Source: Balanoglossus misakiensis
Taxonomy: Eukaryota; Animalia; Hemichordata
Reading direction: 5' to 3'
DNA length: 64,000 nucleotides
NCBI GenBank assembly: GCA_040954595.2
Contig: CM082596.2
Coordinates: forward strand, 5,220,791 to 5,284,790
The position numbers and the translations under genes were made by a program. The notes below the pieces were generated by a model. The model searched no databases. It was not told the origin of the DNA and worked only from the letters and a program-made list of their open reading frames with translations. This document shows positions 1 through 64,000 of the stretch, one piece after another. Each line of letters opens with the position of its first letter. The stretch's first letter is position 1.

Positions 1-3000
1 GCCCCTGCTGCGTCCTTTGCCTGCACCTTCTGCTCTCTTCTTCACGTCATCAATCCTGGGCACAACCCTTCTGCCCATGGGTGAGGGTTTAGTTTCTTCA
101 TATACAGCCTTTTTCCGGGGTTTCATCTTGCCTTTACCGTGGGCCACAGGACCTGAGGGCAACCGGTCGTCCTCTCTTTCTTGAGCCTCAACCGCCTGCA
201 ACCCAAAAATACAAACAGGTATCCCTTTAATAACAGTGATTGGTTGGCATTTCTTTCCTTTGCAAGTTCTTGTTGGGGGGGTTGTCGAAATATACATTAC
301 AAAATAGGTGTCGCCAAGCAAGTCAATGAAATTATAAGTTGCTAAATTTGTCTGATAAATAAAGAATATTACGAGTCAGCATTTTCAACGTGTTATCTCA
401 AAATGGCAATAGCATTTTCAAGTTCTAGATTGAATTTTCTTATTTTCTTTGCCCAAACCAGATTCAAAATTTAATGAAAATGACCAGAGGAAGTTGAGTA
501 CTTACATCAAGCTTCTCAGAGAAGGCATTTAAATCGTCAATCCACAGATCATTGGGCGTCTTCATTCGCAGGTCTGATAGTTCGGCAGCCTGTGTAATTA
601 AACAAAAATGACAAAGCGTAGCTCAGTAAACAATTTTGTGATATACTGGTACTTGACACTTATCTTCAAAGCAGATGACATGAACTCAACACATATGTTG
701 TCTGATGCAAAAACAGCCAAATTCGGTTGTTTATATGACAGCCAATAAAGGAAAAAAATGACCATGAATTGGTTTATCTTTCTGCACTGACCTTTTCATC
801 TCTGTGTTTGAGGAGTTCATCTTTCTTTTCTCTGGACAGACTCATCAAGGGCATGTTCAGCAGATAGTTGAAGTCGACACCCGTGCCCGACGCTGTCGAG
901 AACTGACTGGATGTGTCGTCATCATCGTCTTCCATCTCATCATCTTTGCCTTGATTCTGTGATTCTTTCCACGACTTGACTGGGTCCGAATCATAGCCGC
1001 GCTGCACAAGCATCGATATCACATCTTTCTTCTTCTTGTTTTCTGGAAAGAGATAAAAAATGATCACAAAGATCGTCTTTGTATCACAATCAATCATAGC
1101 AACTCGACAACCTCATCTCAGTCATTAAACCCAAAGCAGGGATGTCGAATATTTCCATTGCAGGTGCCATATTACTCTTATAGGAAACAATTGGGTTGGA
1201 CCAAACCATGGTAATGAAAGGGTTAAGGCAATGCCTGGATACACACACAAAAATAAGAACCGTCAGCTCACCGATGACAATGGTGCCCTCGATCTTCTCC
1301 AAGATGAACCGCGCTTGGTTGTCCAACCTCAGAGACTCGGCTGCCAACATGCCTTCCAGGTACGCCTTACGAATCCTGTACCGCTCCAGTCGCAGATCAA
1401 AGAACTCTCTGAAGATTTCTGTGACACTGTCGTATTTCCTGATGCAGCCATTGGAATCGAAAAGCACCTGCAGCAAAAAAGTCAAAGTCAAATGTGATTC
1501 AAAAGAGTGTACAAAATGCTGGAATTTACATAAATCCAGAAAAATAACAGTGCTATAGGACACTGACAAGACTAACCATAATGGGTGATTTCTTACACCA
1601 ACACAACGGTCAATCTTTCAGCACTCTATCTAAACTGCATGTTGGTGTGCTGGCTAACTCTTTTTTGTCTCGGAAATCTCTCCTTCCTGACAGAGGGTAC
1701 ACATGTTGTACTTACACTGTTGGTCTGTGAAAGCGTTGTTTGCAATTTGAAGACTTTATGAAGGCCTTGCTCTTCTGCTTTGAACAGTTTGTCTTCTGTC
1801 ATTTTGATGACAAACTTGACAGTGGTGTCAGTGTGGTACTCTTTGTAATCACTGAAAAAGAACATTTAAAAAAATGCAATTATTTTGATAGTTCCAAGCC
1901 ATAGAGTGTTTGTCAGAAATCAGTTTCAGGGTTAATAGGCTGTACTGTACTTTTGAAAAGCAAGTTATCAGAACCACACAATCTTTCTACTTAGCTTTTC
2001 ACACAACATTGCGATTTTTCTTCTGGTACACTTACGTAATCATAGGAGGAACTTTCTCTGTTCCATGGAGCATGGGTTCCAAGACCGTCTCTTTGTAAGT
2101 CTGGGTCCAGGTTCTGATTGGCAGTTCTGTGATCTCTAACGTGTTGTTGTCAATGATCGCGATCTCTCCGTTGCAGGCGTAGCGGTTCTCTTCGATCTCC
2201 TCGATGGTTCCGCTGAAGTTCTTGTAGGACGGGAGCTGTGTGGGAATTTTGACCATTCAATAAGATAAGGATTACACTGCACACTATCTACAGCTCAGAG
2301 TTATTTGTGCCTTGCAATTCAAACTTCATAATACATAAATATTGGACAACACAGTCCAACGCAGCACTCACCATTGGCAGAGGCTCTTCTCCATCAATCA
2401 TCCTCCTGCAGTTGGCGACAACTTCCCGGACGTCGTAGTTCTGGACTTTGGTGCTCCATCCGGTACCGATGCCGTCCGCTCCGTTGATGAGAACCATGGG
2501 AATGATGGGGCAGTACCACTCGGGCTCAATGCGCTGATTGTCATCGTACAAGTAAGTCAGATTGAAGTCATCATTTGCAGGGAACACCAATCTGGCGAGG
2601 GCGCTGTGAAAAGATAGACCCAAATGTCAGCGTTCACAGTTTATACTCGACTTTCATTCAAGTATTGATTCTTTCAATACCTGCACGCACAACTCAAAGG
2701 TTTGCTCTTACAGATTCAGGATTTATAAAGCTCAAAGTTACTCAAATCTCAAGCCCAGGTTTGCTATTAGAGAAACCATCTCTTACCTTAGCATGGTGAA
2801 AATGTATCTGGGACTAGCTGCATCCTTGCCACCGTGAAGTCTGGTACCAAACTGACCCACGGGCTGCAGCAAGTTCAAGTTATTGCTGCCCACAAAATTC
2901 TGGGCTAAATTGATGATGGTGCTCATCAGGGAAGTCTGGAAAAGCATGAAAAATAGAATTATTTCAGGTTAGTGATTGTGAATAATTCTGGTGGTTTACA

Positions 3001-6000
3001 AGCCTGCTGTAGATCTACACCAGCAGTGTATCACACATTTAGTACAGCACCATGGATCTAAGTCTAACAAATTTGACATCCTACGAATTCAAGATTCACA
3101 CTCCTCTGAAAATTATCCCCAAGCACTCACTTCACCGTGGTGGTAGGCAGACTTCTCAGCAATGGAACCTGCCAACTGGGCCACTTTGACTTCCCGCTTG
3201 TCATTTCTCTTGAAGCAAGTGAACAACACCTTACGCTGACCGGGTTTGAGACCTACAGTGTCACAGAAGAATGAAAGAGGATGTTCACATATCAGAGAGT
3301 TTAATGCAGACGCTGAAATATTGGAAACGAACTCTTCATTTCTCATCCCGTTAACGATCCCAATTTTTGAATGCACTCACCATCGACCATGGATGGAATA
3401 GACCTTTCGTTGTCTGCGTTGGAGAACAGAACCAACTCCTTGTTGACAAAGTCATTGTACGAGATGTACCTGGTCTCTTTGTTGTACAGGTAGAGCTGAA
3501 AGAGAGAACAAAGAATCCAGTTGGCAAAAAGGACTTGAATATGCAACTTCAGACTTTTCAACCTGTGTGTACTCCCCTCAAGTGAGATCAACAAGGTCGT
3601 TAATTAACATGTTGGTACCCCTACGAATTTGTCAAGGGGCAACCAGACCAGCACCCCCTTAAAATGTCAATCACACATCAGAGATATTACAGTACCAGAG
3701 TGGAATCCTCCCAAAATATTCTGGCAAAGGAAGACAATCATGAAACACTGATACTTACATCAGACAAACCGTCCTCCCTTCTACGTTTCCTCTCAGCCAG
3801 CCACTCTGTCAACCACTCCTTCCGCTCCTCACACTTCTTCTTGCTAAAGGCAAGGGTGATCGCAGCATCGTCGTCGGGGCCACCATACTTGAACGGAATC
3901 CGGTGGCGGGTCATGTCCGCAAAGTATTCCTTGGCCTCCTTGTTGGTGCTCGTACCCAAACCTTACAAGTTTAAGAAAAGACAAAATGATGGTCCAAATA
4001 CACCCTTGTACATTGATGACTTTTTCAATAGTTTTTTCCCCCATGGATTTTTTGTTCACATTTTATCTGGTAACATCAGTCACATGCATAGCTCCTTGTA
4101 CAACACTGTTGTCCGTCAGGTGATCATAGTTCCGAAATGAAATCATAAGTCACAACAACTGTCGCGCCCATGCCAAAAAAGACAAACCTTTGTAGTACTT
4201 TATCTTCCATGATGTGTAGTTTGGAGTGGCTTTCTTCCACTCTTCAAATTCCGGCAGACTGTAGAAGGGCATCGACTGCGTCCCCTTGCTCACCTACGAA
4301 GTCAAAGTTCATTGTCAATGTTTAACCTTTTTCAAATAAACTGTAGATACTGGTAGTGCATTACACTACAGATTAGCAGCAGACAATATCACATCTTATG
4401 AAGATGTACGATTAAGAGTAATTGAAAAATCCAACATAACTCACCTTGACAATAGGAGTGATGAACTCTTCTAAAAAGTTCATTTTAAGTAAACTGGGCC
4501 AGTTGTGGTGAATGAAATTGATCAGCAGCCCTTTGATGTGGGAACCGTCCTGGTCCTGATCTGTCATGATCATCAGCCTGCCGTATCTCAGCGTCTTCAA
4601 GATGTCTTCCGAGTCGTAAGACTTCTTGTACTGAAGACCCATGATTTTGATGATGTTGTTGATCTCAGCATTCTCCATGATCTGTGTGTGTTACAAGCAG
4701 AATCATTTACTACTGCAATCCAAACTAAGCGTATATAACATATGTTGCAAACCAGAAATGATTCTTGATGATCGAATATAGGTCAGATCAATATCCTTCC
4801 CAGAGTTGGTTACCTGCTTATGTGTGGCCTCCCTGACGTTGAGAAGTTTACCACGTAATGGGAACACGCCGAACTTGTCCCTGCCAACCACCGACAGACC
4901 GCTCACAGCCAATGTCTTGGCTGAGTCTCCCTCTGTCAGGATAAGCGTGCAGCCTCTAGAGTTCTTGGTTCCAGCGTCATTGGCGTCGTCCAGCTTGGGA
5001 ATGCCTTTCAGTTTGGACATCTTGGTGGCATGGCACTTCTTGTTCAGCTGGGTCTGCGCCTTGATCTTCATCCAGTTGACGATACTCTCCACTATGCCGC
5101 AGCCCATGGCCTGTACACAGAAGTTCAATAAAAAAATCACTCTACTTTTCAAATTCAATTACGGACAAGCCACTGGTCTGCACAGGGGTTCAATAAGTAA
5201 TCAGGATTTTGTTTTTTTGATTCAAATATGGACAAGCATATTGAGACAATATTCTGATGGACCACGACACAAAACAAAGGTTTTTGAATGAAACATAGAT
5301 ATACATGTTTTCCTAGGTATGCATTTATCCACCAGGTTATTCGTACTGCCATCACCATTTCTTCCTGCATCTAGTGTTTACAGAACACAACATTTCAACT
5401 CTGATATAAGCCTTTTTATTTACATTTGCATCAAAAGAATTTTGTCAGCAAAATTACTAATGCATCTGTGACATCAAAGAAAATGATCCATCAACAAATA
5501 TCTCAGACAACACTGACCTGTTTGATGAATTTATCACTCAGCTTACATGTGGATCCAAACTTCTTGGCTTGCAGAGTCATGTTCTCTTTGGTTTGCGAAT
5601 CAAAGGAGGGATTCTCCACCAAGCAGTTCACAAATACCCACAGATGAGTCTTGATCTGAAACAACATTATTGGTTTATAATGAAGTTTAATTTTCCACAT
5701 CACAAGGTTTTGTTCTCATCATATATGTATCTGGAAATCAAAACAACTGTTCTACGTGTGGCCAGGTTTGTGTCGTTTGCAGGGCACACAAACTGCTATT
5801 TGATCATTTAAATTTAAAAGAATGCATCAGAAAAACTTACCTGGAAGGGCTTTATATTAATTCCTCCTTTATTCTTTCTCTTGACAGTTTCCATTAATTT
5901 CGACACAAGCTGATCAACAACATAATCAATATGTCTCCCACCCTAGAAAAAAAAACACAACAAGAAACAAATTTATAAAAAATTCATACGTGTGAAAATA

Positions 6001-9000
6001 CAAACTTCAAACCTAACAGGACAACACTGCCACAAACTTACCTTAGTCGTAGCAATGCTATTGACAAAGCTGACTTGCTGGAAGCCTTGCTCACTCATAG
6101 CGACGCACACCTCCCATCTGTCATTCACCACTTCGTGTACGACTTTCAGGGGTTCGTTGGTCTCCGTTGTCCTGTCCTTGACGTAGAGGTCAACATAATC
6201 ACGGAAGTCTTTTACCTGTTGATGATATATGTCACACCAAGGTGGATTATGGAAGGTGCTCTTGTGTTCATAAGTACTATCCAACAATAATTCTATGCTA
6301 ACTGTAGAATTCCTATGCAATTTGTAGCCACTCAGAGTCACCAGCTGCACTATGAGTTTCCAACAGCCTAAAATCAATATTTTGGCCATGTAACAAAGAG
6401 CTTGACACCATAAGGGGCAGAAAAAATGATAAAAAATTCAAATTGTCATGTGTGAAGAACCACAGAACACTGGAACAGTCTGTGTGCAACACTTCTTTCC
6501 TCTGGAGGAAAAACAACAGAGATCAGGATAAAAGTTTCACTTACAGGAAGTCTCTTGCCATTCAGAAACACTCTCACACCTTTCGTGACACCAGCGATGT
6601 CGTAAGCACGTCTCGTCAACAAAGCAACTGTGTCCCTGTCCAGACGCTCCATTTTAAACTTGGCAAGATCCGGCTGGAAGGAGATCTCTGTGAAGTCCTT
6701 TCCGTCGAATGGTTTGATGTTGTTGTCCCCGGCTTTTGTCATGTTATTCTTCCATGTCTACAAGAAAAAGAAATGTTACTTACAAAAAGGGATTGCTGAT
6801 ACGGTGGGGGACACCAGCCATACAAGGCTGTCTGCCTAGTATGGTTGATTAGCCATCATTTTCCAAAATCATACACTCTCTCAGTAAACTGGGAGACCAA
6901 TTAATGAGTTCCGAATCCATACGCTCTAGTACTTTCACATATGAAAGTGATATCTAACTCAAACCTTCAAGACTTTCGAACGTTGCATGAAATATGTCAC
7001 AAACCTGTTTGAATTGTTTGCCATACTCTTTGGATGCTGTCGCCACTGTGAATTTCGTGCTGAATATATTGCACAGTTTTGCACCATAACCGTTTCGACC
7101 ACCTGAAACATGCAAGGAATGTATAGCAGAGTTGATCATACTGGGGGCCATGAAAATTGCCAATAATATCACTGCATTGGTTGCTATAGGTTACAACAAA
7201 CTGATTTGACCAAAGTTCCTCCTACCTGTCACTTTCCTCTCTTCATCGTTGTAATTACTGGACGTCAGAAGGTGCCCAAAGATCAGTGAGGGAACGTAGA
7301 TTTTCTCAACTTGGTGGACGATCACTGGAATTCCTTTCCCGTTATTCCAAATACTTATTAGATTGCTCTCTCTATCAGGTAAAATGCACAAAATATACTT
7401 CAGCAAAGATTTGTTCCCTTCTTAACAGAAATTCACAAAACAGATATGGTGTATGTTGACTACTGTTTCTCTACATGTGCTTACTCACTGAATATCCGGG
7501 TCTACTGTACATGCAAGAACCAGACTAGGAGTTTCAGAATGAAATATGGTCACAAGGGAATGTCATTTAAAACATAACTCTCAGAACATTCATTTTTGGT
7601 GATACTGAAATTTCTCTAACTTCAAAAACTTACGGATCAATGGTGATTTTAATACAATCCATTTTGGGATCCCTTTGTTTGTTATCTGCAGCGTTGACTG
7701 TAAGGAGAAAAAAAAACAATCAATGGTCACATTATTCAAGTGGAATAACTCATGGTTTCGACATTGTATAGTAAATTGCTGTAGCATGACAATGGTAAAC
7801 CATTGGGCATATGTACATGTACTACCTTACCATTGTCAACATTTTTAGCAAATACTACACAAATTAATGCTTTGATAACAATCGTGATGATATATTTCAA
7901 AAATCAAATCAACACAATGGTGTATCAATTATTTACAGCATTTTTAATGATTTATACCAAAACAAACCTAGAAAAATAATGCCAACTTACCTAAAATTTC
8001 ATCAAATATTTTGTACAGACCAGGCACAAATGTGATTTCTCTGTACACAAGACTTCCATTCTCTCCAACATCTTTATCAAACACCCACATGGACTGAAAA
8101 ATTAGGAATATTGCATAATAAATTATTTGTTGCCATGGACCACTTCGCGGATAGAATAACGCAGGGGGATGTGGGGCAGTTTGCGTTCTGAGCGCGTGCG
8201 TTGTACTAGACGCTAGCCTATGTTGAACACAAATTATCCCATCATGCATTGCAGATACCCTATCCGCGAAGTGGTCTATGTTTGTAGTTACAAACTAAAT
8301 ACAAACACTTTATTTAACACACTACAATAAATAAACCATTTACCTGCGTGACTGGTTCAACAGATCCAATGTATGTATCAGGACGGAGCAAAATATGCTC
8401 CAGCTGGGTTTTTTTCTGATAGATACGTTCGACAGAGAGACGCTTTCCCCCCTTCTTGCTTGTCTCCTTTTTAGGACCATCTTCGTTGGCTACTGCTGCA
8501 GCTGCAGACTTTTCTTTGGCTTCTTTCTGTTTAGCCTCATTCTTCTTGTTTGCATTGTCAAACAGGGTCTACAACATAAAAATACAGGAATTATATGTTT
8601 GAATGCTGTAAGCTGTACCGTTGGGGAGGGGGTAATCAGCCACACCCCCCCCCCCCCCCCCCAACAGTTCAGCTGCCTACCACAGCTAAAGATGGCGGTG
8701 TTTACATTTTGACTGCCAAAGATCAATGTTTGCGGTCCAATCGTTTTCAAAATACATTATCATTGAAAAAGGTGTGTAATATATTCCAAAGGGAAAGAAT
8801 TTGACTCCAATTGTCATCCAGGCAAGCAGTATGAAAGTACAATGTATTTTATACTAGTCTTTCAAATCTACATGTACTTGTAACTTTCTATGTGTCGGTT
8901 ACCTTCAGTGGGCCCTCCGACATCGTGACTATCGTCTCACTCTGTATCGCCTGTTGTATCGAAAACCGTTCTTCAATTTTGGTACCGCTCTATCCTAACG

Positions 9001-9370
9001 ACCTGAAGTTAACCCACAGACCGTTTTTTCCCCACTTCGCTTTCAGAAAACTCGAGGCCTGTCAAGTTTCCGGGATCTGGTTTTGACACACGTTTCTTTG
9101 CAAAATCAAAATACAACGTTCACCGCCAAAAATTTGAACCAATCCTGGTGACGGATTTTGATCATGTGGGATATTTACATAATACCGTTTGCTACTGTTC
9201 CGTGATTTTACGGGAACATGGGGAATGAGAGGTCACAGGTCACACCGATTCCGAACAAAACTTCCCTTGCATTTTAACGAAAAATAAGACATCCTTACCA
9301 CCCACGTCAGCTTTCCAGGGCCTCCATTGCCGCCTGAATTATCATCTGATCCAAACGATCCCGGATCCAT
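1..9370 (-). CDS. TOP2: DNA topoisomerase II (type IIA), multi-exon; C-terminal domain continues beyond the left edge
   Basis: Spliced exons give [30 protein letters not shown] (ATPase), EGDSA / PLRGK / [12 protein letters not shown] (TOPRIM), [13 protein letters not shown] and [10 protein letters not shown] (catalytic Tyr, ~2790-2830). Distal first coding exon 9370-9299, exon 2 8568-8344; the introns I checked are GT-AG. Confidence 0.98.
8135..8279. mobile_element. Short MITE-like element in a TOP2 intron
   Basis: ~20-bp terminal inverted repeats ATGGACCACTTCGCGGATAG / CTATCCGCGAAGTGGTCTAT. Confidence 0.65.
8903..8923 (-). CDS. TOP2: TOP2 alternative proximal first coding exon (TOP2A-like, MSEGPLK)
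   Basis: ACG-ATG TCG GAG GGC CCA CTG AAG|GTAACC: 21 coding nt, phase 0, in frame with exon 2. Same length and phase as the recalled human TOP2A exon 1 (MEVSPLQ). Confidence 0.7.
9123..9143 (-). promoter_or_regulatory. Cell-cycle promoter module: inverted CCAAT + CHR + E2F-like site
   Basis: Minus strand reads ATTGG-TTCAAA-TTTTTGGCGG contiguously, ~200 nt upstream of the proximal TOP2 ATG. Confidence 0.55.
9230..9242 (+). promoter_or_regulatory. Perfect nuclear-receptor DR1 element
   Basis: AGGTCA-C-AGGTCA between the two TOP2 first exons. Confidence 0.4.
9299..9370 (-). CDS. TOP2: TOP2 distal first coding exon (TOP2B-like N-terminus [24 protein letters not shown])
   Basis: ATG at 9370, 72 nt, phase-0 donor GTG|GTAAGG. 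Joins exon 2 ([11 protein letters not shown]) to give LTWV|TLFD, as I recall in vertebrate TOP2B. Confidence 0.85.
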
Positions 9371-10040
9371 AGTGGAAAGTCTGTATAGGCCCTTCTGTGC
9401 TCCGAATGTCGAGCCTGTACGACCGTCAGTTCTGTGTACAGTGTGCGGCGATCACGTTGTTCCAACACACAGCGTTCTGTCACCGGTACAGTGGTCCTTT
9501 ATCGATGCACGCGCACAGAAAATCACGATCAGCCCGATCCCAATGAGTCAAACCTGAAAACTGCCTATGCAGCCAGTTTGAACGGTCTTCTCTTATACAG
9601 TACAGATCAGCATTCTGTTGAAGAAATCGTGAAAACGCATTCAGTAAATTTACGATATCAGCAATTTCTTCCTGTACGGAAACAAAAGGCACTCGGCACT
9701 ATGCCCTCAGTGAACTGTTGACAGTACTGAGTAAATCGCGACAAACATCCAGCGAGACATTCGACAATATTAAACGTTCAAGAAAATAATTTACAAGATT
9801 TCAGACAATTATTTGTCTGAAATATATGTTTTTATTTTGATTAATAGTGACGTTAAGTTTTTATTACCGAAAATGTCTATGATAATTAAAAGAAATTGCA
9901 TTTTCGAACGCACGTGCTATGTACACAGCGCTGCATCTTCATCACCATAACACGGCCGTGTACATAAATGCAATGATGTAGGATTTCATGATATAGTACA
10001 TGCACATGTATATGTACATCGTATATGAAAAATTTGCAAT

Positions 10041-10053
10041 TCTGTTTTTAGAT
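10041..10053 (-). terminator. snRNA 3' box (Integrator processing signal) of U1
   Basis: ATCTAAAAACAGA ~10 nt downstream of the U1 3' end, resembling the GTYYN-AAARRYAGA consensus. Confidence 0.65.
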
Positions 10054-10062
10054 TTTTTATAT

Positions 10063-10228
10063 GAGGGGATAGCGCGAACGCAGTCCCCCACTACCATAAA
10101 TTACGCACCCGAGTCACCCACATTTGGGGTGATCGCAAAGGTCAACCCGCCGGTGTGCAATGGACAGGCCTCGCCCTGGGGGAACCGCCGTCATGATCAC
10201 GGTTAAAACCCCTGTGCCAGGTAAGTAT
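10063..10228 (-). ncRNA. RNU1: U1 spliceosomal snRNA
   Basis: Starts ATACTTACCTGG; loop I GATCATGACG; loop II ATTGCAC; stem III TCACCC/GGGTGA (compensatory relative to human); Sm site AATTTATGG; terminal GGGGACTGCGTTCGCGCTATCCCC; ~166 nt. Confidence 0.98.
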
Positions 10229-10272
10229 GCCTGAGAGTACACTTCAATTGGACCCTACCAAACGACTTCAAC

Positions 10273-10291
10273 AATCTTACTACGGTTTAGC
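10273..10291 (-). promoter_or_regulatory. Putative proximal sequence element (PSE) of U1
   Basis: CTAAACCGTAGTAAGATT at about -45 to -63, with an ACCGTA core like metazoan PSEs. Confidence 0.45.
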
Positions 10292-11417
10292 GATATGTTG
10301 CAGAGGAGTCTTTCACAATATAGAAAGTAGTGTCATGCAAATATTTCTATTGTCATTTAAAACAATCGGGGCTAAAACAATTGTTTATTGACATTCAGTG
10401 TCATTCTGCTCATATTCATTCATTTCTTCGTTCATTTTTTGATCCAGCATAAATGTCGTATCACAGGGATTAACCTCTGTCCCTGCAATGCATATCGTCA
10501 TGCATCCATGCATATATCAAACTAAGATACACACAGAAAGACAGACTGCGCCGTTTACGTATGTGATTCACAATACCAGTAATTTTACAGCCAAAAACAT
10601 AGACATCCATTCATAACGTCAGATTAATAATACTTTATTGGTTTAGCATACATGTATTGTAATTAATGGAATCATAAAAGACAAATTTCTTGATAACATG
10701 TAGACTGGAAGAAGTCGCTCGTGCCCAACCCATTGTCTAAATTCTCGTTGGATTTTCTTCAATTGAGAAATACAGTCTATGGTTGAGGGTTGAACCAGGG
10801 TTGGTTGGGTTACCGGAGACAAACTTTTTGGTTTAGTAGTTAAACATCTATCATTTGTGTACGTAAATATATCAATTCGTGTATAGACAAACTTAGTCAA
10901 ACAAAGTCATTAAAATCTTATAAGGCACTGTAAATTATTATTTGTATAAATTACCGACATTTATGATTGTTATCCTATTATTAAATCATGCATATGTGAA
11001 TGCTTAACACTGAATGACATGAATATCAAATACTATAGTACATGCAAACAGTCACTGCAATATCTGTAGTACACAGTACACACGTGTGTAGTTTTTGCAC
11101 TGATTCGGTGATGGGTTGTCAGTTAGCTCAACTACATTCTTGGCAGGTGGAGATTGTCTGAACTGAGTCACGCTGTGCTTGACGGCACTTGGTTGGCGGG
11201 TGATACCGTACACAGTGTGCTACAGGGCACATTTTACTTGTGTTATTAATCTAGTAACTAAATCAAGGTGTCATAATATAAATTGATGTATGAAGAAAGA
11301 GCGATAATTATTATACGGAACGTGATTCGTATATTCGGCCTATTTGGACACCGCATAAAAGCAAATTGAAATGCAACTGTAACAGCCTCTGCATCAACAT
11401 CTTCGAATCATTCTGAA

Positions 11418-21682
<10,265 letters not shown>

Positions 21683-24334
21683 GGCTGCAACGCTTGTTTG
21701 CTAACTGTGTCTTGAGTTCAGAAATTCCTGTAAGTGAGAAACAAAGTACACATCCGAATCAGAACATGGTAACCAAAACCCACGAAACAATCAATGTTTG
21801 CTTTCAATCACGCGAAATTGGTGGAAGGATCACATAAGTTTGACGAGAAAGGGCATAGCAAACGACATTCAAGATTCACCACTTGCCGGGGAAACGTCGA
21901 AAGTTCTTGGTGATTGCACCGCCAGTATTAAAAACACAATGTTTTGGACACTAACCCTTTCAATCAATAATCAATGTAATCAGTGTTGGTCTTATTTGAA
22001 GTATTGCCTGAAAACGGTGATGTATGATATAATCCCCTCTAACTAAATACCATGCACATGACGCATTTGAATACTGCATAAATGAATATTCATCACCAGT
22101 ACGTGCATTGCATGTGAAATGTGTGGGGCACACCTGGTCTCGTATTCTGGTCACGTGCATTCCGTTGATAATATCCTGTCTTTTATTTTTAAAATGATAC
22201 GATGGTAACGGGATTGTAAAACGGAGACCAGAAAAAAATTCCTAGGATTTTGGTGTCGATTTGTGCACGTACGAACAATATGTCTGTGTCTGAGACGGGA
22301 CAGACAATACATATATTATTGTAAACGACTTTCGCTTTCGTGAAAAAAAAAACATATTCTGGCAAAACACAAAACACGCAGCAAAACAGTGAGCATACAC
22401 ACGATTACCCGTGACATGTACATGTACCTGGTTTGACGGAATCGTGCAGCGACGACATAAATGTTCACTTTCACCATCAGGCTGCGAATAATTTCGCTCT
22501 AACCAGGAGGGAAAACGGACACGTCTTCTCCTGAAAATAATCCGGTCCACAATAGCATTGCAAGGTTTGGCAAGAGATCTTAATCTACATAATGATAATG
22601 ATAAAGGGAAGGGTATAGGGGACTCCCCTTTTCGAAATTACGTCATTACAGTCTGCAGCATAAAAAAAACAGCGCAGCTGCTGGAGGTCACGTGACAAAA
22701 GGACACAAAGGTGACGCCAGGTGAGAGGTTGGTAGGCAAAGCTACCTGATATTTTAAAAACAATAAGCTCATGAAAAAAACAATAACTTCTAAAAATATA
22801 CCAGTGCGCACCCTGCGTAACACTCAATGTATAATTAATCATCAGTTGTACAACTGACTGCAGCAGCGGAGTCTGTCACAACGATTCGCAAAAATAAACC
22901 CACACAGTCTCATACGCAATAATAAAACGCATACACTTTTCCTAGAAAACATGGTCAAAACAATTAAGGCTTTGTCTACGGTACCAACAATGTCCTGTGG
23001 TTCTGAGCGGACAGTGAAGGCATACATCAATTCGCCTCTCTGTTGAAAATGGCATATTTTTCCTTTTGGGAATTTTCATGCAAAACCGTTTACTCTGATT
23101 GTCAAAATGACGGCGTGTGTTTTGCTTGGTGTTTATACCGACGAAGTGTTCGATAAACTAGCGTGTTGTATTCGTGTTGTTTTGTCAATAAGTAATAGTT
23201 CGGTGATCAAAGCAACGTAAATATTCTATTGACAAAAGCTAAAATCGCTTGAAAGTAATGTCAACAGATTGTCCCGTTAAACTGGAGCTCCAAAAATGCT
23301 GTTTCAAAAGACTTTGAACAAGAAAAAAAGCTGCAAGGAGATACTGGCATGGCACGCGCACGGACAACGACGCACTTGGTATGCACGCGTACGCGCTTTC
23401 TTTGCAGATGACGTACAACATTTGCAAACACGCACTTACCCAGATGAGTGTATGTAGCTCTAACATTCAGTAAATCCGTCCAAAACAGCTTGCGGTCGAA
23501 AAATGAGCACCGAACACAATGCGTGAGTGCTGGAGTCCTCAGTCGCATCCGGGTCACATCCGCGTGTGACGTCAGTGTATAGTGAGGAGGAGAAAGGAAT
23601 AGCTGCGCCGCGTAAACAGGTGGTTCGTAATGGGATGCTTATACATGTATTTGTTGCAGTTATGCAAGAAATACACGCCGGACGAAACTAATATGCTTCT
23701 TGGATTGGGTTTGGGCATCATATATGAATCTAAAACCACTCTCCAAGTCTTGAACTATACATGATCTGTGTACAGCAGCGAGTGGCTAGAAAAATCTGTT
23801 TTGCATATTGAAACATAAAAATAGATTTATGGAGCGCTTAGGAACAAATGGCGACTAGCACTACCACGTTACGGTTGACCCCCGACGACCTCTCTGCTCA
23901 GTGAACGTACTTTTGCAAGACGCAGACGGTCTGTCACGCCCTGATCCTGGAAGGGAAATTCTAAACAATCACGTGCAGGCCTGAGATAATACTTTTTAAA
24001 AGACCCGATCAACGTGAAACAGAATAGGCTTCTATGTTGAAATACACGCGCGACACTTTAGTAATAAAACTTGATTCGATTTCAACACTGTTAAAATTCT
24101 CACTGAAAAGTCTTGCACAAACAGATAAATATAAACTACAGACATGCCATAAAATTCATCATTCGCTAAAATCCACAGTAAATTACGTACGTCTTGACAG
24201 TAAATTTTACATCTTGAAAAAGACACATCAGGTCGTGACGGACAAAGTCAATTGAGTGACGTTTCTATTCCCCTTCTCAATGTATGTACATTGAATATTG
24301 TCCACAGTGACGTCACGACACACTGGGTCTCGTT

Positions 24335-27300
24335 TCAGACGTTTGGCACAAATCGACCGTGGAGGCCGTAGTTGACTGGCACATTGGTTTCGGCCCGTCC
24401 AATCTCGGTGAAATCCCTCGCGTCCAGCACAACCAGGAAGTTGGGCTTGTCAGGATCGCTGTTGACAACTGCCGATATAACGACTCCTACAAAAGGACAC
24501 GGAATCAGACCAGAGGTCACGGAGCATATATATATTTTTCTGTCACACACACACACACACATGCTGGGCAAGATTCGATAAACAAAGTCGTGTTTTGAAG
24601 CATATTTCTGTCCATCAACTATGCAGCAAGTGACAAGCGCAAAGCTCAATGAACCGATGACAAAAATGTGAACGAAACAATGTGCAGGCCACGTGTAAGC
24701 GCATTGCACTGGCGGTGAAGTACTTTTTCTCTAAGTCCAAAAGCACATACATACCATCATCCTCACTCGTAGCAGACGGCGAAGCAATGAAGATTGGCTC
24801 CGTTGACAAGAAGCCCTCCTCTTCCCAAACTTTGAAGCTTTTATTTTTAACGTCCACTTTGATCATCTGAAATAGAACGTAAATCCCTTGTGAAAACTTG
24901 AACGATTTTACGCTAACCAGATTGACTTTGTAGAAGTTCAAAATTCGCAACGCCGAGATAAGGTAGAAAAATATAAACAAGGCCGGGTTTTTGCATCTTA
25001 CCCCTGGACGATGTCCGAATACACCGTAAACGTACTGGTAAGGTTTTCCATTGTAACTTTCGTAGTTGATTTGCGGCATCTCAAATTCTGAAAGGAAAGA
25101 AACCAGTAATGTTGATTTTTTTTTCGTGCTGAAAGAGGAAACACCGGTATTTCCGAGTACTGAGCGGTTCAATACATTTTGTACTTGTCTCTCTCATCGA
25201 ATATTCACACTCTCGGACTCTAGTGCGTCGCATATACAGCCCGCATAATATATTGGCTAGATTATCCATGATCACTGCGTATATAATAGTCAGCTGTATA
25301 TACCCACTGTTATAACTGAATACTAGTAAAGTTTCACACGTACTTTCATCGATAAGCCTTTCCGGGGAGCAGAAGATAGAGCCGTCTGCCGTCAGTTCGG
25401 CCCGGCAGCTTGTGTATGATAGATTTACTAGATTTTTCGGCTTGTTATCCTAATATGGAAAAAACAGATACATAAACGAAGGTTAAGAAAGGCACATTGC
25501 TTTGTGATAAAACATTATTACCAACGCGATTTCTATACTTATTGTCACACGTCACGAAATGCGAACACTTCTAACGACATCAAGATCCCTTTCTGTGACG
25601 CCTTTGCTCGGGTTCACATGTAATAGACCATTTCCCGAACTTCACGAGACCCTGGGTGCGAGATCTCGCACGTCTAGGCAGCTTGTACGGAGCGTATTCA
25701 TGGAACACGGGACAAGCAACACGTGATGTTGGACAAACAAAACATGGCCAATCGTGTTCAACGGCACTAAAGTGACACCTGTTATAGTTTCATACCTAAC
25801 GCTTCACTTGTATTACTTGGCTAGCAACCCGTTGCTACGGTAATAATTATCAAAGTCTCGTGAAATCCCGCAATGAGCGGAAAAATCATCTACTGTTGGC
25901 ACAGCTTCGTCTTACCTTGTCGATGTTCAGCGGCAGTACAAACCGCCGGGCCTCTGCCTCAATATCTAGGATCGACCCGTTCTTCATGTCTTCAATGTGA
26001 GACTTGTCAAAGAAGTCCGCCCTGTCGTAACAGCACATATCGACGACCAGGTGCCCGCCGTCCTCGTACGCGTTGATGTGGTGGAGGCAAATGAAGGCCC
26101 CGGCCGTGTACCTGGTCGACAGCACCTCCCCGGTCCGGCGGTCGAAGACGTGGAAGTGGGCTCCGTTCTCGGGGCGGTAGTCCATGCACTCGGTCGCCGC
26201 CTGGCCGCGAAATCTGCAAGTGAGTATCTTCAGGACGTTGATGTGTAGAGGCTGCTCGAAGAAGACCATGTAATTGGGCGTCATGCCGAAACTGTGATAG
26301 TATGACGGGTCCCTGCCTCGTGCCGGTATACTACACAGGATTGACCACCTCTTCTCTTCGGATAACCCTTCTCTCGGCGGATCCACTTTAAAGATGTGAT
26401 ACTTGCTTACTCTGCCGAAGGAAGACCCCATGTTGAAGTTTGTACCGTCGTTTGAATAATGTGGATGCGCCGTTGCCATGTTAACAGCCAAGTACTGGGA
26501 AATGTCAACCTTAAAAAAAAACAGTACCAAAATTAAAACAAATAATAAACGACCATCTTGTCTTCAGATCAGCGTGGGTACAAAAATGCTTTTCTTACAG
26601 AACGACCGAAAGATAATTTTGTGTCGTCTTTACTCGTTTTTTGTTGAAATTACAATTGTCGACAACCAATCGATGCCACAAAGAATAAGCTCGTTATACG
26701 CAAGAAAAGACGCGCCCTCATCCATAAGAACTGGACAAGTTCAAGGAAGCGGCCTGGAGAACTCGATCCGTACCTTGTCGTCTTTAGCTGAGTCCAGGGT
26801 GTTGACATCGACTCGCCTCATGTATTGTCCTTCCGTCAATGCAAACAGTTGGTCCCCGCTGTACATGAGGCTAATAGCGCAGTTGTCGCTTGTCCTTTGA
26901 GGCAAAAAGTACGAAGCTATTCTCTGAAACAGACTGTGGCAGGGGTCCGGGTGGGCGACCGTGCCAAATTCCGAACAGGCTATTCGGTTGGCGGCCGTAT
27001 TTTCGCAGTAGTTGTCACTGCGGATGAACTTGCTCTGGTATGTCACCTGGGGAAAACGAACAAACATTGATGCATCAAACAAACAAACAAACAAAAACAA
27101 CCAAACAAACATGATAAAGGCAATAAGACAAGGTCATAACAAACCCCGTTTAAAAAACAGAAGAACAGCGCAAGCAAAACCACATTCCTCATCCTGACGC
27201 ATCAAACAAACAAACAAACAAACAAAAACAAACAAACATGATAAAGGCAATAAGACAAAGCCATAACAAACCCCGTTTAAAAAAATCAAAAGAACAGCTC

Positions 27301-28402
27301 AACCAAAACCACATTCCTCATCCTGACGCGTCATTTTTTACTCTACCAAAGTATCCACGCACCTTTCCATCCTTAATATGGTACCTATGCAACAGTGCCA
27401 TACCGTCGAACAAATGCTTATACGAATCTTGTCCAATTTCGAAAAGGCCGCTGCCATTCCTGTAAAGACTTCCGTTTATCCATTGCGGTATTGTCCCTGC
27501 GAAGTTGAAGTAGAGAAGTTATTTTCATTGTTCACTTTCAGGATAACACACCACTAATAATATTTATTAGTTCTTACGCTTATAGTGTTAAAATTTCGCT
27601 TTTCCCCATTTAAGTTCTTACGCTTATACATGTAGTGTTAAAATTTCACTTTTCCCCAAAAAGCATGAAATCTTTTTTTGAGGAGAGTGGCACTCTTATG
27701 AACGGCAGTAGGCCTATAGTCTCTATACGGCCCTGATGCGGGAATTGCGGACCGAGGTTGTGCTGACCCCTGGAAGGTCGTGAACGCCGTACGACCTAGG
27801 TTACGCCACGGTCACTCTGTGTGGAGTGACCGTGGTTACGCAGGTACGCGAATCAAGGTACATTGTACATGTACATGAAAACGACATGGCCGATCGACCC
27901 TAAATTTCCTCCGGCCCACCAACCTCATAAATTTTATGAGAGCTCCCTTTGTTCCGACCATTCACACAAAAATTACCGCGTTTGTGAGCACAAAGAGCTT
28001 TTGTCTTGTCTATGGCCAAGCAAAAATGTTATTTCCGGGGCCTTTCATTCAAGGTCGCCAAGGTCACGTATGCGTCATTGTTATATAATGGAGCTCCATT
28101 GCCGTATGTTACTACTAGGAAAGGGGACGCGTCAGGTCATCTACGCACGTAGGCCTATTTGACGCGGCAGTACTGTCTATGACACGGGAGCCGGCAGGGG
28201 TAGCGCCCGTGCGGCACTGTTTCTTACCTCGGATTGTAGTTTCTGTGGGTTCCGGGTGTTCCGCGACGGATTTCCAATGAACGCTCAAAAGGCGTTTCTC
28301 CTTGGCATTCAACGTACACCTGGTGTCCGATTTTGACATTTTTCCCGATGTGGAAATTCGCGTATGTTCGCCACGTATGCGCAGTAGGTGTAACCTTTTC
28401 AT
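24335..28402 (-). CDS. BCO2: Carotenoid cleavage oxygenase, BCO2-like (RPE65/BCO family), 8 exons
   Basis: GTIPQWINGSLYRNG, HLFDGMALLH, EFGTVAHPDPC, four Fe-binding His (ATAHPH, YYHSF, LHHIN, GLHG), FEMPQINY, EPIF, EDDGVVIS; stop after HGRFVPNV. Orthology to BCO2 versus BCO-like clades is unresolved and the start codon is uncertain. Confidence 0.9.
25624..25892. mobile_element. Dispersed MITE-like repeat, copy 2 (BCO intron)
   Basis: TAGACCATTTCCCGAACTTCACGAGACCC...GCGAGATCTCGC...GAGCGGAAAAATCATCTA, imperfect TIRs. Confidence 0.7.
27071..27330. repeat. ~130-bp tandem duplication in BCO intron 2
   Basis: Two near-identical units (CAAA)n-CATGATAAAGGCAATAAGACAA...CCACATTCCTCATCCTGACGC. Confidence 0.9.
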
Positions 28403-28625
28403 GGCGAACGAGCGACTGTGGTTGGACAACGGAATCATAGAAAATAGAGCGACAGTGACGACTGGGGTCAAAACATGGAAGCACCTGATGTGTACAGCTC
28501 AAACCGGCACACAGCAGCTGTTAAGGAGTAACACCCCCGTGAATTGTTGTACAGGATTGACCAATTATTGCGGCTGAACGTACATTTCAGCAATATTTGT
28601 TAAAAGGCCTAAGGCAAAATAAATA

Positions 28626-28915
28626 ATATATGCTGTTCCGATTACATGGTTTTCAAAAATAGGGTGGTAGGTAGGTTTGTTTGTTTTTTGCGATTTTTTT
28701 TATTTTTCTCTGGCCACCAAAGTAGAAGAATGACGTCATAGTTCTTTCGTGATGCGTGTGATTTCGTCATCTTTCTCGCATGATTCGCGCAATTTTCATA
28801 AATTTTGTATATTTGACATCGTTAATATTTTTACTCCCGAGTTTGCAAAGCTCTAAAAAATTAGAGTTGGTGGGTTAAAATTAGGGTTGGTCGGGTAATC
28901 TGGATCAGCACATAT
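28626..28915. mobile_element. Probable non-autonomous DNA element with degenerate TIRs
   Basis: ATATATGCTGTTCCGATTAC ... GTAATCTGGATCAGCACATAT with internal AAAATAGGGT(GG)TAGG blocks. Confidence 0.45.
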
Positions 28916-29533
28916 TTTTCAGTGGGGGTTGAGTATGGCAAGCCGAACGTTGCAATATTCTTGAAAAAAACTATTTTCTTGTTGTATAATTTTTTTTTAT
29001 TCTTCAATTTCACGTTTGCTTTGGTCAAATTATATTTGTGTTCTTCAAATCTATATTCTTGTTCTTCAAATCCACGTTTGCTTTCATCAAATTACATTCT
29101 TGTTCTTCGATTTCATTTTTGCTTTCGTCTAATTACATTCTTGTTCTTCAAATCCACATTTGTGTTTCTGGGCATGCGCAGTTGCGCTGACCCCGCGACC
29201 TCGCTGAGAGTGTTGAGGGCTCCCTAGCTGGGCTAGAATCAACATCAACCAAAGACTGTAGCCCGTCTCCGAAGTTGGTGAGTTGATGCTAAATAGTCCC
29301 TTCATGAGTCTGTCTACGAAGTTATTCTGAAGTCAAATAGTATCATCAATAAACTTGTCAGAATTCTTAATCTTATAAAAATTCACTTTCGACATGATTT
29401 TCCCCCGAATCACAGTTTATTGCACAATTGGTTCACCTCCATGCTCTGGTCATTGCACTGGCTGGATTGTTACCATAGCAGCATTCCCGCTCCTACACGA
29501 TTGTACGTGAGGAGACCTGTACGTCAAGTTCTT

Positions 29534-32500
29534 TTAAAGCTTACTGCTAGGCACAGGAATCTCATAGGACATTTGTGGAAATCCTCCTTCAAAAGCCGCT
29601 TGCAAGACGTCCTCCAATCGCGTGGCAAACACAAATTCCAAGTCGGACTACGGTAGAAAAAAAACAAAGATCACATTTTAGTTTTTGTTAAGTTATTTAA
29701 AGGCTGCAGAAATTGAAATTATTTAAACTTTAGATTAGTCTTCCAATAATCGAGAATAAAATTTGGTATGGCGCAAAATTCTGAATGAAAATTGTCTCAA
29801 ATTGAAATTCAAAATGGCCACCAATCTCGGTCGTAAATTCAAAAAGTGATTTCCACGAAAATATGATCAACACCCACTGTTTTCTTCGCTGTTTTCCAGA
29901 CAATTTTTTTTATTGAGGTCAAAGGATAAACTGACCTTGACAGTGGCCGGTATCTCGACCAGGTCTTTCTCGTTTCTTTTTGGTAAAATCACCCTCTTGA
30001 TTCCAGCTCTATGAGCAGCTAACACTTTCTCCTTGATGCCACCAACCTGAAAAGACAGTGAATTAAAAATAGGTATTTGAATAAAACAAAACCATCATAC
30101 CTCTTATAGAAGATATATCTCTAAAATTTAATTCCCCTACAGCTGCCAAATATATTCTCTATCCTCTAAAATCCCCACCATTTAACCATATTACTTGCAT
30201 TTGCATCAGTTTGTCATCTCTTGGCGACGCATACCATGATAGCTGCGTGCTGTTTGTATGAAGGCTGATTAAATCGGTGCGGCACTGTTTTAATACATAG
30301 CGTGTTCAAATTGCAACATGCTGTCACAATCAGGCATCGGTAAGATGTTCATGTATACCTATCAGTAAAGGTTATTTAGATGGACCAATTTCAGTTGGAA
30401 AATAAATGAAATCATGAAAATAATGCAAAAAGTGGCAGCTCTGGGGGCTTTAAAACTTGATGTGGTCCCATGCAAATGGTGACCTTGGTGGAAAGAGTAC
30501 AACTTACAGGTAACACCAATCCCCGTAGAGTAACTTCACCCGTCATTGCTACTTCTGAATTCACACATCGACCACTGCAAATAAAAATAAAATACAGACA
30601 ATACGCATCTAAGGACCACATCCTCAAAATGTTTCAAAAGCAAATCACATTATTTTCACACAAAATCACAATACCTGAACAGAGAAACGAGTACGGTTAC
30701 CACGGTGACACCCGCTGATGGTCCGTCCTTGTTGATGGCACCGGCCGGGAAGTGGATGTGGACATCCGTGTTTTCCATCAGATCGGTTCCGGCTGATACT
30801 TGGATACCACACTGCAGAGAATAATTTAGACGTCAGTTCTGTATCAGTCTCACTATAAAACCCTTTCACCGCCATGGTTCAGTCTAAACCCATTGTTTTC
30901 TATGGTAAAGTTGGACCTCTAAACAGGGAACTGGGGGTGAAGGGGTTACTCACTGACACATTCTCACTGATCGGTCATGGTTTAATTCATAACATGGATA
31001 TTACTCAGAATACTGTTTACAACGTATCTGTACCACATGTTAACTATCAAACAGCTTTGAGCAAATAACAAAAAATTCCCCTAATTAATTACTGTACAGA
31101 CAAATATCCATACTTAAATTAATGTTTACCTGGACAGCATGGCTGCGGACCCAGTTGAGAGCGATTCTGGCCGATTCCTTCATCACATCACCCAGCTGTC
31201 CTGTCAATGTCAGCTGACCGTCACCATCCATCTTGGTAGCTTCCACGAACATGATTTCTCCTCCAACAGCAGTCCATGCCAGACCTAGATGTCACAAAGT
31301 CAAATAGATCATATGGCTGTCATACAGTACAGGTAAGTCATCATTATATATCCATGGTGGAAGGGTGATAAATCCAAGAGATTATTTTGAGAGGTGTGCA
31401 TGGTTTGTAAATGCATAGAACTAATGTCCTGTAATTCATTATGTCCAATATTACCCTACAATCCATCATTACGTAGACAGGCTTACCGACAGCCACACCA
31501 GGTTGACCCAGTCTCTCAGACATCTCATTCTCAAACATCGGCGGCTGAAACAGAAAATATATCCATTACAAACACTGTTCCATGTCAAGAAAATGCCCAC
31601 AAGTTCTTGAGTACATGCATCAGTCTGTAACTTTGTACTGTTTGTATTTGTACCCACCCAAAGCCACACAGCGACCACCTGAAACTTATCCAATAGCTCA
31701 AACTTACTCCTAATATATCTTCTATAGCGTGGGTATCCAGAACAATTGGCATCTCCGGTGGATGAGCCAACGTGGTAGCTATGGCGACGGAGTCCTTCAC
31801 CGTCTCCACAGATTCCTCTTTCTCTTCCTTGGGAGAACTTTCCTCGTTGGCGTCTTTGCTCTTCAAACTGGTGTTCTCTGCAACTTTGACAGCCACAGCT
31901 CTGCACAGGGCCCCTATCTTCCTCTCCAGGGATCTCACCCCGGCTTCACGAGTGTATCTGGAAACTGCAAATATACGAAGACTTGCCTGTCAGATTTTAA
32001 GCTGTATCAGTTCATTGTTTTTTTTAACTATGATCTGACATCAAAACAGTTGATGAAAAAGTGCTTACTAAAGTGCGACGTTAACTGTAAGTTTCCGAAC
32101 ACTGGCAACGAATATACAACTTAAACAGATATTTTAAAAATGACAAACATGTGCTGCAAGAGGACCGCACAACAATCCACTGAGACTTCATAAACTCCAT
32201 AGACTCCAGAAAATCTGATGGTGCATGATAATTTACTCATTACTCCTTAACTTACTGATGAACTTTAAAGCATCCTCGGGAAACTGAATATGGGCTTCGT
32301 TCAGTCCGTGCTCCTTCAGTTGTTTCTGGATGAGGTGGCGCTCTGCGATCATCACTTTCTCCTCCTGGGTGTAGCCGGCCACAGAGATGACCTCCATCCT
32401 GTCCAGCAAGGCGGCCGGAATGGTGGCCATCGAGTTGGCTGTGGCTATGAACAACACTTGGGAGAGGTCAAAGGGCACGTTGAGGTAACTTTCACAACGT

Positions 32501-35500
32501 TAAGGAGCACAGTGATTGTGATATGACTAAACTTATGTATGGTTTGGTGGGAGAAAAAATTAACGACTATGCCCAGTGAATTTCCTTTGGGGTCACAAAA
32601 CTTCATTCTGCCCATATACATGAAAAATCCTGTCATGTTATCAGTGTTGATGGCTTCATGAGAAAAACTTGTTGTGCGAGTTCTAGGACAGCACCCCCTG
32701 GGTATTTATCCAACGGTTATTAACCCCAACCCTATCCCCAACCATTACTGGTGGGTGGGAAATTGTCCGGGGGGTGACCATCCTGTTACTGTTGTGGGCT
32801 TTCAAAAATAAAAGGATACTGATCCACAAACGAATTATTTTGTTCCGGATCCAGAACTTCAAGCAGAGCTGCAGCGGGATCTCCATGTACACCTTTACTC
32901 TACGATGACAGACAGACAGACATACAAAACACTTTAGTATCAAAACCTTATGAATGTACATACGCTGTGAGGCATCAAACTTATGCTACACTTATCAACA
33001 CTTGTGGATGTTATCTTGGGAAATCAGGTACCGGTACATTTCTAGGGAATCTGATAAGGACAACTGTGCATGTAAAGTGTGAGATAAAATTAACACTGAT
33101 GCTTTAGCAAGACATTTCCCATGACAAAAATTTAACTGAGTGTCATAATGAAGTTGATATAATGTTGTCTGCAGACAGAAGGACAAATGCTGACAATGCA
33201 TGCATATCATACTCATGCTATAGCAATCAACTGTAGCACAAATAGTCACAGTACAATAAATGCACAATATTATTTTCTTACTAGTTTATCAATTTCGTCG
33301 AGCAGAAACACTGGGTTATTGACTCCCACTGTCTTCAATCCGTGAATAATTCTTCCGGGCATTGAGCCGATGTATGTACGGCGATGACCACGGATATCTG
33401 ACTGGTCCGACACACCACCAATGGAGATCCTGGGAAAACAAATGGTACATTTGCACAGGTTAAAGGGGCATAGTCTCTTTCTTGCTGCTCTTTTTCCATT
33501 CATTATGTTTAATACAAGACGTCGTTTATGTTAATGTACATGTGTATATGTAGTGAATGAACGTTCAACCACACACAACTTCCATCCCGCTTGTATGATA
33601 CGAGAGTAAAAACTCGCCCAAAATGAATAATCGGTCTCTACCATTTATTCATTTGGGGAGAGTTTTTACTCTCAAACAGCCTGACTGTGTTGTCAAATCA
33701 CCACTGTATTGGCATGGTCCATTCTTCTCTCCTCACACTCACCTGTGAAACTCCCTCCCTAGAGTTCTAGCAATCGATCTACCCACGCTGGTCTTGCCAA
33801 CACCTGGTGGTCCCACGAAACAAAGGATGGGTCCCTTGAGCGAGTTCTTCAGCTGCCTAACAGCCAGGTACTCAATCACTCGTTTCTTCAACTTCTCCAA
33901 GCCGTAGTGGTCAGCGTCCAGGTCAGCTCTGTTGTTCAACAAAAATGGATTTATCATTTAGAATAAAATGAACCACCTGAATATACCAAGCGTATTGCCA
34001 ATCATTTACAATGTACATGTAAACAACAATATAAATCTTTTATATTAAACGTTTCCATTCTGCAGAATCTAAACACCACTTTCACCGAACTGAAGAAAAA
34101 TCTCAACACTGCTCTCACAAATAGTACATTCAGGGTTGAAAGTTTATATGAATGAGCTACATGTCTAAGTCTATTTAGCTTTCACGTGGAGTGACAACTG
34201 ATTCATCTTGGCACACAGATACCTTGCCTGTGTTATATCCAAAGTATCTGTGGTACTTTTGGACCAGGGTAACTCCAACATCAACTCCAGATAGTTTCTC
34301 GTCAGACTGTAATCTGGCATGGCAGACGGCATCTTCTTGAGACGTCTCAGCTCTTTCTTCGCTGCCTTGTCGGCATGGTCTGGTAAATTGGCAGCCCTGA
34401 GGGACACACAAACACATATGTGATCACACAATAAAATACATACACGTACAAGTACATGCTTGAGTTAAGAGTAGTAATATTGCTATATGCAGATACAATG
34501 TACATGTGTACAATACATAACATCAGATTAAAGTACATCGGGCAACATATACACACCACTATCAGTTCAATGATATCTTACTTTAACTTTCTTTCCAAAT
34601 CCGCAATTTCATCCCCTTCCTGGTCGTCCTCATCCGAGGGATCCATACTTAGTTTCCGGGACTTTCCCACACTGAAGGGCCTGTTTGGACTTCTGAAGCG
34701 CACTATGTGCCTGTTCTGGTTTCTGGCTTGCCTCAGTAGTTTCAGCCCCTCCACCTGCCTGGCTAGCAGAGGCAAAGTCTTCTTGAATCGCTCGGTTATA
34801 TCCACTGCGTCCAATATCTACGGAACAGGAAGACACATACATGATTGAGCTACGCTTGCAATACATATATACATATACATGCAGCTATGACTCTGCTAAA
34901 AAAAGTCACAAATTCGTGAATCAGCTAGCTGCGTTGTCAAAGTTCTTACCTTCAGTTTTTCAGTGTCAGATGCTTTCACAATGGAGGCAAATATATCTGG
35001 CAGGCTCTGGGTTGGCAAACTGTCGAGCATTTTCTGTCACAGGAGAAAACAGAAGATGTCAGATTTACGTTGAAATTTACATGTAGTGTTTTGTGCTTGG
35101 AGTCTTGCTCAAGACCCAAGTATTATTTGAGAGAATTGCCACTGGGATAGACACAGAAGTGGTACGTACAGTGGTACTTAAGTTTTTAATGTGAAGATTC
35201 CACTCTTTACAATTACCTTCAGTTTAGCCACAATGGGTATTGTGATGTCCAGCATATCGACCAGCTTATTGGCTTGCTCGCGGAAATTCTCAGCCAGAGC
35301 AGAAAGCTCTTCATCTCGTGCATCTTCTGTGAAGTCAATGCAAAAAAAAGTCTATTACAGAATGATATTAATTATACTGGTATACATCCATGTACAGCTC
35401 CTTCAACCGAACAACACAGCATCATTCTGCCAAGGGCAATTGTTTGACATGTACCTACTTACCAAGATCTTCACCTGGTAGTTTATCAAGTTGCTTTACT

Positions 35501-36774
35501 CGGCCTATTGGGTATGGCGTGTCCTGTAGTAGCTCTTCCAGTTTGAAGCGACACAGACCGGTCAGGAGTAAAGAGTACGCGGGTCTGGGCCAATTCGTAC
35601 CTGTTACTTGCACCACTACTGCGGCAGTGCCTACAGAATGCAATGTGCTGATGTCTTCGTCCTGGTGTTGTAAGAAAGGGGGTTTTACTTTTAGATACAT
35701 ATCTTCATCAGTTAAGTCACAATACACCCACTGCAAATCGGGTGGATGTGCCATGTTCACTGTGTACCAGAGTGCAGTATTTGAGTGATGAATCTTGTAT
35801 CATCGAAGCATGCAACGAACAGTACAGATGAACATCTAAACAGTTTATAACTAGCTTGTAATATACAAGTAGTCACACCACTGGTGACATTCATTCGTTA
35901 ATCCCTTCAGAAGAACTCCCAATCTTCCAGCGGAGTGGCAACAGCAAAATCATCTCACCTGTACACTCTTTTCTCTTGTGATGACACCGATGATTGTGCT
36001 GCTGAGGGTGTGTGACTTTAGCAAGTGTTTCTTCACCATGTGCATGCTGCAATGAGAAAAGATAGGGTTTTGTTAGACTGAGAGCCTTTACATTGTAAAA
36101 TTGTAGCTCAACTTTCAGGCACTGTGGGTCAACTTTCAGGCACTGTGGGTCAGCCAAGTTCATAAATAGTGAAATACTAATTATACAATCAACACATTGC
36201 TCTATTTACATATGTTGAAGGTGTGTTATGGTGTTTTAGTGACTTTTCAATACATAACATCTGCCACGGTGGGCGTGGCCATGGTTTCTAGAAACTACGA
36301 CAAGAGTTCAGTGACACGGGACAGAGGCGAAGTACGTAAGTTGGGGTCAAAGTTCAACACTACAACGTACGTTATACATGTTATATCATATACGAAGTTT
36401 GCATTTCGGCGATACTTTGTATTACATAAATCCCTGACAGTTCCGGCACTTCCTATGGAAAAAACAGTCGGAAATCTGAAACTGTCGCAGGTTGCACAAT
36501 AAACACACGTATCAAACCACACTGCAGTGAGACACTGCAGTCCAGCTGATGATTTGTGACCTCAAACGAACCCAGTTCCCGATCATGGCACCCTATGAAC
36601 TTTGCGAAGAAAACTGAATAAATTATCCAGCGGATAGCGTGCCATGTAAACGCAACCAAAGACTTACTTCTTTGGCGACTGCACCGGTATTCTCATGGAC
36701 GAACCCGGCAGCAAAACGCCGTCGGTAATCAAAAGTAGTGGAAGACGTTTGGGTATCGTGATGCGCGACGCCAT
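29534..36774 (-). CDS. LONP2: Peroxisomal Lon protease homolog 2, ~18 exons
   Basis: [14 protein letters not shown]...VLLPGS start; [11 protein letters not shown]; Walker [10 protein letters not shown]; Walker B LLDEIDK; [11 protein letters not shown]; KDGPSAG (catalytic Ser); GGIKEK (catalytic Lys); C-terminal PTS1 ...VPSSKL* (stop 29536-29534). Confidence 0.98.
30857..30948. mobile_element. ~90-bp TIR mini-element (family also at 54075-54166 and partially at ~1170-1226)
   Basis: AACCCTTTCACC...GGTGAAGGGGTTA termini; shared GGACCAAACCATGG-like core across copies. Confidence 0.7.
32489..32819 (-). other. U12-type (minor spliceosome) GT-AG intron of LONP2
   Basis: Donor CA|GTATCCTTTT; branch site TCCTTAAC (32506-32499) just upstream of the AAG acceptor with no polypyrimidine tract; splicing restores [12 protein letters not shown]. 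Confidence 0.92.
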
Positions 36775-36839
36775 GTTTGAAATTGTAAATATCACAGAGG
36801 GCGCTATATCGTTGAAGGTTTTCATGCGATTGACTGGCT

Positions 36840-37350
36840 GTGGTTCTTACCAAAAACCAAGATTCTTACGTTTTACAGCCTACAAAGTCAAAACAACTCA
36901 AGGTTCTAGCTTACAAAGTCATATTTTAGTCGATGCGATGATAATTTCTCATTATTCATTAACAATTACCGCTCTATAGCGCTCTCATATCATCAATGTT
37001 CTTAGACAGGCACTGAGTTTCATGGATAGCCGTGGTTCTTACCGAAAAATCGTGGTTCTTACGTTATACAGCCTACAAAGTCAAAATTTTTCAAGGTTCT
37101 AGCTTACAAAATCTTACTTTTAGTCGATGCGATGATAATTTCTCATTAAAAAATTAACAATTACCGCTCTATAGCTCTCTCATATCACCAAGGTTCTTAG
37201 ATAGGCAGTTTCATGCATAGCCGTGGTTCTTACCGAAAAACGTGGTTCTTATGTTATACAGTCTACAAAGTAAAAAGAAAATCAAGGTTCTAGCTTACAA
37301 AGTCTTAATTTTAGTCGATGCGATGCTAATTTCTCATAATATTAATTAAC
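36840..37350. repeat. ~191-bp tandem repeat (about 2.7 units) directly upstream of LONP2
   Basis: GTGGTTCTTACC at 36840, 37032 and 37223; each unit contains CAAGGTTCTAGCTTACAAA and TTTAGTCGATGCGATG. Confidence 0.92.
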
Positions 37351-38558
37351 AACACGGTTGGGGGGGGGAGGGCATGCACCGCGATGTACATACATGTACT
37401 TACATATACATGTATAACGTTGGACATAGTTACAGTACAAATCTTGTCAGGTGTCAGTGATTTACAGAAAATACTGACCCAGAGCACCCTGGCAAAATTC
37501 CCCATTATTGGTTTATTTCTATGTGTGCATCTGTGAGGCCAATCTGCGAACACGTGTACGAGATTGTGAGTGCCCTGGGAGATACACTTTTATAGCCCCA
37601 GGTATTTATTATGTCGATAATCGACTACTATATACAACGAATGTATGGCCATTTTAAAAGGGCAGAGGTCTCGCAGGGTTACTTTTGATCGGCCAATTCC
37701 CAGCGTCGTGGACTCGGAGTCGTTCTAAAAACAGGTGCACAACAGGTTCGTGAATTCCATAAGGTACGAGAGTCGACCGTTCCTAGCTATAGGCGTTTTA
37801 CACTGACCCACTTTAAGAAGAACTCGCGGGTAGAAATGTTATAACGGGGGTTGATCTTGCAAGTAGGCGGTCAGGCAGAGTAGACAGACATACGAACACG
37901 GGAGCTCAGAATAATTGGCTCCGGCCACCGTTCTCTGATGCAACCGTGACTTTTCAAAACAATGTTGATTTTTAATTAAAGTCTCGAACGACAAGTCGGT
38001 GACAGTCAATTTGAGTCAAAATGGAAAATTAATAAGATTTGTGTTCATTTGGAATTGAAGTTACCTTATAAAAGGGAATTGTTATTGCAATGTATGAATA
38101 AGGCAGGTCTATTCATCAACGTAATTGAGTGTTGCGTCGATAAATGAACATCCACCGGGGCTAACTTGAATAAAGTCAAGTGTTGTCAAATGGAGAGAGC
38201 GCTATGATATTTCTTGCCGGGAGTTGGACAGGCTCTGGTGTCACGTGATCATTGCTCTCGAGATTGGGAGCGGATGGTGTGACTGCGATGACGGAGTTTC
38301 TTCATACTGACACATAGGAGGGACGACAGTCGCTGGTTAGCCGTCAACGCGTCGTGTGTCGAATTTCGCTTGTGTTTTTTTTTCTTGGCAAATATTTGGT
38401 GGAATTCGTCAATATTTCGGCACTCCTGAGAGCCGGGCGAATGTCCGGTCGGGAACTTCGTGAAAACCGGGACATGCGAGTAAGCGGCGCCCGGTTTTAC
38501 CCGTAACGCGGCGGCTGTCCGTGTATACCTGCATGAATTCTCCGGGAACATCATCATC

Positions 38559-41500
38559 ATGGCGTTCTTTGGGATCCTCAAAGCCATCCTGACCCGCCTG
38601 GTGTTTGCTGTCCACGGGTTTATTTCTGTCTGGCGAGTGGTGGACGCGAAAGAAGACCCGCTGTACTGGCTTCTACTGATGGCTATCATCGGTCTCCTCG
38701 TGGAAACGGTTGTCACTTTGAAGATGCGCAAAGGACGGGAGTTGAAATGGTGAGTGTCGAGGACTTATTCGGTCCGAAGCCCGTAAAACCCACTTTAAGG
38801 TACGCCTCGAAAATCAAAGTCTTAAGGTTTTTCTCAATTTTTTTCTCAAAGCTCCTGGACATATACATACAGTTTGGTGAAAGTCGTGGCTTTATGTAGA
38901 ATGCTGACAGGAACTGTAAAGCCTGACAGATATCTGGAAAGTTCTTACTTTTGGCATCGACCAAACTGTTACCAGGCCAATGATCTATAGAGTAACGCTA
39001 CCTTTTGCGTATAATCGCCCGTCATACAGTGTGTGTAATGCGGTTTTGGGCATATCGTCTATGGCGTTCATACAAATGATTTATTCTGAATAAACGAGAA
39101 CAGTCTGTCAGTTAATATTAACTCCATATTTTCCGGGACGTTTTTTGCAGAAATTTCACAACCCTGCATTTGCGTATCTTGCGACTATGTTTGCTTTGGG
39201 TCTATTAATTACGTGTGTACAATAAAAGACACTGTAACTGGCTGGTGTTGACGTTAATTACAGTCAGAAACTTCAATTGCGCAAATATGTCTACGTCTAC
39301 GGGGTACCGTTACCTTTTACTGAGTCAACTCCGCGCAGTAAAATGCAAATTTGTCCCGGGCTTACAGAGAAGTTGTTGAAACTGAATTGGGTTCATGTAA
39401 ACTTTTCCCAATCACTCTCGCGGCATTTTATGTGGGTCATTTTACTTTTCGATGACAGCAACATCCCGTCCTAATGACGAGAAATTGTTCGATTCTAATA
39501 AAAAGCCCCCCTCTTTCCCCCCGCAGCTAAACCAATTATTTCATGATAAACTGGAGGGCGAAACACGTCACCTCTGGAGACTTTGATATTTGGTTTTAAC
39601 TGTTACCCGAAGGCGCCATAAAGAGTTAAAAGCCTGCGCCAAATTGGCAAGGAATGACTATTTCCGCCACGCAGCCGGCAGCAAAAGAGTTACGCATAGC
39701 GGTGCGCATATTGGCAAAAGGTCGCGCTTGAGTTTATAATTTCATACGCGTAAATGGATTCGAATTGGTTGTCATAGCAAAGACGGTTTGAGATTTTTTG
39801 TACTAATTAGGGTCGGAAACATACTTACTATCATACGGAACTGTGTAACCTAAATGGGACGCGAATAGTATCAAAAGTTCGTGAGAAGTTAAAATGAAAA
39901 ATATTATTGGGGAATTTTTACCCACTGTTAAATTATTAACCCTGAACAAAAACATAGTTGCGTGCGTATTGTCATTAATAATAACATGAGTAATTTCGAT
40001 ATCAAATACACGTAATTACGACTATTCATGAAAATTTCTGTCATTTTCCTCGACAGTCAAATATTACATTACTTCGAAATTGAGCGGAAGGCCAGGGGTT
40101 GGTGTAATTGAATCCATTTTGATATCGGAAAATCTGGTCGCCACGAGATCGGACTTCAAGCTTGCTGCGAAGTTCAAATCGGAAACGTCAGATTGAAAAA
40201 GTGGCTGGCGTACAGCGAGCCCGCGATGGGGGACGTCATCATTTCCATGGTTACGTCAAAGTCAAAAACGACACGCGTGGTGCGGTGGGCATACACCGAA
40301 ACCACCGGTTTGTACCAACAGAAGTAAATGTATACTCTATAGTCTTTCTGACTGCGCGTGCCAATATACAACTGGGACGTTGCAGTCATCCAGAACAATA
40401 ACCTAATAACCGGATATTAATATTCCCATAAAAAAGGGATCTTCATCGCCACAGATCTATAACCGTGTCACTGTGGCATCCTTTTTTATGTCAAGGTCAC
40501 AATCGACACCTGAAAAGTTCAAGTCAGTTCCCAAGGAGGTCAATTGATTACTGTGACACGCCGTATATACACTTCCCTGATGTCTTCAAGATCGAGAAAA
40601 GTGGAGTTCCGGCGTACGTGTTTTATGTCAATCATTGTTTATAAAAGAAAGCGATTCAGTCCTCGCCATAAAGTAATAAAGTACATGCGTCCAAGTACAA
40701 TTTATATTCTCCGTTCTTCTTCTCCATCGCTTCCAATTCAACAATCTAATCATTTCACTTTCTCTCCTACAAAAGTACTTAATAGCAAGCTGAACTCGCG
40801 TGTTTAAAGCACCATTTCCCACCGTTAGCAGAGCTACTATACATACTCGTTTGTAACGACTACTCACTATCGTGAGTCGAATGATCGCTGCCTTGCACGA
40901 TTACGACACTATAACATAATTATCAAAAATGAAAAAAAAAGATTTCAACGCCAGTGTCAAATGTCAGGGCGTTGGGGGACAAATTCAATGTCATTTTATA
41001 GGCGCGGTGAGTGTAAAATGTCATGATAGTTTGTGATAATGCATAAAACTGTACTGGTGGTTTTAACATCAGATGCTATATCTCCCCTGTTTGTAGGTTC
41101 TGTCCAAGCGTGTTGTTCTACCTTTGCAGCGTGGTGCCGAGTTTTTGGATTCTGCAGGTCCAGCTGCACACCGACCGGGAATTCCGCAAGCAAGAACTGG
41201 AACAGGAGGCTCTCGAGAAAGGAAACTGTTCGGTCCGGGTGCTGGCACGACAGGACCCGTCTGAAGCCGCGGAGCACGAAAGCTTGTCAGAGATAATCCA
41301 AGGCGTAGGTATATTTTGGAGCCAAGTGAGACTGTCATTTCATTCAGTTTATCCACTGAATCGAAGATAGGGTGTCTTCTATGATCCGGATGGGTTGAGT
41401 TGAAAATTAAGGTAGTAAACCTTATGCGCCTCGAAAATTAAAGCCTTAAACTGTTATCATATATTTTGCTCAGGACAATTTTAAAGTATTCTGTCTTAAA

Positions 41501-42438
41501 AGTTATAATGAAAACAAGGGGTCAGCGTAAAAACTTGAATTATGATATAGCAAAGATGTCGCCATTTTGAAATTAAAAATGGCCGTCAATTGCTGTGTTA
41601 ACACTTTCCCTTCTTTACTATATAGGAAATCTGCAAACGAAATCATTTTTACTTTTATGACTTTCAGCTGTCGATTCCTGGCTTTGCATTTTCAAGTGAA
41701 AACTGGGTGTTGGCCTTACAGCAAATTCTCCTCGGTCTCCTCATTCTCGGCCGATGGATGCTTCCCAAGGGTGACATCACGCGCGACCAGCTCTCCCAGC
41801 TCCTTCTGGTCTACATCGGCATGGCGGCGGACATCTTGGAATTCTCGGTGGAGACCCTGAAGGAGGACGCCCTGCAGGGCGAGTGGACGCTGATGTACCT
41901 CATCCTGGGCATCTGGTCGTGGAGCCTGCTGCAGTTCTGCCTGGTGCTGACCGCCACCAAGGCGCGGAAGCCGCGCGTGGCCATGGCCGCCAGCTCGTCC
42001 TCGACGGCTCTGCCGTTCACGGCGCAGTGCGAGGGCGGCTGCAAGCTGTGGTGCGAGTCCGAGGTGTGGGCCATCACGGCCAGCATCATCATGCAGGATG
42101 GGCCCTTCCTCGCCATGCGCATGTTCCTCCTCATCCACTATGACGTCGTCAGCCACATGTTGGTGTTCTTCACCTGCAAGAACACGCTCGTCCTCATCCT
42201 CCAACTGTACAGGCTCGTCGTCCTCTACACGGAGAAGCGGCCCGACCACCACGGACCGCCGCAGCTGCGGAGGCACAGCACCGATCTCACCGTCCTCGGT
42301 GAAGACAAGCTCCTGGACCTCACCCCGTTCATACTCTCCAACGTGAACGAAAAGGACCGAATCATCACGAGTTTGGGCGACTGCGATTTCAACAAGACAA
42401 CGGTGCCACAGATGATTGAGTACCAGACTTCACTGTAA
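38559..42438 (+). CDS. TMEM26: Transmembrane protein 26, 3 coding exons (38559-38750, 41097-41304, 41668-42438)
   Basis: AILTRLVFAVHG..VWRV...YWLL...ETVVTLK..KWFCPSVLFYL..VPSFW; GRWMLPKGDITRDQLSQLLLVYIGMAADILEF; QDGPFL; FFTCKN...LQLYRL. Splice phases are consistent. Confidence 0.95.
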
Positions 42439-44036
42439 ATCAGTCGTGAATATTCATACGACCCGGTGTTAGTAGAAAAAAACAGCCATCTAAATGACAG
42501 GTTTCTCTTATAAGGCTGGGCTTATTTGAAACATTACAACACAATTACTGTCGAAATGATTGCCAATTATCAAATGGTGTATACGTTTTCCTCACACCAA
42601 TAATGCAGTGAACGTGATTTCTTACATGGTCGAGTTATACTTTTAACACGCGTTTGTGTGCAAGGTTGACGTAACGTCAGCACACAACATATCATCGGAC
42701 AAATTACCTGTACGTACAAAACGAACACACCTATGTACTGGTAATTAACTGCAAACGGTGGAAAATTGATTAACGATAACGGGTTTGGCAGATCAGTATG
42801 TGTTCATAATTTTCAGACAATATACGCTGACATTAATCGCGCGATGATTAAGTACGCCATCACGCCGTGTACACATTCATTTCGAAGCGCTTGGTCTGCA
42901 ATATTTACCGGAAGTAATAAGTTATCATGATACGCATCACTTCTTTTACCGTTTTGAACCCCTGGGTTTCAAAAACATCTTATCATGGGAGGAGGGTGAG
43001 CCTATCATACTCAACCCCGCCTCTCCGTTTACTTATACTACAAAATACATGCATCTATTTGTTCTATACATTGCAAGGCTTACATGTAACCAACATACAC
43101 ATCATAACTTGATGTTGACAACTCATTACACTTGAAGAACACTGTGTAAAGATGGGAAATACCGGAGAACACTCTCCCAAACATCTTTCCATCTTTCCCT
43201 TAATCCAAACTTTTTGCAAGGCTGAAAGTGAGTAGGCGTTTGGAGGGGGAAACCTCTACAGGCCACTTCGTCATTGATGTGAAAGTCTTTCAAAAGTCAA
43301 ATGTCTGTGACATGGTTTAAACATAATTGAACGAATCTGACTCGGTGATGCCATACACACAAAAGAGACCGGGGGTGTTTTTTGATGAAAACAGAGTGAA
43401 AATAGCTCATTTATAACATTTTATTGAGGATTGATCACATAGAATTTTAGAAATTTGACATTCTATTTCTGCCGACGAAAATACGAATCACTCTATCGCT
43501 ATCGCCCAAACATACAACGTAAAAGTTGTTCGTCGAATACACCCATTGGTAATCAAACTAATAATTCATGGTTTGTCAATAAATATAAATCTAGCCAATT
43601 CTATGAAAATATCGTTTTGTAAACGTACATAATAAATATTTTTGGACAAGGCAGGTCGGAATGTTATGCTTTCTGTCGGAGATGGCGCTGTGTCGTACTG
43701 TTCTGCGGTGTCTGACACAGTGAGCGATTGTGTCCTACGTACCATATTTTTATGTCCCAAACACACCAAAGTATAGAACATCGTTAGAGGACGAAAGCTT
43801 AGTTGTTCGGGGGTCGGGGACATTACAGGATAACCAAGAATAGTTAATATTTTTCCGAGCAAGGAAAACAGCGCTTTCGTCTGATATTTGACAAGGAAAT
43901 AGCTGCCCGTCACCAAATTCCGCCAGAGCGGTTTCGTAGAGTTAAAATCATCAGGATGAAGATACATTCAAGTTGTATAACCCTAACTTAAAGTTTGGGT
44001 CGTCATCTTGGTCCTAAATGATGATGTGTTTTATCT

Positions 44037-46005
44037 TCAACAGACTGTGAAAGAAATATGACAAGTATAGAGTTAATTCCAATTGCAAAAAAAAAAAGTC
44101 TTTCTCAATATAGTGAACACAAGTTCGTTTAACAACAATGAAAACACAATTTTGACACGGTTAAATAATCGATTTACTTACAATCACTTTGACAAATGAA
44201 CGTTTTTCGTTTTGCACACCAGTCATCGTCCCACTGAAATTCTCTTCGTTTCCTGCAGAACAGTTAAAACGTTAACCGTATAATCGTTCACAAAAACGCA
44301 TGTGCAAATGTATATAGCTCCGTCCAGAATCATGGGCAGTCCTGTTGAACACAATACCAAATGGGCATATGTGAACGAATCATTGAAAGATTGCAAAGCT
44401 CTCTCTCAAAAAAAAAAAACACTCACCACATCTGAACGCAATTCTGGTACCCTCTGCCGTTCTTGTATTTGTTGTTCGGTTCACCGGGCGCCCAATTCTG
44501 GTAGCCCGTCTCCACAAGCGGCGCGCCGTCACCCCAAAAATACGTGCCCTGCACGTCGATGTCGTTCAGACCGATCCAGAGACCCCTCGAGATCATGTCT
44601 TCTGTGCAGAGGGCGCGAATCCCGGAGACCAGACTCTGCTGCGTCTCGATGTCGGCAATCTTGGCCAGCATCGCCCCCGAGCCAATCGCTTGGCACGTCG
44701 ATCGCGCCGCCATGAAGGTTTGGCCCTCGAAGCGCAGCTCGTACCGGGTGCAGCCGATGCATACGGGGATATATCCGTCTTCTGTGGACGAAATCAAAAG
44801 AATTTTAGATGTGGTTATTAACATTATGTTGAGAAGTGCACATTTCGGCTGCGTGTGTGAATCATTGTGTAATACGAATATCACACGTAAAAGCAGCTTC
44901 AAGTGTAAGCCTGTTCTTTGGTTGACCAATCGAGAGAGAGAAAGAGAGAGACGAATAGAGAGGGATAGAGGGAACATAGCTGACAAACAGAACGAAAGCA
45001 TGGTCAACTGAACGGCCGGGAAGAAACATACGGTGGGATGGGATGGGATAGATGAGATGAGATTGGATGAGAGATACGATAGATTCTTACCCAAAAAGAC
45101 ATCTGACGTTTGGATAATTGTTGACGGCACCTCGATTCTTGCATTATGCCAAGAAAACAGATCACCGAGTCCATTTTGCTCACACTTGTAGAGACTCAGT
45201 ATGGCGCTGTCGTCCAGAACGTCACTCCACAGGTTGAACCCCGCGATGTGCAAGACGATGTCGTTACGATCGGCTCCGAGCGTCAGAGTCCCGCCACCGC
45301 CGATGGGGGCGATGCCCATCAATGAGGAGACGTAGCCGTGGCCGGGAGCGCTGCCCCAGAGCACTCCGTCCTCGTAGTAGCTCAGCACCCCGCCCGTCTG
45401 TTCCCACGTCATGCACAAGTGGTGCCAACGCCCGTCCTGGAGCAACGACGCCCTCGGGACGTCGAACTTCGGCAGGTTGTTCTGCACTATCGGCAGCGGC
45501 ACGGCGTCGTTGAAAGCGATCATGCCGTAGGTGACGTAGATACCCATGCTGTACTGCCAGAGGAACACCAACGTGTTTGGCAGAGTGCCCAGCTTCATCC
45601 ACTGGCACGAGGATATCGTGTCCAGGTCTTCTTGGATGACGTCGTCGATTGCCACTTCTTTCGGCGCTTCTTGGCCGAATACGATTTGCTTGTTGACCAA
45701 ACTGATCTCTTCTGTTTCTGGCAGTTCGCCTGCATAAACAATATGAGAAATTGTTGTCAACGATAACACTCTAGACTTGGAAGTGAAGCTATGAGTTGGG
45801 GAGAACGCTAGCAATGATGAAAAATCAGGTCTTGATTTGGGCGACGTAATTGTGATCTTTCGTTTTTCATGCAATTTTACCAATTGTTCAGTCTGAGGTA
45901 CAATCTATCGAATAAAAAGCAATCATACTTACGGCTGTATCTTAAGGTGTCCACCAATCTCCCCAGAATCAGAAACATACCGACAAATAGGAAACCACGA
46001 TCCAT
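44037..46005 (-). CDS. Secreted pentraxin/LamG-like + C-type lectin protein (~381 aa)
   Basis: Signal exon 46005-45933. Pentraxin exon 45729-45091 (DGRWHHLCMTW...YEDG, GGTLTLG, FNLWSDVL). CTLD 44781-44427 + 44252-44182 (WIGLND, WAPGEPNN, NCVQMW, QWDDDWC, FICQ). Ends either by read-through (stop 44174) or via an 8-nt last coding exon (stop 44037). Confidence 0.88.
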
Positions 46006-47757
46006 ATTCTTGCTTATCTGGCAAGAGAATAGACGTTCACACGTTGAGGCCACTTTCACTGTAAGCTGACAAAGCTGTAAGCTGACATAGGCTGACAATC
46101 ATGTATGCCAATATTATAAGAAGCAATTTCACGACATTACCCTCTATCTATACAGACGTGATGCAAGTACCTGTACCAATCCTCATCTAAGTATTTAGTG
46201 ATATAAATTCACCATAGCATTGATAACTTTATCTAGCCAATCACAGAGTTTCAAATTGATAAAGCAATATTCAATCTGAACATGACGAAAATATCCCTTT
46301 TTGTGTAACTCACTGAATAAAGTATCCATACGGCACAGTATATTGATTTATTGAAACTGCACAAAAAGTTATTAGTTTCCGGGCTCCATAAAAACCAGTA
46401 TAAATTATTTATAATTTGACATTACCTAGTGTTTCCCACAAATCGTTGAATTGATTGGCGGGGACCAATCTCACGTTGTATTATTTGAACCAGCACAAGA
46501 TAAACGGTCTGGTATGAAGAGGTTAACCACGCTTACTCGTGTTTATTTAAATTTAAGCGTGCCAGTGATCAAACAAACCTTCAATCATACACCTGTGATC
46601 AATCATACTGTGCCAGGGACTGTATCCACAGGTAGAACGCTTCAGAAAAAAATCGAAGACGATCTCAAATTGAATTTTCTCTACTTATTTTTCTTTCCAC
46701 TGGTTGCGTTGATCGAAAAAATAGCAGAAAAGGTTCAATACTGTATACACCGCGTGAAAATTACCTTTCTCTGGTTAAACCTGCGTGTCTGCAGACGAAA
46801 GCATTTCGCACAGACTGAGTAAACAGATATTTTACGGAAAACTTGTTATATGGTATAATCACAAGAAGGAAAGTGAAAATTAACAAAGAATTGTGGTAAA
46901 TTCCAACTCACCTTTGTCTGCAACCGATAATGACACAACTGTCTCCTGGGATGTGCCCCGTTCCGCGAGCGACAGTTACGAGCGAATGACAAGGCCGATA
47001 TGGTATACGCTTATAAACGACGGCGCTGCGCATTAAAGGGCAGACGGCGCTCGGGAGGGTGCGTGTCACTGCCGCTAATGGGAAAACACAGCGTATCGTG
47101 CGCGAGGAAATAGACGACAATTGGACGCAGGAATGTGGAGTTTCCAGCCCACCGAGAAAGCACAATGAAGTCATACAAATATTGATGCATCCATACGGTG
47201 AACCGGGTGAGCCAGGCTCACGAGAATGCGATATAAATTATACTGGAGACGGAATTACGAAGCAGTCCGAAGTCTATTGAACTTATAGAAAACCCACAGA
47301 CCAGGATTATTTTTTTGAGTATTTGCAATACGTGCGTTGTATTGAAGTTTCCAATGAAATTTGTTTATAGAGGTTACGCTATAGCGCCCTTTTGATGCAA
47401 CTGTCCTCATCAGCGGAAAATTTTGAATGCCGGTTCATTGCGAATGATTGCAATGAATTCACAGTGGAGCTTATTAAACCAATTTAATGGTAGGCCTACA
47501 CTAACATGTATGGATACATGCGGCTTAAAGAATATGTCTTGGCTTTCAGTAAATAAACAAATAAGGAAACGGCTGGGGCACAGACGTGGTAGAGACTAGG
47601 TTTGAATCGTGAATAAAAGCTTTTTGAAGTATGAATATCAATTTGAAGGTTAAACGTGAGTGCGTGATCAAACGCAACAGTGATAGTTAGTTTTGTGATA
47701 TTTGATTGAGTGGTAAGTGGTGGGTGGATGGGTGGGTTTTGGGTAGGTGGATGTGTT

Positions 47758-48200
47758 GTGAATGAATGAATGAATGAATGAATGAATGAATGAACGAACG
47801 AATGAATGAACGAATGAATGAACGAACGAACCAATGAATGAACGAATGAATGAATGAATGAATGAATAAATGAACGAACGAATGAATGAACGAACGAACC
47901 AATGAACGAACGAACGAATGAATGAATGAAAGAAAGAATGAATGAATGAACGAACGAATGAATGAACGAATGAATGAACGAACGAACCAATGAACGAACG
48001 AATGAATGAATGAATAAATGAACGAACGAATGAATGAACGAACGAACCAATGAACGAACGAACGAATGAATGAATGAAAGAAAGAATGAATGAATGAACG
48101 AATGAATGAACGAATGAATGAACGAACGAACCAATGAACGAACGAATGAATGAATGAATGAATGAATGAATGAATGAATGAATGAATGAATGAATGAATG
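47758..48200. repeat. (GAAT/GAAC)n tetranucleotide satellite with recurring CCAAT interruptions
   Basis: Direct reading of the sequence. Confidence 0.97.
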
Positions 48201-50113
48201 ACAAAGTGAGTAAGTAAATGGATGGATGGATGGCTGTATAGGGAGTGTGAGTGAAGAAGTGAGTGAGTGAGTGAAAGGTGACATAAATGAAAGAAGACAG
48301 GAATGGATCCCTGAAAGCAAGTTTCTCAACTTGAAGCAGTATATAGAGAAAGAAATAGTAACAACTACGGCCGAGACACGTATGTAAGCACGTGATGAAT
48401 GTGTTTGTGGAAGCTGAAATTCAAGGGTGATTTACGATCTGATGCCGAGAGTTTAATGGTGCCTTTTCAGAATGATTCTACAATGGAAACCATACGGAGC
48501 TTGAAGTAAATGAGCGGCCTGGAGGCTCGAGGCAAGTCTAAACCCCCAAGTCAATCTGTGCCTCAGGAGCTTATGGCATCGACGTTTTCACATTTAGCCA
48601 CTAAAGAATAATCATCTATTCGGGGCGAAGGCGCCCCTTAAATTAGTTTTGACGAATGGATTTAAATAATTCACTCACAAATAAACATCAATAAGGGATT
48701 GCGAATGTATAACATGCTTCGGTTGGCAGTTTGAAAAGAAACTGTAGACATTGCGGCACCGTGCATACTTTGTCATCTGTTAATCGTCATGGTTTTATCG
48801 CGAAGGTCAATGTCGGAGCCGATAAATATGGAAAGTAATTTTTTAAATAAATTCACCTATTAATGACCAATTTCAAATTTCATATCAAATTTGTTGGCTA
48901 GTGATGTACATGATGTGGTATGTCAAGAAGGCCGGGGAGGCCAATGACATAGGTTTTTATCATTTAATCAAAACTTATTTGATTAAGCCGAACCTTTGAT
49001 CATGCCAGTATTAATTTCGTATTGCAACTTAAACCGGTTTTTGATACAAAATATAAAGCTGTGTGTATAGAACCACCAACAGAGTGGCATATGGCCGTAA
49101 CTAACAGATCAGTACGGTCTCAAATTTTCTGCGGCTTGTTTGATTTCTCATCAATCGCTAAACGCCTAGTCAGATGGAGAATTTCCAGAAGTCTGTTCAC
49201 ATATCATTGTACTGCTTCTAGATAATCCAGGGCCTTGTCACATTGAAACATGCAAACGCCTTTTGTGATGGGGGAGGGGGGGGGGGGGCTGTCCTGCCCT
49301 GGACTTTCAGCCTTGCAAAAAGCTTGGATTACGTTTGAGTAAGTTCTGGAAAGATATTCTTCCTCACTGATCAATATAGAAAGGTTAAAATGACTTGCCT
49401 GGCTTATAATAAAGGATACCCTAAACAGGGTCTTCAAAATGTTCTACAACAGGGCTATACCTCTTAAAGATACTGACATCTCTTCTGTTTCCAATCTGTA
49501 ATTTAGAGGCAAAAGCAGCATATAAACCACACAGAATCAGTAAAGGTGAGTGCAGAGTCATTTTCTTCGTGCAATTTTCAGAAACCTTTTATTGGCAACC
49601 AAGACAAAACATAACAATTCTTTTAACAATGAGTGTAATTCTCACTATAAATACTTAGTAATAAATACTTTGATATAACCACAGCCAGTTTCTATATATT
49701 CTAACTACATTTCCTGTAATACATCGTACAAACATATAAACTAGCTATTCACTTGTTGACATCATAAGGTTACATGTTAACATAGTTTAGCCACCATCAT
49801 GTAATCTGAATGCTATTACTGCAACCCAGGTGCACATCAATCTAATTCATCCCCAAATTACTCTACAAATTGTCTGTCTTCTTTGCTAACACCTTAAGCT
49901 TGTTAGATCTGAGTTCTAACTATCTGAGTATAACTGTCGAGGAAATTTTTGTAACACTGACATAAAACTTATAATTATCAAATATCAAAACACGTAATGA
50001 AATATATATGGTCATGAACACATTTCTTCAAAATATTTTTTTGCAACGATGTATTACTCTGTCAATTTTGCAAAGAGATATTACTCTGTCATATGTTCAA
50101 ACTCAGAAGAAAA

Positions 50114-53100
50114 TTATATCATCTCTCCATGTAGTGATCCTGACACTTTCTTGATTTCATTTTGTAAGCTGTAAAACAGAAGAAAAATCTAAGTGGGTAG
50201 AAATCTTGAATATTTATGTTGTCATTACGGCATAAAAAGGGGCAGAGAAAGCATTGTGTCATCGATAAAATTTTGTTACAACAAATTATAACATCTGGGT
50301 TATTATAAATGTCCTATTCTACTTATTTCTTGGACCTGTTAATTTTGTTCACATTTAATGATTATGGTTGTTTAGTGTGTTAATTTGTTTTGCTTTCATA
50401 TTAAACAGATTTGGCCACATCTACATTGAAAAATTACAGTAAAAAGGGGGACTGTGATCGTTATAATACCTGATTAATTTACACTGATTTAATTGGTTAC
50501 TCATCATGCATTATTTTTTCAAGTTTATTAGTCACTCAAGTTAGCAATTCAACTAAACAGAACATTCTCATCATTCCATTATTTCAGTTTCTCTGCTTGC
50601 ATAAAGTTAAGCATACCTGCGTATTTCTGCTTGATAATACTTTTCCTCTTCTAGTAAAATCATCTCACGGATTTCCTGATGAGTGTACTGTAAGACGAGA
50701 TGAGAGACAAGCTGATGAGAAAGTTGCTTAATAGACGATCCAGTTTCCACTTTTTAAAGGTATACAGTCACCTATGGAAATTTAGCAACATTTAGTGTTA
50801 CCATGGCAATATTGAGTAAAATTGACATTAACCTGAAAGTTTTCATTCCCATGGCGATAGTAGCATCTGGATGTGGGGTCCGGCGTTGTGTAGATGGTGC
50901 CGGACGTGGGGTTGATGTGGAGCTCTATCACAAAGACATCCTCCAGCTGTTGTCTCTTAGCACTGCTGTTTCACGATGTATAAGAAATGCAACATAAGAA
51001 TACTGAGATATTGGTGACAGAAATTATGATGCAAATACATTGTATGCAACACACACAACAGTGCATAGCCTAGCTTTGAATACCACTCTTGTTTTCATTC
51101 TGTCAAATCTGATGAGGGGGTCTGGGCAGGACTCCAGGCATAAATTCATACAGAATATCGAGTAGATTTGAACAGGTTGATTTGAAGAGGACATGATCTC
51201 TAGTATCTCTTGTGGTAACTATGGTATTGTGTAGTCACCATACAGTATACAAGGGGTCATATAGACAAATTTCCAGACAAATATTCTACTTGGAACATAT
51301 GCATAGTCTTTCTGTTATGTTAACACGTGCAAGGGCTTGCTGTCTCAAAGTACTGGTACCTAACTACTATTTGAAAATTGGTATTTTGAGGGGGGAAAAA
51401 CAACACAAATACTATGACATATTTACCTCTGGTGACCCTCCTCTTTCACTACAGGTGCAAAGACAACTGAGAACTTGTTGTGAGTGACTGCTGGAATCAT
51501 TTTCGTCATGATTCTGTCAACATTGAGACGAATGCGGTCACGCTGACAGACAGGGACAGAGAGAAATAGACAGAGAGAAAGAGAGAGAGAGACGTGTAAT
51601 TATTAGTTCTATGTAACAGTGCTTGAGCCGATATCCTGATAAAGGACAATGTCTCTTTGGGCAATTCTCATACTATATACAGTAATCATAAACCTGTGAC
51701 CTCAGACAGACATGTCACACTATTAAAGTGGCTTATTAAAACCATTTGACGTTGACATGCAGATGTATATTGGTTAATTCCCAGATCGGGTTTGTTACTT
51801 TGCTCCTAGATTAACCTTGTTAGTTGTAAACATTAACGAATTGGAGACATCTTACAGACAGCTGTTGATCTGTCTTACCTCATTCCTGGTCACCTTGACA
51901 CCATACACATGGCCTTCCTCTCCAACACCGAAATAAATAGTACCCCCGCGGCCACTGTTGAGGAACGCGCATATTGTCCGTGATGCTCTCAGAGATAAAA
52001 TCCTTGGAACTTCTGCAAAAGGACTGAATGGTTAAAAAAGAATTTATTAGGATTTCAAGTTTTATGAGTAAATCCAGAGCAACCAACTCAAGACACGTAA
52101 GAAGGCTCGATATTTTAAATAGTACATGTATTTAGTCTGTCTGTCTGTCTCTCACACGCAAACACACACACACACACAGACACATACATTTCATTCAAGA
52201 GAAATATATTATACTACTGCAGATTACCACAGTACCGTACTACACATGATCACAATTTTTGACCAGCTTCACAATTTGCCACAAAGAATAAATAAGACCT
52301 ACCTAATATCATGAGTGTCATCATTCTTAATCTTGGTTGATATTCCTTCAATGTAGAAAGGCAGGGTATCATCTTCAGGTATCTGAAAAAATATTTTATT
52401 TACAACCATATGTTGTTTGAGGAGTATATGTTTACAGCCAAACATACATGTACATTCAAAAATTAAAAATACATTAATTTCTATCGAATCTTAAAATGTG
52501 AATGATGGCAACTTTGGGTACTTACCATCTGTGCAGCATTGATCAGAACAGATTCCTTGCTAGCAAAGTCTTCTTCATTCCTCTCTAAATATCTGTTTTC
52601 TATAAGAAACAATAGATAAGGAGTGAATACACATCATCATGTGGGTACTATAACAGACGTCATTCTTGCTCTCAGATCTTCATGATTATTTCAATCTAGT
52701 TCTTTATTAGGGTTTCCAGACCAGAGGGGTCTCAAAACCCTCTTGAAATCGTGTTGTCTTTTATTATTATTATTATTATTATTCCCACTCCTAAAAACAG
52801 CTGCTATTCGAAGACCATTGCATTGGGGGGCATTGGAGGGGATTAGAGGGAATTGGAGGGGATTGGAGCGAACAACTAATGCAGTCCTACACCCTGCCTC
52901 ATTAAATATGCACATATCTATGTCAAGGCGAACCAATAGGGCTAGTAGTGTCTTGAAACCCGCTTATTGCTGTTCACAGCTATATTTCACTTTTAACTTT
53001 GTTTTTTTTTCCTGTACCAGTATATTGAAGGATGCATGATGAATGTTTACTTACCAAGAGCTGTGTTGTTTCTTGAACGCCCATCATCAGCAGAGAGGGG

Positions 53101-56100
53101 ACAGGTTGCATCTCTGGCACCAGGCACAGGGACATGTGACACGCCGTGATTCTCTGGACAAACACTGACCACGTTTTCCATAGCCGTGGGGTGTATGGCC
53201 TTGTGTACAGCACTTGATGAAGGGCTGTATACAGGTACAATGAACTGCCCACTGAAACTGAAAAAAATGGGACATCATATATGTCACACCCTTATACATG
53301 TACTCCAATTTCCCTGCAAGAGTCCAACCCACCACTGGAAACAATAGGGTTTGAATAACATATACATATAGTAGAGAAAGTGTGAAAGAAAACCAATATT
53401 GAATATAAATGGGAGAAGTGGAAAAAAGCAATGTTTTGTCTGACGAACTGAAATCTGTTAGTAAGTATACAATGTTGACTTGACACATAATTTACTGGTA
53501 TCAGGAAGATTTCATAGTTTGATGTGCCATATGTAATACTGCCAACTCAGCAATACATTATTACCTTTCAGTGGATTTCCTTATTTGGTTAGTTCTTGCC
53601 TTCACAGTATCCACATCATTTTCTTCAAGAGACGACAGTATCTGATCTCGCTGATCATTGTCACATTGTACATCACAGTCAACTTTGCCACTATCAGACA
53701 CCTACAATAACCAAAATCACGATTAAAATATTAACATCATATGAAAGTGAAGATAGAGATGCAGTTACCACTACACAATCATGAGCATTGAAAGATCAGC
53801 AAAAGGAACTGCTTTTAATATTCTGCTACTGAATTTCAATAAAAGTGATTTTTAAGAAATTTATCTCATATTACTAAGAATAAAATACTTATTGCATTCA
53901 TGTATTGTTCTTTGGACAAAACTTACCATGTCAAGTGGAGTATCATTTTGCAGTGATTTGGATAAATCAAATACATCTTCCAGTCTGGAGTTATCAAAAG
54001 AGACAATTAAATACAGGTCAGTACAGTGCTTTATAAACAGAAGCAATCCCACAGACGACCATCCCCCCCCCCCTTTAACCCTTTCACCCCATTTCCTTGT
54101 ATAGAAGCCCAACTGTGCCACAGAAAGCAGTGGATTTGGACCAAACTATGGTGGTGAAAGGGTCAAGCAAGGCAGTGAGAATTACGTGAAGCTGACAGAT
54201 GTCCATAGCAGAGCATCAGGGTCACACTACCAAATTCAATACTGGAGAAAACAAACTGCGAACACAGACCTGATGACACTGGCGCACAGGTTGTTGATGG
54301 CACATAACGCCTTCGTTCTGACGGCCTCACTTTGGTTTCCTTGCAAGATGTTCACCAGATCCTCCAAGCCATTGAGGTCTGCCATCTTCTGACAACTGAC
54401 CATGCATTCATACAGTTGATTCTGCAACGCCCCAATCGCTGCCAATAACACACCTTCATTGGTTGGGTAACTCTTGCATAAATCTGAAATGGTCAATTTT
54501 CACAGTGGGGTCAATAAGACTTATTTAGACTCATTTAGAATCAGTACCACTTTTTACATATATATATAGAGAGGGAAAATGAAAATTCCTAGGGGTAAAA
54601 AACCAGTGGTCGACATGTGGCCTAGCCAACCCTTCACATTATTACTAGCAGTATTATTGGCTTGTCAGATGACGATTTTCAACACAATGATTACCTAACA
54701 TTGCAGTAATTCCTCCTCTTCGTCCTATGAAGGATCTCAAGTTTGCATTCCTTGCACAGTTGAGAAGGACACCGGCAGCACTCTGACAAATACTGGCCAC
54801 AGGAGATTGACATAACTGCATAATAATTTTACAATAACAATATAGTTATCTGATGCACACTATGATGTCTTCAGAATGCTGTGTAAATTTTACAGTGGCC
54901 ATCAGGCAAGACATCAGGAAATTCTGGAATAATTTGAAATATATGTATGTCAGTTTCTGCTGCACATTTATGTATACAGATATATGAGAATCTAAACAAG
55001 CAAGTTACTCAATGAATGAATGAGTGAATGAATGAATGGTTTGATGGATGAATGAATGAATGGATGGATGAATGAATGGATGAATGAATGGATGGATGAA
55101 TGAATGGATGAATGAATGAATGAATGAATGAATGAATGAATGGAATGATGGATGGATGGATGGACGGATGGATGGATGAATGCATGAATGAATGAATGAA
55201 TGAATGAATGAATGAATGAACGAACAAATGAATGAATGAACGAAGGAAGGAAGGAAAGTATTGATTAAGCTTACCTTCATAATGACATCAAAGTTGGAGC
55301 TGTTTACAATAAATTGTCTGTTGGTAAGACTATGTTGACAAAGGTTCTGTAGTATCGCCAGTGAATTGTCAATGATGACTGTACTCAGTGGTGGTGGATG
55401 GACACCTCTCAGTGTGCAAAGCACTGCCTGTGTGTCAAAAAATCAACCAACAGTTGGCATAATCATTAAAAGATCCACTATCTGTAACTTTTGACATTTT
55501 TCCCATCTTGTTTGTTTGACATGGTAATGTACTTATATTATTACACATACCAGACAGTATATAATCATATAATATTCAGTCTCATAACATGCGCCATAAC
55601 CAATGGATGCTAGGTATTGCCCAGAGCTAGGGGATCAGGAAAAACATCAGCCACTTATGCTGCTATCAGTTTCAAAATTACGACCAACAATGTTAGCATC
55701 AATATGCTAGCATACATCAACCATGACATCGAACTGAAACTAGAAAATCTGGCATAGACTCTACCTGGGGCGGAATGCTTCTCAAGGATTCTGGAATCGC
55801 ATATTGCTGCTGCCATGGCAACCTTTCCATGTACCCATAATCCAACGCTTTGACCAGTATGGTTGAGGCAGTGCACCAGTCTTTCACCCTGGCCCTGTAG
55901 AGTCTGTGCTGACTGTGGATGATACTGTCAGCTATTATGATCTCCCCTATACCGGGCTTTGTTTGCAGTCTCTCAAGAGGGTCCTGTTGAATGAATGGAA
56001 ATTGGTTTTCAGAAATTTATCACTTATTTGTATCGGAGACAGATGCCAATATACCTGTTCTAATCATGGCAATTCAACAACTATGAGGCAGATCTTTCAT

Positions 56101-58064
56101 CGACAAACACACAGGCAAAATATTTGAGGAATATTACCTTGTACTTGAGAATGTCTTCAAGTCTGTGAATGGTGTCCACCGTGCCATCTTCAAGCAAATG
56201 TACTCCAAAACATTGCATGTCAGTGATTTCTGGGATGATCACGTCACTCCAAACGCCATCATCTTGACCCTCCTGACGAACCGATTAAAAACACTTATGA
56301 TGATTAACTGAGTTCATATTTCTGTTTCAGACAAAATCACAATATACACCAACAGAAATTTCTAGGAAAACACTGACCCAACACCATGGCAGAATTACAC
56401 TGTAAAATTCACAAAATTTGAGACATATATGCACCTACCATACATTCCTTCTGAGAGACTTGATCGAGAGATGGCCATGCCAATCCAGTCGATATCAACT
56501 CCTGGCTGATACAAACATCACTGTCTGTTGTAGTGTCAAACAGATCAATTTCATATACCTCTTCTGATTCTAATCCTTTGTACCCTACAAAAGAAATCAC
56601 AGCAATAGAAACACATACCTTATAGTTATACACTTCACTTAATCACAGATTCTGCCACAATATAATTACCGTAGGCTTTGCAGACACTACCTTATAACTT
56701 CTACAAGAAGAAACTTCAACAATTTTATCAGCTGTATGACACGTTGCCATGGCATCCATTCAACAAAATTATAAATTTATGCAATGTACTCTTTTCCACC
56801 TATATGAATATTAATTATTACCTGTTGATAATCTTGTCTGTAGATACATTAACTTTTTGTCTTCAAGCTGTCTCACTTTACCTATCATTACTTTGTTACT
56901 GGTAAGCTGCCTAAAAACTCTCAGTGTTTCATCTGGAAAACTGAAACCCAAAAAATCAAATTATAAAAGAGGTAATTGGACCTTAACCCTTAACCACCAA
57001 GAAGTATGTTGGCAAAGTTGGCACACGCATTATTAGGTAGAGAGGTTCTTCACCTACCTGCACTGCAGATTTGGTGCATGCTTAACTCCGTAAACATCAC
57101 ACAAATTGATGAGTAGTTCAACCAGTCCAAGTTTCTTCAGGGTGTTTTGATTTTCGTTGTGATCATAGGTCAAAGTCTGAATCAAACTTGTGGCCTGTTC
57201 GACCAGTAATACTTGGTCTTTCACTGTACAAACATAAAAATGTAATTATTATTATTATTAAATTTTATTTCAGGAAATGAAAAATTCCATATACTTGATT
57301 TTCTTTTTAGCCTATAAATACACTTGCATGAATGGAGACAGCTTTGGCAAGCAAAAGTTAAGTTTATAGTCATTTATGCATATCCAGGGGCATATGAAAC
57401 CAGCCGTTGAATTTCAAAGAAATCAGGCTCTGACTGTGAACAATCCATAAAGGTATACATTGTAGTATGAAAAAGTGCTAAACAGAGAGACAAAACTAAG
57501 CAAACAATCCATGATTGAAGCTTTGTAACTTACCAGATGAGAAACAGACAGACGTAATGTCATCGAGCATTTGTGTGAAGTTGGCAGGGTTACAGACTTG
57601 CTGCTTAACTTCACGGTTGCCTTGACTCAGTAATTTCAACACTGCACACACATGACCTCTGTTGAAAAGATGAAATAACACTATGAAAGAATTACAGGCA
57701 TCAAATGTAAAAGTTTCTTTTTAATTCGCAAACTCGGCCTAAGCTGGACAGAAGACAATTACTGTACCCTTCCCAGATGTAAAATTGACCATCACCACTC
57801 ACACACCCCAGGCTGAAGAAACTGACCAGTCCCTTTGCTAAAATTTCTGAGACTGTAATAAAACAAACAAGTTTAATACCTGAAATAGTGACTAAATCTT
57901 GTCGATCTGAGGTATCCTACACACGCTTCCACGATACCGTTTTCAATCAAGTCTGCTGGAGTCACATCCTTGTGTTTGATGCAACGGTGCAGTTTAATGA
58001 TAGCTTCACAAAGTTCTTCTTCGCTGCTCCCAATGTTGCAAACAATCCTCATCTCCTCTTCCAT
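50114..58064 (-). CDS. Uncharacterised ARM-repeat / extended-Tudor / Schlafen(AlbA_2)-domain protein, 20 coding exons, ~884 aa
   Basis: Hand-spliced GT-AG exons, all phases compatible, 2655 nt: 58064-57880, 57658-57534, 57223-57058, 56940-56822, 56584-56439, 56272-56138, 55983-55765, 55427-55275, 54815-54695, 54483-54270, 53984-53927, 53701-53565, 53257-53055, 52599-52526, 52382-52303, 52023-51879, 51542-51427, 50965-50833, 50687-50617, 50168-50114. ARM: GIVEACVGYL, GLVELLINL, GGITAML, AAIGALQN, ALCAINNL. Tudor: LYRARV...LDYGYME...PPQAVLCTLRGV. AlbA_2: ICAFLNSGRGGTIYFGVGEEGHVYGV. Confidence 0.85.
52704..52987. repeat. Probable interspersed repeat with (TTA)n core and short terminal hairpin
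   Basis: TTATTAGGGTTTC start, (TTA)6, CCCGCTTATTGCTGTTCACAGCTATATT end. Resembles Helentron-type non-autonomous elements, but only one copy is in the window. Confidence 0.35.
54075..54166. mobile_element. ~90-bp TIR mini-element, second full copy
   Basis: TTAACCCTTTCACC...GGTGAAAGGGTCAA. Confidence 0.7.
55010..55258. repeat. (GAAT/GGAT)n microsatellite in an intron
   Basis: Direct reading of the sequence. Confidence 0.97.
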
Positions 58065-60996
58065 GATTTTCTTAATTGTGAGAAGTTTTACAGTTCATCT
58101 GCTGCAGATCAAGTTTGTCATCTAAAAACAAATGAAGTAAAAAAGTTAAACTTTGGGGGCAGCATTCGAAATCGTAGTCGGAAACTTGAACATATTGAAG
58201 CAGTCTAATATACTAGTAGATATTTAATAAAAATGCATACAGAAGCAATGCAGTAATATACCTGCATTAATAAAACGGAAATGCGTGCAATTATTTCACA
58301 AATTCTAGCAACGCCGGCTGCGCGCGTGATCGCGTGCGCGGATACTGATCCGGAGGCCCCCCCCCCCCCCCCTCCACACACACGACACGAAATCATGGAC
58401 ACGTCTTGCGCAATTGTCACTGGCAAAGTTCACCCAGCGGACACAAACATCTACACACGTGCTTCCGTTTGTTTACACACCTGATCGACCGAAACGACAA
58501 CGAATGCCTGTGGGTGTCAACCTGAGGTGTCAATGAAGTGATGCAGAAACTGGGATGACATGACAACTGTTCTGATTGGTCAATGGAAACTTACTCCTTG
58601 GAGAAAAGCCATCACGAACAAATTAACTTTCCCCGCGACGACCTCAGCAGCTGTGAATACGTGAAATATATGCTGGAACTGATCAACACACTAATGCGTC
58701 ACTGTCTCAGTTATTTGAGGAAGTAGGCCAACCGGTGACAATCTTACTAGTATCTGCGGAACTGGCCACATTTTACAGACAGGAGTACAAGTAGCAAAGG
58801 ATCGTTGTTGACATCTTTCGCCTCGTAAGTACAGATCGCTAGATCACTTCAAGTTCAACTGTCCTAATTAACTGTGTACCGTAATATGCGCGGCCGTGCG
58901 AAATCCTATTCATGGTATTGTTTATGTTATTGGGACATTATCAGATGTTCGGTAACACCTCCCCAGCCTTTTGTTCTTTACTGAATACCAATTTGCAAAT
59001 CAATTTCCTGTCAGACAAATGCGTCGGACGTGTGTCAATGTCGCGATCGCGATCCCAGCTGGAAATGCACTCGAGTCAATTTCAAGTGTTTGTATCTTAT
59101 GCAGACGGTCAATGAAGTAGGTAGGGCCTCGTGCCGGGCCGTACATATGCTGTCCGTGGATAGGTCGAGGTTTTGCCCGGTGTTGGATGTTTATCTGGTT
59201 TTCGAGTCTGACCCAACACCGGGCAAAACGGCGATCTGCGGTTCTGCAGGCTGGATTGACCGGTACAGTCACAGTCCTCTGGGACGTGACTGTGGTGCAG
59301 TCAATCGTTTTTGAGGACTGGTAATCGATGACACTCATGGTCGCCTTTCCTGGTTCTAACGATACGACAGCAAGACCTCACCAAATAAAAATGACTAGGA
59401 GAAACAAATGCCACTTTTTTGTGTTGTTTATGATGTTTATTACAGCCACAGTGTTTTTCTATCTGTGTCAGTTGCCCACATTGTATATTGTGTGTGCGTC
59501 ATGGTCTGCTGCTTGTTACATGTCAACAAAAATATTGTGATTGTAGTACTGTACACTGCGCAGATAATGGTGGTTCCAGGTCACCTACTGTCAATCTCAT
59601 CTAAACCATTTTTGAAAACAAACAAAAAAACAGAAACATTTCATCTGTAATACTAATACTGTACATTTTTTGTATCACTATTTACTATCTTTTTTTGAAC
59701 TGTTTTGGGTTGTGAGGACCTCCCCAACCAACAGCAAATACCATAAGAGCACTGTTGTCATAATAATATAATATTTGTAGTCTTATGCTTCCTGGGTTTC
59801 AAGCATCACGATTTTTGTTTGTTTGGTTGTCAGCAGGTCATATGACATGTATGATATTGTTGTTCAGTATGGCATTTGCTGGCACATCATGGCCATTTAG
59901 CAGCATATGTGCCAAGCTAGTAAATATAGACACATTGATAATTATAGAAAAATATCATTTGCCGTTAGGGATGATAACCTTGTAACTTCAGATATTTGAT
60001 ATAATCAGTCTGGCATCAAGGATAAAACTCAAGGATATATATTTTGCTGTGTTTGAGCCCTTGTCTAATGAATATGTAGTTACAACAGAGTGGTTGGCAG
60101 CACTCCAACTGGGATATTTTCATGTACAAGCTATTAAAAAAAATATTTAGTTCCCCTTACATTTTCACGTCAGCAGCTACCAAATGTCTCAGTTTGTGAG
60201 ATTTACCAGAATTCTTCATCTGCTAAATTTTTAGCCGAGTCTCATTGCAGTAGTGTTAGTAAGTATATTCCCACACATTATGGTATTCACGTTTGATCCC
60301 GGGTTTCACTTCATTTTTAGGGTTTTCTGCAGATGAGATCTGAGAAAATGACAAAAAGATTACTCAAAAATGTTCCTCCTCAGGGAACATTGAACCGCGT
60401 GTATTAGCCTTTATGACAGGAGAAAGACATGAGAACAAACACAGAAGGTCAAGTGAATCACCTGTGCTCAGTACTGGCCTTGAGGGTAACAGTATATGTC
60501 TGTCACCCAAGGTCACCCCAAAATGGTTTGAAAGGCTGAGGCGAAAACAGACCATTACGGGGCGTCACTCAGAGGCCCGAGGGAAGGGAAGACGTCATCC
60601 TGTTACCCAAAAAGAGCCAGTCAGTGTGTGTTTGTTATGTAACACACCTCATTGAATTTATCGGAATTAATTGTCTGTGAATGGTTTGGCCGCAGTACGG
60701 ACAGACACTTTTTGTTTGGTATGTTTCTTGGGCAGATACTTTCAAGGCAACATTCGTCAGAAATGTTACCGGGTCAGGTAGCAGTTCAGAAAGTTTTAAA
60801 TGCCCATATATGTTGACGTCGACATTTCTATAGATATAAACAATGGATCTTTTGTCAGTAAACTAAAGTGTCTTTTGGAAAATAAAAGATTGCATGATAA
60901 ATGGTGAAAATTACTAACTTCTCTTTTTACCGTTTTTTTTTCTTATGCAGAAACTGAAAACCAAGCATACAAAAAAATTCAAGACACCAGGAAAAT

Positions 60997-63252
60997 ATGG
61001 AAAAGTCTGAGCAGAACGATCAACTTGTCCAGCATGCCGGCCAGGTGCTTTCATCGATGGACCGACTCCGACAAGACCGAGTTCTGACCGACTTGACCAT
61101 CCACGCCGATCACGGCCAGATCCATTGCCACAAGGTCCTACTGAAGATCTGTGGTCTTGACTTCTCCGAGTTGTGTTGCCAGGAAGAGTCAGTCACCACC
61201 AGACGGAAAGGCGGGCAGCAGACCGCGGTGAGAGTCGAGAACTTCACGGCGAGCGTCATCGAGGACCTGGTCGACTTCTGCTACACGGGGAAACTGACGA
61301 TCACCACGGAGAACGTCAAGCAGGTGCTGCAGGCGGCGACGCTGGGGAAACTGACTTTTCTCACCGAGGAGTGTTTGAAGTTCCTGGAACTGCGGCTGGA
61401 GCTGGACGATGACTTCCACGGCGGCCACGGGCAGCCGGACAAGGTCACCGTGCGCCGGCCCGCCCACGGGCTCCACGTGCTGACCGAGTTCCAGATCATG
61501 AAGAGCCGCTCGGAGAACACCGACGTCTCCCTGACGTGCCAGGAGGACGAGTTCTCCTGCCACAGCCTCATCCTGGCCGCCTGCAGCGACTACTTCAAGG
61601 CCATGTTCACCCACAACTTCACCGAGCAGAAGGCCCGGAAGATCGATCTGGTGGAGCCGGCCGACATCGTCGAGGATCTCGTGGCGTTCATGTACACGTC
61701 CAACCTTGACATTGAAGACGAGGGGATCCTCGACTTCCTTGCCAGCGCGGCGTACTTCCAAGTGTGTTTCCCCCCCGCGACCATCAGCAGTATCAAAGGC
61801 ATCGTCAGTACGGACAACTGCTTTAAGATATTGGAGATCTCCAACGTCTTCAGCGCCACGCTCCGAGACTTCGTACTGCAGTTTGTCCTCAAGAACTTCC
61901 CCAAGTTGGCCGATAACGAGGATTTCCTCAATATGCCGCTGCCCGTCGTCAGCCAGATTCTCTCTGACGACAAACTGAACGTGCTGGCCGAGGAGATCGT
62001 CTTCGAGGCCGCTTCCAATTGGTTGAACTACGACCACGACACGCGCTGGGGCTACCTCGACGAGCTGATGGAGTGCGTGCGCTTTCCGCTCCTCCACGAG
62101 TCCTTCCTCCGGGACATCATGGAGCAGCAGTCGTTCATCCTGAAGTCCGGGATGCTGAGGGAGAAGCTGGAGGTGGCCATCAAGACCAAGCAGGTGATTT
62201 CGTCGGTCAGCGAAGCTTGCAGCGAGAAGTGCCGGCCGAGGAACTCCATGAATCAGGACTTGATCTTCGTGTTGACACGGGCGCTGGACGGTTCAGCGGG
62301 GCCTCGCTGTGCGTTCCTCGGGCTCTCCGACCACGCGGTACATCACGTCAATGCGACCAGCGGCACCCTACCCCCCGGCCTGTCGCGGTTCACCATCATA
62401 GCCAAAGACACGGACATCTACGTGATCGGGGGCTGGGACACGGACCACGACGTGGCCTGCCAGTCGACGTGGAAGTACAGCGTCACCAAGAACGCGTGGA
62501 TCCGCTGCGCCGATCTCAACGTCGCGCGCTACGACGTGGCCGTCGGAATCATGGACGACTACATATACGCCATCGGCGGACAGATCGGCTCCATAGATAT
62601 CACTCACCCGGTCGCCGACGTGGAACGATACGACATCGAGAGCGATGAGTGGACGGAAGTTGAGCCGCTGCCGTCCCCGCTCAACAAGCCCGTGGTGACG
62701 GTGTATAAAGATAGACTCTTTGCCATGGACGCCGGAAGCCACTCCAAAGTGATCCGCACGCTGCTGGTCTACTACAGCTACACGGGACTGTGGGGCATGG
62801 TTCCCGCCGGCGTGGGACTGATGAACATGCGCTACATCGAGCACCTCATGACGTTGAACAACTCCATCCTCTGCTGGGGGCTGTACGACGGCGAGGGCTG
62901 CCAGCTGGCGTACAACGCTTTCCAGAAGTTCAACGCGGAGAACTTCCCGCCGAGGCGCGGCGGCCTGCTGGTGCGCCACCCTCCGTTGGTCTCCCCGCGA
63001 CTGCAGCATCCGGCGAAGTACGAACCCGTCAATCAGGTGGGACTGGCCATGAACGACGACTCGGTGTTCGTCATCAGCGACGCCCAGGCCAGGAGGGGCC
63101 GGCACTTGCTGATAGACAAGTACAACCCGCGCACGAGTGACTGGGACGAGCAGATCGAGATCAGCACACCCCTGTCCAAGGGCATCACGTCGGGGCTTCA
63201 GTGCGTGGTCTACAAAGGCTACATTGCCAAGCCGTGGAAGCATGAAAATTAA
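60997..63252 (+). CDS. Kelch-like protein with two BTB domains, BACK domain and Kelch repeats (single coding exon, 751 aa)
   Basis: BTB1 TDLTIH...CHKVLL...LVDFCYTG; BTB2 TDVSL...CHSLILAACSDYFKAMF...FMYTS; BACK EEIVFEAASNWL...VRFPLL; Kelch IYVIGG, IYAIGG, VERYD...W. Splice acceptor at 60950 just upstream of the ATG. Confidence 0.95.
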   Translation: MEKSEQNDQLVQHAGQVLSSMDRLRQDRVLTDLTIHADHGQIHCHKVLLKICGLDFSELCCQEESVTTRRKGGQQTAVRVENFTASVIEDLVDFCYTGKLTITTENVKQVLQAATLGKLTFLTEECLKFLELRLELDDDFHGGHGQPDKVTVRRPAHGLHVLTEFQIMKSRSENTDVSLTCQEDEFSCHSLILAACSDYFKAMFTHNFTEQKARKIDLVEPADIVEDLVAFMYTSNLDIEDEGILDFLASAAYFQVCFPPATISSIKGIVSTDNCFKILEISNVFSATLRDFVLQFVLKNFPKLADNEDFLNMPLPVVSQILSDDKLNVLAEEIVFEAASNWLNYDHDTRWGYLDELMECVRFPLLHESFLRDIMEQQSFILKSGMLREKLEVAIKTKQVISSVSEACSEKCRPRNSMNQDLIFVLTRALDGSAGPRCAFLGLSDHAVHHVNATSGTLPPGLSRFTIIAKDTDIYVIGGWDTDHDVACQSTWKYSVTKNAWIRCADLNVARYDVAVGIMDDYIYAIGGQIGSIDITHPVADVERYDIESDEWTEVEPLPSPLNKPVVTVYKDRLFAMDAGSHSKVIRTLLVYYSYTGLWGMVPAGVGLMNMRYIEHLMTLNNSILCWGLYDGEGCQLAYNAFQKFNAENFPPRRGGLLVRHPPLVSPRLQHPAKYEPVNQVGLAMNDDSVFVISDAQARRGRHLLIDKYNPRTSDWDEQIEISTPLSKGITSGLQCVVYKGYIAKPWKHEN

Positions 63253-64000
63253 AGCCACCGTCTCTCCCCGATTTCAGGACTGGCATTTGCTTGATCAAAA
63301 CTGCATGTAGATCCGACATCTTTCTCCTCATACATGTAAAATGGTACACTGTTCTAACCATCTACAGATAGCTTCAAAGAGTTGATTCTTATGTGTACAG
63401 CATCAGTGTATATTTAAGTGTTGCCATGGTAATATCATATATAGTAGTGTACAGATTAAAAACTGTCGGTTCTTATTTTATGAAGTGATTCCACTTCTGA
63501 AAATAATGGCTAAATTGTGAGGTTCTTTACCAAAACTAGTACTTATAGTTTCTTTGAAGTGTTTGTGTTTATGTACATAATTTTGCATGTACATAATTAG
63601 ATGTTGACTCACTGGTGGTTGAAAGAAGAGATGATCTGTACGTCTCATGAGGTCACATCAGTGTTTGTGTATACAATGATAGTGCAGTGTCCGATATTGG
63701 AATGTGACCTATGCGTACCAAAACATACCTAGTCTAGAACAAAGGACAAATTATATAGGGAAACAAATATTTTGGTAATAATGCTGACTACGTGTGAAAA
63801 ATCATAACTACTATTGCGTCATTGATACTTTACCCAGAACAGGACCATAAATACCTTATCTACGCATACCTTGCACGGTTCCGTGCATTTGTAATGTTTA
63901 CATAGTCACTGCCCATTGACGTGTCTTTTTGTTTGCAGTCCTATATCTCTCCGAGTTCCGTCTAATCTTTGTTTTTCTGTCATTTATATATCGTGGCCAT

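Follow-up and report, generated by a model that had tools for sequence, protein, structure and literature searches.

The present study indicates that the TOP2 gene of the hemichordate Balanoglossus misakiensis carries two candidate first coding exons, that these two starts likely derive from two promoters serving one common exon 2, and that the jawed-vertebrate paralogues, TOP2A and TOP2B, likely each kept one of them. TOP2 is the enzyme that untangles DNA; TOP2A serves dividing cells, and TOP2B is required in non-dividing cells.

Results

The window in our study is the whole 64-kb (64,000-nucleotide) stretch of DNA that was analysed. By tblastn, its minus-strand TOP2 exons match residues 22-1277 of Ptychodera flava TOP2, and the ATPase, TOPRIM and breakage-reunion regions are collinear with known TOP2, as in a eukaryotic type IIA topoisomerase. 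The exons that follow exon 2 lie at 4..8102 (minus strand; Ptychodera residues about 90-1277 by tblastn), and the C-terminal part extends beyond the window start. The window protein covers 1147 of the 1170 TOP2 core positions, where it is 71-74% identical to both vertebrate TOP2A and TOP2B and ~90% identical to Ptychodera TOP2, the latter value being slightly inflated by the merging of overlapping segments. In a tree of 41 TOP2 core sequences, built with the N-termini left out, the window gene is sister to Ptychodera flava among the hemichordates, which group with support 100. TOP2A and TOP2B of jawed vertebrates (21 rows) fall into a single clade (support 100). Since the window gene falls outside this clade, its phylogenetic position is that of a pre-duplication orthologue of both paralogues. 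Constraining the hemichordates to join TOP2A was rejected (p-AU 4e-5). Within the vertebrate clade, TOP2B is firm and the monophyly of TOP2A is weak (24; 0.575).

The distal first coding exon, of the TOP2B type, occupies 9370-9299 (minus strand; 72 nt, 24 codons), ends in KLTWV and is followed by the donor gtaagg (9298-9293). The proximal one, of the TOP2A type, occupies 8923-8903 (minus strand; 21 nt, 7 codons), encodes MSEGPLK and is followed by the donor gtaacc (8902-8897). Exon 2 (8568-8344, minus strand) follows a pyrimidine-rich AG, starts with TLFD in phase 0, and begins the N-terminal strap and the ATPase domain. The first-pass annotation had claimed that both exons run in phase 0 into this one exon 2, and the coordinates, frames and donors were confirmed in the DNA. 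Each exon has the ATG, the donor and the frame of an alternative first exon, and upstream of each ATG lies an in-frame stop with no in-frame ATG in between. There are 30 ATG-to-GT phase-0 stretches between 10060 and 8569, so the sequence alone is not decisive. Likewise, both donors carry 6 of 9 consensus bases, level with 7 other sites.

The encoded peptides are more specific. The pattern M..[LVI]xW[VTK]+GT occurs once on both strands of the whole 64 kb, at the distal exon, and M..P[LF][KRQ]+GT occurs twice, at the proximal exon and at 21360. The distal peptide matches the isoform X1 starts of Ptychodera and Glandiceps as well as the LTWV of human TOP2B. The proximal peptide matches the annotated starts of Patiria (MTDGPLK) and Haliotis (MASEGPLK), and fish TOP2A. 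Because the peptides match annotated alternative starts of relatives, we take both exons as real, and on this conservation the pair is almost certainly genuine in the window DNA. A reading in which the proximal exon serves as a cassette inside the transcript was considered and rejected, as the upstream AGs mostly have no pyrimidine tract and the proteins of relatives begin at the corresponding Met.

Several other features accompany the TOP2 gene. A full-length U1 snRNA gene (10063-10228, minus strand; Rfam RF00003, 138.5 bits) shares the strand of TOP2 and lies ~700 bp upstream of its distal exon. Further upstream is a gene (about 13300-20100, minus strand) whose numerous short exons encode cysteine-rich segments that resemble calcium-binding EGF and sushi repeats. 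A low-complexity triplet tract is found near 18500-18900, and GC content is 58-61% at 61001-63000 against about 42% elsewhere in the window.

The same two starts sort the vertebrate proteins into TOP2A and TOP2B. A Xenopus TOP2A fragment without the true exon 1 served as query for TOP2A, and the best 120 matches listed span sharks, rays, bony fish, amphibians, lizards and mammals. Starts of the form M..P[LF][KRQ] were found in 100 of these 120, the remainder being 6 near variants and 14 other or truncated models, and W before the conserved core was found in none of the 120. For TOP2B, L[TNA]W[VM] was present in 49 of the 57 vertebrate proteins among the matches listed from the exon-2 query; this count uses that query alone, since TOP2B rows from another query, which contained LTWV, are biased. 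A PLK-type start was absent from all 57 of these and from all 145 TOP2B proteins gathered. Neither query behind the 120 TOP2A and 57 TOP2B counts included a real exon 1. Retention of the starts is reciprocal at the protein level (W in 0/120 TOP2A, PL[KRQ] in 0/145 TOP2B), although these counts come from related species and represent, in effect, one event.

The eight residues of abalone MASEGPLK recur unchanged in a fish TOP2A (P0284). MEVSPLQ, which the first-pass annotation had given as the first residues of human TOP2A, was seen in primate and rodent TOP2A rows; human TOP2A exon 1 is, we assume, 7 codons long. Genomic read-through fragments place the acceptor just before xLF[DE] in both fish-TOP2A-like and TOP2B-like sequences. 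A search at the level of 50% representatives was used to place this acceptor; it returned the exon 2 start in 19 of 144 new rows, mostly genomic read-through. The further claim that human TOP2B begins ...LTWV-TLFD was upheld, as human TOP2B aligns with LTWVTLFD (7YQ8) and its splice junction is reported to fall after Val23 (PMC9592559), in agreement with the exon 2 boundary of the window.

A second short TOP2B start, MM[SP]P, is annotated in three salamander genera, Ambystoma, Pleurodeles and Lissotriton (P0044, P0492, P0495, P0496, P0497), and may either descend from the proximal exon as a relic or have arisen anew. Extra TOP2B starts also occur in the bichir Erpetoichthys (MKKPQNH), the skate Leucoraja (MCMF) and a stingray. 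Therefore, the split between the paralogues may be incomplete. No cyclostome TOP2 was among the matches listed of three homologue searches (best 120, 120 and 86), and the paralogues of cyclostomes are reported to form a branch separate from those of gnathostomes (PMC10081982). The first-pass annotation had proposed that the starts were partitioned between vertebrate ohnologues. Their sorting by TOP2A and TOP2B bears this out, and because the cyclostome paralogues form a separate branch, we confine the claim to jawed vertebrates. For these, the partition is well supported at the protein level, and we regard it as very likely.

Among invertebrates, a search with exon 2 alone (matches listed, best 120) followed by cluster look-ups covered 24 named species. 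Isoform pairs with identical bodies, differing only by the two starts, were found in 10 of the 24, from four phyla: the hemichordates Ptychodera and Glandiceps; the echinoderms Acanthaster, Patiria, Asterias rubens, A. amurensis and Apostichopus; the amphioxus Branchiostoma lanceolatum and B. belcheri; and the abalone Haliotis asinina. A Branchiostoma hybrid also has both starts and was left out of the count. Annotation gives the proximal type alone in five species (Saccoglossus, Ostrea, Solemya, Lineus and a Limulus look-alike), the distal type alone in six (Holothuria, H. rubra, Lingula, Elysia, Plakobranchus and Lymnaea), and neither start in three (Ciona, Tachypleus and a copepod). The single annotated start in 11 of the 24 species, together with the three that have neither, counts against our reading. 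The first-pass annotation had suggested seeking the same exon pair in relatives; it is annotated in hemichordates, echinoderms and amphioxus, so it is not absent there.

These invertebrate pairs are annotated gene models, a kind of model that rests on RNA-seq, joined by one genomic contig (L001, best matches to molluscs). In this contig, MATSDGPLK followed by GT precedes exon 2 by 478 nt. Its distal exon (5174-5209, phase 0, donor gtaagt) encodes a peptide without the W motif. The inter-exon regions of the window and L001 lacked any longer stretch of similarity in local DNA alignment, which gave scores of 19 and 20. Because the abalone also has both starts, the exon pair appears older than first proposed, and we infer that it was present in the protostome-deuterostome ancestor.

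Besides, several invertebrate TOP2 models (P0165, P0032, P0034, P0048, P0065) bear basic, hydrophobic N-terminal extensions, which in Lymnaea directly precede the distal-type start; we presume that they resemble mitochondrial presequences. Cassette segments were also observed in the C-terminal domain, 46 aa long in Ostrea as well as Haliotis and 24 aa long in two amphioxus species (P0147/P0101, P0098/P0152, P0133/P0140, P0022/P0019).

Three motifs clustered in 21 bp at 9143-9123 (minus strand), ~200 bp before the proximal ATG, make up a putative cell-cycle promoter element of that exon. These are an inverted CCAAT (9143-9139), a reverse CHR hexamer (TTTGAA in reverse orientation, 9138-9133) and an E2F-type site, TTTGGCGG (9130-9123), all on the minus strand. 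The last is one of five E2F-type sites in the 64 kb, and the CCAAT, CHR and E2F-type triple within 40 bp is unique in the window. An E2F-type and CCAAT pair stands before the proximal exon in the window and, at the same position, in L001. Such a pair arose in 31 of 2000 shuffles for the window, a soft value because the cluster was seen before the test was defined, and in 7 of 2000 for L001, tested afterwards. The E2F-type site is absent from the regions upstream of both distal exons (window and L001). CCAAT and the CHR hexamer are also present upstream of the window distal exon, and the human TOP2B promoter is reported to use CCAAT boxes as well (PMC13213696); CCAAT, therefore, does not discriminate.

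Human TOP2A is described as regulated via CCAAT boxes and is included in a list of CHR genes; the CHR element is reported to function in either orientation (PMC3763449, PMC4176359). The window resembles the TOP2A-type cell-cycle promoters of these reports in its CHR, E2F and CCAAT elements. In contrast to them, its CDE/CHR spacing is non-canonical and its sites are putative, and in L001, unlike the window, the CHR hexamer lies outside the cluster. Taken at this level, the E2F-type and CCAAT elements before the proximal exon hint at a cell-cycle promoter.

On the distal side, the L001 TOP2 exon is arranged head-to-head with a ubiquitin-conjugating enzyme gene (L001 2598-4680, minus strand; Pfam UQ_con; apparent first exon at 4680), which we take to be UBE2G-like, with ~490 bp between the apparent ATGs. 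This layout would fit a housekeeping promoter for the distal exon.

At the protein level, 14 of the 15 invertebrate proximal starts end in K/R directly before TLF or NLF. The pattern [KR]xL plus a hydrophobic residue is kept in 57 of 100 TOP2A starts, 24 of them with S/T before the proline, and mammals do not have it. The K/R-x-L-F across the proximal junction, often after an S/T-P site, may be a cyclin-docking-like motif.

Discussion

Our reading is that two promoters, ~450 bp from each other, would let a single gene produce the enzyme with either of two N-terminal straps. After the jawed-vertebrate duplication, TOP2A would have retained the proximal PLK type and TOP2B the distal LxWV type, each losing the other exon. 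If its E2F-type, CHR and CCAAT elements tied the proximal promoter to the cell cycle, and if the distal promoter were constitutive, the alpha/beta difference in expression would in part be older than the duplication. That proliferative and constitutive isoforms had already separated by then is plausible, and we rate it at about even chances. Stated most broadly, bilaterians could have had the alpha/beta programme as a promoter switch before vertebrates arose: most one-TOP2 invertebrates would make an alpha-like isoform under cell-cycle control and a constitutive, beta-like one, each with its own regulatory strap, and the jawed-vertebrate duplication would only have separated them. We would weigh the case for and against this proposal equally.

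More speculatively, splicing of the proximal exon would create K/R-x-L-F across the junction and splicing of the distal exon W-x-x-L-F instead, and either junction motif could tune the regulatory N-terminal strap. In human TOP2B the strap is reported to lower the ATPase rate, and Ser4 of TOP2A is phosphorylated (PMC9592559). Isoform-specific functions are reported to map to the C-terminal domain as well (PMC12897701). As this domain is unchanged by the first exons, the alpha/beta difference would be due to them only in part.

A different account of the expression step accepts the ancient, partitioned pair and departs from ours in that step only. In it the invertebrate promoters are not proliferative and constitutive, the two starts may be tissue, germline or stage variants, and the alpha/beta expression difference arose after the duplication. 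The occurrence of CCAAT and CHR hexamers upstream of both window exons and the many species with one annotated start speak for such a history, which we consider a real, if tentative, possibility. However, in two phyla the E2F-type and CCAAT pair precedes the proximal exon but neither distal one, and the head-to-head layout at the L001 distal exon would be expected of a housekeeping promoter. The partition itself might also have been less complete than we propose, with TOP2A alone having lost an exon and TOP2B having kept both promoters while its proximal exon degenerated in place. The short salamander, Erpetoichthys and Leucoraja TOP2B starts would suit this course of events, but the absence of PL[KRQ] from all 145 TOP2B proteins, together with extra starts that vary by lineage and may be new or annotation noise, makes it unlikely.

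It could further be argued that invertebrates and TOP2A acquired their PLK starts convergently, or that in the window species the proximal exon has no function or stems from annotation error, given that it has just 7 codons and a weak donor, that its invertebrate support consists of gene-model annotation plus one genomic contig, and that an invertebrate PLK start was not found in any of the assembled RNA encountered. We hold this to be very improbable, as the motif abuts the identical junction in 14/15 invertebrate proximal starts and also in sharks, bony fish, amphibians and mammals, and eight residues are identical between abalone and fish. We thus favor two ancestral starts that were divided between TOP2A and TOP2B.

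The vertebrate TOP2A and TOP2B genes share the enzyme core with the window gene, and their N-termini match its two candidate starts. The window gene joins both starts to one common C-terminal domain. Each vertebrate gene, by comparison, has a single main start, and the C-terminal domains of the two have diverged. Separation of splice isoforms by gene duplication is established for fish mitf, synapsin and kitl and for fungal SKI7/HBS1 (PMC4494069, PMC4417111). There, alternative exons of a single ancestral gene were retained reciprocally by the duplicates, as we propose for TOP2. Those published cases mostly concern teleost or fungal duplications, whereas the ancestral TOP2 pair would span protostomes and deuterostomes. 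TOP2 is absent from the main texts and searchable supplement files of both reports, and no earlier report of the TOP2 exon pair was found in the literature searched, the reach of which did not include Moreira et al. 2022 on TOPIIA evolution. The mechanism is thus known from other genes, and TOP2 would be a new instance of it, its isoform pairs sitting unremarked in public annotation.

Our findings indicate that both TOP2 N-termini arose before the duplication and have been conserved between lineages as far apart as molluscs and humans. The exon pair offers a concrete reason for the retention of both copies of a drug-target gene and highlights two short conserved motifs in the strap that lowers ATPase activity. 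If the proposed history is true, the division of labour between TOP2A and TOP2B may predate vertebrates.

Follow-up and report, generated by a model that had tools for sequence, protein, structure and literature searches.

Background

The Schlafen small-RNA nuclease PUCH, a multimer that includes a catalytic SLFN subunit, has a mitochondrial membrane anchor and cleaves piRNA precursors in a cap-dependent manner, was described in nematodes, a group without Zucchini. In the report on this complex (PMC10567574), SLFN folds work as pairs or trimers, the single SLFN folds of PUCH require partners to make the enzyme, TOFU-1 is without catalytic residues and contacts the SN-like surface of the TOFU-6 extended Tudor (eTudor) domain and not its cage, and single E-to-A or D-to-A changes destroy the function of TOFU-2. 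Changes of the same kind destroy the function of hamster SAMD9L. Among single-domain animal proteins, vertebrate SLFNL1 keeps the acidic triad, according to a preprint (bioRxiv 2024.01.12.575368).

In TDRD1, TDRKH/Papi, Vreteno, Qin and SND1, a Tudor barrel is set in an SN-like OB fold, and eTudor domains are not restricted to the germline, SND1 being an example. The TDRD proteins of the piRNA pathway are marked by germline expression, nuage localization, and PIWI binding. The methyl-arginine cage of SND1 is formed by F740, Y746, Y763 and Y766 together with N768 (PMC12370926), and eTudors without a cage bind partners without methyl-arginine (PMC10711660).

Here, we describe a gene from the acorn worm Balanoglossus misakiensis, found in a window of 64,000 nucleotides (contig CM082596.2), that resembles these systems in parts. 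As in C. elegans PUCH and PETISCO TOFU-6, there is a single SLFN fold per chain and, as with TOFU-1, a SLFN domain that appears non-catalytic is coupled to an extended Tudor, there through a non-cage surface. In contrast to PUCH and TOFU-6, both domains belong to a single chain that also carries ARM repeats, and the eTudor has its halves in permuted order.

Results and discussion

Spliced by coordinates, 20 minus-strand exons running from the ATG at 58064 to the stop at 50114 join into one frame of 2655 nt and 884 aa with a terminal stop only (Table 1). All 19 introns (117–461 nt) have GT-AG boundaries, and GC content is 44% in exons and 35% in introns. The orthologue alignment favors the exon-19 acceptor at 50687, giving exactly 884 aa, while neighboring acceptors give 884–892 aa. 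Protein P0034 of Ptychodera flava aligns to all 20 exons in order and tblastn returned 15 colinear minus-strand HSPs within the locus, of which 12 had E < 1e-9, indicating that the gene model is not due to chance. On the evidence of this alignment, the hidden 20-exon gene with one open 884-aa frame, as proposed in the initial annotation, is real. Upstream, a non-coding first exon is likely, its donor lying near 58262 and the matching acceptor at 58121. AATAAA hexamers were also seen within introns 13, 14, 15, and 19.

Table 1 Features of the locus, in window coordinates
Feature	Position	Strand	Basis
CDS exons 1–5	58064-57880, 57658-57534, 57223-57058, 56940-56822, 56584-56439	-	Splicing, orthologue alignment
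CDS exons 6–10	56272-56138, 55983-55765, 55427-55275, 54815-54695, 54483-54270	-	Splicing, orthologue alignment
CDS exons 11–15	53984-53927, 53701-53565, 53257-53055, 52599-52526, 52382-52303	-	Splicing, orthologue alignment
CDS exons 16–20	52023-51879, 51542-51427, 50965-50833, 50687-50617, 50168-50114	-	Splicing, orthologue alignment
CpG-rich stretch, likely promoter	58000..59250	.	Observed/expected CpG 0.8–1.1
N-terminal ARM repeats, exons 1–3	57058..58064	-	AF2 helices, Foldseek ARM matches, repeat layout
eTudor C-terminal half (SN-like), exons 4–5	56439..56940	-	Weak structure matches, docking prediction
eTudor N-terminal strands and long helix, exon 6	56138..56272	-	Profile alignment, Pfam
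Tudor barrel, exon 7 (219 nt, phase 0-0)	55765..55983	-	Pfam, alignments
Last eTudor strand, resumed H3, three more ARM repeats, exons 8–11	53927..55427	-	Pfam Arm, structure matches
Divergent linker, exons 11–14	52526..53984	-	Orthologue alignment, AF2
Single SLFN/AlbA_2 domain, exons 15–18	50833..52382	-	Pfam, profile, residue mapping
Catalytic positions N705, D710, E747, degenerate	52323-52325, 52308-52310, 51918-51920	-	Residue mapping
Long C-terminal helix and stop, exons 19–20	50114..50687	-	AF2 (low confidence), alignment
First AATAAA past the stop, candidate polyadenylation signal	49588..49593	-	Sequence

Full-length orthologues with the same layout are present in two other hemichordates, P. 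flava (59% identical) and Saccoglossus kowalevskii (43%), with one match per species, and both are annotated as single proteins, which bears out the proposal of one fused ARM-Tudor-ARM-linker-AlbA_2 protein. A Pfam scan of 17 exons placed the three expected domain types on separate exons, the only ones above cut-off: TUDOR on exon 7 (5e-7), Arm on exon 10 (8e-6), and SLFN_AlbA_2 (PF04326) on exon 16 (1e-7; 32.5 bits against a cut-off of 25.3, with 43.4 and 29.0 bits in the orthologues). Two homologue searches of limited reach (7994 and 179 candidates) returned no relatives beyond the three hemichordate records. A word-based search with exon 16 gave no match and missed three proteins that have its 15-residue core, so such searches are insensitive. 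The Atlas gave no feature match and, among 10 structures listed, no cluster with the ARM-Tudor-Schlafen architecture, and of 446 pattern matches in a metagenome scan, none was confirmed. Together, these searches do not prove that the family is confined to hemichordates.

The Tudor module of the initial annotation is indeed an extended Tudor, having a barrel and both SN-like halves, but its layout is not the ordinary one. The C-terminal half (P0034 residues 158–244) lies upstream of the N-terminal half and barrel (254–384), the reverse of the canonical order of N-half, barrel, and C-half. Exons 4–5 weakly match TDRD1 (5m9n, 4b9w) and TDRKH (6pi7) in their C-terminal parts, while exon 6 aligns by profile to SND1, Tudor-SN, and TDRD1, and Pfam TUDOR covers positions 8–121 of the corresponding orthologue stretch. 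For the module, the best solved match is germline TDRD1 (5m9n, E 1.5e-8), with SND1 at 1e-3; exon 5 alone and exon 7 alone had no PDB matches, AF2 on the module alone gave a pLDDT of 37, and Foldseek of that model returned nothing at E ≤ 0.001. Split-domain prediction with the two halves of the P. flava orthologue scored 0.76 compared to 0.02 for the best control, the runs having at least 88% of contacts in common and a partner pLDDT of at least 80. Among solved pairs, 51 of 78 passed this mark, compared with 2 of 108 mismatched ones (39 of 65 and 2 of 126 for eukaryotes), and the upstream half is thus predicted to dock and fold with the other into one domain. The pass may reflect memory of solved eTudors and demonstrates fold likeness, which is the claim made. 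Judged by these alignments, the extended Tudor is a circular permutant that breaks up the ARM array. A natural permuted extended Tudor inside an ARM array with a one-exon barrel was not found described in the literature searched.

P. flava isoform X2 omits exactly exon 7, the barrel, and no Tudor match was found for the barrel-less isoform among 41 rows; in strength, the splice sites flanking exon 7 do not fall clearly below those of other exons. Compared to TDRD-type proteins and SND1, the halves are swapped and embedded in ARM repeats, the barrel is one skippable exon, and the cage is down to two aromatics. At the positions of F, Y, Y, Y, and N in SND1, exon 7 encodes S312, Y321, A338, Y341, and Y343. 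In the three proteins, these columns read S/T/P, Y, A/A/S, Y, and Y/H/F, keeping two of four aromatics and no Asn, and the full set of four aromatics plus Asn is absent from all three. The canonical methyl-arginine-reading Tudor implied earlier is therefore not borne out, and this barrel is probably no reader of methylated PIWI tails.

The three-helix ARM repeats on either side of this insert are supported by Pfam Arm, AF2 helices, and VIA alignment. Exons 8–11 match a designed ARM protein (4dba; VIA Z 20.1, rmsd 1.9, 153 aligned), as well as beta-catenin, the top ARM match, at low identity, and plakophilin. The region of exons 1–3 is helical in the AF2 model of an orthologue (pLDDT 49–83) and, by repeat layout, ends in apparent helices H1-H2 of a broken repeat; in the full-length orthologue model, only the ARM parts were modeled (mean pLDDT 42). 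The extended Tudor is predicted to split a single ARM repeat, with H2 before the insert and H3 after it. The helix pattern fits one solenoid around the insert, with full-range alignments at rmsd 12–17, and a shuffle test of the split repeat lends weak support: in 300 shuffles for each of the three proteins, 1, 76, and 2 attained the joined score, and H3 by itself scored no more than 2 bits below the joined repeat. Simple symmetric exon shuffling is not supported as the origin, as the 5′ edge of the insert is near intron 3 but the 3′ edge is inside exon 8.

The linker (10–30% identity among orthologues, without an AF2 model) ends in a conserved LINA(A/T)Q motif directly before the Schlafen domain. 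The latter is the best conserved part of the protein, at 57–59% identity between Saccoglossus and the other two species compared to 33–57% elsewhere, and Pfam finds one AlbA_2 stretch per orthologue. Profile matches include SAMD9 (7ksp, E 1e-6) and SLFN12 (2e-5); beta-propeller and T-cell-receptor matches to exon 16 were set aside as chance. Triad columns were anchored on 7ksp, whose aligned E and D number as E196 and D241, the published active-site residues of SAMD9. The E/E/D triad reads N/D/E in B. misakiensis and N/D/L and N/D/R in the other two proteins, and the Lys of EFK is replaced by S, S, and R; the E/E/K/D columns are intact in four of four single-domain references and read N/D/S/E, N/D/S/L, and N/D/R/R in the fused proteins. 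With the acidic triad gone from all three family members, the nuclease activity implied for this domain becomes unlikely, and the domain is likely a pseudo-nuclease. Strong conservation without the triad argues for a retained, non-catalytic role. Residual metal binding is possible, as each of the three positions still holds an acidic or amide residue in the B. misakiensis protein (N/D/E).

Like SLFNL1 and the invertebrate single-domain references P0019 (Bulinus), P0021 (Rhipicephalus), P0031, and P0016, each fused protein has one AlbA_2 domain. A C(A/G)FLN..GGT core is common to these references and the fused family, three of four have DxTH before the second catalytic position, and a C-terminal tail like that of the fused protein is present in two of four (P0019 and P0031). 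In this tail, the coiled coil of the initial annotation is better described as a long helix, predicted at low confidence by AF2. The four references differ in keeping the triad, in their size (175–330 aa, without Tudor or ARM), and in a CWCD insertion absent from the fused family. The fused proteins fall outside SLFNL1, with no RRM found by Pfam in the orthologues and no triad. The AlbA_2 fold is in common with SAMD9/9L and SLFN5/11/12/13, but the triad is absent here, the domain is C-terminal, and Pfam finds no P-loop NTPase, helicase module, or second SLFN lobe in orthologues P0002 and P0005. In a Schlafen tree of 26 rows, 9 of them under half filled, the three fused proteins group at 94/99 and their sister group is not resolved.

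Given the absence of both triad and full cage from all three proteins, the protein is unlikely to be itself the nuclease or a canonical PIWI-sDMA reader. We favor, at a probability of roughly 45%, a non-catalytic scaffold that pairs with a separate active Schlafen, most likely in germline small-RNA (piRNA-type) processing; the piRNA link is one we infer, and any PIWI, germline, or small-RNA role is putative. By analogy, this best reading resembles a fusion of C. elegans TOFU-1, an inactive Schlafen, with the TOFU-6 Tudor module, a precedent in keeping with the proposed Tudor adaptor coupled to a Schlafen complex, which is still plausible. An active single-domain Schlafen encoded by another gene would be the partner that the fused protein brings to RNA substrates, with the dead Schlafen domain completing a multimeric nuclease as TOFU-1 and SLFL-3/4 do in PUCH, while the ARM groove and SN-like surface may bind unmethylated partner peptides. 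With exon 7 skipped, the protein would lose the barrel but keep the SN-like fold, so that the binding surface could be switched. As to its origin, the permuted module may be a piece of an array of TDRD-type domains in tandem, with one cut midway through an eTudor and the other midway through its neighbor. Counting against this reading, hemichordates probably retain Zucchini, which would make a PUCH-like 5′ nuclease less necessary for them.

A dead triad suits a decoy as well as a partner, and the protein could instead be a regulator at work in innate immunity or the control of translation, outside the piRNA pathway, where it would bind an active RNase of the Schlafen or SAMD9 type and either restrain or target it. 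Most characterized AlbA_2/Schlafen proteins target tRNA/rRNA and viral translation, and the family looks lineage-restricted in the searches run, as is common for immune genes; we nevertheless consider this role unlikely, as the TDRD1-like module points toward germ granules and 43–59% identity at one match per species is unlike an expanding immune family. Conservation of the Schlafen domain without its catalytic residues would also suit a stand-alone scaffold, the fold binding RNA uncut with no active partner and the ARM and Tudor parts recruiting it to granules, much as SLFN5 binds tRNA without cleavage (PMC11221667). The need of single SLFN folds for partners in PUCH, as that report describes it (PMC10567574), speaks against this, leaving it similarly improbable.

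That the protein is an active nuclease after all, its site rebuilt either within the Schlafen fold or within the SN-like portion of the eTudor, is quite improbable. The N, D, T, H, and D of ND(D/S)THD are invariant in all three proteins, and a preprint describes RNase activity for cage-less Qin eTudors (10.1101/2021.10.25.465661), but a third position of E, L, or R is unconstrained, the Lys of EFK is gone, and lone E-to-A or D-to-A changes suffice to kill TOFU-2 and hamster SAMD9L function. Finally, the poorly conserved linker, the AATAAA hexamers in introns 15, 14, 13, and 19, and the nature of the orthologues as computed gene models could suggest two adjoining genes, ARM-Tudor and Schlafen, fused by gene modeling alone. 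This is very hard to credit when the same fusion was annotated independently in two species, all introns are below 470 nt, and the frame is open across a linker of which parts align to P. flava.

Conclusions

Domain evolution has a clean example in this permuted extended Tudor, which lies within an ARM array and has its barrel encoded by a single exon that can be skipped. For Schlafen nucleases in small-RNA biogenesis outside nematodes, SLFNL1 has so far been no more than a suggestion in print. It would be a bold and rather doubtful extension of the favored scaffold reading that a Schlafen small-RNA nuclease of the PUCH type operates in acorn worms, and perhaps in other animals as well, having been assembled independently of the nematode one, with this protein as its fused 'TOFU-1 plus TOFU-6' subunit and a splicing switch at the barrel exon. 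The deuterostome Tudor-Schlafen fusion offers a concrete handle on its putative catalytic partner and its RNAs in a laboratory acorn worm.

Gene structure and orthologues

The minus-strand gene was rebuilt from a reading of both strands as 20 exons, with GT-AG boundaries at all 19 introns (117-461 nt), junctions being placed by consensus splice sites and orthologues. The open frame spans 884-892 aa, varying with the choice among nearby acceptors; since orthologue alignment favors the exon-19 acceptor at 50687, the product is 884 aa, bearing out the single frame of that length in the initial annotation. A stop in the same frame lies upstream of the ATG. When 17 exons were each searched alone against Pfam, the three families predicted earlier all appeared above cut-off, as TUDOR (exon 7), Arm (exon 10), and SLFN_AlbA_2 (exon 16). 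Neighboring genes were ordinary: a Pfam scan of 11 ORFs (window 1-46000 and 60958-63252) turned up none with a small-RNA role.

Features of the window around the fusion gene
Feature	Position	Evidence or remark
Topoisomerase, weak match	~1.1-1.6 kb	Pfam
EGF repeats	~18.5 kb	Pfam
RPE65-family oxygenase	~26 kb	Pfam
Lon protease	31.6-35.8 kb	Pfam
TMEM26	41.6-42.4 kb	Pfam
Pentraxin-like/C-type lectin	44.4-45.9 kb	Pfam
(GAAT/GGAT)n microsatellites	47500-48430; 55005-55260	One within intron 8; source of spurious ORFs
Fusion gene, minus strand	ATG 58064 to stop 50114	
CpG-rich stretch	58.0-59.25 kb	
BTB-BACK-Kelch	61-63 kb	Pfam

Queried with exon 16, phmmer without filters returned 33 matches. The top single-stretch ones were P0002 (794 aa, E 9e-10), which RefSeq lists as an 'uncharacterized' protein of Ptychodera flava (isoform X2), and P0005 (815 aa, E 3e-5), likewise 'uncharacterized' in RefSeq, from Saccoglossus kowalevskii; P0002 as query recovered P. 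flava isoform X1, P0034 (867 aa). Aligned over 852 residues, the window model shares 59% identity with P0034; with P0005 it shares 43% over 779. Exon order is colinear with the orthologues, and every exon aligned. An acorn worm is accordingly the probable source of the window. Two separate genes at the locus, instead of one fusion, are highly improbable. The survey of this architecture stands at two acorn-worm orthologues; further searches, with one tool that also missed known members, gave no other full-length member.

A permuted and degenerate extended Tudor module

From its first strand, across the barrel and into the strand that follows, the module's profile matches TDRD1 (5m9n, E 1.5e-8), SND1, Tudor-SN, and TDRKH; ARM repeats come next, where the SN-like fold would have its C-terminal half. 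That half is located upstream of the N-terminal half and barrel, where profile positions 7-39 align with 5m9n 161-194, positions 56-80 with 4b9w 173-197, and P0034 211-248 with TDRKH 6pi7 165-202, each non-significant alone. Two-chain folding of P0034 254-384 with 158-244, done on this orthologue and not the window protein, scored 0.76 (best control 0.02), with at least 88% of contacts common to three runs and partner pLDDT of at least 80; the tightest predicted contacts suggest strand pairing (260-265/177-182 and 373-376/209-212). Among solved pairs, 51 of 78 passed the folding mark, as did 2 of 108 mismatched ones (eukaryote pairs, 39/65 and 2/126). The module's own pass may stem from solved extended Tudors already known to the predictor, and the claim made is likeness of fold; alignment depth was too low for a usable AF2 model of the intact module. 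Capture out of a tandem TDRD-type array would be the simplest origin of the permutation. Such arrays are mostly germline piRNA factors.

The methyl-arginine cage of SND1 comprises F740, Y746, Y763, Y766, and N768 (PMC12370926). The three fused proteins carry S/T/P, Y, A/A/S, Y, and Y/H/F in these columns, which leaves them outside the methyl-arginine readers. The extended Tudor annotated earlier was recovered, both halves included, with the halves swapped and the cage degenerate. Cage-degenerate eTudors of Qin are reported not to bind methylated ligands (preprint), and eTudors can bind partners elsewhere than the cage (PMC10711660). Exon 7, phase 0-0, codes for the barrel, and exactly its 73 aa are missing from annotated P. 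flava X2 (P0002) compared to X1 (P0034).

AF2 of P0034 gave helical repeats at residues ~1-136 and ~386-529, both matching ARM structures (C-terminal block, Z 20.1, rmsd 1.9, 153 aligned residues). Helices H1-H2 at 127-148 and the following H3 at 386-402 would place the Tudor module within the H2-H3 loop of one ARM repeat, an insertion to which a split-repeat shuffle test (1/300, 76/300, and 2/300 shuffles in the three proteins) lent weak support. None of the models showed a continuous ARM solenoid.

Degeneration of the Schlafen domain

Active Schlafen/SAMD9 domains rely on a pair of Glu plus a single Asp, which in SAMD9 are E184/E196/D241 (PMC11221667). In a profile alignment to SAMD9 7ksp, counted by aligned residues, the E of HEFK corresponds to E196 and the D of GVKD to D241; the first-Glu column was placed not via SAMD9 but from the ExxxxEFK spacing seen among relatives and in SLFN11 (chain 7fex). 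A shared DxTH that lies between positions one and two anchors the register. At the first-Glu, second-Glu, Lys, and Asp columns, the four single-domain references read E/E/K/D, the window protein N/D/S/E (N705, D710, S712, E747), and the other two fused proteins N/D/S/L and N/D/R/R, so the fused protein, judged by these residues, falls outside the active Schlafens. Against Saccoglossus, this domain is the best conserved part (57-59%), compared to 53-55% for the Tudor barrel, 45-51% for ARM, and 10-25% for the linker. From these residues and this conservation, we infer a pseudo-nuclease selected for binding.

Eight of 19 short matches examined (P0009, P0010, P0011, P0013, P0026, P0027, P0029, and P0030) have K/R/Q at the third catalytic position, and their exon end apparently coincides with that of exon 16. 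These could represent additional inactive Schlafen domains, or orthologues from other animals; by profile score they stayed unassigned. AlbA_2 also occurs fourfold, fused to a DEAH-type helicase, in P0003 (1950 aa), and in tandem dsRBD-AlbA_2 and S1-AlbA_2 fusions in P0004 and P0008.

Possible mode of action

Full-text searches, with most subscription journals outside them, gave no title or abstract among the matches listed that describes the fused protein or a permuted extended Tudor, in agreement with the earlier statement that no characterized protein of this architecture is known to its author; the sole match for Schlafen and Saccoglossus appeared unrelated. Each part is already known, but no description seems to exist of the architecture, the permutation, or the double degeneration.

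The substitutions at N705, D710, and E747 are conservative in the window protein, which speaks against a pseudo-nuclease. Enzymatic activity from a rebuilt site seems improbable, given the columns of the other fused proteins. An immune or translation regulator, or an RNA-binding scaffold that needs no partner, is somewhat less unlikely, the two being equally so. The most economical reading, to which we give a probability of about 0.45, is a scaffold that would pair with a triad-intact single-domain Schlafen; such Schlafens occur in snails and ticks.

In C. elegans, PUCH is assembled from single SLFN folds, and TOFU-1, without catalytic residues, docks on TOFU-6 at the SN-like surface of its eTudor, the cage being uninvolved (PMC10567574). 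Whereas TOFU-1 and TOFU-6 are two chains, the fused protein carries its triad-less SLFN fold and an eTudor with degenerate cage on one. Of the Tudor-Schlafen coupling first proposed, the single fused chain is supported and the coupling itself stays plausible; the nuclease activity and methyl-arginine reading that it implied are unlikely. The likeness concerns the way of working, not PUCH membership: the degenerate fold would dimerize with a triad-intact Schlafen, and the scaffold would deliver that partner to an RNA-protein granule.
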